A model generated the notes under the pieces. It was not told the DNA's origin and made no database searches. It saw only the letters and a program-made list of their open reading frames with translations. A DNA stretch of 64,000 nucleotides, taken from Candidatus Eiseniibacteriota bacterium. Lineage in GTDB: Bacteria; Eisenbacteria; RBG-16-71-46. Positions 1 through 64,000 of this stretch are shown here, in pieces. The position numbers were made by a program, and so were the translations under genes. The stretch spans positions 2,048,001 through 2,112,000 of the forward strand of contig OY970178.1 in the NCBI GenBank assembly GCA_963707915.1, written 5' to 3'. How positions within the stretch are numbered: position 1 is the stretch's first letter; every line of letters begins with the position of its first letter.

Positions 1-700
1 CGCACCCCACCGCCTCCGGCGAGAAGTGCACGTTCCTCGTCATCACGATGGGCTTCCCGAGCGCGAGCGCGTCGATCAGCTCGGTGAACCCCGCGAGACC
101 GGACCCGGCGAGCGGGATCGCGACGACCGACGCGCGCTTCAGGTCCTCGATCACCCGGCCGTAGTCGAGGTGGCCGACCGGACCGATGATCTTCGTGGTC
201 ACCGCCGGGTGGTGGGGCATCGGCTCCCGCAGGTAGACCACCGCGGGGACGTCCAGCGCCGCCAGCAGGGTCGCATGGTCGCGCGCGTTCTTGCCGACGC
301 TGACCACGTACTCCGAGGAGATCGGCGTGTAGTCGTAGGTGAGGTCGGGCCCCCACCACGCGCTGACGGCGCGTCCGCCCTGGCGCTCCACCACCTGCCG
401 GGTGTGCTCGGACAGGCAGAGGCAGGTGTCGATCCCGCGGATCCAGAGGCCGCTGCCGCGACTCTGCCGCGGGTGGTGGAACACCACGGCCAGCGGCGGC
501 GAGAACCCGGCCCGGCGGGACAGCGCATGCAGCCGCGCCTGCTGCTCGTTCGCCACGTAGACGACGTCCGGCCGGGTGTCGCACAGCTGGTGGCCCAGCG
601 ACTCGAGATGGTCCGTGGCCCACAGGTGGTGGCGCGGGAGCACGCCCCGGGCGCAGCGGTCACGGGCCAGCGGGTAGTTGTTGAGGAATCGGATTCTCAT
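1..700 (-). CDS. Glycosyltransferase family 4-like protein (3' end runs off the window)
   Basis: Read manually; not in the ORF track because there is no stop in the window. ATG at 700 gives MRIRFLNNYP...VSVGKNARDHATLLAAL...ASVVAIPL..GLAGFTELIDALALGKPIVMT, which has GT-B/GT4 C-terminal motifs. Confidence 0.75.
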   Translation of the reverse strand, partial: MRIRFLNNYPLARDRCARGVLPRHHLWATDHLESLGHQLCDTRPDVVYVANEQQARLHALSRRAGFSPPLAVVFHHPRQSRGSGLWIRGIDTCLCLSEHTRQVVERQGGRAVSAWWGPDLTYDYTPISSEYVVSVGKNARDHATLLAALDVPAVVYLREPMPHHPAVTTKIIGPVGHLDYGRVIEDLKRASVVAIPLAGSGLAGFTELIDALALGKPIVMTRNVHFSPEAVGC

Positions 701-839
701 CGGGGTCCGGCGTGGCTCACAGGTCCTCGCGAGCGGGGAGCGGAGACGCGGAGGCCCCCGCCTGGTGGAAAGCGCTCGTCCAGACGGAGGCCTTCGACGT
801 CTCGAATCCTACCACACGACCGGGCCGGTCCCCGGCCGG

Positions 840-1418
840 TCAGCCCGCCATCGCGAACTTGATCTCGACATCCTCCCGGTCCTCGGCCGTCGCGTGGAAC
901 AGGTCCGCCGGGGTGAAGGCGAGCCAGCCCGCCACCCACTTGTCGGGGATCTGGCCGAGCCGGGTGTTGAAGGTGGCGACCGTGTCGTTGTAGAACTCGC
1001 GCCGGTCCGCGATCTGGCCCTCGATCTCGCTGATCCGCGTCTGCAGCTGCAGGAAACCCTGGTTGGCCTTGAGGTCGGGGTAGGCCTCCGCCACCGCGAA
1101 GATCCCGCCGAGCGCCCGGGTCAGCAGGTTCTCGGCCTCGGCGCGCTGCCCCACGCTCTGGGCCCGCTGCAGCGCCCCGCGCGCCTCGCTGAGCTTGTCG
1201 AAGACGGCGCGCTCGTGCTGCATGTAGCCCTCGCAGGTCTTCACCAGCTTGGGCAGCTCGTCGTGCCGCTGCTTCAGGAGCACGTCGATGTTGGCCCACG
1301 AGCGCGCGATGGCGTTCTTGAGGGCGACCAGGCTGTTGTAGATGGAGAACCACACGCCACCCACCGCCACGACGACGAACAGCACCGCGACCGTACCGAG
1401 GATCTCACCGGGATGCAT
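840..1418 (-). CDS. lemA: LemA family protein
   Basis: N-terminal TM helix, then YNSLV..WANIDVLLKQRHD, EAYPDLKANQGF and RREFYN motifs; AGGAGG RBS. Confidence 0.93.
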   Translation of the reverse strand: MHPGEILGTVAVLFVVVAVGGVWFSIYNSLVALKNAIARSWANIDVLLKQRHDELPKLVKTCEGYMQHERAVFDKLSEARGALQRAQSVGQRAEAENLLTRALGGIFAVAEAYPDLKANQGFLQLQTRISEIEGQIADRREFYNDTVATFNTRLGQIPDKWVAGWLAFTPADLFHATAEDREDVEIKFAMAG

Positions 1419-1460
1419 CCGCTGCCTCCTGGGGCTTGCCGGCGTGACCGCCGGACGGGG

Positions 1461-2279
1461 TTATCGGAACCACCGGCCCACGCTCAGCGCGTGAAGCCAG
1501 TAGGCGAGGCCGAACAACGCGAGCGCCGGACCGCCGATCACCTGGGCCGTCGCCTTCAACCCCAGCTGCAGCGTCAGGTCCCGCTCGGACTGCTGGGAGA
1601 TGATGTAGGTCCGCTCGTTCTCTCCGCGCCGGACGACCGCCTGCGCCTCGTGGTCGAGGTCGTGCAGCCGGCGGGCGCGACGATCGTCGGTGCCGGTCGC
1701 CTCGAGCTCGTCGTCCATCGAGATCACGACCGACTGGGGCCGCGGCATGGCGGTGCCGAGCACGTAGACGCGCTGGCCCGCTTCCAGCACGCGCTCGCGG
1801 AAGCGCAGGCTGCCCAGGCGCCACAGCCGGTGGGCCGCGGGGCGCTGCTCGTCCAGGTACCGCGCGTAGACCTCGGGGAGCGAGATCCCGAGGCACTCCT
1901 CCTCGACCTGGAAGTTGAGCCGCGCCGTGGCGCCCTGCGGGTAGACCAGCGCCACGCCGGTCTCGTCGCGCAGGAAGAAGGGGTGCCCCGAGGCGTTGCG
2001 GTGGACGACGTGCCAGGCGTTGCGCCGTGAACGGGTGGCGATGTCCACCTGCCAGTAGGCGCACGGCCGGCCGGAGAACGGCGCGGCGATCTCGCTGCGC
2101 GGGCTCACCGTGCCGTTGATCTCCACCAGCCCCATGGACATCGAGCGGATGCGCGACGTGGGGGTGTTCTGGATGAGCCGCCGCAGGCGCAGGTCGCGGA
2201 AGCTGCGCCAGAACAGGAGGGGCCCCGTACCCAGCGCCACGGTGGCCCAGAACGGCAACTCGACGGCGTGCAGGTTCAT
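1461..2279 (-). CDS. GIDE-like (E3 ubiquitin ligase family) membrane protein
   Basis: N- and C-terminal TM helices, NTPTSRIRS..GLVEING, APFSGRPC, PFFLRDETG and RERVLEAGQRVYVLG. Start set at MNLHAV. Confidence 0.7.
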   Translation of the reverse strand: MNLHAVELPFWATVALGTGPLLFWRSFRDLRLRRLIQNTPTSRIRSMSMGLVEINGTVSPRSEIAAPFSGRPCAYWQVDIATRSRRNAWHVVHRNASGHPFFLRDETGVALVYPQGATARLNFQVEEECLGISLPEVYARYLDEQRPAAHRLWRLGSLRFRERVLEAGQRVYVLGTAMPRPQSVVISMDDELEATGTDDRRARRLHDLDHEAQAVVRRGENERTYIISQQSERDLTLQLGLKATAQVIGGPALALFGLAYWLHALSVGRWFR

Positions 2280-2287
2280 CGCGGCTC

Positions 2288-3118
2288 CTAGAGGCGCCCC
2301 AGCGCGCGCAACGCGTCGGCCGCGGCGGCCAGGTAGAGCAGGCCGAGCAGGCTCAGCGCCGGCCCGGCGAACGCGCCCAGCGTCCGCCACGCCGGCGCCG
2401 CCAGGTCGCGCGCCTCCGGCGCGCGGTCGGAGACGAAGAGGAAGTCGACCAGGTCACCCGGGCCCAGGCTCAGCTCGCACTCCTCCGCACGGGTATCGGC
2501 CACGGCCACTTCGAACGCACCGTCGGTGCCGGTGGCCTCCAGCTCGACGACCTCCAGGCGATCGAGCGCGTGCCGGCTGCGGGCGAAGCCCGCGACGTGG
2601 CAGGACGAGCCGGGCAGGAGCGACCGCTCGACCAGCCGGAGCCGGCCGCCCGCCCGGCGCCACCACACCGCCTCCGGGACACGGCCGAGCAGCCGGGAGA
2701 GACGCTCCGGCAGCGGCTCGTCGGGCGCGACCTCGCGTGCCGCGGTGGCGGGGAGCGGCCAGCGGCCGGCGGTCGATTCGAGGCGCGCCGTGGCCCCGGG
2801 ACCCACGACGCGGAAGGGACGGCGCTCCTCCACGGTCTTCACGATCGGCGCCCCGACCGCCTGGATCTCGAGCTGGAAGGCCGCGCAGGGTGCGGCCGAG
2901 AGCGGCGTGAACATCGGGCTGTCGAGCGTCACGGTGCCGCTGACGTGCACGAAGCCCTCGAGCCCGCCGGTGAGCGGCTTCTCGGCGAGGCCGGCGCGGT
3001 GGCGCCGAAGCCGCAGCGCACGCAGGCCGGCCCGGAAGAGCGCCGCCCCGGACACGACGGCGCCGAGGGCACAGGCGAGCCCCCCGAGGGTCGGGTGAAC
3101 GAACTGGGCAGGATCCAT
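2288..3118 (-). CDS. Divergent GIDE-like membrane protein (paralog of 1461-2279)
   Basis: Same architecture as its neighbour: GFVHVSG, TPLSAAPC, ERSLLPG..HVAG and the shared ELEATGTD motif. Confidence 0.6.
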   Translation of the reverse strand: MDPAQFVHPTLGGLACALGAVVSGAALFRAGLRALRLRRHRAGLAEKPLTGGLEGFVHVSGTVTLDSPMFTPLSAAPCAAFQLEIQAVGAPIVKTVEERRPFRVVGPGATARLESTAGRWPLPATAAREVAPDEPLPERLSRLLGRVPEAVWWRRAGGRLRLVERSLLPGSSCHVAGFARSRHALDRLEVVELEATGTDGAFEVAVADTRAEECELSLGPGDLVDFLFVSDRAPEARDLAAPAWRTLGAFAGPALSLLGLLYLAAAADALRALGRL

Positions 3119-3223
3119 CGGACGGGTTATCGGCCCGGCGAGGGCTCAACCACAGCCGGAAATCGAGGGGTTCCGGCGCATCCGGAGGGACGGTTGTGCG
3201 AGCGGCGCCCGGTGCCCCTCGGC

Positions 3224-3387
3224 GCCGGGGCCGGAGACTCCAGTGGGCGAGCAGAGGCACCATGCGCTCGCTCACTGGAGTCTCCGGCCCCGGCTGGCAC
3301 AGTCGGGGAGGCGGTAGACGGGGGCAGCAGGACGGGTTGGGCGAGCGCATGGTGCCTCTGCTCGCCCAACCCGTCCTGCTGCCCCCG
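3224..3387. repeat. Inverted pair of REP-like hairpins (family A, apex GAGC-GCATGGTGCCTCT-GCTC)
   Basis: Hairpin 3224-3294 has a ~29-bp stem and 3319-3387 has a perfect 28-bp stem. They share the same 13-nt loop in opposite orientations. Confidence 0.85.
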
Positions 3388-3420
3388 CCTCTGGAGCGCA
3401 GCGGGCTGCTCCTTGCTGCC

Positions 3421-4197
3421 CTAGCGCGCGCTGAGCAGTTGCCGGCCCCCGTCGATCGGGATCGTCGCGCCGGTGATCCAGGCGGCGGCATCGCTCAGCA
3501 GGAACAGCACCATCGCCGCGATCTCCTCGGGCTGTCCGACGCGGCCCAGCGGGTGGGTGACCTTCGAGCGCTCGAGGAAGCTTGGGTAGTCGGTGACCGC
3601 GTTCGTGACGGTCTGCAGCTCGGTCACCACGACGCCCGGGTTCAGCGCGTTCACCCGCACGCCGTGCGGCGCCAGGTCCAGCGCGGCGCAGCGCGTGAAG
3701 GCGTCCACGCCCGCCTTGCTCACCACGTAGCCCATGAGGTTGGCGTAGGGCCGCGGGCCGGCCACCGACGAGAGGTTCACCACCGCGCCACGGCGCTGGA
3801 TCAGCCCGGGCGCGGCGGCGCGGGTGAGCAGGTACATGGCGCGCAGGTTGGTGTCCATCATGCGGTCCCACTCCGCGGGCTCGAGCTCCAGCAGCCCGCC
3901 GCCGCCCATCACGCCGGCCGCGTTCACCAGGCCGTCGAGCCCGCCGTAGCGCTTCGCCGCCGCCTCGACCCAGGCGCGGCACACCGGTTCCTCGCGCACG
4001 TCCCCCGAGACCGCGACGGCCTCGCCGCCGGCGGTGCGGATCCGCGCCACGACCTCGTCGAGCCGGGCCTGGCGGCGCCCCGCCGCGACCACCTTCGCAC
4101 CCTCCGCGCCCAGCGCGAGTGCGCACGCCCGGCCGATGCCGCTGCTCGCGCCGGTGACGAGACAGACGCGGTCCTTGAAGCGAGCCTGTTCAGCCAT
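3421..4197 (-). CDS. Short-chain dehydrogenase/reductase (SDR)
   Basis: TGASSGIG, NAAG and YVVSK catalytic motifs; RVNALNPG; IDGG. Confidence 0.93.
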   Translation of the reverse strand: MAEQARFKDRVCLVTGASSGIGRACALALGAEGAKVVAAGRRQARLDEVVARIRTAGGEAVAVSGDVREEPVCRAWVEAAAKRYGGLDGLVNAAGVMGGGGLLELEPAEWDRMMDTNLRAMYLLTRAAAPGLIQRRGAVVNLSSVAGPRPYANLMGYVVSKAGVDAFTRCAALDLAPHGVRVNALNPGVVVTELQTVTNAVTDYPSFLERSKVTHPLGRVGQPEEIAAMVLFLLSDAAAWITGATIPIDGGRQLLSAR

Positions 4198-4282
4198 TCG
4201 TCCCTCTCCTTTCGGATTCGTTCGCTGCGCTTCCCGGGCGCCCGCGTCCGTCGGACCGCCCGCGGTCGCGCCCCCGGCGACG

Positions 4283-4429
4283 TCAGTGCTTCCCCGGCCC
4301 CCGCTCGCGGGCGCGCCGCTCGTCGGCGCGGCCCCGGCGGTAGGCCCAGGCCCAGATGAACCACCCGGTGACGGCGTGCAACAGCCACCAGCCGGGCTGC
4401 AGGAACTGGAGTCCTTCGGGCAGAGTCAT
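4283..4429 (-). CDS. Small 48-aa Trp-rich membrane protein
   Basis: MTLPEGLQFLQPGWWLLHAVTGWFIWAWAYRRGRADERR...; ATGA overlap with the upstream NUDIX stop and a purine-rich RBS. Confidence 0.55.
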   Translation of the reverse strand: MTLPEGLQFLQPGWWLLHAVTGWFIWAWAYRRGRADERRARERGPGKH

Positions 4430-4869
4430 GGTTCCCTTCCTCGTTGCCGGGCACCTTCCCGTTCGGCTTTCGCCAGCACGGCCAGGAACCCGCGGTCCGC
4501 CTCCAGCACCTCCCCCGGATCGACCTCGCCGGGCCGGCTCCAGCGCACCTCGTGCACCGCCGGGCTCGGCCTGAAGTCGAGCGAATCCAGCTCGCAGCCG
4601 ACGAAGTGAAGCTCGACGGCAGGACCGTGCGCGTACTCGTGGGACTCCACCGCCAGCGTGCCCCGCGGCACCGAGCCCACTCCCAGCTCCTCGCGCAGCT
4701 CGCGCACCAGGGCCTGTTCGGCCGTCTCGCCGGGCTCGAACTTGCCGCCGGGGAACTCCCACTGGAGCCCGAACCGCCCGCCCGGCGGGCGGCGCGTCAG
4801 GAGCACGCGCCCGTCGCGCCACACGACCGCGGCGGCGACCCGGATGCGGCGATCCCGGTCGTCAGCCAC
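4426..4869 (-). CDS. mutT: MutT-like NUDIX hydrolase
   Basis: WEFPGGKFEPGETAEQALVRELREELG Nudix box. Confidence 0.85.
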   Translation of the reverse strand: MADDRDRRIRVAAAVVWRDGRVLLTRRPPGGRFGLQWEFPGGKFEPGETAEQALVRELREELGVGSVPRGTLAVESHEYAHGPAVELHFVGCELDSLDFRPSPAVHEVRWSRPGEVDPGEVLEADRGFLAVLAKAEREGARQRGREP

Positions 4870-5467
4870 GCCGCGGCCCGTCCTCCGCCGTCTCGCGCTC
4901 GAAGAGCACGAGGTAGCGCCGCTCGCCCGACTTCCGCGCGGCGATGGCCCGGCGCGCCGCGTGGCAGAGGAAGGCCGCCTGCTCCGGCCCGAGCCGGCGG
5001 CAGCCGCGCAGCGAGCGCGGCAGCCGCAGGTAGCTCGGCGGCACGTCGTTCAGCAACGGCGAGCGGGCGAGCGCCCACAGGTCGCAGGCGCGTTCGCCGC
5101 GCGGCACCAGGCCGCGGGCTTGCAGCAGGTGGGTGAATTCGTGCGCCACGGTGAAGTACGACAACCGGCGCGGCCGCACCCAGATGCCCGGGCGCTCGGG
5201 GTCGAGCGATCCCCAGCCGAGCACGCCGCGCTTGCGGGCCAGCCCGACGCGCACCGTGCCGTCGGCCAGCTCGGGGAAGAAGCGCCGGACGAACTCCAGG
5301 CGCTCGAGGATGCGCGGCCGGTGGGGCGAGCGCTCGACCAGCCTCGAGAGGTCCCAGCGGGGACGCGGCGGGCCGAAGTCCATCGCGATCTGCTCGAGCG
5401 GGGTGATCCGGCGCCGGCGGCGCGCGGGCCGCGGCTGCGGCGGTGGAGCGACCGAGAGGGCGGGCAT
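4862..5467 (-). CDS. Hypothetical HEXXH (zincin-like) protein
   Basis: TVAHEFTHLLQ...GERACD motif; start uncertain. Confidence 0.55.
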   Translation of the reverse strand: MPALSVAPPPQPRPARRRRRITPLEQIAMDFGPPRPRWDLSRLVERSPHRPRILERLEFVRRFFPELADGTVRVGLARKRGVLGWGSLDPERPGIWVRPRRLSYFTVAHEFTHLLQARGLVPRGERACDLWALARSPLLNDVPPSYLRLPRSLRGCRRLGPEQAAFLCHAARRAIAARKSGERRYLVLFERETAEDGPRRG

Positions 5468-5736
5468 CCGTGGACTCTGTCGCACCGGGGGGGCGGCTGG
5501 CAAGGAGCGGGCGCCGCGTCCGGGCCGGGGACGACGCAGGACCCGGAGCAGCGCCCCGAGCCACGGCCGGATCAGCATGCGACGGACTGCGGCGGGCCCG
5601 GCGGGCCCGCGCCGGCGCCGAGGTCCGTGCCGATCCCGGTGGCGCGGCGGCCCGCGGCGGGTCTATATTGCCGGCACGGCAGCTCCCCCCGTACATGGAC
5701 CGTAGGCCCCGAGGATGGATCCTCAAGGAGCCCCGC

Positions 5737-6288
5737 ATGCGCATCGTCCTTCGCTTCTGTTTCGTCGGCCTCCTGCTGCTCGTCTCCGCCGCGCTCGCCC
5801 GCGCCCAGGTCTTCTCCGGCGTGGACCTGATGACCTCGACCGTCATGCAGCAGCACCAGAGCTCGTTCTCGGGGCTCAGCGCCCGCGTGGAGCTGCGCTC
5901 CAAGCGCATCGTCGAGGGCTTCGACCTCCTGCCCTACTTCGAGTACTGGCGCAACAACTCGCGGATCGAGGTCCCCGGCACCAGCATCAGCAGCACGCGC
6001 AAGGACGCCACCCTCGGAGCCGACGCGCGCTACACCTTCCAGCGCGCGGGCTGGCGGCCCTACGTGGGAGCGGGCCTCGGGGTCCACTTCCTCTCGACCG
6101 AGGTGGATGCGCCTTCGCTGAACCTGGATCACCCGAGCGGCTCGATGGTCAAGGGCGGTCTCTCGGGGCTGGTCGGGGTCACGTTCCCGCTCTCCGGGCG
6201 TCTCGAGAACTTCACCGAGCTCAAGTACCACCACCTCCCCGGCTACAGCCAGGTCAAGATCAACATGGGGCTCGCCTGGAAGCTGTAG
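5737..6288 (+). CDS. Outer-membrane beta-barrel protein
   Basis: Signal peptide (ARA/Q), PYVGAGLG, alternating beta strands and an aromatic C-terminal strand; AAGGAG RBS. Confidence 0.8.
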   Translation: MRIVLRFCFVGLLLLVSAALARAQVFSGVDLMTSTVMQQHQSSFSGLSARVELRSKRIVEGFDLLPYFEYWRNNSRIEVPGTSISSTRKDATLGADARYTFQRAGWRPYVGAGLGVHFLSTEVDAPSLNLDHPSGSMVKGGLSGLVGVTFPLSGRLENFTELKYHHLPGYSQVKINMGLAWKL

Positions 6289-6305
6289 GGCCCTGACGCG
6301 GCGCT

Positions 6306-7178
6306 TCAGGCCTCGGCGGCGGGCGCGGCGGCCTTCTCCGGCTCCGGGAGCTGCCCGACGCGGTGCAGGATGATGCTCGGACAGATGTCCACGCAGGCCT
6401 CCCGGCACGAGGGCCCGTAGGCCACGCACATCTCGTGGTCCACGACGATGGTCTGGCCGTCCCAGGTGATGGCGCCCGCGGGGCACTTGGCCACGCAGCG
6501 GCGGCACAGCGTGCAGCCCACCATGCAGGTGGCGCGCACCACGCTGCGCTTGTCGATCGCCACGCAGGAGAGCTCGACGCGGTGGTGGCGCGGCACGAAG
6601 CTCCACAGGTCCTTGGGGCACGAGGTCACGCAGAGGCCGCAGCCGGTGCACTTCGCGTGGTCCACCTCGGGGATCCCCTTGGCCGTCATCGCCAGCGCGC
6701 CGAACGGGCAGGCGTCCACGCAGTCGCCCAGCCCGAGGCAGCCGTTCTTGCAGGCCTTGGGACCGCCGAAGACGAACGAGGCCGCCGCACAGGTGCGGAT
6801 CCCGGAGTAGCGCGCCTCGTCGGGCGCGAAGGCCGAGGTGCCGTGGCAGCGCAGCACCACGACGCGGTCCACCACCGAGCCGGGCTGCTTGCCGGTGAGC
6901 TCGGCCACCGCGTCCGCGACCGCCGTACGGCCCGGGAGGCAGAGGCTGGGCGACACCTCACCGCGCTCCACCACCGCCTCGGCGTAGGCCTGGCAGCCGG
7001 CGAAGCCGCAGGCGCCGCAGTTGGCCGCCGGCAGCCGGTCGCGCACGCGCTCGACCAGCGGGTTCACCGGCACCTGGAACTTCGCCGCCGCCGCGGCCAG
7101 CGCGAAGCCGAAGACCAGGCCGAGCAGGGTGAAGAACGCCAGCCCCCACAGCACGATGCCGAGCGCCGAGGTGTCCAT
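6306..7178 (-). CDS. rnfB: Rnf complex subunit B
   Basis: LPAANCGACGFAGC, CLGLGDCVDACP, CTGCGLCVTSCP plus further ferredoxin motifs; N-terminal TM helix. Confidence 0.93.
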   Translation of the reverse strand: MDTSALGIVLWGLAFFTLLGLVFGFALAAAAAKFQVPVNPLVERVRDRLPAANCGACGFAGCQAYAEAVVERGEVSPSLCLPGRTAVADAVAELTGKQPGSVVDRVVVLRCHGTSAFAPDEARYSGIRTCAAASFVFGGPKACKNGCLGLGDCVDACPFGALAMTAKGIPEVDHAKCTGCGLCVTSCPKDLWSFVPRHHRVELSCVAIDKRSVVRATCMVGCTLCRRCVAKCPAGAITWDGQTIVVDHEMCVAYGPSCREACVDICPSIILHRVGQLPEPEKAAAPAAEA

Positions 7179-8098
7179 CAGCGGAAGAAGTCCAGGCCGG
7201 AGAAGCCCATGAACGCCAGCGCGAACAGGCCGGCGAGCGCGAAGGCGATGGGCAGGCCCTGGAACGGCCGGGGGACGCGCGCGTACTCCAGGCGTTCGCG
7301 GGCGCACGACATCAGGAACAGCGCGAGCGCGAAGCCCGCGCCCGAGCCGATGGCCAGCGCCAGCGAGTCGAGCGGGCCGTTCGAGGCCTGCGCGTTGAGC
7401 AGCGGCACGGCCAGGATGATGCAGTTGGTGGTGATGAGCATCAGGTAGATGCCCCACTTGCGGTGCAGCACCGGGTGGGTCTTGCGCAGCATGGTGTCGA
7501 GGAACTGCACCACGGAGGCCACCACCCCGATGAACACCAGGATCTGGAAGAAGCCGAGCTGCAGCGGGCGCAGCACGAAGGTGTCGAGCACCCACGAGAC
7601 CATGGCGGTGAAGATCATCACCATCGTGAAGGTGATGCCCATGCCGATCGCCGTGTCGCGCTTCTTGGAGACCCCGAAGAAGATGCACAGGCCGAGGTAG
7701 CGCGTGAAGACGAAGTTGTTGATGAAGGCGGCGGCGATCATCACGCTCAGCAGCAGCGCCCACGCCGCCGGCCGCACGTCGTGCGCGAGCGGCGGGTCGG
7801 TCACCTCGAGCCGGTAGTGCTCGGCGGGCATGAGCCGCTGCTCGAAGGTCAGGACCACGCGGTTCCCTCCGGCCAGCCTCACGCGCGCGACCGGGATGGG
7901 GATGTCGGGCGCCTGCGCGTGGGTGAGGCGGAAGTTCTCCGCGTCGGTGCGCGGCAGCGGGCCGGAGAAGCGCAGCCGCAGCTCGCTGGGCGCGACCACG
8001 CGCGCGCTCAGCACGCGGAGCTCCGCGGCCCCGGCCGCACCCGCGGCCAGCACCAGCGCGGCGAGCAGCGCCACCGGCAGCGCGGGCGCCCTAGGCAC
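7178..8098 (-). CDS. rnfA: Rnf complex subunit A with N-terminal signal peptide and Ig-like extension
   Basis: INNFVFTRYLGLC and LITTNC motifs; a GTG start with GGGAGG RBS adds ~115 aa. Confidence 0.88.
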   Translation of the reverse strand: MPRAPALPVALLAALVLAAGAAGAAELRVLSARVVAPSELRLRFSGPLPRTDAENFRLTHAQAPDIPIPVARVRLAGGNRVVLTFEQRLMPAEHYRLEVTDPPLAHDVRPAAWALLLSVMIAAAFINNFVFTRYLGLCIFFGVSKKRDTAIGMGITFTMVMIFTAMVSWVLDTFVLRPLQLGFFQILVFIGVVASVVQFLDTMLRKTHPVLHRKWGIYLMLITTNCIILAVPLLNAQASNGPLDSLALAIGSGAGFALALFLMSCARERLEYARVPRPFQGLPIAFALAGLFALAFMGFSGLDFFR

Positions 8099-8753
8099 CG
8101 TGCCCTCCCGTGCCCGCCGCCGGCCCGGCCGCACCGCCCCCGGCCCGGCGCTCGATCCAGTTGAAGAGCGCCATCAGCAGCGCGATCGAGAAGAAACCGC
8201 CCGCCGGCAGCGCGAAGAAGAGCAGCGGCTTGCCCGGCGCGAGCGGGACGCCGGCGAGGGAGCCGGCGCCGAGCAGCTCGCGGAAGGCGCCGATCATGAG
8301 CAGCGCGAGCAGGAAGCCGAGCCCCATCCCGAGCCCGTCGAAGAAGGTCGGCACCAGCGGCTGGCGCGAGGCGAACACCTCGAGCCGCGAGATGATGATG
8401 GCGAAGGCCACGATCAGCTTCACGTAGAGCCCGACCTGGGCGTAGAGCGCGGGCGCGAAGGCCGCGAGCGACATGTCGATGGCGCTCACCCACACGGCGA
8501 TGATGATGGTGTAGACCGGGATGCGCACGCGCGGGTGGATGAGCCGCTTCGCCAGCGTCACCGTGACGCTCGAAAGCACCTGCACGAACAGCACCGCCAC
8601 GCCCAGCAGCAGGCCGTTCAGCACCGTGGTGGTCACCGCCACGGCCGGGCACAGGCTCAGCGCCAGCCGGAACACGGGGTTCTCGGCGAAGATGCCGTTC
8701 AGGATCAGCTGCCGCGCGCTCGGCGCGGGCCCGGGGTGGAGCACGGTGCTCAC
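8091..8753 (-). CDS. rnfE: Rnf complex subunit E
   Basis: ENPVFRLALSLCPAVAVT, VRIP, GAFRELLG and PAGGF motifs. Confidence 0.92.
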   Translation of the reverse strand: MSTVLHPGPAPSARQLILNGIFAENPVFRLALSLCPAVAVTTTVLNGLLLGVAVLFVQVLSSVTVTLAKRLIHPRVRIPVYTIIIAVWVSAIDMSLAAFAPALYAQVGLYVKLIVAFAIIISRLEVFASRQPLVPTFFDGLGMGLGFLLALLMIGAFRELLGAGSLAGVPLAPGKPLLFFALPAGGFFSIALLMALFNWIERRAGGGAAGPAAGTGGHGA

Positions 8754-9610
8754 AGCAGGCCCTCCAGGTGCGGCGCCAGAAGCCACCAGCGCCGGCGGAA
8801 GTGGTCCACGGTCTTGCGCACGCCCTCGGTCACGGCGCGGCTCGAGATGGTCGCGCCGGTCACGGCGTAGATGGGCCGCGTGCGCTCGCGCTGCAGCAGC
8901 TCGCGGTGGCGCGCCGGGCCGTCGGGGGCACGCCGGGCGAAGGCCACCAGCGCCTGCTTCCAGTCCTCGGGCATCGGGTCCCGGGTCACGTCGAGCCGGG
9001 CGAGCTCCTCCGCCGTGCGCCCCACGTACTGCTCGCGGAACCACGGCTGCGCCACCTCGGCGCCGAGCCCGGGGTCGTCGGTGGTCTCGATGATCCGCAT
9101 GTCCACGATCTCGAAGTCGGGCTTCATCGCCACGAACAGCCGGATCGGCGCCTTGTAGCCGCGCGTCTCGCCCTGCACCACGAAGCCCGCGGGCTGGCCG
9201 GCCCGCGTCGCGACGAACATGCGGCCCAGCGGCGCCCACTCGCGGCCGACCGGGTCCGCGACCGGCACGTCGCGGGCGCCCGCCAGCGCGCCGTCCAGCG
9301 TGAACGTCACCTCGTGCGCCGTCCCGCTGGTCGCCCCCAGCGGCGCGGCGCGGTAGACCACCTCGCGCGCCCCGGGCATCAGGAACTGGCGGACCTCGAG
9401 CAGGCGCGCCCCCTCGTCCAGGCCCAGCATCTCGTGGATGGCCGCGCGCTCGGCGGCCCGGGCGGAGGCGACCCGGTAGCGCTCGGTGCCGAGGTAGACC
9501 AGCCCCAGCACGGCGGCGCCCGCCAGGCACGCCACGCTCATCGAGAGCACGATGCGCGCCAGTTCGCGCCCCGCGAGGCGCGGCTTCGGCCGGACCACGT
9601 CGTGGCTCAC
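8750..9610 (-). CDS. rnfG: Rnf complex subunit G (FMN-binding)
   Basis: N-terminal TM helix, GY, PGLG and the VTGATISS flavinylation motif; position in the operon. Confidence 0.88.
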   Translation of the reverse strand: MSHDVVRPKPRLAGRELARIVLSMSVACLAGAAVLGLVYLGTERYRVASARAAERAAIHEMLGLDEGARLLEVRQFLMPGAREVVYRAAPLGATSGTAHEVTFTLDGALAGARDVPVADPVGREWAPLGRMFVATRAGQPAGFVVQGETRGYKAPIRLFVAMKPDFEIVDMRIIETTDDPGLGAEVAQPWFREQYVGRTAEELARLDVTRDPMPEDWKQALVAFARRAPDGPARHRELLQRERTRPIYAVTGATISSRAVTEGVRKTVDHFRRRWWLLAPHLEGLL

Positions 9611-10593
9611 GAGAGCGCTCCCGCGGCCTGCACCCGGCGCGGCCGGAACCACAGGTCGATCGCCGGCACCATGGCGTTGGCGATGAGGATGGCGAAGCAG
9701 ATGCCCTCGGGGTAGCCCCCCCACATGCGGATCAGCCCGGTCAGCAGCCCGATCAGCACGCCGAAGACCAGCTGCCCCGTGCGCGTGACCGGCGCGGTGA
9801 CGTAGTCGGTCGCCATGAAGAACGCGGCCAGCCAGACGCCGCCCGAGAGCATGTGCAGCCAGGCCGCGCCACTGAACGAGGTCATGACCGCCAGCCCGAA
9901 GAAAACGCCGAGCGGCGCGTGGAGCCGGATGATGCCGCGCGCCAGCAACACCAGGGCGCCGAGCACGATGAGCACGATCGAGACCTCCCCGATCGAACCG
10001 GGCCGCAGGCCGATGAGCAGCCGGAACCAGCCCTCGGGCCCGCCGATCAGGTGCAGCGCGGCCTGCAGGTCGTGCTCGCGCATGACCCCGAGCGGCGTGG
10101 CGGTGGTGATGGCCTCGAGCCGCGAGTACCAGGCGCGCGGGATGGACCAGCCGATCGTCATCGCCACCGGGAAGGAGGCCATCATGAACGCCCGCCCGAT
10201 CATCGCCGGGTTGAAGAGGTTGTAGCCCAGCCCGCCGAAGATCATCTTGCCGAACAGGATGGCGAACGCGCCGCCGATCGTCGCCGCCCACCACGGCACC
10301 AGCGGCGGCAGCGTGAGCGCGAGCAGCAACCCGGTGCACACGGCGCTGCCGTCCCCCACCGTCGCGCGCTGCCTCATGAGCCGCTTCGCGAGCAGCTCGG
10401 CACCCACCGCGCCGGCGACCGCTCCCAGGATGACCTCCAGCGCCGGGGGACCGAACACCCACACGCCCCACGCCGTGGTCGGCAGCAACGCGGCGTTCAC
10501 CCACCACATGATGCCGGCCGTGGTCTCCGTGGTCCGCAGGTGCGGCCCCGGGGTCACGACGAACGGCTGCCGGGCAGCGGTCGCTTCGCTCAT
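9607..10593 (-). CDS. rnfD: Rnf complex subunit D
   Basis: GKMIFGGLGYNLFNPA, TTATPL (FMN Thr), FMATDYVTAP and YPEG motifs. Confidence 0.93.
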   Translation of the reverse strand: MSEATAARQPFVVTPGPHLRTTETTAGIMWWVNAALLPTTAWGVWVFGPPALEVILGAVAGAVGAELLAKRLMRQRATVGDGSAVCTGLLLALTLPPLVPWWAATIGGAFAILFGKMIFGGLGYNLFNPAMIGRAFMMASFPVAMTIGWSIPRAWYSRLEAITTATPLGVMREHDLQAALHLIGGPEGWFRLLIGLRPGSIGEVSIVLIVLGALVLLARGIIRLHAPLGVFFGLAVMTSFSGAAWLHMLSGGVWLAAFFMATDYVTAPVTRTGQLVFGVLIGLLTGLIRMWGGYPEGICFAILIANAMVPAIDLWFRPRRVQAAGALS

Positions 10594-11966
10594 CGCGTCC
10601 CCGTCGCCAGGTTCTCGCGCTGCTTGCGCAGCGCGCTCTTCGCCACCTGCAGGAACTGCACCAGCGGTCGCTGCGACGGGCAGACGTAGGCGCAGGCCCC
10701 GCACTCGTAGCACTCCACCGCGCCGAAATCCGCGGTCTCGGCGGCGTGCCCGGCCTCGACCCGGACCGAGACCTGGTTGGGCTCGAGCCCCAGCGGGCAG
10801 GCGTCGAGGCAGCGCCCGCACTGGATGCACGGCCCGTAGCCCTGCTCGAACGGGCCCTGGCCGGTGAGCAGCACCAGGCCGTTCATCCCCTTGACCAGCG
10901 GCACGTCGAGGCGCGGCAGCGCGCGGCCCATCATCGGACCGCCCGAGATCACGCGCGTGGCCTGGTCGGTCAGACCGCCGCAGAAGCGCACCAGGTCGGC
11001 GAGCAGCGTGCCGATCGGGGCGCGCACGTTCCGGGGCTGCGCCACGCCCGGGCCGGTCACGGTCACCACGCGCTCGATCAGCGGCCGGCGGAAGCGCACG
11101 GCGTCGTGCACCGCGGCCGCCGTCGCCACGTTCTGCACCACCACGTGCACCGCGTAGGGCAGCGAGCGGGGCGGGATCACGCGCCCGGTCAGCGCGGCGA
11201 CCAGCTGCTTCTCGGCGCCCTGCGGGTAGCGCGACGGCACGACGCGGACCTGGACGTCCAGGCCGTGCAGCGCGCTCGAGCCGGCGGCCGCCTCGAGCGC
11301 GGCGGCGGCGTCGAGCTTGTCCGACTCCACGCCGACCAGGACGCGCCGCACGCCGACGATGCGGGCCAGCAGGGCGGCGCCCTCGACGATGGCGCGCGGC
11401 TCCGCCAGCATCAGCCGGTAGTCCGAGGTCAGGTACGGCTCGCACTCGGCCCCGTTGATGACCAGCGTGTCCACCGTCACGCCCGGCGGCAGCCGGAGCT
11501 TGCGGAAGGTCGGGAACGCCGCCCCGCCCAGGCCGACGATGCCGGCCTCGCGGATGCGCGCCAGCATCTCCTCGGGGTCGAGCGCGCGCCAGGCCGCGTC
11601 CTCGGGGAACTCGAGGGCGGGCGCCCCGGTCTCGTCCACCCGCGCCAGCACGATGGCCTGCGCCTGGACCAGCGTGGGGTGCGCCTGCTTGTCGATCGAC
11701 TTGACCTTGCCGTCGATGGAGGCGTGCAGCGGCACGCCGCTGCCCGCGGCCTCGGCGATCTTCTGCCCGCGCCGCACCACGTCGCCCTTCTTGACCACCG
11801 GCACCGCCGGGTCGCCCAGGTGCTGCACCAGCGGCAGCACGACCTCCGCCGGGGGCGGCAGGTCCTCGATCGGGCGGCCCGCGGTGGCCTCCTTGCGCGG
11901 GCCGGGATGGCTCGGCCCGCGCATCAACTCGAATAGCGCGGCGCCGCGTGAGTCGGAGTGCGTCAT
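10590..11966 (-). CDS. rnfC: Rnf complex subunit C
   Basis: AGIVGLGGAAFPT, NGAECEPYLT, YPQGAEK, GGPMMG and two CxxCxxCxxxCP motifs. Confidence 0.95.
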   Translation of the reverse strand: MTHSDSRGAALFELMRGPSHPGPRKEATAGRPIEDLPPPAEVVLPLVQHLGDPAVPVVKKGDVVRRGQKIAEAAGSGVPLHASIDGKVKSIDKQAHPTLVQAQAIVLARVDETGAPALEFPEDAAWRALDPEEMLARIREAGIVGLGGAAFPTFRKLRLPPGVTVDTLVINGAECEPYLTSDYRLMLAEPRAIVEGAALLARIVGVRRVLVGVESDKLDAAAALEAAAGSSALHGLDVQVRVVPSRYPQGAEKQLVAALTGRVIPPRSLPYAVHVVVQNVATAAAVHDAVRFRRPLIERVVTVTGPGVAQPRNVRAPIGTLLADLVRFCGGLTDQATRVISGGPMMGRALPRLDVPLVKGMNGLVLLTGQGPFEQGYGPCIQCGRCLDACPLGLEPNQVSVRVEAGHAAETADFGAVECYECGACAYVCPSQRPLVQFLQVAKSALRKQRENLATGTR

Positions 11967-11979
11967 GGTCGTCCGGGCC

Positions 11980-12999
11980 CTACAGGAACAGCGCGTCGAG
12001 CGCGCCGGGCCAGCCGCGGAAGCGGCTCGGACCGAGCAGGAACGCGGCCGTGGACATCTGGTCGGACGCCACCGCCGTGCGCGCCAGGACGCTCACGCTG
12101 ACGTGGCCGTCCGCGGGTGTGCCGCGCTTCGCGTCGAGGATGTGGCCGAGCCGATGGCCCGCGATGGTGCGGAAGCGTTCGGTGTTGGCGCTGGTCGCCA
12201 CCGCGGCGTCCCGCAGGCTGAAGACGCGCTCGGTCCGCCCGGTGCGCGGGTGGAACAGCGCCACCGACCAGCCGTCGGCGCCGTCCTCGGGCACGCCCAG
12301 CCCGTAGACGTTGCCGCCCGCGTCCACCAGGCCCGAAGTGACGCCCTCCGCGCGCAGGGCCTCCACGGCGCGGTCCACGGCCCAGCCCTTGCCGATCGAG
12401 CCCAGGTCGAGGCCCATGCCGCGCCGCGCCAGCGCGACGGTGCCGGCGCCCCGGTCGAGCCGCACGTCCTCGAACCCGACCAGGGCCAGCGCCCGGTCCA
12501 CCTCGGCGGTGGTGGGCAGGCTCGCGCGATCGGGACCGTAGAAGCCGTAGAGCGTCATGAGCGGCAGCACGGTCGGGTCGTACAGCCCGCCCGAGCGGCG
12601 CGCGCACGCGCCGGCCTGCTCCACCACCTCGAGCAGCGCCGGCGCGACCCGCACCGGCTCGAGTCCCGCGGCCCGGTTCAGCCGCGACAACCCGCTGTCG
12701 GCGCGGTGGGCGCTCATCTGCGCGTCCACTTCGCGCATCGCGGCGAAGGCACGCTCGACCGCGCGGGTCGCGCGGCCGCGGTCGGGATGGCGCGCGACGA
12801 CCCGCACCCAGGTGCCCATCAGCGGACGGCCCGCCTCGACGCTCTCGACCGGCCGGTGCTGCGTGCGACGCAGCACCGGGGCCATGATCCCGGCGCCGGC
12901 GAGCAGGCCGAGGCCGGCGAGGAAATCGCGACGGGTGAACGGCTTCCGCCCGGCGAGTGGGCCTTCGGGCGGCAATGGCGTAAGGTGGGAGCGCGCCAT
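11980..12999 (-). CDS. apbE: FAD:protein FMN transferase ApbE with Tat-like signal
   Basis: RRDFL Tat motif, MGT, DLGSIGKG, DAGGN, AVATS and HILD; lies at the head of the rnf operon. Confidence 0.9.
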   Translation of the reverse strand: MARSHLTPLPPEGPLAGRKPFTRRDFLAGLGLLAGAGIMAPVLRRTQHRPVESVEAGRPLMGTWVRVVARHPDRGRATRAVERAFAAMREVDAQMSAHRADSGLSRLNRAAGLEPVRVAPALLEVVEQAGACARRSGGLYDPTVLPLMTLYGFYGPDRASLPTTAEVDRALALVGFEDVRLDRGAGTVALARRGMGLDLGSIGKGWAVDRAVEALRAEGVTSGLVDAGGNVYGLGVPEDGADGWSVALFHPRTGRTERVFSLRDAAVATSANTERFRTIAGHRLGHILDAKRGTPADGHVSVSVLARTAVASDQMSTAAFLLGPSRFRGWPGALDALFL

Positions 13000-13185
13000 G
13001 GGGCTACGGACTCCTCGGGTTTGCGATGGAGGTCTCCCCGGCGGCCCCGGGCGGGAAGGTCTGCTGCCTGCCTTCCCGGTTAGCATGATTCATGCAGGGT
13101 AGCACAAGTCCTGTGAATTCCAGCCCGGCGCCCGGCGCCGGACCCAGCAAGGACGTAACCCGCCAACTCCAGAAGGAGCACCAAA

Positions 13186-13392
13186 TTGGGCAAGATTCCT
13201 GAGTTCTACGTGGACGCCGATCTGTGCACGGAATGCGGCGACTGCATCACGGCCATCCCCGAGGCCTTCCGGAAGGTCGCAGGTGAAGAAGTGGCAGAGG
13301 TTTACAACGTCAATCTGGACGAGAGCTTCCTGCCAAAAGTGGAGAAGATTATGACAGATTGTCCGGCCGCCGCCATCCTCTGGAAGAAGTGA
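13186..13392 (+). CDS. Single-cluster ferredoxin
   Basis: CTECGDC...CPAAAI; TTG start with AAGGAG RBS. Confidence 0.85.
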   Translation: MGKIPEFYVDADLCTECGDCITAIPEAFRKVAGEEVAEVYNVNLDESFLPKVEKIMTDCPAAAILWKK

Positions 13393-13400
13393 GGACCTCC

Positions 13401-14375
13401 GTGAAGCCTCTGGACCTGAGAAAGACCCTTGGGGAGTCGGTGCTCGAGATCCGCGGCGACGGCAAGGCCGGCGGCGGTCTCGTGCTCGCCTTCCAGAGCC
13501 TCGCCAGCCTGGCGCTGACCGACCCGACCCTGAACGTCCAGGAGTGGCCGTTCTTCAGCTCCGCGCGCCGCGGCGCCAACATCCGCTCCTACGTGCGCGT
13601 CAGCTCGCGCCCCATCCGCATCGCCTGCGAGGTGACCAACCCGACGCTCGTGCTGTTGATGGACGAAGGCGCGTCCCGCACGGTGGACTTCGCCCAGGGC
13701 GTGCCCCCGGGCGGCACCTTCGTGCTCAACACGCGGCACTCGCCCGAGGTCTGCGCGAAGCACTACGGGCTGTCCGGCCGCGTGATCACCATCTCCGGCG
13801 ACGAGATCGGGCTGAAGCACCTCAAGGCCCAGATCGGCAACGTCTCGGCCTACGTCGCCATGGCGCACGCCATCGGCGGGTTCAAGCCCGAGACCATCAT
13901 CGACACCTTCCTCTACGCGCTCAAGAAGCGCCGCATCCCGGAGACCGTGCTGCAGCGCAACCGCGAGGCGCTCGAGGCGAGCCTGACCGAGGTCAAGGAG
14001 GGCGTGTTCGACGAGGCCAAGGCGGGTTCGCACCAGGTCCCGCCGTTCGCGGGCTACGGCGAACTGCCGGTCGGCGCGCAGACCGCCCTGCGCCTCTCGC
14101 AGGACAACCTGACCGCCTACTACGCCCGCAGCGGCGTGCAGCTGCACTTCGCGGACCCCGAGGACAAGTGCACCGGCTGCGGACACTGCATCACCAACTG
14201 CCCCGAGGGCATCATCCACTGGGAGCCGAACGAGAAGAACGGCCTCAAGGTCACGGGCAGCGACGTCACCGACTACTGCAAGCTCTGCGCGGAGTGCATC
14301 AGCGTCTGTCCCGAGAACCTGTTCTCCGAGGTCCCGTTCAACGTGGCCTGGAAGGAAGCGGAGGTCACGTCATGA
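13401..14375 (+). CDS. 2-oxoacid:ferredoxin oxidoreductase gamma-delta fusion subunit
   Basis: EIRGDGKAGGG, SSARRGA..SYVRVS, then two 4Fe-4S motifs (CTGCGHCITNCP and CKLCAECISVCP). Confidence 0.87.
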   Translation: MKPLDLRKTLGESVLEIRGDGKAGGGLVLAFQSLASLALTDPTLNVQEWPFFSSARRGANIRSYVRVSSRPIRIACEVTNPTLVLLMDEGASRTVDFAQGVPPGGTFVLNTRHSPEVCAKHYGLSGRVITISGDEIGLKHLKAQIGNVSAYVAMAHAIGGFKPETIIDTFLYALKKRRIPETVLQRNREALEASLTEVKEGVFDEAKAGSHQVPPFAGYGELPVGAQTALRLSQDNLTAYYARSGVQLHFADPEDKCTGCGHCITNCPEGIIHWEPNEKNGLKVTGSDVTDYCKLCAECISVCPENLFSEVPFNVAWKEAEVTS

Positions 14376-15700
14376 GCACCGAACTCAACGCCGCCGCGAC
14401 GCGTGTCACCACGCCCTCCGGCGACTGGTATCCCGACGCGATCGACCTGGCGGCCGTGAAGGCCGCGCACGTCCCGCTCTATACCCAGCGCACCGAGATC
14501 ACCTCGGACGGCAACCAGGCCGCGGCGGTCGCCGGCCTGCAGATGTGGCGCTGCCTGATCTACGCCGGCTTCCCGATCACGCCCTCGACCAAGTGGGCCG
14601 AGTTCTCGGCCGCGACCATCAACGGCCAGAAGGGCACCAAGAAGCGCGTCAAGCTCATGGAGGCGGAGCACGCGGTGGCGGACTACATGGCCGCCGCGTC
14701 CGCGGCCTGCCGCGACTTGATCTTCACCACCGCGACCAGCTCGGTCGGGCTCGACCACATGTACGAGACCATCAAGTCGATGGGCGCGAGCGGCCTCGGC
14801 AACGCGATGCTCATCAACGTGTACCGGTGCTCGGCCAACTACCCGCTGTGCATCGAGGGCGATCCTTCGGACACGCTCGGCCAGCGGGACTCCGGCTGGA
14901 TCCAGATCTCCTGCCGCGGCAAGCAGCAGATCTACGACACCGTCCTGCAGATGCCGTGCGTCGGCATGCACCACGACGTGCTCACGCCGACCATGCCGGG
15001 CTTCTACGGCATCAAGGACAGCCACCGCAACGCGCGCCTGGTCTGCGAGCCGGATGCGGCGGTCCACGAGTTCCAGGACCGCTGGATCAAGCCCTGCCCG
15101 CTGCCGGGCCTGATCAACGGCGACACCGCCATGGGCAACTGCGTCACCTCGCGGTACTTCCAGGGCTTCAAGGTCACGCAGAAGCGCCGCTTCGAGAAGA
15201 CCCTCGACGTGCTGCCGCAGGTCGGGGCGGATTTCGAGCGCACGTTCGGGCGCCCCGGTGTCTCGTTCTTCGAGCTGGCCGGCTGGCCCGAGTCGGGCGG
15301 CCCCGACCTGGCGGTGGTCAGCATGGGGCCGGACTTCGGCACCTTCGAGGAGATCCGCGAGGGCTACGCCAGGAAGCACGGCCTCAAGGTGGGCGGGATG
15401 TGCATCCGCCTGCTGTCGCCGTTCCCCCGCGAGGCGGTGCGCGAGAAGCTGCGTCACGCGCGCGCGGTGCTGGTCGTCAACCAGGCGCATCACCAGTCAC
15501 GCGGCCACCTGACGCTCGACGTGGCGGACGCGCTCTGCAACCTCAGCTCTCCTCCCGCCGTGGTCAGCACCTTCTGCGGCATGGGCGGCGCGGACGTCTC
15601 CGTGTCGACCTGGGAGGCGATGCTCGACAGCGGGCGGCGCGCCCTGTCCGGCGACATGCCTCCTCCCTACCAGATCTTCCACGAGGGGGCCGTGCTATGA
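14372..15700 (+). CDS. 2-oxoacid:ferredoxin oxidoreductase alpha subunit
   Basis: DGNQAAA, GFPITPST, EAEH, TATSSVGL and RDSGW motifs; ATGA overlap. Confidence 0.88.
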   Translation: MSTELNAAATRVTTPSGDWYPDAIDLAAVKAAHVPLYTQRTEITSDGNQAAAVAGLQMWRCLIYAGFPITPSTKWAEFSAATINGQKGTKKRVKLMEAEHAVADYMAAASAACRDLIFTTATSSVGLDHMYETIKSMGASGLGNAMLINVYRCSANYPLCIEGDPSDTLGQRDSGWIQISCRGKQQIYDTVLQMPCVGMHHDVLTPTMPGFYGIKDSHRNARLVCEPDAAVHEFQDRWIKPCPLPGLINGDTAMGNCVTSRYFQGFKVTQKRRFEKTLDVLPQVGADFERTFGRPGVSFFELAGWPESGGPDLAVVSMGPDFGTFEEIREGYARKHGLKVGGMCIRLLSPFPREAVREKLRHARAVLVVNQAHHQSRGHLTLDVADALCNLSSPPAVVSTFCGMGGADVSVSTWEAMLDSGRRALSGDMPPPYQIFHEGAVL

Positions 15701-16713
15701 GCACCTACAAGGAGATCGCCCAGCGCGACTCCTGCTTCCGGGCCGGCTCGACGCTGTGCCCCGGATGCATGGAATCGCTGGCGCTTCAGAACATCGGCCG
15801 CGTCACCGACAACGGCGTGAAGACCTGCTTCACCATCGGCACCTCGTGCGCCGAGGTGTCCACGCTGTTCTTCCCCAACGTCGTGGCCTGGGGCCGCGGC
15901 GACGGCTCGCCCGACGAGTTCGGCAAGAGCTTCTCGATCATCCACAACGTGTTCGAGTCGGCGCCGACCTGCGCCGAGGCCGTGCGCGACGTGGGCGACG
16001 CGCTCACCGACTGCGGGGCTCTCAAGAACCCCATCCAGGTGTTCTCGGTCTCGGGGGACGGCGGCGCGATCGCCATCGGCCTGCGGGCCCTGCTGCACAC
16101 CATCAACCGGCGCGCGCGCATCACCATGGTGGTGCTGGTGAACGAGGTGTTCGCCAACACCGGGTTCCAGTACAGCCCGGCGGCCACGCCCTTCTCCGAC
16201 ACCAGCACCACGCCGGCGGTCGGGGACGTGCCCGGCAACCTGAACCCGCCGATCGACTACCTGCACATGGCCATCGCCGCGGGCGCCGACCTGGTCGCCC
16301 AGGTCAGCCCGGCCCACGGCCGCATGTTCCAGAAGACCGTCGAGGACTCGATGCAGGTCAAGGGCACGGCGATCATCTTCGTGCCGGCGCCCTGCATCAG
16401 CGGCTGGAAGTACGAGGACGGCAAGACCATCGACCTGGCGCTCGACGGTGCCCGTGCGGGCGTCTTCCCGACGTTCGTGTGGAAGCGCGGCGAGGGCGGC
16501 AAGGTGGTCGACTGCAAGCGCGAAGCGAAGGACCGGCCGAGCCTCGAGGAGTTCCTCGCGGCGCAGCGGCGCTTCGTGCACATCGTCGAGCGCGACCGCA
16601 AGACCGGCGAGGTCCGCGTGAAGCCCGGACGCGAGCACCACGTCGAGGCGTTCCGCACCTGGGTGCAGGACAACGTCGAGCGCCTGTACCAGCTCGCGGA
16701 GATCAAGAAGTAG
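15697..16713 (+). CDS. 2-oxoacid:ferredoxin oxidoreductase beta (TPP-binding) subunit
   Basis: LCPGC, TSC, GDGG..NEVFANTG and PCISGW motifs. Confidence 0.9.
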   Translation: MSTYKEIAQRDSCFRAGSTLCPGCMESLALQNIGRVTDNGVKTCFTIGTSCAEVSTLFFPNVVAWGRGDGSPDEFGKSFSIIHNVFESAPTCAEAVRDVGDALTDCGALKNPIQVFSVSGDGGAIAIGLRALLHTINRRARITMVVLVNEVFANTGFQYSPAATPFSDTSTTPAVGDVPGNLNPPIDYLHMAIAAGADLVAQVSPAHGRMFQKTVEDSMQVKGTAIIFVPAPCISGWKYEDGKTIDLALDGARAGVFPTFVWKRGEGGKVVDCKREAKDRPSLEEFLAAQRRFVHIVERDRKTGEVRVKPGREHHVEAFRTWVQDNVERLYQLAEIKK

Positions 16714-16740
16714 CAGCACATCAGTGTGGGGCCGCACCAA

Positions 16741-16767
16741 CGGGGCCGGGCGATGAGCCCGGCCTCG
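16741..16767 (+). terminator. Putative intrinsic terminator after the OFOR operon
   Basis: CGGGGCCGGGC-gatga-GCCCGGCCTCG hairpin followed by ACTATTT. Confidence 0.5.
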
Positions 16768-16903
16768 ACTATTTCGGCCGCGGTGCCCGCCGGTGCGCGC
16801 CCCGCGCCGGGCCCGGGGTGGTTTGGCCGCGACCCGGCGCGCGCTCTAGTCTGTCCGCGGCACGCTCACGATCGCGGCTCGTTCACCCGGTGACGAGGCA
16901 ACG

Positions 16904-18616
16904 ATGAGACCCGCCCACTCGCGCCCGGACTCCACGCGGATCGTGGACCTGCTCGTCATCACCGCCGCGTGGTGCGCCAGCCTGGTCCTGGTCCGTCCGG
17001 CGGGGGACTTCCCGCTGAACGACGACTGGTCCTTCGGCCTGGCCGTGCGGCACCTGCTCGCCAGTGGGGACTTCCGGCCCACCGGATGGACCTCCATGCC
17101 GCTGGTCACCAACGTGCTGTGGGGGTCGTTGTTCTGCCTGCCGGGCGGGTTCTCGTTCACCGCCCTGCGGGTCTCCACGCTGGTCATGGGGTGGATCGGG
17201 CTGCTCGGGACCTACCAGCTCGTCCGCGAGACCGGCCAGGGACGCTGGCTGGCGGTCCTGGCGGCGCTGACGCTGGGCTTCAGCCCCATCTACTACGCGC
17301 TGTCCAACACCTTCATGACGGACGTCCCGTTCACCGCGCTCTCGGTATGGGCGGCGGTCTTCCTGGTGCGCACGCTGAAGGGCGGGTCGCGCCTCGACTG
17401 GCTCGCGGGCACCGCTCTCGGCGTGGTCGCGACGCTCTCCCGGCAGCTTGGCCTCTGCATCCCCATCGCCTTCGGCGCCACCCTGCTCCTGGCCCGCGGA
17501 GTCACGGGCCGCGTCCTGCTGCGCGCGCTCGTCCCCGTCGCGGCATGCCTCGCCGCCCTGTTCGGCCTCGAGGCGTGGCTCACCGCCAGCGGCCGTCTGC
17601 CGCCGCTCTACCACGCCAGCGTGGACAAGCTGCTCGCCTCGCCGCCCGGCCCGCGGACGCTGGTGGCCTTCTTCGGGAAGACCGACATCAGCCTGCTCTA
17701 CCTGGGCTGGTTCCTGCTGCCGCTCCTCGCCGCGGGGGCCGCCGGCCTGTGGCGCTCGCGCGGGACGGGCGCGAGGCGGGCCCTGGTCCTGTCCTTCGCC
17801 GGCCTGCTCGCCCTGAACGTCGTGCTGGCGCCGGTCAACCAGCGGCGCTTCATCATGCCGATGTCCGGCAACGTCGTCGTCGCGTCCGGCATCGGCCCGC
17901 TCACGCTGGCGGAGGACTCGCTCAAGCGCTCGAGCCACGTCGCACCGCTGCCCGGGGTCTTTTGGTACGCCGTGACGGCGCTCTCGCTGCTCGGGGCCGC
18001 GTGCCTCGCCGCCATCCTCGCGCTCTGGCTGGCGGAGGCCGCGTCCCGGCTCCGGGCGCGGGCGATGACGCCGGACCACGCGCTCACGGCCTTCCTGCTG
18101 CTCGGCGCCGTCCTGCAACTGGTCCCGATGTCGCTGACGCGCTACTTCGACCGCTACACCGTGCCCACCCTCCCCTTGCTGGCCGCGGGCTGCCTATGCG
18201 TGCTGTCGCGGTTGCCCGGATTCGCGGTCGTGCACACGAAGGCGCTGCGGATCACGGCGGTGGCGCTGCTCGCGGCGAGCGCGATCTACTCGGTCGCCGG
18301 CACCCGCGACTACCTGGCCTGGAACCGCGCGCGCTGGCAGGCACTGAACGAGCTGACGGTCGATCGGAGGGTCCCCCCCGGGGAGATCGACGGCGGCTTC
18401 GAGTTCGGCGGCCTGTACCTCTACGATCCGGACTACGCGGAAGACCCCGGCAAGAGCTGGTGGTGGGTGCGGAATGACCGCTACCGGCTCGCGTTCGCGC
18501 CGCGCCCGGGGTTCACGGTCGTGCGCGAGTATCCGTACGACCGGTGGCTGCCGCCGGGGCGCGGAAGCATCGTCGTCCTGGCCGCCGCGCCGGCGGCGGC
18601 GCGTCCGACGCGGTAG
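16904..18616 (+). CDS. GT-C (ArnT/PMT, GT39-like) polytopic glycosyltransferase
   Basis: DFPLNDDWSF, FMTDVP, RQ and DRY motifs; many TM helices. Confidence 0.82.
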   Translation: MRPAHSRPDSTRIVDLLVITAAWCASLVLVRPAGDFPLNDDWSFGLAVRHLLASGDFRPTGWTSMPLVTNVLWGSLFCLPGGFSFTALRVSTLVMGWIGLLGTYQLVRETGQGRWLAVLAALTLGFSPIYYALSNTFMTDVPFTALSVWAAVFLVRTLKGGSRLDWLAGTALGVVATLSRQLGLCIPIAFGATLLLARGVTGRVLLRALVPVAACLAALFGLEAWLTASGRLPPLYHASVDKLLASPPGPRTLVAFFGKTDISLLYLGWFLLPLLAAGAAGLWRSRGTGARRALVLSFAGLLALNVVLAPVNQRRFIMPMSGNVVVASGIGPLTLAEDSLKRSSHVAPLPGVFWYAVTALSLLGAACLAAILALWLAEAASRLRARAMTPDHALTAFLLLGAVLQLVPMSLTRYFDRYTVPTLPLLAAGCLCVLSRLPGFAVVHTKALRITAVALLAASAIYSVAGTRDYLAWNRARWQALNELTVDRRVPPGEIDGGFEFGGLYLYDPDYAEDPGKSWWWVRNDRYRLAFAPRPGFTVVREYPYDRWLPPGRGSIVVLAAAPAAARPTR

Positions 18617-18640
18617 CGCCCGCTCCGTCCCGCTGCCGCG

Positions 18641-20083
18641 TCAATGCCGCCGCGTCGGCCCCGTCGCCCCGGTCGCCCCGGCTGCCGCCACGCGCAACAG
18701 CTCCGGCCGCGCGAGCAGCACGGCGGACCACGCCAGCAGGATCACCGCCCCGACCATCACCGCGCCCGCCGGCCCGATCCGCTGGCCGAGCAGCCCCGAG
18801 AGGATGCTCGAAATGGGCATCATGCCCATGAACGCGAGCACGAACAGCGCCATCACGCGGCCGCGCAGGTGACCGGGCACGGCCAACTGGATGGAGGTGT
18901 TGGTCAGCGAGCTGGACGCGAGCAGCGCCGCGCCCGCGAGGGTCGAGAGCGCCAGCGTGAGCGGCAGCCAGCGCGATAGCGAGAAGGCAGCGAGCAGCAC
19001 CGCGAGTGCCGCGAGGGTGAACGGGATCAGGCGGTTGCGTCCCACGCCGGCGGGCAGGCCGGCCACCACCAGCGCGCCGGCCAGCGCGCCCAGGCCGTTC
19101 GCCGCCATGACGAACGCCACCGCGCGCGACAGCTCCCGGCCGGAGAGCCCGAGCGACGTGCCCACGATCGCCGGGAGCAGCGTCATGTAGGGGAACGCGA
19201 AGACGGTCATGACGGCGGTGCTGAGGATGAGCAGGCCGACGACGCGGTCCTGGCGCGCGTAGCGCAGGCCGGCGGTGAGCTGGTGCCACGAGTCCAGCCG
19301 CCAGCCGGCGGAGCGGTCGCCCGGGGCGCCGGCGGCGGCCGGGTCGGGCCGGCCGTGACCGGCACCGGTGCGCAACCGGATCGCCCACAGCGCGGCGATG
19401 ACGAACAGGAAGCTGGCCGCGTTCACGTAGAACACCTCGCCCATGCCCGCGCCGGCGAGCACCAGGGCCGCGGCCGCGAGCGGCCCGAGCAGGCGCGCGG
19501 ACTGGAATTGCGCGGAGTTCAGGGCGATGCCGTTCATCAGCAGCCGCCGCGGCACCAGGTCGGGCAGCATGGACTGGAACGCAGGCGCCATGAACGCCAT
19601 GAAGACGCCGCCCGCGAACCCCAGCAGCGAGATGCGGACCAGCGAGCCGGCCGGGTCGCTCGAGCTCAGCAGGCCCGCGTTGTAGAGCGCGCCGAGCGCC
19701 GCGGCCTGGAGCAGCAGCACGACCTGGATGAGGATCAGCATGTGGCGGCGGTCCACGCGGTCGGCGATCGCGCCGGCGGGCAGCGCGAGGAAGAGCACCG
19801 GGACGCCGGCGAGGAAGTTGACGAGGCCGAGGTCGAACGAGGAGCGGCGGAAGCCGTAGACGACGATCCCGAACGCGTACATCTGCATCCACGAGCCGAC
19901 GTTGCTCACCAGCGCGCCCGACCAGAACAGCGTGAAGTCGCGATGTCGGAAGGACTCGAAGACGCCGTGCTGCCGTCCCGTGGCCTGCGGCGGAGCCGCG
20001 ACGTCGGCCTCCGTCGCGAGCGTCTGCGCTTCGAGGCCCGCGACTTCGTCCGGGACGGCGGCGGGCGCTCCCTGGTCCGTCAT
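18641..20083 (-). CDS. MFS transporter (MFS_3/DUF894-like)
   Basis: About 12 TM helices; SNVGSWMQ, GAIADRVDRR and LRGRVM motifs. Confidence 0.9.
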   Translation of the reverse strand: MTDQGAPAAVPDEVAGLEAQTLATEADVAAPPQATGRQHGVFESFRHRDFTLFWSGALVSNVGSWMQMYAFGIVVYGFRRSSFDLGLVNFLAGVPVLFLALPAGAIADRVDRRHMLILIQVVLLLQAAALGALYNAGLLSSSDPAGSLVRISLLGFAGGVFMAFMAPAFQSMLPDLVPRRLLMNGIALNSAQFQSARLLGPLAAAALVLAGAGMGEVFYVNAASFLFVIAALWAIRLRTGAGHGRPDPAAAGAPGDRSAGWRLDSWHQLTAGLRYARQDRVVGLLILSTAVMTVFAFPYMTLLPAIVGTSLGLSGRELSRAVAFVMAANGLGALAGALVVAGLPAGVGRNRLIPFTLAALAVLLAAFSLSRWLPLTLALSTLAGAALLASSSLTNTSIQLAVPGHLRGRVMALFVLAFMGMMPISSILSGLLGQRIGPAGAVMVGAVILLAWSAVLLARPELLRVAAAGATGATGPTRRH

Positions 20084-20116
20084 GCGATCCGGCCTGGTCC
20101 GCTCACGACGCCGCGC

Positions 20117-20965
20117 TCAGGTCGAGAACCCGAGCAGGCCGGGGTCCGGCATCATCTCGGGGCTCCAGGCGTCGGGCAGGATCTCCACTTCGCACGGCTG
20201 GAAGACCACGCTCATCGCCGCCTCCCGCACGTCCTGCGTGAGCTGGGGCGCGTAGGGGCAGAAGGGCGTGGTCAGCAGCATCCGCACGACCGTGCGCTCG
20301 GGCTCGATCACGATCTCGCGGATGAGGCCCAGGTCGATGACCGAGAGCTGGATCTCCGGGTCCATCACGGTCTCGAGCGCCGCGCGCACGGCGAACTCCT
20401 GCGCGCTCGGCGCCTTCCGGCCGGGCGGCGCCGCCGCGGCGGCGGACGCGCCGGCTTCCGAGGCCGCGGGGGACTCGAACGCGCGCCGCACCGACGACTG
20501 CCCGCCGGGCGAGTCGGTGTAGGGCGGCGGCGCGGGGCGCACGGGTGGCGCATCGGTCGGGGCCTTCGCGGCCGGCACGTTCCCGGCCGGCGGTCCCGCC
20601 GCCCGCGGCGCCGCGTTCGCCGCCGCCTGCGCCGCCTCCCGCTCGTCGCAGGTCTCGCAGGCCACCTGGACTTCGTCCCCGATCACGCGCACGGCGTGCC
20701 GCGGCACGGCGCCGGTCGCCGGCATCGCGAGCACCGCGCCGGTGCGGATGTCGAAGCGCGCCCCGTGGCGCGCGCACTCGACGACATAGCCGTCGATCGT
20801 GCCGTCCGACAGTTCGCCGCCGTCGTGCGTGCAGAGGTCGTCGAGCGCGTAGTACTGGCCACCGACGTGGAACACCGCGACCGGGTCGTCGTCCACGCGC
20901 ACGACCTTCACGCCGCCCTCGGGGATCTCCCCCACCTTCGCCACCGTCATGAATCGGTCGCTCAC
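20117..20965 (-). CDS. Rieske [2Fe-2S] ferredoxin fused to a DUF59/SufT (FeS_assembly_P) domain
   Basis: CTH...CARH Rieske motif, Pro/Ala linker, then VMDPEIQLSVIDLGLI..LTTPFCP..WSPEMM; GTG start overlaps the sufU stop. Confidence 0.85.
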   Translation of the reverse strand: MSDRFMTVAKVGEIPEGGVKVVRVDDDPVAVFHVGGQYYALDDLCTHDGGELSDGTIDGYVVECARHGARFDIRTGAVLAMPATGAVPRHAVRVIGDEVQVACETCDEREAAQAAANAAPRAAGPPAGNVPAAKAPTDAPPVRPAPPPYTDSPGGQSSVRRAFESPAASEAGASAAAAAPPGRKAPSAQEFAVRAALETVMDPEIQLSVIDLGLIREIVIEPERTVVRMLLTTPFCPYAPQLTQDVREAAMSVVFQPCEVEILPDAWSPEMMPDPGLLGFST

Positions 20966-21366
20966 TTCGTCTCCTCCTCGCCCGGCCACTGGGTCATGCC
21001 GTAGGCGCCCGCCTTCAGGGTCTTCAGGGCCAGCAGCGCGCACTTGAGGCGCACCGGCCCGAGCTCGATGCCCAGCAGCTCGAGCACGTCCTCGCGGGTG
21101 AGCGCCTTGACCTCCTCGAGCGGGCGGCCCTCGAGGCGCTCGCACAGCATCGAGGCGGCGGCCTGGCTGATGGAGCAGCCGTGTCCCGAGTGGCGGATCT
21201 TCGCGATCGTCCCGTCCTTCAGCTCGATGTCGATGCGCAGCTCGTCGCCGCACAGCGGGTTCGCGTCGCAGTAGGTGATGTCGGGGTGCTCGAGCTCGCC
21301 CCGGCAGCGCGGGTGCTTGTAGTGGTCGAGGATGTTCTCGCGGTACAGCTCGTCCCATTCGTTCAT
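20962..21366 (-). CDS. sufU: SufU/IscU-family Fe-S assembly protein
   Basis: LYRENILDHY, NPLCGD, GCSISQAAASM and RLKCALL motifs. Confidence 0.92.
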   Translation of the reverse strand: MNEWDELYRENILDHYKHPRCRGELEHPDITYCDANPLCGDELRIDIELKDGTIAKIRHSGHGCSISQAAASMLCERLEGRPLEEVKALTREDVLELLGIELGPVRLKCALLALKTLKAGAYGMTQWPGEEETK

Positions 21367-22635
21367 CAGCCGAACACCTTGCGCGCGTGGTGGAGCCCCT
21401 CGACCAGGGCGTCCACGTCCTCGGGCACGCTGTAGCAGTGGAACGAGGCGCGCGCCGAGGCGGGCACGCCCAGCCGGTCGTGCAGCGGCATCGCGCAGTG
21501 GTGTCCCGCGCGCACGGCGACGCCGCGGTGGTCGAGCACCGTGGCCACGTCGTGCGGGTGGATCGTGCCCAGCTCGAACGCGACGACCCCGCCGCGCCGC
21601 TCCGCCGGGGGACCGAGGATCCGCACGCCGGGCACCTCGCGCAGGCGATCGAGCGCGTAGCCGGCGAGCGCGCGGTCGTGCTCGAAGACCGCCTCCATCC
21701 CCAACTCCTCGTTGAACGCCACCGCCGCGCGCAGGCCCGACCGCCTCGGCGATCGCCATGGTGCCGGCCTCGAACTTCCAGGGCAGCTCGTTCCACTTCG
21801 AGCCCGCGAGCTTCACCTCGCGGATCATCTCGCCGCCGCCCAGGAAGGGCGGCATGGCCTCGAGCAGCTCGCGCCGCGCCCAGAGCGCGCCGATCCCGGT
21901 CGGCCCGAGCATCTTGTGCGCGGTGAGCGCCAGGAAGTCGCAGCCCAGCGCCTTCACGTCCACCGGCAGGTGCGGCACGCTCTGCGAGCCGTCCACCAGC
22001 GTGAGCGCGCCGGCGGCGCGGGCCTGGCGGGCGATCTCCTCGACCGGGTTCACGGTGCCGAGCACGTTCGAGACGTGCACCACGCCGACCAGCCGCACGC
22101 GCCCGTCGGCAAGCAGCCCGGGCAGCGCCTCCAGCCGCAACTCGCCCGCGTCGGTGATCGGGATGAAGCGCAGCTCGACGCCCCGCTCGGCGGCGAGGAT
22201 GTGCCACGGCACCAGGTTCGAGTGGTGCTCCATCTCGGTGAGCAGGACCACGTCGCCACGCTTCAGCGCCCAGCGGCCCCAGGCGTAGGCCACCAGGTTG
22301 ATGGCCTCGGTGCTGTTGCGCGTGAAGATCACCTCGCGGGACGGGGCGCCGATGAAGCGCGCGAGCCGGGCGCGGGCGTCCTCGTAGGCGGCGGTCGCCT
22401 CCTCGGCGATCGCGTAGATGCCGCGGTGGATGTTGGCGTTGTAGCGCCGGTAGTAGTCGTCCATCGCCGCCAGGACGCTCTCGGGCTTCTGCGAGGTCGC
22501 GGCGCTGTCGAGGTAGACCAGCGGGCGTTCGCGCTTCGCGTTCAGCAGGGGGAAGCGGCCGCGCACCTCGCGCGGATCGAAGCGCCCGCGGCCCGTGGCG
22601 GAGGCGGTCGTGGTCCCGGCCGGCGGTGTGGACAT
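21366..22635 (-). CDS. sufS: Cysteine desulfurase SufS; apparent +1 frameshift near 21737
   Basis: YLDSAATSQKP, EHHSN and HKMLGPTG lie in one frame and the catalytic RAGHHCA in another. Removing one base at 21736-21738 restores EAVGLRAAVAFN. Confidence 0.88.
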
Positions 22636-22640
22636 GGGGC

Positions 22641-23988
22641 CTATCCGATCTTGGCCTGGATCATCCCGCGCAGTTGCTCGCGCACGCTCTCGAGCGGGAT
22701 GCGGTCCAGGACGGGCGCGAAGAACCCTTCGACGACGAGGCGCTGGGCCGTCGTCGCGGGGCATCCCGCGCGTCATGAGGTAGTACATCTGCTCCGCGTC
22801 CACCGTGCCGACCGTGGCCCCGTGCGTGCAGCGCACGTCGTTGGCCAGGATCTCCAGGCCGGGGATGCTGTCCGCGCGCGCCGTGTCGGAGAGCAACAGG
22901 TTGCGGTTGGCCTGGTACGCGTCGGTGCGCTGCGCCCCGCGGGCCACCTGGATGGTGCCCTGGTAGACGCTGCGGGCACGGTCCTTGAGCGCGCTCTTGA
23001 TGAGCAGGTCGCTGGTGGTCTGCTCGGCCACGTGCTTCTGCAGGGTGTGCAGGTCGAAGTGCTGGCGCTGGTCGCCGAACATGAAGCCGTGCACGAAGGC
23101 GCTCGCGCCCGCGCCCACGAGCTCGAAGTAGGAGTTGGTCTTGGTCGTCCGGCCGCCCAGGAAGGTCTGGATCCACTGCAGCTCGCCGCCGCGCTCGACG
23201 CGCGCGCGCTGGTTCGAGTAGTGGGTCACGTTGCGGCCCCATTCCTGGAGATGCCCGTAGACCAGCTTCGCGTCCTCGCCGACGAAGACCTCGGTGCCGC
23301 CGCTGAAGAACGCGGGGCCGTCGGCCGTCTCCGAGAGGCACTCCTCGAGCACCGTCGCGCTCGCGCCGCGGCCCAGCACGATGACCGTGCCCGGGGCGCC
23401 GGCCACGCCCGCGCCGTCCAGCCACTGGACCAGGCGGATCGGCAGCTCGGCCTGCACGCCGTCCGGCACCCAGACGAACGCGCCGCCCGCGCGCATGGCC
23501 TGGTGGAGCGCGGCGAAACGGTCGAGGTCGGTCTCGATCAGCGCGCCGAGGCGGTCCTCGAGCTTCCCGGCGTGCTCGCGCAGCGCGCGCTCCATCGCGC
23601 AGACGATCACGCCCTGCCGCGCCAGGTCGGGATGCGCGTGCTCCAGCACCACCGCGCCGTTGCGCTGGACCAGCAGGCCGAGGTTCGCGGCCTCCCCCGC
23701 CAGTCGCGCGACCAACGCCGCCGGCAGGTCGTCCACGTCGCGCGCGGCGAGCCCGGGCGCGAACGGGTCCAGCTCGCCGAGCGCGAGCGTCCCGAAATCG
23801 GTGCGCCGCCACAGGTCGAGCCTGCGGTCCGGGAAGGGCAGGCCCGCCGCCACCGCGGCCGCCCCGCGCCGCTGCTCCAGCGCCCACTCCGGCTCGTTCG
23901 CGCTCACGGCGCGCTCCAGCGCCAGCGCGGGCCAGCCGTCGAGCCCGCCCGCCACCGGCCGCGCCGCTGTCCTCGTCTCGGCCGTCAT
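22641..23988 (-). CDS. sufD: Fe-S assembly protein SufD; apparent +1 frameshift near 22748
   Basis: [29 protein letters not shown] and YYLMTRG motifs. Removing one base restores [12 protein letters not shown]...AKIG* with the stop at 22641-22643. Confidence 0.88.
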
Positions 23989-25400
23989 CCTACCGAGCCC
24001 TCCATCTGGAGCTGGATCAGGCGGTTCATCTCGACCGCGTACTCCATCGGCAGCTCCTTGACCACCGGCTCGATGAAGCCGGCCACGATCATCGCCGCCG
24101 CCTCGTCCTTGGGCACGCCGCGGCTGGTCAGGTAGAAGAGTTGCTCGTCGCCGATCTTCGAGACCGTCGCCTCGTGCCCGATCGAGACCTGGTCCTCCTC
24201 GATCTCCATGGTCGGGTAGGTGTCCGAGCGCGAGCCCTCGTCGAGGATCAGCGCGTCGCAGTTCACCGTGCTCCGGCAGTTCACCGCGCCTTTGGCGACC
24301 TTCACCAGCCCGCGGTAGCCGGCCCGCCCGCCGTCCTTGCTGATCGATTTCGAGACGATCTTGCTGGTGGTGTTGGGCGCCACGTGCACCGCCTTCGCAC
24401 CCGCGTCCTGGTGTTGGCCGGACCCTGCAAAAGCGATCGACAAGACCTCGCCGTGCGCTCCCGGCTCCATCAGATAGATTGCCGGATACTTCATCGTCAG
24501 CTTGGACCCCAAATTCCCGTCGACCCACTCCATGGTGGCGTCGCGGTAGGCAGCGGCGCGCTTGGTCACCAGGTTGTAGACGTTGTTCGACCAGTTCTGG
24601 ATGGTGGTGTAGCGGCAGCGCCCGCCGGCCTTGACGACGATCTCGACCACGGCGGAGTGGAGCGAGTCGCTGGAGTAGGTCGGCGCGGTGCAGCCTTCCA
24701 CGTAGTGCACGAAGGCGCCCTCGTCGACGATGATCAACGTGCGCTCGAACTGGCCCATGTCCTTGGTGTTGATGCGGAAGTAGGCCTGCAGCGGCACGTC
24801 CACGCGCACCCCCTTCGGCACGTAGATGAACGAGCCGCCCGACCAGACCGCGGAGTTGAGCGCGGCGAACTTGTTGTCGGTCGGCGGGATCACCGTGCCG
24901 AAGTACCGGCGGAAGAGCTCCTCGTGGTCGCGCAGCGCGTGGTCGGTCGAGAGGAACAGCACGCCCAGCTTCGCGAGGTTCTCCTTGATCTTGTGGTAGA
25001 CGACCTCGGAGTCGTATTGCGCGCCGACGCCGGAGAGGAACTTCTGCTCGGCCTCGGGGATACCCAGCCGGTCGAAGGTCCGCTTCATGTCCGCCGGCAC
25101 GTCCTCCCAGGACTTCGCCTCCTGCTCGGTCGGCTTGACGTAGTAGTAGATGTCGTCGAAATCGATGTGCGAGAGGTCGCCGCCCCAGGTCGGCATGGGC
25201 TTCTTGCGGAAGGTCTCCAGCGCCTTGAGCCGGAACTCCAGCATCCAGGCCGGCTCCCCCTTCATCTGCGAGATGCCGCGGACGATCTCGGGGTCGAGGC
25301 CCTTGCGCGCCTTGAACACGAACTGGTCGGCGTCGTGGAAGCCGTACTTCTCGGTGTAGCTCTCCCGGATGCCCCCGGTGGGGATCTTCGGAGCGCTCAT
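23985..25400 (-). CDS. sufB: Fe-S assembly protein SufB
   Basis: [34 protein letters not shown] and PMEYAVE motifs. Confidence 0.96.
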
Positions 25401-26200
25401 TGCGTCGCCGGTTCCTTCCCCGCGCGGACGAAGTCGTACCCGCGGTTCTCCAGCTCGAGCGCCAGCTCCGGGCCGCCCGAGAGCGTGATGCGGCCGTCCA
25501 GCATGACGTGGACGTGCTGCGGCCGGATGTAGTCGAGGATGCGCTGGTAGTGCGTGATGACCAGCACCCCGAGGTCCGGCCCGGCGAGCGCGTTCACGCC
25601 CTCGGAGACGATGCGCAGCGCGTCGATGTCGAGCCCCGAGTCGGTCTCGTCCATGATCGCGATCTCGGGCTTGAGCATCGCCATCTGCAGGATCTCGGTG
25701 CGCTTCTTCTCGCCGCCCGAGAAGCCGTCGTTGAGGTAGCGCAGGGCGAACGACTCGTCCATCTTGAGCAACGCCATGTGCTCGCGCAGCAGCGCGCGGA
25801 ACTCCTTGGGCGCGATCCCCCGCTTCGCGGGCATGGCGCCGTCGGCCGTCGCGTCGCGAGGGGCGAGCCGCGCGTTGAGCGCGGTGCGCAGGAAGTTGGA
25901 GACGGTCACGCCCGGGATCGCGACCGGGTACTGGAAGGCCAGGAACAAGCCGGCGCGCGAGCGCGCGTCGGTCTCCAGGCCGAGGATGCTCTCCCCCTTG
26001 AAGCGGATGTCCCCGCCGGTCACCTGGTAGCGCGGGTGGCCCATGAGGGTGTTCGCGAGCGTGCTCTTGCCCGAGCCGTTCGGTCCCATCAGGGCGTGCA
26101 CTTCCCCCTTGCGCACCTCGAGGCTCAGGCCCTTGAGGATCTCCTTGCCCTCCACCGCGACGTGGAGGTCCTGCACGATGAGATCGGCGGTCTGGCTCAT
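25397..26200 (-). CDS. sufC: Fe-S assembly ATPase SufC
   Basis: [22 protein letters not shown] and DETDSGLD motifs. Confidence 0.96.
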
Positions 26201-26249
26201 GTGTCCGGCCCTTCTCCTTCTTCGTTGCGGCCGCTCGCGGCCCGGGTCC

Positions 26250-26816
26250 TCACTGGATCTCTGCGACGCTCACGTACACCGGGTGCGGGCGTTTCGGGCC
26301 GCGGCCCGGCGACGCGCTCTTCAGTCCGGCCACCAGCGCCGGCGCCTGCTCCATCCCGTGATCCTGCTGACAGCCGACGCAACCCTTCGCCGTCGAGGCC
26401 GGGGCTGCGCAGACCCGGCAGGCCTCGAGGTACGCGAGCCCGGCGGACAGCTCGCGCTCGAGCTGCTGGGAGCGCCGCACCGCCTCGCGCGTGTCCTCGA
26501 GCTTGCGCCTGAACAGCGAGCGCAGGGTGTCCATGGCCTCGGGGCCCAGTCCCGCGTCCCACCAGGCGCGGACCAGCTCGCGCATCTCCTGCAGCGAGAA
26601 GCCCATGCCGTGGAAGAGCCCGATCCAGCGCACGCGCTCGACCGCGCCCGGTTCGTAGAGGCGGAAGCCGCCGCTGGTGCGCGACGCGGGCCGCAGCAGT
26701 CCCAGCTCCTCGTACAGGTGGATGGCCCGGACGGTCTTGCCCGTCATCCGGGCCAGGTCACCGATGCGCAGGAGCCTGGGAGTCTGGCTGGGTTCCAAGG
26801 TCGAGTCGATGGTCAT
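26250..26816 (-). CDS. MerR-family transcriptional regulator with C-terminal CxxC-x9-CxxC
   Basis: [47 protein letters not shown]...CVGC. Confidence 0.88.
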
Positions 26817-26817
26817 G

Positions 26818-26861
26818 AGCCTCACCCTTACGTTAACGTTAGATTCAACGCGCAACGTAAG
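26818..26861 (-). promoter_or_regulatory. MerR-type promoter/operator: TTGAAT, 19-bp spacer containing the dyad CTAACGTTAACGTAAG, then GAGGCT
   Basis: Perfect palindrome ACGTTAACGT at 26830-26839 in an AT-rich patch; extra half-site at 26854-26861; 19-bp spacing is typical of MerR promoters. Confidence 0.6.
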
Positions 26862-27067
26862 TGATTCGAACGGATATCGCAACCGAAAGGTGTCCTGACC
26901 GGGAGCCAGCCTAGGGCGGCCGATACGAGACCTAATCAGGTCTCAAGTATCTACCGCAACCACATCAGCCGATTCGCCGAAGGCCCTCGGGCTCAGCGCC
27001 GACCACCGGGCCGAGCAGTGGCCTCCGGGCCCTCGACGGCCCCTGGCCTCAGCGACCGGTCTGCCAG

Positions 27068-27365
27068 AGATCAGACCGGGGACATGGGTGACCCTTTGAG
27101 GGCTCAGCGCCGGTAGGGCCGCCGGCGCTCGGAAGACGGCAGGTCCACGATCGGGGCGAGCAGCCCGAAGCGCCGGTCGCGCCGCCCGACGGCGCGCGAG
27201 GTCCAGCACCCCGATCGGCATCGAGCCAAAGTGGACCCGCCAGGAATGGTTCTCGCCCTCCTCGAGCCCGACGCGCTCGCCAGCGAGACAGAGACTCACG
27301 TACCACTGAGTGGCGCCGATGTGAACTAACATGGAGAAGTAGTCCATCCTGACGTCCATCGCCAC
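27068..27365 (-). mobile_element. Degenerate IS481-like transposase 3' end and terminal remnant
   Basis: Translation YVSLCLAGERVGLEEGENHSWRVHFGSMPIGVLD resembles IS481-family C-termini. It is followed by GTCACCCATGTCCCCGGTCT, which resembles their terminal repeats. Confidence 0.55.
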
Positions 27366-27379
27366 TCACGGAGGGTTCT

Positions 27380-29431
27380 GTGCGCAGAGTCACTCTGATG
27401 GTTCTGGTCGCTGGGGCTGCGGCGATTCTCTGTGCGCAGGGGCCCGTCTCTGCGATTGGCGATCCCCGGGGCACCGCGAGATCCGTTCATCCTCCCGATG
27501 CGAGGGCCGAACTCGCCGCAGTGCCGAGTGCTACCGAAAGCGTGGCCGACACGCAGTGGGCGTCCAACGGACGACCGATCTGCATCGCCTCATACGATCA
27601 GGTGCTGCCGTCGGTCGCATCGGATGGCGAGGCGGGTGCATTCGTTGCCTGGACCGACTATCGACCAACCGGCCCGAGGGTGTTCATGCAACGCGTCCTA
27701 GCCGATGGTGAGATCGCCCCGGGATGGCCTGCCAATGGCCTTTCGGTTTCGCAGGCGGCGCAGTTCGTGCAGGGACCAGCTAGCGTGGCCGACGGCGATG
27801 GGGGCGCCTACGTGGTCTGGGCGAACGGCACGAATCACGTGTATTCGGTGTTCGCCCAGCATGTCGACGGATCGGGCAACGTCGCGGCCGGGTGGCCCAC
27901 GGAAGGCCTCCATGTGGCGACGGCCCCAGGCAATCAGTACAGACCCTGCGCGGCGACCGACGGCGGCGGCGGCATCTACGTCGTCTGGCAGGATGACCGC
28001 AACGGGGTGGACAACCCGGACCTGTACATCCAGCGAATCGGGATGGACGGGACGCCCGCTGCCGGCTGGGACTCCACCGGGACTCCTCTGTGCACGAGTC
28101 CTGGATTTCAGTACGGGGCGGCGCTTTGCCCCGACGGATCGGGCGGCGTGATCGTGGTCTGGGTGGACGGCTATCAAGTTTCTGCCATGCGGATGACTTC
28201 CGCCGGGGTGCCTGCGTCCGATTGGCCGGTGAACGGCGTGATCGCAAGGTCGGACACCACGTACGTGCAGAACGCTATCGTCGCCAGCGACTCGGCAGGT
28301 GGCTGCTTCGTCAGCTGGATCGACAATCGCGAGGCAGGGATCTCCGTCTTCGTCCAGCACCTTGGTTCAACGGGACAGTCCGCGGTGGGGTGGCCCAGCG
28401 GAGGCAGGCCCGTAGGTGCGACCGGAGTGATCCAGCAGTTTCATGCAATTTCGGCGGACGGCTCGGGCGGCCTTTACGTGGCCTGGTGGGAGGAGGTCGG
28501 GCTCCGTGCGACCCGGCTCACGAGTTCCGGTGAGACGTCGTTGCCGTGGCCTGCCGACGGACAGATCATCAGTGGTCCGTGGATGATCCTCGGCTACGGT
28601 GCACCGGTGCTGCTCACGGACGCCAATCTAGACCTGCACCTGGTCTGGAACGAGGAACGGTATCTGAACCCTTCGGGGCTGGATTTGTTCGCGGTCTGCC
28701 TCACGCCTGACGGTGCCTTCGCTCCTGGCTGGCCGGCTGGGCCCATGGTGTTCTGCAATGCGTCCGGGAGTCAGGGGTCACCAGCAGCGGTTCTCGACGC
28801 GACTGGCTGCACAGTCGCCTGGAAAGACCAGCGGAACGGGAACTGGGACATCTACGCGGCTCGACTCACGGGGGACGGGATCGTGCCGACGCTGCTGGCA
28901 CTCGCCGACGTCAGCGTCGAGCCGGAACGGGTCCGCTTGCGTTGGTACGCGGGGAGCGGTTCACCCGTCGCCGCAACCGTCTATCGCCGCACTCCGAGCA
29001 GCGAGTGGAGCCGCCGCGCGGAGTGCGAAGCAAATGGATCGGGGTTGTTCGTCTACGAGGACGATGACGTGCTGGCGGGTGGTCGATACGGCTACCGCCT
29101 CGGAGCCGCCAATGGGGTGGGAGACGCGCTCACCGAGGAGACCTGGGTGGACGTGCCGCAGTGGGGCGCGCTGGTGCTCGCAGGCGCATGTCCGAATCCT
29201 GTGACGGGGACACTGACGGTCGCCTTTTCCCTTCCGACCGGCGCTCCTGCGACGCTCCTGCTGCTGGATGTGAGTGGGCGACGGGTGATCGAAAGGGAAG
29301 TCGGGCATCTAGGTGCGGGGAGACACCTGCTGCCCTTGCTGGGCACGGCACAGCCTGCAAGCGGCGTGTACTGGCTTAGATTGACCCAGGGGCGCGAAAC
29401 GGCAACGACCCGCTGTGCGGTCATCCGGTAG
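27380..29431 (+). CDS. Secreted repeat protein (DGxGG-x-VxW repeats) with C-terminal FlgD/T9SS-type-A-like sorting domain
   Basis: Signal peptide, about 7 repeats, and a C-terminus PNP...LDVSGRRV...SGVYWLRLTQG; lower GC than its flanks. Confidence 0.75.
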   Translation: MRRVTLMVLVAGAAAILCAQGPVSAIGDPRGTARSVHPPDARAELAAVPSATESVADTQWASNGRPICIASYDQVLPSVASDGEAGAFVAWTDYRPTGPRVFMQRVLADGEIAPGWPANGLSVSQAAQFVQGPASVADGDGGAYVVWANGTNHVYSVFAQHVDGSGNVAAGWPTEGLHVATAPGNQYRPCAATDGGGGIYVVWQDDRNGVDNPDLYIQRIGMDGTPAAGWDSTGTPLCTSPGFQYGAALCPDGSGGVIVVWVDGYQVSAMRMTSAGVPASDWPVNGVIARSDTTYVQNAIVASDSAGGCFVSWIDNREAGISVFVQHLGSTGQSAVGWPSGGRPVGATGVIQQFHAISADGSGGLYVAWWEEVGLRATRLTSSGETSLPWPADGQIISGPWMILGYGAPVLLTDANLDLHLVWNEERYLNPSGLDLFAVCLTPDGAFAPGWPAGPMVFCNASGSQGSPAAVLDATGCTVAWKDQRNGNWDIYAARLTGDGIVPTLLALADVSVEPERVRLRWYAGSGSPVAATVYRRTPSSEWSRRAECEANGSGLFVYEDDDVLAGGRYGYRLGAANGVGDALTEETWVDVPQWGALVLAGACPNPVTGTLTVAFSLPTGAPATLLLLDVSGRRVIEREVGHLGAGRHLLPLLGTAQPASGVYWLRLTQGRETATTRCAVIR

Positions 29432-29607
29432 TGGTCAATGTTCGCCACGCCCGGAATTGGGGCTGCCAGCTGTCCTGTGTAAGCGGTCGCTTCACCGGTT
29501 CGGGACTCGCCCTTCGAATACTATCGTGAAGTGATCGGGTTCGGCGGGTCTACCCCTGGGTGCCCGGCATCAAGTCTCCGCTGAGCGCTCAGCACCGGCC
29601 GCCAGCC

Positions 29608-31071
29608 TCAGCGTCCGGTCTGCCAGTCGATGACGCGCTCGATGGCCCGCGAGCAGACGGGACAGAAGCGCGCAGGGTTGCGGGTGAACATGATGCAGTC
29701 GGTCGAGGAGCGGTAGAGCCCCTTCGCGCGGTAGCCGGCGCCCTCGAACGCGCCCACCCTGCCGCCGTACTCCTGCCCGGCCAGGAAGGGCCTGCCCCAT
29801 GCCAGCTCCTCCCCGAACAGCGAGTCCATCCTCGCCTCGGGCGCGTGGCTGGCGCGCAGTGCGCGGCGGCGCGCCTGGATGCCGGCCGAGAACTTCTCGT
29901 ACTCCTCCTTGCCCCACGGGGTGGGCACCGGGGTGTTCGCGGTGACCAGGTCCCCCCACTTGAGCGCGGCGGGGTCCAGCAGCGCGGTGATGTTCGGCTC
30001 CCACGGCTCCACGATCGGCGCGGTGGTGCCGTAGGCCACGTCGCTGGTGTAGTACTCGTCGGCCAGCGCGGCGAAGTGGTGCCCGAACTCGTGCACGAAG
30101 ACGTAGGGCGTCGAGCCGCTGCGGGTCGAGGCGGTGGCCATCAGGTTGTAGATGCCGCCGCCGCCGTACTTCTCGCCGTTGACCAGGATCTCGACGAACT
30201 CGTAGGGGGCCTGCGCCGCCGTCTCGCGCAGCACCGCGTTGTCGCAGGTCAGGACGTAGCGCTCGGAGCCGAAGATGTCGTAGGTGGCGCCCAGCGCGCC
30301 GCGGCGATAGACGCCGTCGCTCGGCCGGGACACGCCCGAGTCCTCGGCGGGCGTGTCGATGGCCCGGACGTTGAAGTCCTTCCGCCGCTCCCGGAAGGGC
30401 GGCGTGGAGAACAGCACCTCGACCAGGCGTCGCGCGTCCTCGTGGAAGGCCGGCATCTGCCCGGCGGTGTATCCGTCGCCGAGGATCAGCAGGTCGATCT
30501 TGGTCTCGGGCGGCCCGTTCTCGAAGATCGTCCAGACCTTGCCGCGGGTGCCGACCGGCTCGCGGCGGATCTCCGGCGCGGCGGGGTCCACCAGAAATGA
30601 CGATATTTCGTGAAAAGCGTTGTCCGGGGAGCGCTTCAGCAGGCAGACCTGGACCGGCCGGCGCGGGAACGGGAAGCGCACCGACTCGTGGAACGAGCGG
30701 CGCACGGAACGGGCCTCGTCGGTCGTCTCCCACTCGCCGTAGATGCTGGCGAAGCCCTGCGCGAAGAGCACCAGGTTGTCGGCCCGGTCGCGCACCTCGA
30801 CGCGGTAGGGCCCGAGGTCGAGCGGATCGACCAGGTTGACCCGGCTGCCCGGCCACGGCCCCTCGCGCCGCAGGCCGTCGAGGGCGAAGCGTTCCTCCTG
30901 CGCCGTGCCGGCGTGGTCGTAGTCGAGGCGCAGCGTCGCCCCGTCCGACCACGCGTCGAACGCGGACGTCCCCGCCGGGGCCTTCGCGGGCGCGGCGGCA
31001 GCCGGGTGCGTCATCGGGATCAGCAGCAGGACCGCCAGGGCGAGGCCGGACCCCAGGTTCGCGCTTGCCAT
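29608..31071 (-). CDS. Peptidase M64 (IgA peptidase) family
   Basis: Signal peptide, LGDGYT, YGGGGIYN, HEFGHHFAALADEY and FEGAGY..YRSSTDCIM..FCPVC motifs. Confidence 0.9.
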   Translation of the reverse strand: MASANLGSGLALAVLLLIPMTHPAAAAPAKAPAGTSAFDAWSDGATLRLDYDHAGTAQEERFALDGLRREGPWPGSRVNLVDPLDLGPYRVEVRDRADNLVLFAQGFASIYGEWETTDEARSVRRSFHESVRFPFPRRPVQVCLLKRSPDNAFHEISSFLVDPAAPEIRREPVGTRGKVWTIFENGPPETKIDLLILGDGYTAGQMPAFHEDARRLVEVLFSTPPFRERRKDFNVRAIDTPAEDSGVSRPSDGVYRRGALGATYDIFGSERYVLTCDNAVLRETAAQAPYEFVEILVNGEKYGGGGIYNLMATASTRSGSTPYVFVHEFGHHFAALADEYYTSDVAYGTTAPIVEPWEPNITALLDPAALKWGDLVTANTPVPTPWGKEEYEKFSAGIQARRRALRASHAPEARMDSLFGEELAWGRPFLAGQEYGGRVGAFEGAGYRAKGLYRSSTDCIMFTRNPARFCPVCSRAIERVIDWQTGR

Positions 31072-32150
31072 CACCGGCCTCCCTTCGGGGCGGCCGACCC
31101 GCCGCGCTCCAGCTTCACCCCGTGCGCTTCCAGCCCGGCGATCATCGCCCGGTACGCCCGCGGGTCGCGGGCCACCTTCTCGAGCGGCTGCACCCCCGGC
31201 GGCGGCACGATCCCGCCCGCCACCATCTGCGCCGTGACCGCGGTGGTGAACGCCGTGGTGCGCGCCATCGCGGTCAGGCCGGCGGCCGGGTCGTAGCGGT
31301 CCACCAGCGTGACGCGCTCCTCGCCGTCGGCCCAGCGCATGCGCACCAGCAGGACGACCAGGTCCAGCGGCGGCGTGAGCGTGCAGCGCGCGCGCAGTTC
31401 GTCGACCAGGCGCCCGGCCGCGACCAGCGGCTTCACCGCCTCGGCGTGGCCCGGCCAGCGCAGCGTCTTCTCCCCCATCTCGGCCACGCCCGGCAGCGTG
31501 TCCATGAGCGAGCGCAGGCCGTCGCTGTAGAACGCCTCGAGCTCGCCCACGCCGTCGACCGGCACGCGCTCCATGCCGCTGAAGACCGGCACGGCCACCT
31601 GCCGTCCGCCCTGCACGATGCGCGCGGGGCGGACGTACTCCTCCAGCAGGTCGTCCAGCGACCAGGTCACGCAGTAGCCGTAGGGTTGCGAGCGGTCCTG
31701 CGCCACGCCGCCGACCATGATGACCAGCTCCTGCGGAGCGCCGCGCCGCGCGTAGGCCTCGCCCGCGACCAGGTTCGAGATGCCCGGCGCCAGCCCCGCG
31801 TCGGGGATGATGGCCACCCCCGCCGCGCGCGCCGCGGCGTCCAGGTCGAGCGCGTCCTCGCCGCAGAAGGAGACGTCCACCAGGTTGCGCTTCGCCTCGA
31901 TCGCCGCCTTCATGGCGGCGAAGCCGTAACGCGAGGGCAGCGCCCCGACCGCGAAGTCGTGCTCCCCCATCAGGCGCACGACCGTCGCGGCGGCCGAGCA
32001 GTCGGCCTCGCGCCACGAGAGATTGGGCAACGGCCGCAGCTTCGGGTCGCGCACGTCGGCGACGGTGACGCGGGCCTGCGGCAGGCGCGAGGCGAGATCG
32101 GTGGCGATGACGCGCCCCTGCGCGCCGCCGCCCAGGACGAGGATGTTCAT
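31071..32150 (-). CDS. Saccharopine/lysine dehydrogenase family oxidoreductase
   Basis: GGGAQG, DAGLAPGISN, LEAFYSDGL, EKTLRWPGH and AMARTT motifs. Confidence 0.88.
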   Translation of the reverse strand: MNILVLGGGAQGRVIATDLASRLPQARVTVADVRDPKLRPLPNLSWREADCSAAATVVRLMGEHDFAVGALPSRYGFAAMKAAIEAKRNLVDVSFCGEDALDLDAAARAAGVAIIPDAGLAPGISNLVAGEAYARRGAPQELVIMVGGVAQDRSQPYGYCVTWSLDDLLEEYVRPARIVQGGRQVAVPVFSGMERVPVDGVGELEAFYSDGLRSLMDTLPGVAEMGEKTLRWPGHAEAVKPLVAAGRLVDELRARCTLTPPLDLVVLLVRMRWADGEERVTLVDRYDPAAGLTAMARTTAFTTAVTAQMVAGGIVPPPGVQPLEKVARDPRAYRAMIAGLEAHGVKLERGGSAAPKGGR

Positions 32151-32402
32151 GCGTGCAGCCCTCCGGTGGCCGACGGGCTACCGCCCGGTCGGGGACTGGC
32201 TTGACGGTGGTGGCCGGGCCTGGGCGGAACGGGACGAACACCCTGCCGGAACGCGGGATGGACCGGACCACGGGACGCCGCAAGTTAGCAGAGAAACGGC
32301 CCCGCCGCCGCATTCGACGGCTGACACCCACCCGGCGCGGTCCTACACTGATGTGCGGGAGGGGCATCCCGCCCCGCCCGCCTTCCGACGAAGGAGGCCA
32401 CC

Positions 32403-33137
32403 ATGTCCTCCATCGACCACATCCTCGACCGGCAGGTCCGCCGCTGGGAATCGGAGAAGTCCGCCCACCTCCCCGAGCACGGCGCGCACGACCGGCCCGG
32501 AACGACCCTCCAGCCCATCCTCACCGTCTCGCGCCAGCGCGGCAGCGGGGGAACCCTTCTGGCGGAGCGGCTCGCCGCCCGCTTCGGGCACACGCTGCTC
32601 CACCGCGACGTGATCGACCGCATCTGCGATTCCTCGGGCTTCAAGCGCCGCATCGTCGAGTCGCTCGACGGGCACGCCCGCTCGCAGGTCCAGCTCTGGG
32701 TCGAGTCCATGCTGCAGGGCGACTACGTGGACGCCAACGACTACCTCCGTGCCCTGCTCGAGGTGATCTACTCGCTCTCGCACCTCGGCGGCGTGGTCGT
32801 CGTGGGGCGCGGCGCCAACTTCATCCTCGGGCCCGGTCGCGGCTTCCACCTCCGCGTCGTGGCCCCGGTCGAGGTGCGCGTGCGGAACCTCGTCGAGCGC
32901 GAGGGGCTCGCCGAGCGCGACGCCCTGCGGGCGATCGAGCGGAGCGACCGCGAGCGGGCCGAGTGGATCCACAAGGCCTGCGGACGCTCGATCGACGACC
33001 CGCTCGGCTACGACCTGGTCATCAATCACCTGTCGATCTCGATGGAGTCGGCCACGAGCCTGGTGGCCGCGGCCGCGCAGGAGAAGTTCGAGAAGCTCAA
33101 GGCGGCCCGGCCCGCGGCGCCGCAGCACGCGAAGTAG
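32403..33137 (+). CDS. Cytidylate kinase-like family protein
   Basis: TVSRQRGSGG, VVVGRGANFIL and DPLGYDLVIN motifs; GGAGG RBS. Confidence 0.88.
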   Translation: MSSIDHILDRQVRRWESEKSAHLPEHGAHDRPGTTLQPILTVSRQRGSGGTLLAERLAARFGHTLLHRDVIDRICDSSGFKRRIVESLDGHARSQVQLWVESMLQGDYVDANDYLRALLEVIYSLSHLGGVVVVGRGANFILGPGRGFHLRVVAPVEVRVRNLVEREGLAERDALRAIERSDRERAEWIHKACGRSIDDPLGYDLVINHLSISMESATSLVAAAAQEKFEKLKAARPAAPQHAK

Positions 33138-33260
33138 AGCAGGGCGCCCGCCGGGCGGAGGCCTTGCCCGCGCTCCCGCGTTCGCGGACCGCGGCAGTCC
33201 GCGAACGCGGAACGGGCGGGGTCAGCGCCCGCCCGCAGATGGCCTGGGGGGCGCGACACG

Positions 33261-33683
33261 GTGCGTGATACCGCTTCGCTGACTGCCTGAAACACGCGGT
33301 CCCGCGCCGCGCCCCTTGTGTCGGTATTCAAGCACCCGGCGAAACCGCGAGTCAACGGAGTTCGCAGGTTCGATCCCGGCGAACGGGATGGTTTCGCCGA
33401 CGGGGAGAATCGGCGACAATGGGGCCGCATGATGTCGCCCTGGCCCGCGCGGTGGAGCCGTCGCGCTTCACCGGACCGCCTTCGCGCACCCACCGGAGAG
33501 CCGCATGAGCCTCAGCCGCTGGTCCGTAGCCGCGCTCGCGATCGCGCTCGTCTGCCCCTTCCCCGCCATGGCCGCTGACGCCGGCGCGCTCGACTCCCTG
33601 GTCGCCGCCGAGCGCGCCTTCGCCCGGGCGTCGATCGAGAAGGGGGTGCGCGACGCGTTCCTCGAGTTCCTCGCCGAGGACGG
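33261..33683 (+). repeat. Left copy of a ~423-bp direct repeat bounding the island
   Basis: Manual alignment to 44779-45200 shows about 12 substitutions and 1 indel. Confidence 0.93.
33505..33683 (+). pseudogene. Truncated 5' fragment of the DUF4440 gene
   Basis: Same first ~59 codons as 45022-45906 (MSLSRW...FLAEDG), then unrelated sequence to a stop at 33771. Confidence 0.85.
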
Positions 33684-33781
33684 GCGCCGGGTCCGGCGTT
33701 TCGAGTACAGAAGGTCCGGTGTCGGGCCGCCACCGCACTTGACCGGCTGGGCTTGCCTCACAGCGGTCTAGACGTCCAGTG

Positions 33782-34177
33782 CTACCGTCGGCTGACGGGG
33801 TAACCACTGACCTCCAGATTCAGCTGTGCTTCCGCCACCTGACGCAGGAACCCCGGTTCGAACACGACACTACACGCGAACATCCGTCGGCCTCCCACGA
33901 ACAGCGCGACGTCAATAGTGCTCTCCGCTCCTGACGCCAGTAGGTCATCTATCATTCCTCGATGCCTCTTTAGATAACGTCGCGTGCTTTCTACCAGCTG
34001 CCCTGCCGTCTCTGCCTTCGCTACGCCTACAACAAGCCCGTTCTTATCTGCCACGCGCCCAAGCGCATCCGCCTCGCCCTTGCGCCATACCTTGTTGGGC
34101 CTGAGCCTTGGCCACCTCTTAGAGAACACGTCAACATCAAACCGCTCCCCAGCGCTACGCAGCACTGCACTGAACAT
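33782..34177 (-). CDS. Candidate immunity protein (DUF4279-like)
   Basis: 131-aa ORF starting 47 bp after the toxin stop; VWRKGE...IDVALF..VVFEPGFLRQVAEAQLNLEVSGYP pattern; lowest GC in the region. Confidence 0.6.
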   Translation of the reverse strand: MFSAVLRSAGERFDVDVFSKRWPRLRPNKVWRKGEADALGRVADKNGLVVGVAKAETAGQLVESTRRYLKRHRGMIDDLLASGAESTIDVALFVGGRRMFACSVVFEPGFLRQVAEAQLNLEVSGYPVSRR

Positions 34178-36822
34178 GGCTGTCTCTCGCTTGTCGGCCT
34201 TCTCGCCCTTGCTACGTCGGAACTTCACACCCCTGGCATTCGCCGGGCTCCCCGGGGCAGCAGGAAGTCGAAATAGTCGTCTCTCGGAAGCCACACAGGA
34301 ACTGGCACGGCCAACGGCGAGCGGAACCCCGGCGGGTTCTTGGGAGTCCTCAGCCAGGTCTTCCGCTTCCCCGCTCGTGGTTTGCCCTCGTCTTCCCATT
34401 GCTTACACCATCTCCGAGCCTCTTCGCGCGTCAGAACGCGGCCGTGTGGCTCATTGGGCAACACATTCTCATGGAGCCACTCCCAGAACTCCTCACTGAG
34501 GCCGAATCTCGGATCTGTCGCTCTCGGCCAAGTCCCCTCGGGGTCTGTGAAGCCCACGGGATCCCCAAACGCAAAGAGATAGAGATTCTCGCCTCCTGCC
34601 GAGAGCCCCGCCGGATCCTTGCACGTCCACCTTCCCACACCCGGATCATAGTCCCTCGCGCCGAATCTCACCAGCCCTGTTGCCGCGTCCCATAGCCCGC
34701 CGGCGTACCCGAAGCACTGGAACCCAACGTTCGTGTCCTCGAGCACACGCCCGTACGTGTCATAGTCCATCCGCTGTACGGTTTCGCCCGTGGCGGCATC
34801 CAGCACTAGCCGCACCGACCCAAGGCGGTCCGACACAATCCTGTACGTATTCCCGTTCCTCACCATGTACTCCGGCACGTTTCGCGCAGCGCCATAGACA
34901 TACCGCGCAACTACGTTCCCCACGCTGTCCAACTCAGCAACTGGTTTCAGTTGATCCTCGTAGAGCCATCCCCGCCTTAGGACTCCGTTCCATCTGCACG
35001 CGACCCGCCGACTGAGACCGTCGACAAGATACTCCATTAAGTCGCCGCTGGGGAATCCAACCGTCACCAAGTTACCGAGGGCGTCGTACGTGTAGCGGAT
35101 GGTGTCTGCACCAGTCGCCGCCGTCTTGAGTTCCCCTGCCGGTGTGTAGGCGTAGCTGGTTCCGCCGTACCTCAGTAGCCGGTCCTGCGCGTCGTACGTC
35201 GCAGTGCTGGTGTCGCTCGCGCTGCTGTGCGCCAAGCGGTTACCGTTGCCATCGTAGCTGTAGTGCTCTGTGACGCCGTCGACCGTGGCCGCCGACACGA
35301 AGCCCGAGTCTGGACTGCCGTAGGCGAAACCGTATGAACGCTCAGTGCCCTGCACCGTCTCCATCACGCCCACGACGCGCCCCAGTGAATCACGACTGTA
35401 CGTAGCCTCATACAGCGTGGTGCCGTTGGACCTCACCGTGCGCCGCCATAGCTCACCAACGTGCGAGTAGCTGTCCGTGGTCGTGACATTCCCTAGTGTC
35501 GTGCTGGAGACCAGCCCGTTGTCCAACCGTCTCGTGATGGATAGGTCGCCAGCCTGAGTCATCAGCCCGTCAGCGTCGTACGAGTAGACGACGGTGTTGC
35601 CCCCATTGACCCGCTGGCTTGCCACACGGAAGTCGCGGTCCAGCGCCACCGAAACGCTCCCGGTCGCGCGACCGCTCCAGGCTTGGATCGTGTCCACCGG
35701 ACCATCGTAGCCGTACGACAGAAATATGCTGTCCGGCGAGCTGATCGTGTGGAGCTGTCCTGTACTGAGGTAGGACAGTTGTGTGGTGCCACGGCCCATC
35801 CCGATGGCGTAGAGGCGCCCGTCGCCAGACCCGTAGCTGGCTGTCACGTATTCGCCACCGGGACGGTCGCTCCGAACCTGCACTCCGTCGTGGTCGTAGC
35901 TGTATGCGGTCACGGAGTCCGTCTCGCCAGCACCCGGCGCGACGTACGTGCTCAGCGAGTTCACACCATTGTACTCATACGCATGCTGCGGCCGCCCGGG
36001 CGGGGTTATGCCGACGAGGTTCCATTCCTCGTCATGGGACAGCGCGATGGTCCTTCCGCCCGGGAGTCGAATCTCCGTCGGCCGGTCATCAGACAGGTAC
36101 GACAAGCCAGTGACTCGACCCAGTGTGTCACGAATCGTGTTGAGGCGCCCATGTGCGTCGTAGCTGAAGCGGGCGCCTCGCCCGCCCTGATAGACGTGCG
36201 TTGGACGCCACCACGCGTCGTAGCTGCAGTAGAGGGTGGCGAGTCCCTGTACCGACACGCTCTGGACTCGACCTGCCGAGTCCACAACGGTGGTCCTGAC
36301 CCGCCCGGATGGCGAGTACTCCCTCAGGATTAGGCTGTCGGGGTTCGAGTTGAACGTCGTGCGGTACGCCGCGCGCGAGTTGATGCTGACGTCCTGCGTC
36401 CATGTCCCGGTGACCGCAGGAGGAGCGTAGTGCGAGGGCATGGTCCGCGACACCTCGACGGTCCTGGTGAGTCCACTCGGCAGGGTGGTGCGCCTGAGTC
36501 CCAGAACCGGGACTCCCATCCCAAACCGGAGGTCTGGCATGAGGCTGTCGCTGGTGACTATTCCATCCGGCGCATGGATGACCCGCCATCTGCCGTCGCT
36601 GGACTCCGTCATCGTCGTCGAGAGGCCAGCGGGGTCAATGACCTCCCGCTCCCGACTTCCGTCCCAGTTGCCTGTCACCGCATACCCAGTGACGCGCCCC
36701 TCTCCACTGGTCACTTCAACGGTCCGGCGCATGCCCTCGAAGATCGGGGTGACGTAGCCCCCGGAAGCTGACACAGAACGAGTAGCCAGTCCTCTGCTAG
36801 CCTGAACGGCACGGAGGATCTC

Positions 36823-37092
36823 ATGGCGAGCACGGGGAAGCGTTACAGCGAAGAGCAGATCATCGCGATCCTGAAGGAGGCGGACAGCGCCGGGAACGTC
36901 GGCGAGCTGATCCGGCGCCACGGGATCTCCGCCCACACCTACTACCGCTGGAAGAGCAAGTACGGTGGCCTGGAGGTGAGCGAGGCGCGGCGGCTCAAGC
37001 AACTCGAGGACGAGAACCGCCGACTTAAGCGGATCGTCGCCGACCAGACGCTGAACATCCAGATCCTGAAGGAAGCGCTGGGAAAAGACTGA
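36823..37092 (+). CDS. IS3 OrfA
   Basis: RYSEEQIIAILKE..TYYRWKSKYGG..LKQLEDENRRLK; ends at the probable -1 frameshift site GGGAAAAG. Confidence 0.92.
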   Translation: MASTGKRYSEEQIIAILKEADSAGNVGELIRRHGISAHTYYRWKSKYGGLEVSEARRLKQLEDENRRLKRIVADQTLNIQILKEALGKD

Positions 37093-37940
37093 CGACGGCT
37101 GCGGCCCGGCGCGCCGCCGTCCTGGAAGCCCGTTCACGCCATGCCGGACTCTCGGAGCGACGCGCCTGCACGGTGCTGGGTACGCCGCTGTCGGGCCAGC
37201 GCTATCGATCACGTCGCGCTCCGCAGGAGGCGCTGCGCCAGCGGCTGCGCGAGCTGGCGCTGATCCGGCTGCGCTGGGGCTATCGGCGGTTGCATCGCGT
37301 GCTCACGCGCGAGGGGCTGCGGGTGAACGTCAAGCGCGTCTACCGCCTGTACCGCGAGGAGGGTCTGGCCGTGCGGCGGCGGAAGCGCAAGCGGGTGGCG
37401 GTGGCGCGGCAACCGATGCTGGTGCCGACGCGGCTGAATGAGTGCTGGGCGATGGACTTCATGTCGGACGTGCTGTCGAGCGGACGACGCTATCGGGTGT
37501 TCAATGTGGTTGACGTGCTGAGCCGCGAGGCGCTCGCCGCCGAGGTCGACACCAGCCTGCCGGCGGCTCGGGTGATCCGGGCGCTGGAGGAGATTGCGAT
37601 CATGCGAGGCTATCCGGCGCGGATCACGCTCGACAACGGGCCGGAGTTCCGCAGCATGGCGCTGGACACCTGGGCGTACGAGCACGGGGTGGTGCTCGAC
37701 TTCATCCAGCCCGGCAAGCCGATCCAGAACAGCATGGTGGAGAGCTACAACGGTCGGATGCGTGACGAGCTGCTCAACCTGCACTGGTGGCGGAGCATCG
37801 GCGAAGCGCGCGACGCGATCGACGCCTACCGGCAGGACTTCAACGAGGCCCGGCCACACAGCGGCCTCGGTCACAAGACGCCGAGCGAGTTCGCCCGGCA
37901 CTATGCGGTAAACTCGAACCCGCAGCGGCTGGCCTCTTGA
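37089..37940 (+). CDS. IS3 OrfB DDE transposase (probably expressed by -1 frameshift; start approximate)
   Basis: WGYRR, WAMDF, DNGPEF, PGKPIQN..ESYNGRMRDE and RPHSGLG motifs. Confidence 0.92.
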   Translation: MTTAAARRAAVLEARSRHAGLSERRACTVLGTPLSGQRYRSRRAPQEALRQRLRELALIRLRWGYRRLHRVLTREGLRVNVKRVYRLYREEGLAVRRRKRKRVAVARQPMLVPTRLNECWAMDFMSDVLSSGRRYRVFNVVDVLSREALAAEVDTSLPAARVIRALEEIAIMRGYPARITLDNGPEFRSMALDTWAYEHGVVLDFIQPGKPIQNSMVESYNGRMRDELLNLHWWRSIGEARDAIDAYRQDFNEARPHSGLGHKTPSEFARHYAVNSNPQRLAS

Positions 37941-40900
37941 TCTGTACCAGCGTTGGGGGCTACGTCAGGGGTGCTCAGCTGCTGCTGGATTCCCGTCGAG
38001 AGCGGCGCCCAATCCTCCGCCAGTCGCCCGTCACTCGCGTAGGTGAACGTATGTTGGTTACCCACGGCGTCTGTGTAGCTCTCGAGCAGACCACTGGTGG
38101 AAGTTGTAAGCGTGACGGTCGCATCCAGCGGACCACTCATCTCACTCAAGTATCCGTTTGCATCGAGCGAAAGCGTTGTGCGATGGCCGTAGGGCCCATC
38201 GATCCACAGCGGGACGCCGTTCCCGTCGCGGCCGATGGTTGTCGCCAGACCCGCCGCGTCGCGGATACTGGCCAACCGCCCCGCAGCGTCGTAGCCGAAC
38301 CGGTAGCGGATGCCTCCGGTCACTCCATCGCGCGTGTAGAGGTGTCGCCCAGCAGAATCCCCCTGCGTGGCGAACACGTACACCTCGCTGCCGTCCTTGC
38401 TTGGCACGCTGTACGCGAGCCCGTTCTCGGTGAGAGGCGGGGATTCCTTCCAGAGCATGAAGTGCCCGCCCAGGACCAGCTTGTTCTCGGGGCTGCAGGT
38501 CACGACCACGGCATGCACCAGGCTGGTCGCATCCATGGGGCCCGGTGCCTCAGCTGGCAGGGACACGGAAGGGGAATACGCGTAGACGTGCTCCACCGTG
38601 CCATCCTGGTTGCAGCGGAGCAGCAGACGCCCCCACGCAAAGGCGTAGTTGGGGGGGGAAAGCGATCGTGTCAGCAAGTAGATGGCCCCATCAGGGGCCA
38701 GCGCGATGTCGTACACCGCGCACCACGCGCTCTGGAACTCGGGTTCGTCGACGGCGGGGTAGCCGTCAAAGAACAGGCTCATGATTCCCTGGGGCGTGAC
38801 CCGGCGGACCTTGAGACCCGGACGTCCCTCGGCAATGTACAGCGCGCCGTCTCGATCGACCTCCAAGTCCTCAGGCCGCCCGATGTTCATGAGGGTCGCT
38901 CTTCCAGTCGTGTCGCTGAAGCTGGACCCACCCGCCCCGGCGTAGTCAGTGATCGTCCCGTCTGTGCCGATTCTCCTGACGCGGAAGTCTGTTGTTGACG
39001 AGTAGCTCGGACCGTTGCATTCGCCCAAGAAGAGACTCCCATCAGGGCCCAGGGCGAGAGACGAGATATGGCCGGTCCACGCGGCCTCCGTCGGCAGTCC
39101 GTCTCCACCACCCGCAACGTATCCAGCGCGTCCACCGATGACCTTGTGGATCATGCCATCAGGCGTCACAACACAGACCAGGCTCTGGTCCGGTGCCGCG
39201 TCATTGCTGGACGCGACGTAGACCGAACCGTCCGGCCCAATCGCAAGCCCGGTGATCCTGTTTGGGAAAGAGCGTTCGCGCGCGGGCCCGTCTCCACTGT
39301 ATGCGGCGCGCTGGTTCGTGCCGGCGATGCGTCTGACCATGCCGCTGCGGTCCACTCGCAGGACTGAGTACCGGCAGTCGTCTGCGATGTACAAGGCCCC
39401 ATTCGGACCGTATGCGACGCGTGTGGGATACACGGACAGCAACTCCCCCGAGTCTGGCTCGGCGGTGTCGCACAGGCCTGTCGCGAGGTTGTGCCACATG
39501 TGGCTCGGCACAGGCAGCACACCCCCATCCCCAAGGTAGACGGCACCTTCTGCCGTCGGATCGAAGGTGTGGTGTGGGCTCAGGGTCCAGCCTCCCAGGC
39601 CGTCCACAGCAGTGCCCGGCACGCCGAGGCTGATTGACTGCCGGTTCCACACGATCTGGCCGACCGCCCGGTCTCCCACCGTCAGCCCGAGCATGCCTCC
39701 CGTGTATGAGGCGTTCCCGAATGACTTCGCAAGTCGCTCCGCCGAGCCACCGGCGATCGACAGGGGGAACACATAGCCGACGCTCACCTTCGCAGTGATC
39801 GCCCGATCCACGAAGCGCCCGTAGGCGTCACGCCCATCCCACACGAGCGTCACCGGTTCCGTGGCGGACGTGATGGGACCCGGTACTCTGACTGAGTACT
39901 GCTTCCCGGCGACATCGAGATTGACGATCACCCCCTGAAGCCCGTTCGGCACCGTCTCGCCAATCACGGGGACCCGGATCGTTCGCATGACGGCATCCCC
40001 GGGCGCCCGGAAGCTCCTGTAGTTCAGGGAGTAGGGAGTGCCGGACACCGGCACACGCTCGCCCAGCGTCCTATCCTCGCACTCGATGATGGACCCCTGA
40101 ATCTCGCATGGCTCCGGGGTCTTCGACTCCATGTGCGGCACGGTCCCCGGCCTTCGCACGTAGTCCGTGAGCGGTGCCACGCTGAAGTTGCAGTCGGCAT
40201 TCGAGAACCGATCGACCGAAGTCCGACAGAGCACCGCGCCCGGGCGGTACTGGGCTGCCAGCACCTGGAGTTCGGCTGCGCCGATACCCAGGCTGTCCAG
40301 AGTCGAGGTGCTGTCACGTGATCCGTCCCCGCTCACGTCGAGTGCGGCCGTGCCAGCGCTGTCGCCAAGGACCTGGATGATGCGGGCGTCCCTGCCAGCT
40401 ACCCACCTGCCATTGCGCCGATCATAGTACCCGTAGGGCACGACAGTACCGACGGGGTAGTCGAGGAAGTTCGGGACGTAGAACACCACGGGCTTGGAGA
40501 ACACCACATCAGGGGCCGGCAGCGTGGGTTGCAGGATTCGTCCTATGGAATCGGCCTCATCCACGCTGAAGTCCACGCAGTACGTGTAGGCTGTCGCGGG
40601 GGGCAGTAGGGCTGGCATGGCCTTGGCGCCGTCCGCCCCCACGGTGTACTCGGTGAGTCGCAAGCGGATGTCGGTCAGCGCCGCGGTGTCACCGGGTGCC
40701 CGTGCGATCCGCGCCACCGTCCCCCCTTGGAACAGCACTCGGATCTCCCGGTCCCCGTTGGCATCCGTGGAGAAGCGGCCGTGCACGACCTGAAGCGAGT
40801 CGAGTTGGACCACATGCACGCGACGGCTCTTGCCGATCAGCGCAACGGTGTCCTGGATGGCGAACTCGTTCACCGCCGGCAAGCAGGCACGCTGCGCTTC

Positions 40901-42546
40901 CAGATACCCGGGCTTGCTGAAGCGCAGGGTCAACGGCGCACCGCCATTGACTACCAGGTCGAACTGGCCGTCGGCTCTGGTCGCCGTGTATCCGAATTCG
41001 TCGTGGCCAAGGACTCTCACTGTGACGTTTGGGAGCGCACCGAAGTCCCGCGCCGTGACACGCCCGCGAACAACGGCCGCCACCTCCGGCCTCAGGCTGT
41101 CTGGCACGACATCGTACTGTTGCTGAGATCCGTTCTCACCCGTGAACAGGAAGCTCACCTGGTCCAGAAACGGCGTGGTCGTGGTTGCGTTCAGGGGTGA
41201 GGGTGTGACCGTGGAGTCCGGCGGCGCACCCTCTCCGACCAGCGTGCGGAACACGTAGCGCTTGAAGCTCGTCGTGTGGCCCAGCGCATCGGTCGCGCGG
41301 AAGAAGATACCGTTGGGACCGACGTCCAAGTCCAGCGTGTCGACAAAGGTCCCAGCGGTCCCCACCGCGACCGGCTCGCCGTCCACTTCGACCACGGTGT
41401 GGGTGATGTCGCTCCACGACCCCGAGACGATCCAGAGACTATCGGTGGTCGGCGAGGTGGCCTCAGGCACGGTGAGCGTCGGAGCATGCGTGTCCCGAAT
41501 CACGGTGCGCACAAGCTCGGTCGAGTACCCCGCGCGGTTCGCGGCATGAACGGTCACCGTGTGGGCGCCCTCGGAAGACAGCGCCAGCGAGTCGGCGAAG
41601 TAGGTGGTGACCGTATCGCTCGTCACGTGCGCGGTCAGCGAGTTCACCTGCACCGTGCCGGGCGTCTCGTCGCTCACGCTGCCGCTGATCGTCACGCGGC
41701 TCGAGTCCACGAGCAGCGTATCCGTAGCCGGACGCAGCAGCGCGAGCCGGGGCGCAGTACTGTCGGTCGCCGTGACTTCGACCTGCGCGCGGGCATCCGT
41801 GCTGCCTGCCAGCGAGAGCGAATAGTCGTTGAGCGAGTCGAGTGCGACCCGCCGCGTGAGCCGGGCCGTGCCCGACCCGAACTCACTGCTGCTGATCACC
41901 TCGTCGCCGTTCAGGCCGAGGATGCCGCCGGTCACACGGTGGGTGCCATCGGGGTCGCCGTTGGTCAGGATCAGGGTGTAGGGGCCCCTCGCGCTGTCCG
42001 ACTTGGTGAACTCCCCGTCGAACTCCTGCCAGCCCGCCGGGGTGGAAGCCCGCGTGTGCGTGGCAGGCCCGTGGATCCGGTACGACGACGGGTCCGGTAT
42101 GCTCACCAGGTCCAGGCGGATGTGGCTGCCGGTTGACCCCTTCTTGACCCCCACGGTGAGTGCGTTGCTCTCCAGCGGCTCGGCCCTCTTCACCGCATAG
42201 GCCACCGTGCTGGTCACGTCCGCGGCGTTCATCAACTCCTGGTCGTTGAGGCAGAGGCTCACCTGAGCAACGCGATGGGTGCCGTTGGGGTCCCCGTTGG
42301 TGATGCGGAACTCGTACCGGCGGGAGACGTCGTAGTTGCTGAGGTCGAACGAGGTGTCCTTGACAGTCCAAGTCGGACTGCCACAAGTGAACTGACCCGG
42401 CCCGAACACCACGGTCGTCTCCGGCGGACTGCTGCTCAGACTCGTCACCCGCACCCCACCTCGCGGCAACGGCGTGCTCCCGGCCACCAGCACCAACCCC
42501 AGGAGCCCGAGCAGAACAGCCAGCGCGCGCTGCCTCCTGGCCACGT

Positions 42547-44691
42547 TCACTGGAGCACCACCACTCGGTCGGTGCGCGTCACGCGCCCCTGACCCAGGCG
42601 GATGAAGTACATCCCACTACGGAGGTGCCCGGGCAGCCTCAGTCGCACCTCATGGTCTCCGGCCCCCAGATCACCGAACTCCCGTGACAGCACCCTTCGA
42701 CCCGCGACGTCGAACAACTCGAACCGCGCCGGCTCGTTGGTCTCCAAGGTCAACGCCACGCGCACCACACGGCCGCGTTCCTCGCTGCGTGCGAACCGCA
42801 GCGCTAGCGGCTTGGGCAACGGGATCTTCACGTCCACCGTGGCGAACTGGATCTCCTGCTGTTCGTCACCGACCTTGACACTCAGCCCGTACTGGGCTGC
42901 GCTTCCAACCGGCACCGTGCGGTCCTCGGCGACTAGCAGCCCGTCGGCCGCGGCTTGAAGCGCGCTCAGCGACTGCCACGCTCCATCCCCCAGGCGCCGC
43001 TGGAACAAGAACACGCGCTTGTCCGCCGTGCTGGTGCGCCAGGTGAGCTTCGCCCGCCCCGGGCCCACCTCCACGGCCTCGAGCTTGGGGACCGGCCCGG
43101 TGCGCGGCGCCTGCAGGGCCAGGAACCCCGCCAGCGCCTCGACCCGGCCGTCCACCCAGGTGGCCAGCGCGCCCCCGGCGCCGTCAGGGGCCAGCCTCAC
43201 CGCGTACTGATCGCCACCCGCCACGCAGAGCGCCACGCCGTCGTCGGCCCACTGCGGCACCCCGGCACCGGTGATCCGCCGGGCATAGATATCGCTGTTG
43301 CCGTTGCGGCGGTCCTCCCAGGCGACGATCGCCCCGCCCACGCTATCGCTGACAAGGGCGGGCATCGCCGGGGCACCGCTCGGCCCGCAGAGCTGCACGC
43401 CGCTCGTGGGCCACTCCACGTGCCCTGCGCCGCTCAACCGCTGGGCACGGATCCCGGTCGAGTCGGCCCAGGCCACGATCGCCCCGTGCGCACCGTCACC
43501 CACCGCTACGGTCTGCCGCATCCGGCCCCGAGTGGTCGAAAGCCTGACTCCGGCAGAGGGCCAGCCGGTTGCCGGCCGGCCGTTGGCACTCAAGCGCAGG
43601 GCTGAGATCCCGGGGAGCGTATCGCGCCGGCTCCCCCAGACCAGAATCGCCCCACCCTCCCCATCGCTCGTCAATGTCGGATTCGTTGGGTCCTCGCCGC
43701 TCGTGACCAGCGTGTCGCCGCCTGCCGCCGCTCCCGCAGCGAGTTCGCCCTGCGGGGTGAGGTGCTGCACATACAGGTCCGCGACCCCACGGCGGCGGTC
43801 CCGCCAAACAATCAGCGCCCCGCCTTCGCCATCGGACACCACGGCGGGGGAACTCTGGTCGGCTGGGTGGTCGCACACCGGCACCCCATCCACACCCCAC
43901 GCGGGCTCACCGGCGCTGGTCAGGCGTTGAGCGAAGATGTCCCCGGACGCGCCGGAGCGGAAGTCCGTCCACGCCACGATCACGCCACCGGCACCGTCAC
44001 TGGCGAGTGCCACCCCGTACTGCGAACCGCGGGCGACGCAGACCGGGACACCATCGGTGGACCAACCCGGCCAGAGCGAGTCTGCGGCGGCGAAGTGCTG
44101 GGCGTAGAGGTCGCCCTCCTCCATCCGGTTGTCCACCCAGACCACGATGCCACCGCCCAGCCCGTCACGAATCATGCTCGCCGCCACGCCCTGCGCGCTG
44201 CCGAGGCAGAGCCGCGACTGCAGCAGGCTGGTGTCCGGCGCGATCGTGCCATCTGCGCCCACGTGCTGGGCCTGGATCGCCAGGGAAAGCCCGCTGCGGA
44301 AGTCGGTGCAGGTGGTGCACACGCCGGGCAGGGAATCCGGCCCTGACTCCCCGCCCGCGACAATGCCCCCGCCAGGCTGCGGGGCCCCGGGCCGTACCGT
44401 GCTCGCCACTGGCGGCGTCGCCTCGCCGGGGAAGACCTGGTCGGCACCGCCCACCTCGTGCCAGCGGCCTGACCCCGGAGTTGCTCTAGGAGGCACCTGA
44501 GTGCCGCGCGCTCCGGGCTGGGGTTGATCTACCCACGGCCCACGATCGCCCGGCGCGCCGGGCGCTGGCCGCGTGGGCTGCGGGGCTTCGTTTGGCGGAG
44601 TTGGAGCCTGCGGGGCCTTGCTGCGAAGAGTCGGGGTCCAAGCAATGCAGGCAAGGGACAGGAGCAGCATCAAACCGCGGCCAGGCCCCAT
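42547..44691 (-). CDS. Secreted DGxGG-repeat protein with C-terminal FlgD/T9SS-type-A-like sorting domain
   Basis: Signal peptide, Pro-rich linker, repeats such as SDGAGGVIVAWTD, and C-terminus FDVAGRRV...SGMYFIRLGQG. Its stop overlaps the toxin GTG. Confidence 0.78.
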   Translation of the reverse strand: MGPGRGLMLLLSLACIAWTPTLRSKAPQAPTPPNEAPQPTRPAPGAPGDRGPWVDQPQPGARGTQVPPRATPGSGRWHEVGGADQVFPGEATPPVASTVRPGAPQPGGGIVAGGESGPDSLPGVCTTCTDFRSGLSLAIQAQHVGADGTIAPDTSLLQSRLCLGSAQGVAASMIRDGLGGGIVVWVDNRMEEGDLYAQHFAAADSLWPGWSTDGVPVCVARGSQYGVALASDGAGGVIVAWTDFRSGASGDIFAQRLTSAGEPAWGVDGVPVCDHPADQSSPAVVSDGEGGALIVWRDRRRGVADLYVQHLTPQGELAAGAAAGGDTLVTSGEDPTNPTLTSDGEGGAILVWGSRRDTLPGISALRLSANGRPATGWPSAGVRLSTTRGRMRQTVAVGDGAHGAIVAWADSTGIRAQRLSGAGHVEWPTSGVQLCGPSGAPAMPALVSDSVGGAIVAWEDRRNGNSDIYARRITGAGVPQWADDGVALCVAGGDQYAVRLAPDGAGGALATWVDGRVEALAGFLALQAPRTGPVPKLEAVEVGPGRAKLTWRTSTADKRVFLFQRRLGDGAWQSLSALQAAADGLLVAEDRTVPVGSAAQYGLSVKVGDEQQEIQFATVDVKIPLPKPLALRFARSEERGRVVRVALTLETNEPARFELFDVAGRRVLSREFGDLGAGDHEVRLRLPGHLRSGMYFIRLGQGRVTRTDRVVVLQ

Positions 44692-44778
44692 GGTGGACTC
44701 TCCAGTCTGTGCGAGGCTGAATGAGAGAAGCGCGCTCCTCTCTGCCAGAGGAGACACATGCGACGCTTTGTAGGGTGC

Positions 44779-45200
44779 GTGCGTGATACCGTTTCGCTGA
44801 CTGCCTGAAACACGCGGTCGCGCGCCGCGCCCATTGTGCCGGTACTCAATCACCCGGCGAAACCGCGAGTCAACGGAGTTCACAGGTTCGATCCCGGCGG
44901 ACGGGCGGGTTTCGCCGACGGGGAGAATCGGCGACAATGGGGCCGCATGATGTCGCCCTGGCCCGCGCGGTGGAGCCGTCGCGCTTCACCGGACCGCTTC
45001 GCGCAACCACCGGAGAGCCGCATGAGCCTCAGCCGCTGGTCCGTAGCCGCACTCGCGATCGCGCTCGTCTGCCCCTTCCCCGCCATGGCCGCTGACGCCG
45101 GCGCGCTCGACTCCCTGGTCGCCGCCGAGCGCGCCTTCGCCCGGGCGTCGATCGAGAAGGGGGTGCGCGACGCGTTCCTCGAGTTCCTCGCCGAGGACGG
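44779..45200 (+). repeat. Right copy of the direct repeat
   Basis: Matches 33261-33683. Confidence 0.93.
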
Positions 45201-45906
45201 CGTCATCTTCCGTCCGCTGGCGGTCAACGGCCGGCAGGCCTGGGAATCGCGCGGCCCGGTCGCCGCTGCGCTGGTGTGGGAACCGGCCTTCGCGGAGGTC
45301 TCCGCGGCGGGGGACCTCGGCTACACGACAGGACCATGGGAGTGGCGGCCGAACGATTCGCAGCGCCCCACCGGATACGGGCACTTCGTTTCGGTCTGGC
45401 AGCAGCAGGCGGACGGGGCCTGGCGCGTGGCGGTGGACATCGGCATCGCCCACGGACCGCCGGCCCGCGGCCCGGGGAACGTGGAGCTCACGCCGGGCCC
45501 GCTCCACCGGGCGGTGCGGCGCACCGGGCCGCCGACCGACCTCGCGGCGCTCGACCTGGCCTGGACCCGCGACGCGCGCGCCCGGGGCTCGGCGGCGGCC
45601 TTCGCGCGCCGGGCCGCGCCGGACGTGCGCTATTGCCGCGACCTCCTCCCGCCGATCCTGGGACTGCCCGGCGGGCGCGAGACGCTGCGGGCCATCCCGG
45701 GCGTGACGCTCTGGTACCCGCAGGCGCAGCGGCTCGCGCGCTCCGACGACCTGGGCTGCACCTACGGGATCCTCGAGCGCCGCCGGATGGGCGGTGTCGC
45801 GCCCGACTCGAGCGTCTACCTGCACGTCTGGCGCCGCGACGGCGCCGGCCGGTGGAAGGTCGCCCTCGCGCTCGAGAGCCCGCTGCCCCAGGCGCGCGGC
45901 AAGTAG
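45022..45906 (+). CDS. Secreted tandem NTF2-like/DUF4440 protein
   Basis: Signal peptide, two copies of the LxWxP..DLGxTxG..VW..GxWxV pattern. Confidence 0.8.
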   Translation: MSLSRWSVAALAIALVCPFPAMAADAGALDSLVAAERAFARASIEKGVRDAFLEFLAEDGVIFRPLAVNGRQAWESRGPVAAALVWEPAFAEVSAAGDLGYTTGPWEWRPNDSQRPTGYGHFVSVWQQQADGAWRVAVDIGIAHGPPARGPGNVELTPGPLHRAVRRTGPPTDLAALDLAWTRDARARGSAAAFARRAAPDVRYCRDLLPPILGLPGGRETLRAIPGVTLWYPQAQRLARSDDLGCTYGILERRRMGGVAPDSSVYLHVWRRDGAGRWKVALALESPLPQARGK

Positions 45907-45937
45907 CGGCGCGCCGGGGGGGGCGTGGCGCCGCGCC

Positions 45938-45973
45938 AGGAGCCTGTCCGAGCGGCTACCCGGACAGGCTCCT
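45938..45973. terminator. Hairpin between convergent genes
   Basis: AGGAGCCTGTCCG-10 nt-CGGACAGGCTCCT, a perfect 13-bp stem. Confidence 0.55.
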
Positions 45974-46541
45974 AGCCCGCGGCCTTCCGCTTCACGTCCC
46001 GGAACAGCGCGCTCATGTGCTTCCAGGCGAAGCGGGCTTCGCGGCGGCCGAGCCGCGCGAGCGGGATCCACTCCGCGCTGGCCGCGTCGTCGGCGGCGCG
46101 GGGCACGCCCGTGCGCCAGCGGCCGAGGAAGTAGGAGTTCAGGGTCGGGATCCAGCCGAAGCCCCTCAGGAAGTAGCGGTCCCAGTAGGTGCCGAGCAGC
46201 TCGACGCGCCCCAGCGTGAGCCCGGTCTCCTCACGCAACTCGCGCCGCGCGGCGCCTTCGACGCTCTCGCCGGCCTCCATGAATCCGCCCGGCACGTCGA
46301 GGCGCCCCCGGCGCGGCAGGTGCGCGCGGCGCAGGACCAGCACGGCGTCGCCCTTGAGCACGACCAGGCCCGCGCACGAGCGCGGGTAGTCGTAGATCAG
46401 GAACCCGCAGCGCGCGCAGGCGATCCGGCGCGGGCGCTCGCCCGAGGTGCGGCGCAGGGGGCGTCCGCAGCGCGCGCAGGGAAAGGTCGGCCCGGATCCC
46501 CGCGGGACGGCCCGGCCGCGCTTCGCGGTCGCGGCACTCAC
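45972..46541 (-). CDS. Zinc-ribbon NUDIX hydrolase
   Basis: CARCG..CARCG, then PGGFMEAGESVEGAARRELREETGL. Confidence 0.87.
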   Translation of the reverse strand: MSAATAKRGRAVPRGSGPTFPCARCGRPLRRTSGERPRRIACARCGFLIYDYPRSCAGLVVLKGDAVLVLRRAHLPRRGRLDVPGGFMEAGESVEGAARRELREETGLTLGRVELLGTYWDRYFLRGFGWIPTLNSYFLGRWRTGVPRAADDAASAEWIPLARLGRREARFAWKHMSALFRDVKRKAAG

Positions 46542-47374
46542 GGCGCGCTCACCGTGATGACCGCCGGCAGCTCCACCGGCGGCGGCGGCGCGTCCCGCGC
46601 GGCGCGGCCGTGCTCCCACTGGCCGAAGCTCGCGTAGCGGAAGCGCGGAGCGCTCACCACCATCTCGGCCTCCAGCCCGCCGTCCATGGCCATGGCATGG
46701 GACAACTCGAGCGGCAGGCCCTTCAGCAGCAGGGCGAAGTCCCAGAGCGTGTAGCCGCCCTCGCTGGTCAGGACGACGATCCGGCCACTGCGGTCTTCGG
46801 CCACCGCCGTGCGGGCCGCGACCTGGTCGCTGTGTCGCACGCGCACCTCGCCGCCGCGGTCGAAGAGCATGAACGACTGCGCGACCTCGGTCCAGGCCAG
46901 CGAGTCGGGGTCGAGCGGGTCGCGCGTCAGGTCCAGCACGCGGATGGCAGGCCCGCCGGTGCGGGGGCCCGCCACCAGCGCGGCCTTGTAGGTGGGGTGC
47001 GTTCGTCGCGAGATGACGCGGCCGCCGCTCGCCAGCAGGCCCATGTACGAGTAGTCGCCGTAGTACTGGCCGGCGTTGAACACCGCCAGCGCGGCGCTGC
47101 GGCGCTGCCACTCCAGGATGTCCAGCGGCCGCCGCTCGGGCTCGCGGGTGAAGTGCCGCACGCGGAGGCGGACGCGCGCCGGGTCCAGGCGCAGCACGGC
47201 CACGCCGGAAGAGCCGTACCGGCAGTAGGGCTCGCCGCGCACGGTCGCGAACTCGACGCCGGGCCGCAGCGCGTGCCAGTGCGGACCGGCGGCGCGCTGC
47301 GTGACCAGGAACGCCCCCACCACCACCGCGGCGAGCGCGCTCATCCGCGCGACGGGAAAGCGCGAGCGCATCAT
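46538..47374 (-). CDS. Phosphodiester glycosidase (NAGPA-like) family protein
   Basis: FNAGQY, QSFML, ARTAVA and AMAMDGG motifs. Confidence 0.75.
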   Translation of the reverse strand: MMRSRFPVARMSALAAVVVGAFLVTQRAAGPHWHALRPGVEFATVRGEPYCRYGSSGVAVLRLDPARVRLRVRHFTREPERRPLDILEWQRRSAALAVFNAGQYYGDYSYMGLLASGGRVISRRTHPTYKAALVAGPRTGGPAIRVLDLTRDPLDPDSLAWTEVAQSFMLFDRGGEVRVRHSDQVAARTAVAEDRSGRIVVLTSEGGYTLWDFALLLKGLPLELSHAMAMDGGLEAEMVVSAPRFRYASFGQWEHGRAARDAPPPPVELPAVITVSAP

Positions 47375-47505
47375 GGGGACAGTGTGACGGCCGCCCGCGG
47401 GCCCGTCAACGGAGCGGGGCGTCGGCGCCCGGGCGGGTTCCGGCGGCGGCGGTCATGGAGCGAACGACCGCGGGATGACCCGCGCCGCCGGCGCCCGCCC
47501 CGCGC

Positions 47506-48594
47506 TCACCCCCCCGAGGCGTACTTGCGCAGCGCCGCGCGCACCTGGAGCAGGTCGCCGACGTTGTCCAGCGTCACGAGCCCGACCAGGCGCCCCTGTT
47601 CGAGCACGGACACCACCGGGCACTCGCGGCCGCGCATCCGCGCCACCACGGCCTCGAGCGGCTCGTCGGCGTCGGCGCTGCACGGGTTGGGGCTCATGAC
47701 CTCCCCCACCGGCACATCCAGGCCGTGGCGCTGCAGCGCCGCGACCAGCCCGGACCGGGTCAGCACGCCGCACAGCATCGCGCCTTCCAGCACCGGGAAG
47801 TCCTGCTGGCTGCCGGTCATCAGGTACTCGACCGCGCGACGCAGCGGCTCGCGCACGTCCAGGTGCCGGAAGTCGGTGAGCATCGCGGCCCGCACCGGGA
47901 GCCCGGTGAGCGAGGTGCGGGTCTGCACCAGGGCGCGCTCCTCGCCCGCGGCGATGAAGACGAACAGCGCCACGAAGGGCAGCATCCACTGGTGGAAGTA
48001 GAAGAACCCGGCGACGCCGAGCAGCAGGGCCACGCCCTGGCCGACGGCCGAGGCGATCTTCGTCGCCCGCAGGTAGGGCAGGCGCAGCGCGAGCAGGGCC
48101 CGCAGCACGCGTCCGCCGTCCATCGGGAAGGCCGGGACGAGATTGAACAGCAGCATCAGCACGTTGACCACGAGCAGCGACTCGACCAGGCCGCTGCCGA
48201 AGTGCGCGAGGTCGGTCGACCACCCGGCGATCGTCATGAGGAGCACCAGCAGCGCCGCGATCACGACGTTCACCAGCGGGCCCGCGACCGCGACCAGCAT
48301 CTCCTGCAGGGGCTTCTCGGGCATCCGCTCGAGGCGCGCCACCCCGCCGATCGGCAGCAGCACGATGTCGCGCGTGGCGATGCCGAAGCGGCGCGCCGTC
48401 AGCGCGTGGCCCAGCTCGTGCAGGACCACGCAGCCGAACACCAGCAGCAGCAGCGCCACCGCCTCGCCTGCCCGCCGGACGTCCCCGGCCAGCAGGCCCT
48501 GGTTGACGGCGATCCAGCCGATGAACAGCAGGAAGGTGACGTGCAGTTCGACACGGATGCCGAACAGGCTGCCGATGTGGACGGACCAGCGCAT
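47506..48594 (-). CDS. Site-2 protease (M50) with CBS domains
   Basis: HELGH, AGPLVN and FNLVPAFPMDGG motifs plus a C-terminal CBS pair. Confidence 0.93.
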   Translation of the reverse strand: MRWSVHIGSLFGIRVELHVTFLLFIGWIAVNQGLLAGDVRRAGEAVALLLLVFGCVVLHELGHALTARRFGIATRDIVLLPIGGVARLERMPEKPLQEMLVAVAGPLVNVVIAALLVLLMTIAGWSTDLAHFGSGLVESLLVVNVLMLLFNLVPAFPMDGGRVLRALLALRLPYLRATKIASAVGQGVALLLGVAGFFYFHQWMLPFVALFVFIAAGEERALVQTRTSLTGLPVRAAMLTDFRHLDVREPLRRAVEYLMTGSQQDFPVLEGAMLCGVLTRSGLVAALQRHGLDVPVGEVMSPNPCSADADEPLEAVVARMRGRECPVVSVLEQGRLVGLVTLDNVGDLLQVRAALRKYASGG

Positions 48595-48663
48595 CGCTCT
48601 CCTCCGGGACGCCTCAGTCTCGCACAAGCCTCGCGCCCCCCGCCAACCGTGCCGCGCCGTGGC

Positions 48664-48793
48664 GGAGGCGACGGCGGTGGGGCGAGCGTTCGTTCACCCG
48701 GCCGCCCGCCTTGCGATGCGAAAGCGGTCGAGGGGATGGCTGGTGGGCGAGCGTGTGTTCACTTAGCCGTCCACCAGCCATCCCCTCGACCGC
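48664..48793. repeat. REP-like hairpin family B (loop GCGAGCGTGT..AC.TAGCCGT): one degenerate copy and one perfect-stem copy
   Basis: 48724-48793 has a perfect 23-bp stem and a 24-nt loop related to the units at 53422-53707. Confidence 0.75.
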
Positions 48794-48850
48794 GGGCAGA
48801 AGGCTCTTCTGCGCTGGCGACAGGAGTTCGAAGGTGCCAAGCCTGACGAA

Positions 48851-49369
48851 TCAGGCCGCGCGTTCGTCCTCGGGGGACTCGTCGTCGCCCGGCTCCCCGC
48901 CGATGCGGAAGTCCTCGGTGGGGACGTCCTCGCCCGCGTCGAAGAACGACGTCAGGGCCGCGAGGTCGCGCTGTGCGTCGGTGTAGCCCGGGTTGATCCA
49001 CAGCGCGTGCCAGAGCAGCCGCAGGGCCATCTCGAGGCTGCCGACCTCGACGCACGCCGAGCCCGCCCGGTACCACAGCACCGGGTCGTGCGGCGAGCAC
49101 GACAGCCCGCGCAGGGCGTACGAGAGCGCCTCCCGCTCCTCGCCCTCCCGCAGGGCGATCTCCGCCGCCTCGGCGAAGGCGCGCGCGGCCTCGGCATTGG
49201 GTGCCGGATCGAGCCCGGGGATGAGCAGCTCGAGCTCGCCCATCACCAGCTTCAGGGTGTGGGTCACGTAGGGCTCGAGGCCCACGGACTTGTGCGTGAG
49301 CACGCGGTCCGCCAGGTGGGCCAGCGCACGTGTCACGTCGTTCAGCGTCGGTCGCGGGGAATCGGGCAC
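48851..49369 (-). CDS. TPR-containing protein with acidic tail
   Basis: TPR-like helices (..SPHDPVLWYRAG..ALWINPGY); GTG start with AGGAG RBS. Confidence 0.7.
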   Translation of the reverse strand: MPDSPRPTLNDVTRALAHLADRVLTHKSVGLEPYVTHTLKLVMGELELLIPGLDPAPNAEAARAFAEAAEIALREGEEREALSYALRGLSCSPHDPVLWYRAGSACVEVGSLEMALRLLWHALWINPGYTDAQRDLAALTSFFDAGEDVPTEDFRIGGEPGDDESPEDERAA

Positions 49370-49484
49370 GGCAGGTCTCCTGGGGACCGGAGTCGCGCCT
49401 GCCGCTCGTTGGTCGTCGCTGGACCCACCCTTCGATGGGCACCCAGCAGGGCGCAGGCGCGGAAGACTCACGGTCCTGCACTCG

Positions 49485-49511
49485 TTATCGGCACAATCGC
49501 GGAGGACTTGA
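49485..49511 (-). promoter_or_regulatory. Sigma-28 (FliA/WhiG)-like promoter TCAAG-N14-GCCGATAA upstream of the TPR gene
   Basis: Exact GCCGATAA -10 and TCAAG -35 at canonical spacing. Confidence 0.5.
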
Positions 49512-49541
49512 TGAAGTGGGGAAAAAGGCCGTGAAACGGCC

Positions 49542-50429
49542 TCAAAGCCTCGCGAAACGGGGCTCCGCGACCCGCAGGAACTGTTCCAGCAGGTTCCCCG
49601 CGACCCGCCGCCGGTACTCGCGGTCCGAGCGGATGTCGTCGATCGGCGCGATGTCCTCGAGCAGCGCCGCGCGCGCCGCGGCCGCGACCGCGACGCCGGG
49701 GCGGGCGCCGAGCAGCGCGCGCTCGGCCCGGGCGGCCCGCAGCGTGACGGGTGCGACGCTGCCGAGCGCCACCCGCGCGAGGTCCACGCGGCCGTCGCGT
49801 CCGACCCGCAGCAGGCCGGCGAGGACGACCTTGGAGATGCTCTGCGCGCGGCGCGTCCCCACCTTGCGGAAGAACTGCCGCGCGCGCGCGGGAGCCGGCG
49901 GCAGGCTCACGGCGGTGATCAGCTCGTCGGGCTCGAGCGCGAGGTCGCGGTAGCCGCGGAAGAGGCCGGTGAAGGGGACCTCGCGCGGGCCCCGCAGGGA
50001 GCGCGCATGCACCACGGCCTCGAGCGCCAGGAGCACGGGCAGCGAGTCGCCCGCCGGCGAGGCGTTGGCGATGTTGCCGCCCAGCGTCCCGCGGTTCTGG
50101 ATCTGCCAGGCGCCGACCTCCGCGGCCGCGGCCGCGAGCGCGGGATAGCGCCGCCGTACCTGCGCGTGTTCGCGGACCTCGCTGAAGGTGGTCAGCGCGC
50201 CGAGGACCAGCCGGCCACCCTGCCCGCGCACGCCCCGCAGCTCGCGCAGGCCACCCAGGTCGAGGAAGCGCACCCCGGGCACCACGCCCGAATTGAGCGT
50301 GACGAAGAGATCCGTGCCCCCGGCCAGCGGCACCAGCCGCCCGGTGCCGAGCGAGGCGTGCAGCAGCTTCAGCGCGTGGGCGAGGTCGCGCGGGCGGGCG
50401 ACCTCGAGCGTGGAGAGCGGCGCCCTCAT
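49542..50429 (-). CDS. Xanthine dehydrogenase/CoxM-family FAD subunit
   Basis: AGGTDL, QIQNRGTLGGNIANASPAGDS and PIDDIRS motifs. Confidence 0.92.
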   Translation of the reverse strand: MRAPLSTLEVARPRDLAHALKLLHASLGTGRLVPLAGGTDLFVTLNSGVVPGVRFLDLGGLRELRGVRGQGGRLVLGALTTFSEVREHAQVRRRYPALAAAAAEVGAWQIQNRGTLGGNIANASPAGDSLPVLLALEAVVHARSLRGPREVPFTGLFRGYRDLALEPDELITAVSLPPAPARARQFFRKVGTRRAQSISKVVLAGLLRVGRDGRVDLARVALGSVAPVTLRAARAERALLGARPGVAVAAAARAALLEDIAPIDDIRSDREYRRRVAGNLLEQFLRVAEPRFARL

Positions 50430-51046
50430 CGCCCGGCCCCCGGCCGGCGGCGGGCCACCCCGGCCGGCGCCCGCACCGCGGCCCCCCGCCGCGCCCGGGC
50501 CGGCGTGCGCGTCGCCTTCGCCCGCGCCGCCGGCTTCGGCGCGCGCGCGGACCGCTTGCGGACCGCGGCCTGCGACTCGCGCGCCGCCGCCCTCACGGCG
50601 TTCACGATCATCTGGTAGCCGGTGCAACGGCAGAGGTTCCCGGCGAGCGCCTCGCGCACCTCGCCGTCGCCGGGCACGCGGCCCTTGGCGCGGGCGAGCA
50701 GGGCGTGCGCGGTGACCAGGATGCCGGGCGTGCAGCTGCCGCACTGCGTGCCGCCGCGCTCGACGAACGCGCGCTGGAGCACGGAGAGAGCGGGGCCCTT
50801 CGCGAGGCCCTCGACCGTCACGATCCGCACGCCGGCGGCCTGGACCGCCGGCACCAGGCAGGAGTTCACCGGCATGCCGTCCATCAACACCGTGCAGGCG
50901 CCGCACTCCCCCTCGCCGCAGCCTTCCTTGGTGCCGGTCAGCCCGCAGTCCTCGCGCAGCACGTCGAGCAGCCGCTTCATCGGCGGCACGCGGACCCGGC
51001 GCTTCCTCCCGTTGACCGTGAAGTCCAGCGTCAGCACCGCGCTCAT
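50426..51046 (-). CDS. Xanthine dehydrogenase/CoxS-family 2x[2Fe-2S] subunit
   Basis: GTKEGCGEGECGACTV, QCGSCTPG and GNLCRCTGY motifs. Confidence 0.93.
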   Translation of the reverse strand: MSAVLTLDFTVNGRKRRVRVPPMKRLLDVLREDCGLTGTKEGCGEGECGACTVLMDGMPVNSCLVPAVQAAGVRIVTVEGLAKGPALSVLQRAFVERGGTQCGSCTPGILVTAHALLARAKGRVPGDGEVREALAGNLCRCTGYQMIVNAVRAAARESQAAVRKRSARAPKPAARAKATRTPARARRGAAVRAPAGVARRRPGAGR

Positions 51047-53361
51047 CGCCGCTCCTCGCGCCCGCCCAGCGCGCGCAACAGCCGCTCGGGCGTGATCGGG
51101 ATCTCGTCCACGCGCGCGCCGGTGGCGTGCGCCACGGCCGCCACGACCGCTCCCGCCGGCACGTCCATGGGCAGCTCGCCCACCCCCTTGGCGCCGAACG
51201 GCCCGCCCGAGTAGGGGTTCTCGACGATGATCACGTCGAACGGCGGCGCGTCCACCGCGGTCGGGATGATGTAGTTCGTGAGCTGGTGGTTCCAGACGCG
51301 CCCGTCCTTCCAGCGCACCTCCTCGAGCAGGGCCCAGCCCAGTCCCTGCAGCGTGCCGCCCTCGATCTGCCCGGCGCACAGCAGCGGGTGGATCGCCTTG
51401 CCGATGTCCTGCGCGGTGGTGACGCGGAGCACGCGCACCTCGCCGGTGTCCAGATCCGCCTCGACCTCGACCGCGACCGCCCCGTACGAGAAGCACGGGT
51501 ACGCGTCGCCCTGGTAGGTGTCCTCGTTCCAGACGATGTGCGCCGGCTTCTGGTAGCGGCGCTCGACGCGCAGCGGCCCGCGCCCGGCGAGGAACCGCCG
51601 CGCGATCCGCCGGAAGTCCGCGTCGCCGTCGAGCGCGCGCTCGGCGAACAGCTCGAGCCGCTCGCGCATCGCCCGGGCGCACTGCTCGAGCAGTCCGCCC
51701 ACCACCATCGTGGTGCGCGAGGCCACCGTCGGGCCGCTGTTCGGCACCCGGTCGGTGTCCGGCGTCTCGACCACCACGAGGCCCGGCGACACGCCCAGGC
51801 GCTCGGCCACCATCTGCGTGAACACCGTGATGGCGCCCTGCCCGATCTCGACGTTGGCCACCAGCACCCGCGGCCGTCCCTCGGGCGACAGGTCGAGCGC
51901 GGCGAGCGAGTTGAGCCGGACCTCGCCACCGCCGGTGAAGCCCGCCCCGTGCCAGCCCAGCGCCAGCCCGATGCCGCGCCGCAGCCGGCGCCCGCCGGGC
52001 GCGAACCGGCCCGCCCGCTCGGCACGCTCCGCGGCGGCGTTCTCGCGCGCGTAGCGGCGGCGCTTCGCCGTCCAGCCCGCGCGCTGCGCGGTGCGGTCCA
52101 GCACCTCGACCGCGCTGACGCTCTCGCGCAGGACCTGCCCGGTCGGCGTCACGTCGCCCACGACGACCGCGTTGCGCCGGCGCAGGACCAGCGGGTCGAG
52201 CCCCAGTTCCGCGGCGACGCGGTCCATGTGGCTCTCCATCGCGAACACCGTCTGCGGCACGCCGAAGCCGCGGAACGCCCCGTTGGGCGGCGTATTGGTC
52301 GCCATCGCGCGCGCGCGGATCCGCACGTTGGGGCACCGGTAGGCGCCCGCCGCGTGCAGCGCCCCGCGCGAGAGCACCACCGGCGACATCGTCACGAAGG
52401 CGCCGCCGTCCATCACCACGTCCACGTCGGTCGCGACCAGCGTGCCGTCGCGCCGGTGCCCGGTGCGCACGCGGACCACCGCCGGATGGCGCTTCGTGGT
52501 GGCCGCGATGTCCTCGAGGCGGTCGTAGACCAGCTTCACCGGCCGGCCGCTCTTCCAGGCGAGCAGCGCCGCGTGCCCGCCGATCATCGACGGGTAGTCC
52601 TCCTTGCCGCCGAAGCCCCCGCCGGTGACCGTCTGGACCACGCGGATCTTCTCCGCCGGCAGGGCGAACGCGCGCTGCAGCGCGTGGTGCACGAAGTAGG
52701 GGCACTGCATCGAGCCGCGCACCACGAGGCCGCCGTCGGCCGTGCGCTCGCCGATCACGCCGTTGTTCTCGAGGTAGAGTTGCTCCTGGTGCCCGCAGCG
52801 GTAGAGCCCCTCGACCACGACGTCGGCCTCGGCGAAGCCCGCGGCCAGCTCGCCCCGCGCGATGTTGTACTCCTTGAGGACATTGTCCGCGCCGTGGATC
52901 TTCAGCCGCGCCGCGAGGGAGTCCTCGATCGTGAGCACCGCGTCGAGCGACTCCACTTCGACCCGCACCGCACCGAGGGCGGCCTGCGCCCGTTCGGGAT
53001 CGGCGTGCGCCAGCAGCAGGATGGCCTGGTCCGCGTGCTCGATCCGGTGCGCGACCAGCAGCGGCTGGTCCTCGGTGAGGTGGGCCACGCAGTTCTCGCC
53101 CGGGATGTCCTTGTGGTCGGCGATCACCACGCCGTTCCAGTCGAATGCCGGGTCGAACTCGATGCGGCGGATGACCCCGCGCGCGACCGTGGAACGCACG
53201 GTGCGCCCGTGGAGCAATCCGGGGACCTTCAGGTCGTCCACGTAGAGGGAGCGGCCGGTGACCTTGTCCTCCCCGTCGCGCTTGGGAACGTTCGCGCCCA
53301 CGGCCGGTTCGGGCCGCAACGTGGTCTTTCGGCGGGTGCTCAGCGTGGAGGCACGGGTCAT
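51043..53361 (-). CDS. Xanthine dehydrogenase-family molybdopterin subunit
   Basis: GGGFGGK, AFRGFG, EIGQG, GQIEGG and GAKGVGE motifs. Confidence 0.93.
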   Translation of the reverse strand: MTRASTLSTRRKTTLRPEPAVGANVPKRDGEDKVTGRSLYVDDLKVPGLLHGRTVRSTVARGVIRRIEFDPAFDWNGVVIADHKDIPGENCVAHLTEDQPLLVAHRIEHADQAILLLAHADPERAQAALGAVRVEVESLDAVLTIEDSLAARLKIHGADNVLKEYNIARGELAAGFAEADVVVEGLYRCGHQEQLYLENNGVIGERTADGGLVVRGSMQCPYFVHHALQRAFALPAEKIRVVQTVTGGGFGGKEDYPSMIGGHAALLAWKSGRPVKLVYDRLEDIAATTKRHPAVVRVRTGHRRDGTLVATDVDVVMDGGAFVTMSPVVLSRGALHAAGAYRCPNVRIRARAMATNTPPNGAFRGFGVPQTVFAMESHMDRVAAELGLDPLVLRRRNAVVVGDVTPTGQVLRESVSAVEVLDRTAQRAGWTAKRRRYARENAAAERAERAGRFAPGGRRLRRGIGLALGWHGAGFTGGGEVRLNSLAALDLSPEGRPRVLVANVEIGQGAITVFTQMVAERLGVSPGLVVVETPDTDRVPNSGPTVASRTTMVVGGLLEQCARAMRERLELFAERALDGDADFRRIARRFLAGRGPLRVERRYQKPAHIVWNEDTYQGDAYPCFSYGAVAVEVEADLDTGEVRVLRVTTAQDIGKAIHPLLCAGQIEGGTLQGLGWALLEEVRWKDGRVWNHQLTNYIIPTAVDAPPFDVIIVENPYSGGPFGAKGVGELPMDVPAGAVVAAVAHATGARVDEIPITPERLLRALGGREERR

Positions 53362-53421
53362 CCAAATCAGGTTACGACGCCGGACGCCGGTGCTCCAAAT
53401 CGACCGCGGAGCGGTCCACCT

Positions 53422-53707
53422 CGACCGGGCACAGCGGTGGGACGCAGACGCGGCGTGGAGGGCGAGCGTGTCCGTACCTGGCTGCCCTCCGCATCGTGTC
53501 GGTCCCGCCGCCCCCCGACCGGGCACAGCGGCGGGGCCGGCGCGGTCCGGAGGGCGAGCGTGTCCGTACGTAGCCGGCCTCCGGATCGTGCCGGTCCCGC
53601 CGCCCCCGCTCGAGCACGCGGCGGGGCGCAGACACGGTCCGGAGGGCGAGCGTGTCCGTACGTAGCCGTCCTCCGGATCGTGCCGGTCCCGCCGCCCCCG
53701 CTCGAGC
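53422..53707. repeat. Three tandem ~92-bp hairpin units (family B)
   Basis: Core GGAGGGCGAGCGTGTCCGTAC at 53457, 53549 and 53641; each unit folds back on itself. Confidence 0.88.
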
Positions 53708-53765
53708 GAGCAACGGACACGTCGGCCGGTCGGCCGCGCCACCCGCCCCCATGCTATCCTGCGGC

Positions 53766-55724
53766 ATGCGCCGTTCGCTGCCGTGGGTCGCGCCCATCCT
53801 CGCGGCCGTCCTCGCCGGTTGCGCGCCCGGGACCGGCGGGACCGGCCCGTCCTCGGCCGGCGGCCCGCGCTACTTCGGCAGCGTGCGCCCGCCGCGCGGC
53901 GACGTGCTGCGCTTCAACAACGGCGCCGAGCCCGAGACCATCGACCCCGCGCTGGTCTCCGGCCAGTCCGACGGACGCCTCGCCCGCGCCCTGTTCGAGG
54001 GCCTCACCACCTCCGACCCGCGAACGCTCGCGCCGCGTCCCGGGCAGGCCTCACGCTGGGAGACCAGCGCGGACGGGCTGACCTGGACGTTCCACCTGCG
54101 GCCCGGCCTGGCCTGGAGCGACGGCGCCCCGCTCACCGCACGCGACTTCGTCTGGTCGTGGCTGCGGGTGCTGCGCCCCGCGACCGCCGCGCGCAACGCC
54201 GGCCTGCTCTACGCCATCGCCGGCGCCGAAGCGTACCACCGGGGGTCCGCCGCCGACTCGACGCGCGTCGGGCTCTCCGCCCCCGACGACACCACGCTCG
54301 TGGTGCGCCTGTCATCGCCCGTGCCCTACCTGCTCGAGCTCGCCGCCTACCCGACGTGGCTGCCCGTGCCCCGCCACGCGGTCGAGCGCTGGGGCGCGCG
54401 CTGGACGCGGCCCGGGAACATCGTCTCGAACGGCGCCTTCGTGCTCGAGCGCTGGCGCCAGAACGACCGCTTCGAGTTGGCGCGGAACCCGCGCTACCGC
54501 GACGCCAAGCGCGTGCGGCTCGACCGGGTCGTGGCGTACTCCGTGGACGACCTCAGCACCTCGTCCAACCTCTACCAGTCCGGGCGGCTCGACTGGAACA
54601 CCAGCGGCTACGTGCCTTCGCCCTTCGTCCCATGGCTGCGCGGCAAGGCCGACTTCCGCAGCGCCCCCTTCCAGGCCGTCTACTTCTACTCCATGAACGT
54701 GACGCGCCGGCCGTTCGACGACGTGCGCGTGCGCCGCGCGCTGAACCTCGCGGTGGACCGCGACGCGATCGCCCGCGACCTGCTCAAGGGCACGCGCGCG
54801 CCGTGGGGCCGGCTCACGCCGCAGGGCTACCCCGGCTACCCGGCACCGCCGCCGCTGCGCCACGACCCGGTGGCGGCCCGCGCCGCGCTGGCGCAGGCGG
54901 GCTACCCCGGCGGACGGGGCTTCCCCGGGATCTCGATCCTGTTCAGCACCAGCGAGGACCACCGCCGCATCGCCGAGGCGGTGCAGGCGATGTGGACCCA
55001 GGAGCTCGGCATCCCGGTCGAGCTGCGGAACATGGAGTGGGGCTCGACCCTGCAGGCCATGACCACGCTGCAGTACGACGTGGCGCGGCGATCGTGGATC
55101 GGCGACTACCTCGACCCCGGCACCTTCCTCGAGATCATGCGCGGCGGCGACGGCAACAACCGCACCGGCTGGAGCGACGCGCGCTACGACCGGCTGCTGC
55201 TGGAGGCCCGCGGCCAGGCCGACCCGGCGCAGCGCCTGCGCGTGCTCGCCCGGGCGGAATCGCTGCTGCTGGCGGACGGGCCGGTCATCCCCATCTACCA
55301 CTACGCGACGGTCGAGCTGGTGAAGCCCTACGTGCGCGGCATCTGGTCGAATGCGCTGGACGTCCACCCGCTCGAGGACGTCTGGATCGACCACGCCTGG
55401 CGCCCGGGAACGGAGCCCAGTGCCGTGGTGATCGCCAGAATGCGGGCCGCGGAGCGACGACACGGCCGGGCACCCGCCGAAGGCGAATCGGTGGAGTGCA
55501 TGGTGCCTCTGCTCGGACTCAGGGGTGCGCCAGGCCGCGCCGCGGAGCGCAGACACGGCCGGGTGTCCGAGCGCATGGTGCCTCGGCCCGGACGTCAGGC
55601 CGCGCAAGCGCCGGGCGCGGAGCTTGCACGGCCCGATCGCGGAGCAACGGCACCATGCGCTCCGCGATCGGGCCGCGTCTGCGCTCCGCGCCCTGCCCCG
55701 CACGCCGACGGAGCGACGTCGTGA
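53766..55724 (+). CDS. oppA: Oligopeptide ABC transporter substrate-binding lipoprotein with a repeat-derived C-terminal tail
   Basis: LAGC lipobox, EPETIDP, WTFHLR..WSDG, VSNGAF and WIGDYLDP motifs. Confidence 0.9.
   Translation: MRRSLPWVAPILAAVLAGCAPGTGGTGPSSAGGPRYFGSVRPPRGDVLRFNNGAEPETIDPALVSGQSDGRLARALFEGLTTSDPRTLAPRPGQASRWETSADGLTWTFHLRPGLAWSDGAPLTARDFVWSWLRVLRPATAARNAGLLYAIAGAEAYHRGSAADSTRVGLSAPDDTTLVVRLSSPVPYLLELAAYPTWLPVPRHAVERWGARWTRPGNIVSNGAFVLERWRQNDRFELARNPRYRDAKRVRLDRVVAYSVDDLSTSSNLYQSGRLDWNTSGYVPSPFVPWLRGKADFRSAPFQAVYFYSMNVTRRPFDDVRVRRALNLAVDRDAIARDLLKGTRAPWGRLTPQGYPGYPAPPPLRHDPVAARAALAQAGYPGGRGFPGISILFSTSEDHRRIAEAVQAMWTQELGIPVELRNMEWGSTLQAMTTLQYDVARRSWIGDYLDPGTFLEIMRGGDGNNRTGWSDARYDRLLLEARGQADPAQRLRVLARAESLLLADGPVIPIYHYATVELVKPYVRGIWSNALDVHPLEDVWIDHAWRPGTEPSAVVIARMRAAERRHGRAPAEGESVECMVPLLGLRGAPGRAAERRHGRVSERMVPRPGRQAAQAPGAELARPDRGATAPCAPRSGRVCAPRPAPHADGATS
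55445..55692. repeat. Cluster of three family A hairpins inside the 3' end of oppA
   Basis: GCATGGTGCC cores near 55498 and 55573, and inverted at 55646-55658 within a perfect 17-bp stem (55629-55675). Confidence 0.8.
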
Positions 55725-56638
55725 CCCGCTACGTCGTGCGCCGGCTGCTGCTCTTCGTCCCCACGCTGTGGGCGATCGCGACGCTGACCTTCTTCCTGGT
55801 ACGGCTCGCCCCCGGCGGGCCGTTCAACGCCGAGCGCGACATCCCGCCGGCGGCGCGCGCGGCGCTGGCGCAGAAGTACGGGCTCGACCGTCCGCTCGCG
55901 GTGCAGTACGTCACCTTCCTCGCCCGGGCCGCCCGGCTCGACTTCGGGCCCTCGTACAAGTTCCCCGCGCGCCAGGTGCGCGAGATCATCCTCGAGGGCT
56001 TCCCGGTCTCGGCCGAGCTCGGGGGCTGGGCGCTGCTGGTCGCGCTGCTCGCGGGCATCCCGCTCGGCGTCGTCGCCGCGCAGCGCCAGAACACCGCGGC
56101 CGACACCGCCGTCATGGCGGTCGCGCTGGCCGGGGTCTCGGTCCCCAGCTTCGTGCTCGGCCCGCTGCTGGTGCTGGCCTTCTCGCTCGGCCTCTGCTGG
56201 CTGCCGCCCGCGCTGTGGGAGGGGCCGCAGAGCCGCGTGCTGCCGGTGCTCACGCTCTCGGCCGCCTACGTCGCCTACGTCGCACGCCTGACGCGCGCCG
56301 GCATGCTCGAGGCGCTGCGCCAGGACTTCATCCGCACCGCACGCGCCAAGGGGTTGCCCGAGGGCGCGGTCGTGCTCAAGCACGCGCTGCGGCTGGGACT
56401 GCTGCCGGTGCTCTCCTACCTCGGCCCGGCCGCCGCGGCGGTCGTCATGGGCTCGCTCGTGGTCGAGCAGGTCTTCGCCGTGCCCGGCCTGGGCCGCACC
56501 CTGGTCTACGGCGCGTTCAACCGCGACTACACGCTGGTGATGGGCGTGGTCCTGTTCTACGCCGCGTTCCTGATGGCGCTCAACCTGCTCGTGGACCTCG
56601 CCCAGGCCTGGCTCGATCCGCGCGTGGAGCTGAGGTGA
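55721..56638 (+). CDS. oppB: Oligopeptide ABC permease
   Basis: APGGPF, DFGPSY, DFIRTARAKGL and RDY motifs. Confidence 0.93.
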   Translation: MTRYVVRRLLLFVPTLWAIATLTFFLVRLAPGGPFNAERDIPPAARAALAQKYGLDRPLAVQYVTFLARAARLDFGPSYKFPARQVREIILEGFPVSAELGGWALLVALLAGIPLGVVAAQRQNTAADTAVMAVALAGVSVPSFVLGPLLVLAFSLGLCWLPPALWEGPQSRVLPVLTLSAAYVAYVARLTRAGMLEALRQDFIRTARAKGLPEGAVVLKHALRLGLLPVLSYLGPAAAAVVMGSLVVEQVFAVPGLGRTLVYGAFNRDYTLVMGVVLFYAAFLMALNLLVDLAQAWLDPRVELR

Positions 56639-56645
56639 GCCGCGC

Positions 56646-57548
56646 ATGAGCGCCACGACCGCGCCCGCCGTGATCGCCGCCGCCGGCGGCCCGCCTCGAA
56701 GCCTGTGGTCCGACGCGCGGCGGCGGCTCGGCCGCAACCGCGCCGCCGTGGCGGCGGCGTGGCTGCTCGCCTTCGTCGCGCTCGCCTGCTTCGCCGCGCC
56801 CTGGCTGCCGGGCCTCGCCGCGCCGGCCGCGCAGGACCTTCGGCTGGGCGCGGCGGCGCCCACGGTCGCGCATCCCTTCGGCACCGACGAGCTGGGGCGC
56901 GACCTGCTCGCGCGCGTGCTCTACGGCGGGCGCATCTCGCTGCTGGTCGGGCTCGTCGGAACGATCGTGAGCCTGCTCGTGGGCGTCAGCTGGGGCGCGA
57001 TCGCCGGCTACGCCGGCGGCAAGCTGGACGAGTTCATGATGCGCACCGTGGACGTGCTCTACGCCCTGCCCAACATCTTCCTGGTCATCCTGCTGATGGT
57101 CCTCTTCAGCCGCAGCCTGCTCATGCTCTTCGTCGCGCTCGGGCTGGTCCAGTGGCTGACCATGGCGCGGATCGTGCGCGGGCAGGTGCTCTCGCTGAAG
57201 CACCAGACCTTCGTCGAAGCCGCGCGGGCGCTGGGGGCGGGTGACCGGAGCATCGTCTTCCGGCACATCGTGCCCAACGCGCTGGGCCCGGTGGTGGTCT
57301 ACGCCACGCTCACCGTGCCGGCCGTGATCCTGCAGGAGGCGTTCCTCTCGTTCCTCGGCCTGGGGGTGCAGCCGCCGGACGCCTCGTGGGGCACGCTCAT
57401 CGCCGACGGCGCCCGGGTGATGGCGCTCTTCCCCTGGCTGGTGGTCTTCCCCGGCCTGGCGCTCTCGCTCACCCTGCTGGCGTTCAACTTCCTGGGCGAC
57501 GGCCTGCGCGACGCACTGGACCCGCAGGACCGGCGGCAGGGGCGCTGA
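56646..57548 (+). CDS. oppC: Oligopeptide ABC permease
   Basis: FGTDELGRD, FVEAARALG, LSFLGLG and GDGLRDALDP motifs. Confidence 0.94.
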   Translation: MSATTAPAVIAAAGGPPRSLWSDARRRLGRNRAAVAAAWLLAFVALACFAAPWLPGLAAPAAQDLRLGAAAPTVAHPFGTDELGRDLLARVLYGGRISLLVGLVGTIVSLLVGVSWGAIAGYAGGKLDEFMMRTVDVLYALPNIFLVILLMVLFSRSLLMLFVALGLVQWLTMARIVRGQVLSLKHQTFVEAARALGAGDRSIVFRHIVPNALGPVVVYATLTVPAVILQEAFLSFLGLGVQPPDASWGTLIADGARVMALFPWLVVFPGLALSLTLLAFNFLGDGLRDALDPQDRRQGR

Positions 57549-57749
57549 GGCGAGGCGCCGGGCCGGCGCCCCGCGGGGTCCGGGCGCCCCGGCCCCCGGC
57601 TGGTCCGTTGGTTGGCCCCGGGGTGGCCAAAGGTAGTATCATCAGGCACCTGCTTGCCTGGGCCCGGCGCACCCACCCCGGGAAGCGGACATCTACAAAG
57701 CACCTGCGGCCTCGTTCCAGCCGACACCACCGACCGAAGGGAATCACCG

Positions 57750-58541
57750 ATGAGTCGCCCCCGTCCGCGCCCGAAGCCACGTGCCGCCGCCCGCCCGGCG
57801 CCGGTCCGCACGCCCCGCATCCGCATCGTCGTCGCCGACGGCCAGGCCATCGATCGGCAGGGGCTCATGAGCCTCCTGACCGCACAGCCCGACTTCGAGT
57901 GCGTGGGCGAGGCCGCCAACGCGGGCGAGGCGATCGAGCGCTGTGCCAGCCTCCAGCCCGCCCTGCTGGTGCTGACCCTCAACCTGCCCAGCGACTCGGG
58001 CGAGACGGCCCTGCCGGTGATCCACGCCGCGCTGCCGGGCCTGCGCATCCTCGCGATCTCCGAGCGCGGGGTGGCCAACTGCCTCATCCTGAGCCCGCCC
58101 ACCCGCTCGCGGCTGGCCGCGTACTCGCACGTGCCCCGCTGCGAGAGCGGCACCGACTGCCTGCAGCTGGCGATGGCCCACGGCGCGCTCGGCACGGTGC
58201 GGCGCAGTGCCGACCCGGAGGCGCTGTTCCGGACGGTGCGCGCGGTGGCCGCCGGGCAGGCGGCCTACGAGCCGCGCACCGGCATGGCGCTCGCCCAGGG
58301 CGGCCCCGGCGTCGGCGGCGCTTCCGGCCTCTCGGTGCGCGAGATGGACGTGGCCGTGCTGCTGGCCGAAGGCCAGTCCAACAAGGAGATCTCGGCGCTG
58401 CTCTCGATCAGCGAGCCGACGGTGAAGAAGCACGTCGGGCAGATCCTGAAGAAGCTGCGCGTGCAGGACCGGCTCCAGGCGGGGCTCTTCGTGGCCCGCC
58501 ACCCGCTGATCTTCTCGCGGAACGGGACCTCGGCGGGCTGA
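57750..58541 (+). CDS. NarL/LuxR-type regulator with a degenerate receiver domain
   Basis: C-terminal LSVRE..GQSNKEI..ISEPTVKKHV HTH; the receiver lacks the phosphoacceptor Asp. Confidence 0.85.
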   Translation: MSRPRPRPKPRAAARPAPVRTPRIRIVVADGQAIDRQGLMSLLTAQPDFECVGEAANAGEAIERCASLQPALLVLTLNLPSDSGETALPVIHAALPGLRILAISERGVANCLILSPPTRSRLAAYSHVPRCESGTDCLQLAMAHGALGTVRRSADPEALFRTVRAVAAGQAAYEPRTGMALAQGGPGVGGASGLSVREMDVAVLLAEGQSNKEISALLSISEPTVKKHVGQILKKLRVQDRLQAGLFVARHPLIFSRNGTSAG

Positions 58542-58628
58542 GCCGGCAGCGCCGCTCCGCCGCCCGCCGTGCCCCGCGGGGCGCTGTCCGCGCCCGATGG
58601 CCGCGGGGTCCCGCGTCGCGCGGCCTCC

Positions 58629-59849
58629 TCATCCTCCCGCGGGGGGATCCGGCGGCGGGACCGCGGCCACGCGCTCCTCGGCCGACATCGGCCGCGCCGC
58701 GCGCACCATGTCGCGTGCCCACTCCACCGCGCCCCACACGTTCCACAGCAGCACGCCGCGCACCACGTCGTCCCGAACGTAGTAGACCACGCCCTCGCGC
58801 AGCGGCTCGCGCCATACCGTCTCGACGCGCAGCGTCGGATCGAGGTCCCCCACGGCCTCGAAGCCCAGGTCGAACAGGTCCGAGAAGAAGGTGGGGATCC
58901 CCTCGTAGCTCCGGCCGGCGCCCGCCATGTTGGCCCCGGCGCAGCGCCCCTGCTCGCGGGCGTGGTCCCAGTGCTCGACGTGGAGGCTGCGCTGCAGCGG
59001 CGCGCACGGGAAGCGGGTCACGTCGCCGGCGGCGAAGATGTCGGGGTCGGTGGTGCACGCGAACTCGTCCACCACGATGCCGTCGTCCACGTCGAGGCCG
59101 GCCGCTTCGGCCAGGTCCACCTCGGGCTCGATCCCGATGCCGACCAGCACCGTCTGGGTGGTGATGCTGCTGCCGCTCGCCAGGCGCGCGTGGATGAGTC
59201 CCTGCCCCGCCTCGAGCGCCACGACCTTGTCCTCGGAGACCGTCTCGACGCCCGCCTGGCGGTAGCGCTCCGCCACGAACCGTCCCAGCTCGCGCGGCAG
59301 CACCCGGAAGAGCGGGTACTCGCGATCGTGCAGGAACGTCACCTCCTTGCCCACGTGGCACAGCGCCGCGGCCAGCTCGGCGCCCACGAAGCCGCCGCCC
59401 ACGACCAGCGCGTGCTCGAAACGGTCGAGCCGGCTCTCCAGGAGGAGGTAGTCCTCGAGGCCGCGCACGTAGTGCACGCCCTCCACCTCGGCCCCGCCCA
59501 CCACGAGCCGGCGCGGCTTGCCGCCGGTGGCGAGCAGCAGGCGCTCGTAGCCATGCTCGACCCCGCGCTCGTCCCACAGCAGGTGCCGTGCGGGATCCAG
59601 CTCGACCGCCTCGCGGCGCAGCAGCAACTCGACCCCGTTCTCGCGGTAGAAGCCGTCCGGGTGGACGGGCAGCTCGTCCTTGGTGGACTTGCCGAACCAC
59701 AGCCCCTTCGAGAGCGGCGGCCGGTGGTAGGGCGGGAAGTTCTCGCGCCCGAGCATCAGGATGCCGCCCTCGCGGTCGTGCGCGCGGATGCCCTCGATGG
59801 CCGAGGCGCCCGCGAGCCCGCCGCCGACGATCACGTACTTGTGGCGCAT
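58629..59849 (-). CDS. FAD-dependent NAD(P)H oxidoreductase (ferredoxin reductase/AIF-like)
   Basis: GGGLAG, YHRPPLSK, GGGFVGAE, AAGD, VEHWDHA and FFSDL motifs. Confidence 0.9.
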   Translation of the reverse strand: MRHKYVIVGGGLAGASAIEGIRAHDREGGILMLGRENFPPYHRPPLSKGLWFGKSTKDELPVHPDGFYRENGVELLLRREAVELDPARHLLWDERGVEHGYERLLLATGGKPRRLVVGGAEVEGVHYVRGLEDYLLLESRLDRFEHALVVGGGFVGAELAAALCHVGKEVTFLHDREYPLFRVLPRELGRFVAERYRQAGVETVSEDKVVALEAGQGLIHARLASGSSITTQTVLVGIGIEPEVDLAEAAGLDVDDGIVVDEFACTTDPDIFAAGDVTRFPCAPLQRSLHVEHWDHAREQGRCAGANMAGAGRSYEGIPTFFSDLFDLGFEAVGDLDPTLRVETVWREPLREGVVYYVRDDVVRGVLLWNVWGAVEWARDMVRAARPMSAEERVAAVPPPDPPAGG

Positions 59850-59853
59850 GGCG

Positions 59854-60615
59854 TCAAGCTCCTTGCGGTCCGGTCTCCGGAGACCCGGGCGGCCGGCGGT
59901 AGGCGAGGTGCGACAGGTAGCCCGCGTGCAGGTCCATCAGCGCGTGGATGAGCATGCCGGCGAACAGCGAGCGCGTGATCCAGTAGACCGCGGCGAGGAA
60001 TGCCCCGACCGCCGCGGTGAGCAGGACGCCGCGGACGCCCTGGTAGGCGTGCCCCACGCCGAAGAGCAGCGACGAGACGATCACCGCGACCAGGAACGAC
60101 TGGTGGGGCGCGAAGAGCCAGGCCCAGGCCACCAGGTACCAGACCAGGTAGCCGCGGTAGAGGATCTCCTCGCAGACGCCCGCGGTCCCGGCCAGCGCGA
60201 AGAACCACGAGCGCTCCCGTTCCGTCGTGGGCAGCATGCGCTCGAGGTGCCGCGTGCGCTGGCGCACGTGCTCGAGCGCGGCGTCGTCCGCCGGCTTGAG
60301 GTAGCCCTGCCGCACCAGGACGGCCACGATGACGGCGATCCCCGCGGCCACTCCCAGCAGCCCCCCGCCGAGACGCGGCACGAGGCCGAGGCTGGTCCAC
60401 GAGCGGTGGGTCGCGAGCCACAGGGCGACGACCAGCGCGACGGACGTCCACTGCAGCAGCATCGCGCGGCGGTAGACGGCGAGCTTCACGCGGGGCAGCT
60501 CCGCCTCCGACGCGCGCCGGAGCGCGCGGAGGCCGAACGTCGCCGCCCGCACCGGGAACGCCACGGCGAGGACCAGGAAGAGCAGGTGGTCGGGCCAGCC
60601 GAGGGGCGCGGGCAT
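59854..60615 (-). CDS. CPBP (CAAX/Abi) intramembrane metalloprotease
   Basis: EEILYRG, FGVGH and HALMD motifs. Confidence 0.9.
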   Translation of the reverse strand: MPAPLGWPDHLLFLVLAVAFPVRAATFGLRALRRASEAELPRVKLAVYRRAMLLQWTSVALVVALWLATHRSWTSLGLVPRLGGGLLGVAAGIAVIVAVLVRQGYLKPADDAALEHVRQRTRHLERMLPTTERERSWFFALAGTAGVCEEILYRGYLVWYLVAWAWLFAPHQSFLVAVIVSSLLFGVGHAYQGVRGVLLTAAVGAFLAAVYWITRSLFAGMLIHALMDLHAGYLSHLAYRRPPGSPETGPQGA

Positions 60616-60619
60616 GGGC

Positions 60620-61276
60620 TCAGCCCCGTCCCTTCGCCTGCCCGCCGCCGCGCCGGGACCCGGGCGTCCTCGCCGGCGCCCGCACCTCGCGGTGGCGGAA
60701 GCAGGTGACCAGGTGATCGTTCACCATCCCCGCCGCCTGCATCAGGGCGTAGACGATGGTCGAGCCGACGAACTTGAACCCGCGCCGCTTCAACTCCGCG
60801 CTCACCGCGTCCGAGAGCGCCGTGCGGGCCGGGATCTGCCGGACGGTCCGGCGGCGGTTCTGGACCGGGCACCCCCCGGTGAGGCCCCAGATGAAGCGGT
60901 CGAAGCTCCCGAACTCCCGCTGCACTTCGAGGAAGGCGCGCGCGTTGGTCACGGCGGAGGCGACCTTGAGCCGGTTGCGCACGATGCCCGGGTCGCGCAT
61001 CAGGGCGCGCAGCTTGCGCGCGTCGTAGCGCGCCACCTTGCGGGGATCGAACCGGTCGAACGCGCGCCGGTAGCCGGCGCGCTTCTCGAGGATGGTGCGC
61101 CACGAGAGCCCGGCCTGCGCGCCGTCCAGCACCAGCATCTCGAACCAGCGCCGGTCCACGTGCACCGGCACGCCCCACTCGCGGTCGTGGTACGCGCGGT
61201 AGAGCGGCGTGCTCTCACACCAGGGACAGCGCCGGCGGGACCCGCCGCGCGCCGCCGCCCGCCGGCTGCGGGGCAT
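60620..61276 (-). CDS. tag: DNA-3-methyladenine glycosylase I
   Basis: RCPW..YHDREWG, QAGLSW, IVRNRLK, GFKFVG and VNDH motifs; start could be 61324. Confidence 0.93.
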   Translation of the reverse strand: MPRSRRAAARGGSRRRCPWCESTPLYRAYHDREWGVPVHVDRRWFEMLVLDGAQAGLSWRTILEKRAGYRRAFDRFDPRKVARYDARKLRALMRDPGIVRNRLKVASAVTNARAFLEVQREFGSFDRFIWGLTGGCPVQNRRRTVRQIPARTALSDAVSAELKRRGFKFVGSTIVYALMQAAGMVNDHLVTCFRHREVRAPARTPGSRRGGGQAKGRG

Positions 61277-61435
61277 CGCGACCGGGGACTCCGGCGGCCG
61301 GGCATTCCCGAGGACCCGTCTCATCGCGGCGGATACTAGCAGAGGCGCGGGCCGGCGGCGCGTATCGCGCGACGGCTCGCGGAACGGTCCCGGGCGGGCG
61401 GGGAGCCCGCCCGGGATCCGGCGCCCGCCGCTTCC

Positions 61436-63685
<2,250 letters not shown>

Positions 63686-63906
63686 GACCGGTCCTCCTGG
63701 CTCTGACCGCGGCGAGCCCGGGGCCCGGCGCGATCGGTTCGGAACATGGACCTCGCCGAGAGCACGGCCCGCGGGAAGCCCGTTGGACGAGGGAAGTCTA
63801 GCACCAGGGAGGGGTATCGGCACGAGGGGCCGGCACCTTGCCCGGGAATCGCGGGGCGCCCGTGGCCGTCGCCCCGCCCGCAGGCCGGCCCGGGACCGGC
63901 AGATAC

Positions 63907-63937
63907 GGCGGCCGCGCCCCCGGGGGACGCGGCCGCC
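63907..63937 (-). terminator. Hairpin downstream of the partial edge gene
   Basis: GGCGGCCGCGCCCCC/GGGGGACGCGGCCGCC inverted repeat. Confidence 0.45.
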
Positions 63938-63959
63938 ACCTCCCGGCCTGGAGGAGGTC

Positions 63960-64000
63960 CTACTTCGCCGCCGCCTGGAGCACGTCCATCCCCTGCTTGA
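63960..64000 (-). CDS. 3' end of a gene entering from the right edge (...KQGMDVLQAAAK*)
   Basis: GC3-rich codons ending in TAG, followed by a hairpin. Confidence 0.45.
   Translation of the reverse strand, partial: KQGMDVLQAAAK

Follow-up and report, generated by a model that had tools for sequence, protein, structure and literature searches.

A teneurin-like toxin gene of Candidatus Eisenbacteria, broken by an insertion sequence, and its possible type IX secretion carrier

Introduction

How does a very large toxin of the bacterial teneurin-like protein (TLP) family leave the cell that makes it? The 2026 paper on the family reports no obvious delivery machinery and leaves the route to targets unexplained, and it describes signal peptides and Ig stalks as the usual state of these proteins (PMC13018210). 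We consider here a TLP locus in a window of 64,000 nucleotides of a Candidatus Eisenbacteria genome (contig OY970178.1), the window being the whole stretch of DNA analysed. A first-pass annotation had described the gene as one ~2367-aa reading frame once an insertion sequence (IS) was removed, encoding a Sec-exported, encapsulated toxin of a sparsely characterised class with no link to type VI secretion (T6SS) and with N-terminal domains that might be undescribed.

Results

Sequence comparison confirmed that the minus-strand gene at 42550-34225 encodes a bacterial TLP, both of its pieces matching the solved Bacillus inaquosorum protein (BiTLP; PDB 9IFO/9PT5) far beyond chance (phmmer E 4.8e-148 and 1.1e-71). 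The N-terminal piece (37968..42550) has 1527 codons from a GTG at 42550 and the C-terminal piece (34225..36749) has 841 codons up to the stop at 34225, with the IS between them; by coordinate arithmetic the rejoined gene has 2367 codons in compatible frames, as had been proposed, and relatives without an interruption are 2327-2594 aa long. The N-terminal piece begins with a Sec-type signal peptide of ~24 aa (42479..42550), judged by eye from an RRQR, a hydrophobic core and no lipobox Cys, and continues with two domains that we call TNG, two Ig-like (Glucodextran_B) stalk domains (41246..41761; PF09136, 61.8 bits over two stretches), a teneurin TTR-like domain (40841..41086; PF25020, E 1.5e-21), TIP, FN-plug, the NHL propeller and the start of the YD shell. 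The C-terminal piece holds the remaining YD shell, the Rhs core and the toxin tip (PF25023, TIGR03696). FN-plug, NHL and YD shell are adjacent and in order (Pfam TEN_NHL and TEN_YD-shell); only the uninterrupted relatives have them in a single frame, and two of these (P0003 and P0009) gave the FN-plug Pfam match. All the motifs listed in the first-pass annotation were present in the sequence in the order claimed, and its placing of the gene within the teneurin superfold agrees with these matches.

From TTR to FN-plug the alignment with BiTLP (9IFO) is continuous, TTR and TIP preceding the FN-plug, and the FN-plug motif C815-x-x-Q-G819-S820 corresponds to the BiTLP cleavage site C719...G723/S724. 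The autoprotease motif of the Rhs core, R...DPAG-x20-DPEG, is kept with the spacing seen in BiTLP, predicting cleavage. The proposed Sec signal and encapsulated C-terminal toxin are thus borne out as far as inspection by eye, the Rhs core and membership of the TLP family can indicate. The absence of a T6SS link also held: there was no PAAR match, and TIGR03355 (TssC family) was not found in the 95% complete genome in a search whose control was positive in E. coli. No anchor was found, the lipobox being missing in the window copy and the profile scan giving no SLH or cell-wall-binding match.

The IS3-family insertion sequence (36750..37967, plus strand, 1218 bp) interrupts the YD shell. It has inverted ends and IS3-type orfA/orfB (HTH_Tnp_1, rve, rve_3), and GGGG flanks both ends; a second, 100% identical copy lies at genome position 456053 with different flanks. 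The insertion into the TLP gene is recent, and the window copy is probably non-functional. Of the sequencing runs listed, one DNA run contained the sequence (share 0.10) and may be its source, and no RNA run did; its reads showed no joint skipping the IS, at a coverage of ~1-2x that is too patchy to be informative. The locus is an insertion-broken version of an already known bacterial teneurin-like toxin gene, and its host, Candidatus Eisenbacteria, is new.

The toxin tip (34225..34530, minus strand) has 101 aa with an EFWxWxH motif and belongs to no named family in Pfam or NCBIfam; Ntox33 (PF15533) was considered and rejected for want of a match. We found one relative, which forms the end of a different TLP, P0108. 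None turned up in the Atlas, in two metagenome scans or by a word search, the last covering proteins of 178-2000 aa, a range that lies below full-length TLPs. Among relatives the tips are hypervariable, different at every locus printed, with small genes downstream, and orphan core-tip modules occur. Downstream of the window tip is a gene of 131 aa (33782..34177, minus strand); read from the overlapping GTG at 34228, it has 148 aa. Atlas language-model features, the sole basis of the assignment, place its product close to DUF4279 (similarity 0.93, 219/256 features shared), 29 of 30 hits being DUF4279 clusters; the DUF4279 HMM (PF14106) gave no match to it, and no sequence relatives were found. 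Two papers describe DUF4279 as a family of immunity proteins (PMC9424270, PMC13304343), and this DUF4279-like neighbour of the tip is likely an immunity gene.

TNG domain 1 (42095..42424, 110 aa) and TNG domain 2 (41762..42094, 111 aa) are modelled as jelly-roll beta-sandwiches. The profile search gave neither a Pfam nor an NCBIfam name for the domain, in line with the earlier suspicion that the N-terminus was undescribed, and no NCBIfam TANFOR match at E up to 0.1. TNG is a large jelly-roll family of 2755 clusters, many of them non-toxin, adhesin-like proteins in which TNG caps an Ig stalk; the domain is therefore not intrinsically carrier-binding. The N-terminal 412 aa were modelled with a 74-row alignment (the single-sequence fold had a pLDDT of 31.5). 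Foldseek with the two-domain model returned low TM-scores (0.23-0.34). The top fold matches were N-terminal jelly-roll domains of GH2 glycosidases (rmsd 2.4 A over 101 residues, 8% identity), at a Z of 9.7 that is only modestly over the 7-8 typical of unrelated folds. These GH2 domains go by the name 'sugar-binding domain'. In the open-access literature we found no paper on TNG, which defines a large unnamed family of surface-tip domains.

Directly upstream of the TLP gene is a partner, or putative carrier, of 714 aa (42547..44691, minus strand, from an ATG at 44691), whose TGA overlaps the TLP start codon (GTGA). It has a signal-like N-terminus (by eye), a low-complexity linker, a beta-propeller (TIGR04275 repeats, ~44328-43126), a fibronectin-like segment (by eye) and a C-terminal type IX secretion system (T9SS) sorting tail of type A (TIGR04183, 23.8 bits against a cut-off of 23, and 28.3 bits in a second search). 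The partner thus fits the description of a T9SS substrate, with an N-terminal signal, by eye, and a type A sorting domain over cut-off, and the tail is the best-conserved part of its alignment.

The partner lay directly upstream on the same strand at 20/20 TNG loci in the host family (the window locus, plus 5, plus 14), its stop mostly overlapping the TLP start, and TNG and partner shared a contig at 19 of the 21 TLP places in 151 genomes of the phylum. In a quick tree 16 linked partners fell on one side of a branch from 28 unlinked paralogs (SH-aLRT 100), and the top 16 hits of the partner profile were all linked (at least 575 bits; the next scored 443), although profiles and tree trimming were derived from the linked proteins and so are biased in their favour. 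Neither TNG nor TTR was nearby at any of 20 unlinked paralog loci. By sequence, then, the partners are a dedicated branch of their own among the paralogs. Over 14 loci the divergence of the propeller followed that of TNG (rho 0.66) more closely than that of the toxin body (0.17; TNG versus body also 0.17), a correlation that DNA proximity alone can produce and in which the pairs are non-independent. For P0003, identity was 89-95% across residues 1-300 and ~25-70% beyond. Outside Eisenbacteria a same-strand partner was found at 0 of 77 TLP loci, 55 of them with at least 2.5 kb upstream; these partnerless TLPs include a Gemmatimonadaceae protein with two TNG domains and loci labelled Bacteroidetes, Melioribacteraceae and KSB1. 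In its present host the TLP appears not to work alone.

A complex model of partner propeller and TNG pair scored 0.75, compared with 0.43 for the best control, an unrelated protein on the same propeller. The mark used was reached by 116 of 157 solved pairs and by 2 of 215 mismatched pairs, counts that hold just roughly because our own alignments served as input. The runs had at least 61% of contacts in common with a partner pLDDT of at least 79. The modelled interface is the propeller face, TNG domain 2 giving most of the contact, and the tail was not named among the contacts. Conservation of the interface residues was no higher than average (TNG 0.46 versus 0.46; propeller 0.42 versus 0.49). 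The model predicts that the carrier propeller grips the TNG tip of the toxin.

Profile searches showed that the genome encodes SprA, eight PorV loci and PorU, all over cut-off, and 72 of its 78 T9SS tail matches were also over cut-off; SprA exceeded the cut-off in 35 of 41 relatives. GldM gave no match in the genome, its control being likewise silent everywhere, and GldK reached 85 bits, below the cut-off of 350, so the T9SS of this host is possibly atypical. An alternative exit may be provided by three secretin-like genes, which scored under the GspD cut-off. The locus suggests that Candidatus Eisenbacteria as a group has a T9SS-like system, on which no paper was found in the open-access literature.

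A 422-bp direct repeat flanks the three-gene cassette of carrier, toxin and putative immunity gene. Copy A (33261..33683) comprises a DUF4440 5' stub, a promoter region and the 5' part of a complete small-RNA candidate, and copy B (44779..45200, 422 bp) a truncated small-RNA candidate, a promoter region and the 5' end of an intact DUF4440 gene; 410 of 423 positions are identical. The candidate is an unnamed hairpin of ~68 nt at the insertion site (33248..33316, minus strand; z -4.3, with compensatory changes) and has no Rfam match. The repeat as a tRNA or Rfam family was rejected, there being no match, as was the hairpin as SRP RNA, an SRP-like motif sitting elsewhere in the genome. The DUF4440 gene and a cytidylate-kinase-like gene lie on the plus strand.

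Discussion

The reading that we favour, at a little better than an even chance, is a three-gene, probably antibacterial polymorphic-toxin unit in which the carrier propeller binds the TNG tip and lends the toxin a type IX secretion address. Both proteins would pass the inner membrane via Sec, the TNG pair would be bound by the propeller, and the carrier tail would engage the SprA/PorV machinery, so that the toxin would be either pulled out alongside or held at the surface. The toxin could carry no T9SS tail of its own, its C-terminus being taken up by the variable toxin. If it behaves like BiTLP, its Rhs core would sever the 101-aa tip, which would remain enclosed by the YD shell until set free close to a competitor, and the DUF4279-like protein would shield the producer. 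That Eisenbacteria deliver the 250-kDa TLP by such hitch-hiking, the tailed propeller clamping the TNG tip and taking the toxin onto, or else through, a T9SS-like apparatus that lies outside Bacteroidota, is more tentative, and we put it somewhat short of even. If true, it would give bacterial teneurins a concrete delivery route and tail-less T9SS cargo a defined carrier-cargo pair, with carrier and TNG swapped as a single module between toxin bodies. The locus offers a specific two-protein hypothesis whose predicted interface joins small soluble parts of ~400 and 220 aa.

The TNG domains might instead be generic lectin-like adhesion tips and the partner merely a co-transcribed T9SS substrate that accompanies the gene's 5' end, in which case the toxin would exit some other way, type II secretion for instance. 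The GH2 jelly-roll match, the many non-toxin Ig-stalk proteins with TNG, the secretin-like genes and the partnerless Gemmatimonadaceae TNG-TLP all speak for this. It is nevertheless fairly improbable: the Z is modest, a common fold shows no function, the linkage with overlapping stop and start persists across 30-60% identity, and the partner has its dedicated branch and a complex model over its mark. Linkage and complex model would equally fit a partner that binds the toxin to act as a chaperone, a cap or an adaptor for target recognition. Toxin and partner would then be exported separately and meet outside, and picking the target cell would fall to the propeller, not to the TNG pair. The variable interface residues fit such a role, and co-transport meets an objection of size, the SprA pore being perhaps too narrow for a folded shell plus carrier. 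The modelled contact, however, fills the propeller face that would otherwise be free for a target, the sorting tail is so well conserved in the partner and the TLP lacks an anchor of its own, and we regard this as improbable.

It is highly improbable that the protein is a teneurin homologue for adhesion or signalling rather than a toxin, its tip and downstream gene forming no toxin-immunity pair. That reading would account for a tip that matches no named family and has hardly any relatives, and for a DUF4279 assignment drawn from language-model features; PMC13018210 also reports inhibition of E. coli by just 3 of the 9 tips selected for its test. Against it are the intact autoprotease motifs, the hypervariable tips, the small downstream genes, the orphan core-tip modules and the described immunity role of DUF4279.

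The TLP, signal, toxin and T6SS absence of the first-pass annotation thus stand, but it overlooked the T9SS-tailed upstream gene, the immunity-like downstream gene and the 422-bp repeat. Its 'sparsely characterised' is outdated, because the accessible text of PMC13018210 already covers the family with its signal peptides, the toxins enclosed in the shell and the immunity genes, and gives cryo-EM structures and toxicity assays. As set out there, BiTLP shares with the window TLP the signal peptide, Ig stalk, TTR, TIP, FN-plug, NHL, YD shell, Rhs autoprotease, small variable tip and putative downstream immunity gene. Unlike the TLPs in that text, the window TLP has a host outside their six phyla, an N-terminal TNG pair missing from the domain list given there, no lipoprotein, SLH or cell-wall anchor, an interrupting IS and a dedicated T9SS-tailed partner upstream. 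With metazoan teneurins (TEN2/3/4, Ten-m) it shares the TTR, FN-plug, NHL and YD-shell superfold (E 1e-24 to 1e-33), without their intracellular domain, transmembrane anchor, EGF repeats, ABD and Tox-GHH, and it keeps the autoprotease motif, which mammals lack. Among weaker PDB hits, T6SS Rhs effectors and Tc-toxin C subunits likewise enclose a cleaved tip in a YD shell with an Rhs core; unlike the former, the TLP has no PAAR/VgrG domain and its genome no TssC-family gene, and unlike the latter, it is flanked, in the ORFs scanned, by nothing Tc A/B-like.

The Bacteroidetes TANFOR toxins resemble it in having a Sec signal, an unnamed N-terminal domain, a C-terminal toxin and T9SS-tailed neighbours (PMC7073777), and T9SS export of these tail-less polymorphic toxins was a speculation of that paper. 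They are not teneurin-like, and their link is a neighbourhood enrichment, whereas Eisenbacteria have one orthologous partner at every one of the 20 loci and a modelled interface, outside Bacteroidota. The host resembles the Bacteroidota T9SS (PMC9127263) in its SprA, PorV, PorU and type A sorting tails, all matching over cut-offs, and may differ from it in GldM, which was not found in a search whose control was silent too, and GldK, seen only below cut-off; to that system we would add, hypothetically, a tail-less cargo that rides on a tailed partner.

A teneurin-like toxin gene interrupted by an insertion sequence

The toxin gene (minus strand, 42550-34225) lies in two pieces, an N-terminal one of 1527 codons from a GTG at 42550 and a C-terminal one of 841 codons ending at 34225, with an IS3-family element of 1218 bp (36750-37967) between them. 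The first-pass annotation had predicted a single frame of about 2367 aa once the element was removed; by their coordinates the two pieces sum to 2367 codons, and all of the motifs it listed were found in the sequence in the stated order. The element has inverted ends with GGGG on either side, and a second copy elsewhere in the genome is 100% identical with different flanks, so the insertion is recent. This copy of the toxin is probably dead; the partner gene and the putative immunity gene are intact. Broken or decorated cassettes (partner, toxin and putative immunity gene) were common among relatives: an in-frame stop in L011 (G020), where a tyrosine-recombinase-like ORF, recognised by eye, follows the cassette; frame breaks and additional Rhs-core frames in L079 (G085); a split partner gene in L081 (G151); and an orphan core-tip module in L088 (G046). 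Part of these breaks may be assembly errors.

The teneurin-type architecture proposed at first pass held up. The toxin pieces matched BiTLP, the solved teneurin-like protein (TLP) of Bacillus inaquosorum (9IFO/9PT5), with E-values of 4.8e-148 and 1.1e-71; for animal teneurins the values were 1e-24 to 1e-33. Pfam gave two Glucodextran_B domains, TTR_TEN1-4, TEN_NHL, TEN_YD-shell and RHS repeats, NCBIfam found the Rhs core, and comparison with published BiTLP showed that the spacing of the catalytic arginine, both DPxG motifs, the FN-plug cysteine and the Gly-Ser site is kept. TLP membership is near certain, and in kind already known: the accessible parts of PMC13018210 report 139 TLP-positive genomes in six phyla, describe signal peptides and adhesion domains that vary, tips that are cleaved and encapsulated, and also toxicity and immunity genes, and call delivery unexplained. 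The accessible supplements of that paper contain no occurrence of Eisenbacteria, T9SS or type IX.

The host genome is a single contig of 3.62 Mb (72% GC, 95% complete). Of 151 phylum genomes, 17 carried TLPs, at 21 places in total, all of them within the family of the host. L017 (G015:C46) is the sole Eisenbacteria-binned TLP of another type, with N-terminal repeats of 11% Cys and neither the N-terminal TNG domain pair nor a partner; its neighbouring genes look myxobacterial by eye, so this contig may be mis-binned.

A partner gene with a type IX sorting tail

Upstream on the minus strand, a gene at 42547..44691 overlaps the toxin start at its end (GTGA) and encodes propeller repeats followed by a type IX secretion (T9SS) type A tail above the cut-off. 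In the host family, this partner was directly upstream at 20/20 loci with TNG (the one in the window plus 5 and 14 others), with stop and start mostly overlapping. TNG and partner shared a single contig at 19 of the 21 TLP places; the remaining two were G134:C36, left out of the comparison, and the Cys-rich type in G015. G134 also carries a partner-plus-TNG locus that runs off the edge of a different contig. The sole TNG protein found outside the host family among the phylum genomes (G095) was not a TLP and had no partner.

Because partner-type propellers are multi-copy (10 ORFs in the host genome), the orthology of the linked partners was tested. A quick tree, omitting four linked partners that were split or cut, placed 16 linked partners on one side of a branch and 28 unlinked propellers on the other (SH-aLRT 100). 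The best 16 profile matches were all linked partners, and TNG or TTR was near 0/20 unlinked loci. A further propeller protein with a T9SS tail in the window (27380-29431, plus strand) is an unlinked paralog outside the TLP-linked branch. Outside Eisenbacteria, none of 77 TLP loci (55 with at least 2.5 kb upstream), TNG-bearing ones included, had a same-strand partner; the arrangement is therefore lineage-specific in the sample examined.

The TNG pair and its predicted contact with the partner

No Pfam or NCBIfam family covers the TNG domains. A 12-row profile matched 2755 cluster representatives at E <= 0.001 and 862 at 1e-10. Among 154 classified proteins (the best 150 profile matches together with earlier matches), 65 had a TTR match; the remainder comprised Ig-stalk and Rhs proteins, fragments and further types, in which TNG mostly stood directly after the signal peptide (27 scanned with Pfam). 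TNG also heads classical Rhs proteins (P0113, P0151), long Ig adhesins and the secreted proteins P0046, P0064, P0066, P0078, P0086, P0109, P0115, P0119, P0132, P0134 and P0145, which end in a common motif like YHVYFVRDxxGxWRxxxF that we take to be NTF2-like. The pair was predicted as two all-beta domains (pLDDT 94.4, pTM 0.64, 74-row alignment). Structural comparison matched the model best to jelly-roll domains at the N-terminus of GH2 glycosidases (Z 9.7, 8% identity, rmsd 2.4 A across 101 residues), a similarity modestly above background that indicates likeness of fold only.

Pairwise identities over 14 complete loci gave rho 0.66 for propeller against TNG, and 0.17 both for propeller against the TTR-TIP-FN body and for TNG against its own body. 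P0003 was 89-95% identical over its first 300 residues, after which identity falls to about 25-70%. Since the propeller tracks TNG and not the body, and given this drop, partner and TNG appear to travel together as a single module; the same pattern could also come from their adjacency on the DNA. Complex prediction of propeller and TNG scored 0.75, against 0.43 for the best control; the mark for such scores was reached by 116/157 solved pairs and 2/215 mismatched ones, counts that apply only approximately to the alignments used here. The runs had at least 61% of contacts in common, with partner pLDDT of at least 79. In the predicted interface, one face of the propeller contacts strands 172-181 and 189-194 of TNG2 as well as part of TNG1, and no residue of the tail is among those named. 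Interface residues were not conserved above the rest of the proteins. We know of no similar complex that the prediction could be recalling. The model supports binding of the propeller to the TNG pair, which is quite likely. That the partner supplies the T9SS address of the toxin is a reading we slightly favour; co-transport of the two is somewhat doubtful.

The C-terminal tip and the site of the cassette

The 101-aa tip had no family match, and among 70 collected tips its single relative was P0108 (38% over 48 aa, EFWxWxH common to both). The next gene is DUF4279-like by language-model features (0.93), with no match to the DUF4279 HMM. The accessible parts of PMC9424270 and PMC13304343 call DUF4279 an immunity family; the pairing with Ntox33 reported there does not hold for this tip. 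Tips and downstream genes vary among relatives, and one TLP tip (G012, L014:6776-7192) matches eCIS_core (PF13699, E 2.9e-10).

Direct repeats of 422 bp (33261-33683 and 44779-45200, 97% identical) bracket the 11-kb three-gene cassette, in which GC is 62-67% in the toxin gene and 70-73% in the partner, against 72% for the genome. The site is empty in the same-genus genomes G001, G004 and G005. The cassette follows a duplicated promoter and a small-RNA copy that is cut at its 3' end, suggesting that it may have integrated by a single crossover and captured the promoter. The RNA is an unnamed hairpin candidate of about 68-80 nt (minus strand, 33248-33316; cut copy at 44779-44835) behind promoter-like sequence, at the insertion site and convergent with a cytidylate-kinase-like gene. 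It was matched in 14/59 other same-family genomes, where its neighbouring genes differ; 13 aligned copies showed both-side changes in 5/19 predicted pairs, the loop holds one or two CGAAGCG motifs, and Rfam gave no match.

Secretion machinery and comparison with known systems

SprA, eight PorV loci and PorU, whose T9SS roles we take from the accessible text of PMC9127263, were all over curated cut-offs in the host genome, as were 72/78 T9SS tail matches; SprA was over its cut-off in 35/41 related genomes. GldM was not found, its control search being silent as well, and the GldK match was far below cut-off. With SprA, PorV, PorU and 72 tailed proteins in the host, and GldM and GldK not clear, the T9SS of Eisenbacteria is possibly atypical. 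No TssC-family gene was found in the host genome, and three secretin-like genes were all below the GspD cut-off.

What is new here is a T9SS-tailed partner that looks obligate and is predicted to grip a tip domain that has no name; no earlier report of the arrangement was found in literature that was mainly open-access, subscription journals being mostly missing. The nearest conceptual precedent, as far as the accessible text of PMC7073777 goes, is the TANFOR toxins, which have Sec signals, are enriched beside genes for T9SS-tailed proteins and are hypothesised to be exported by T9SS.
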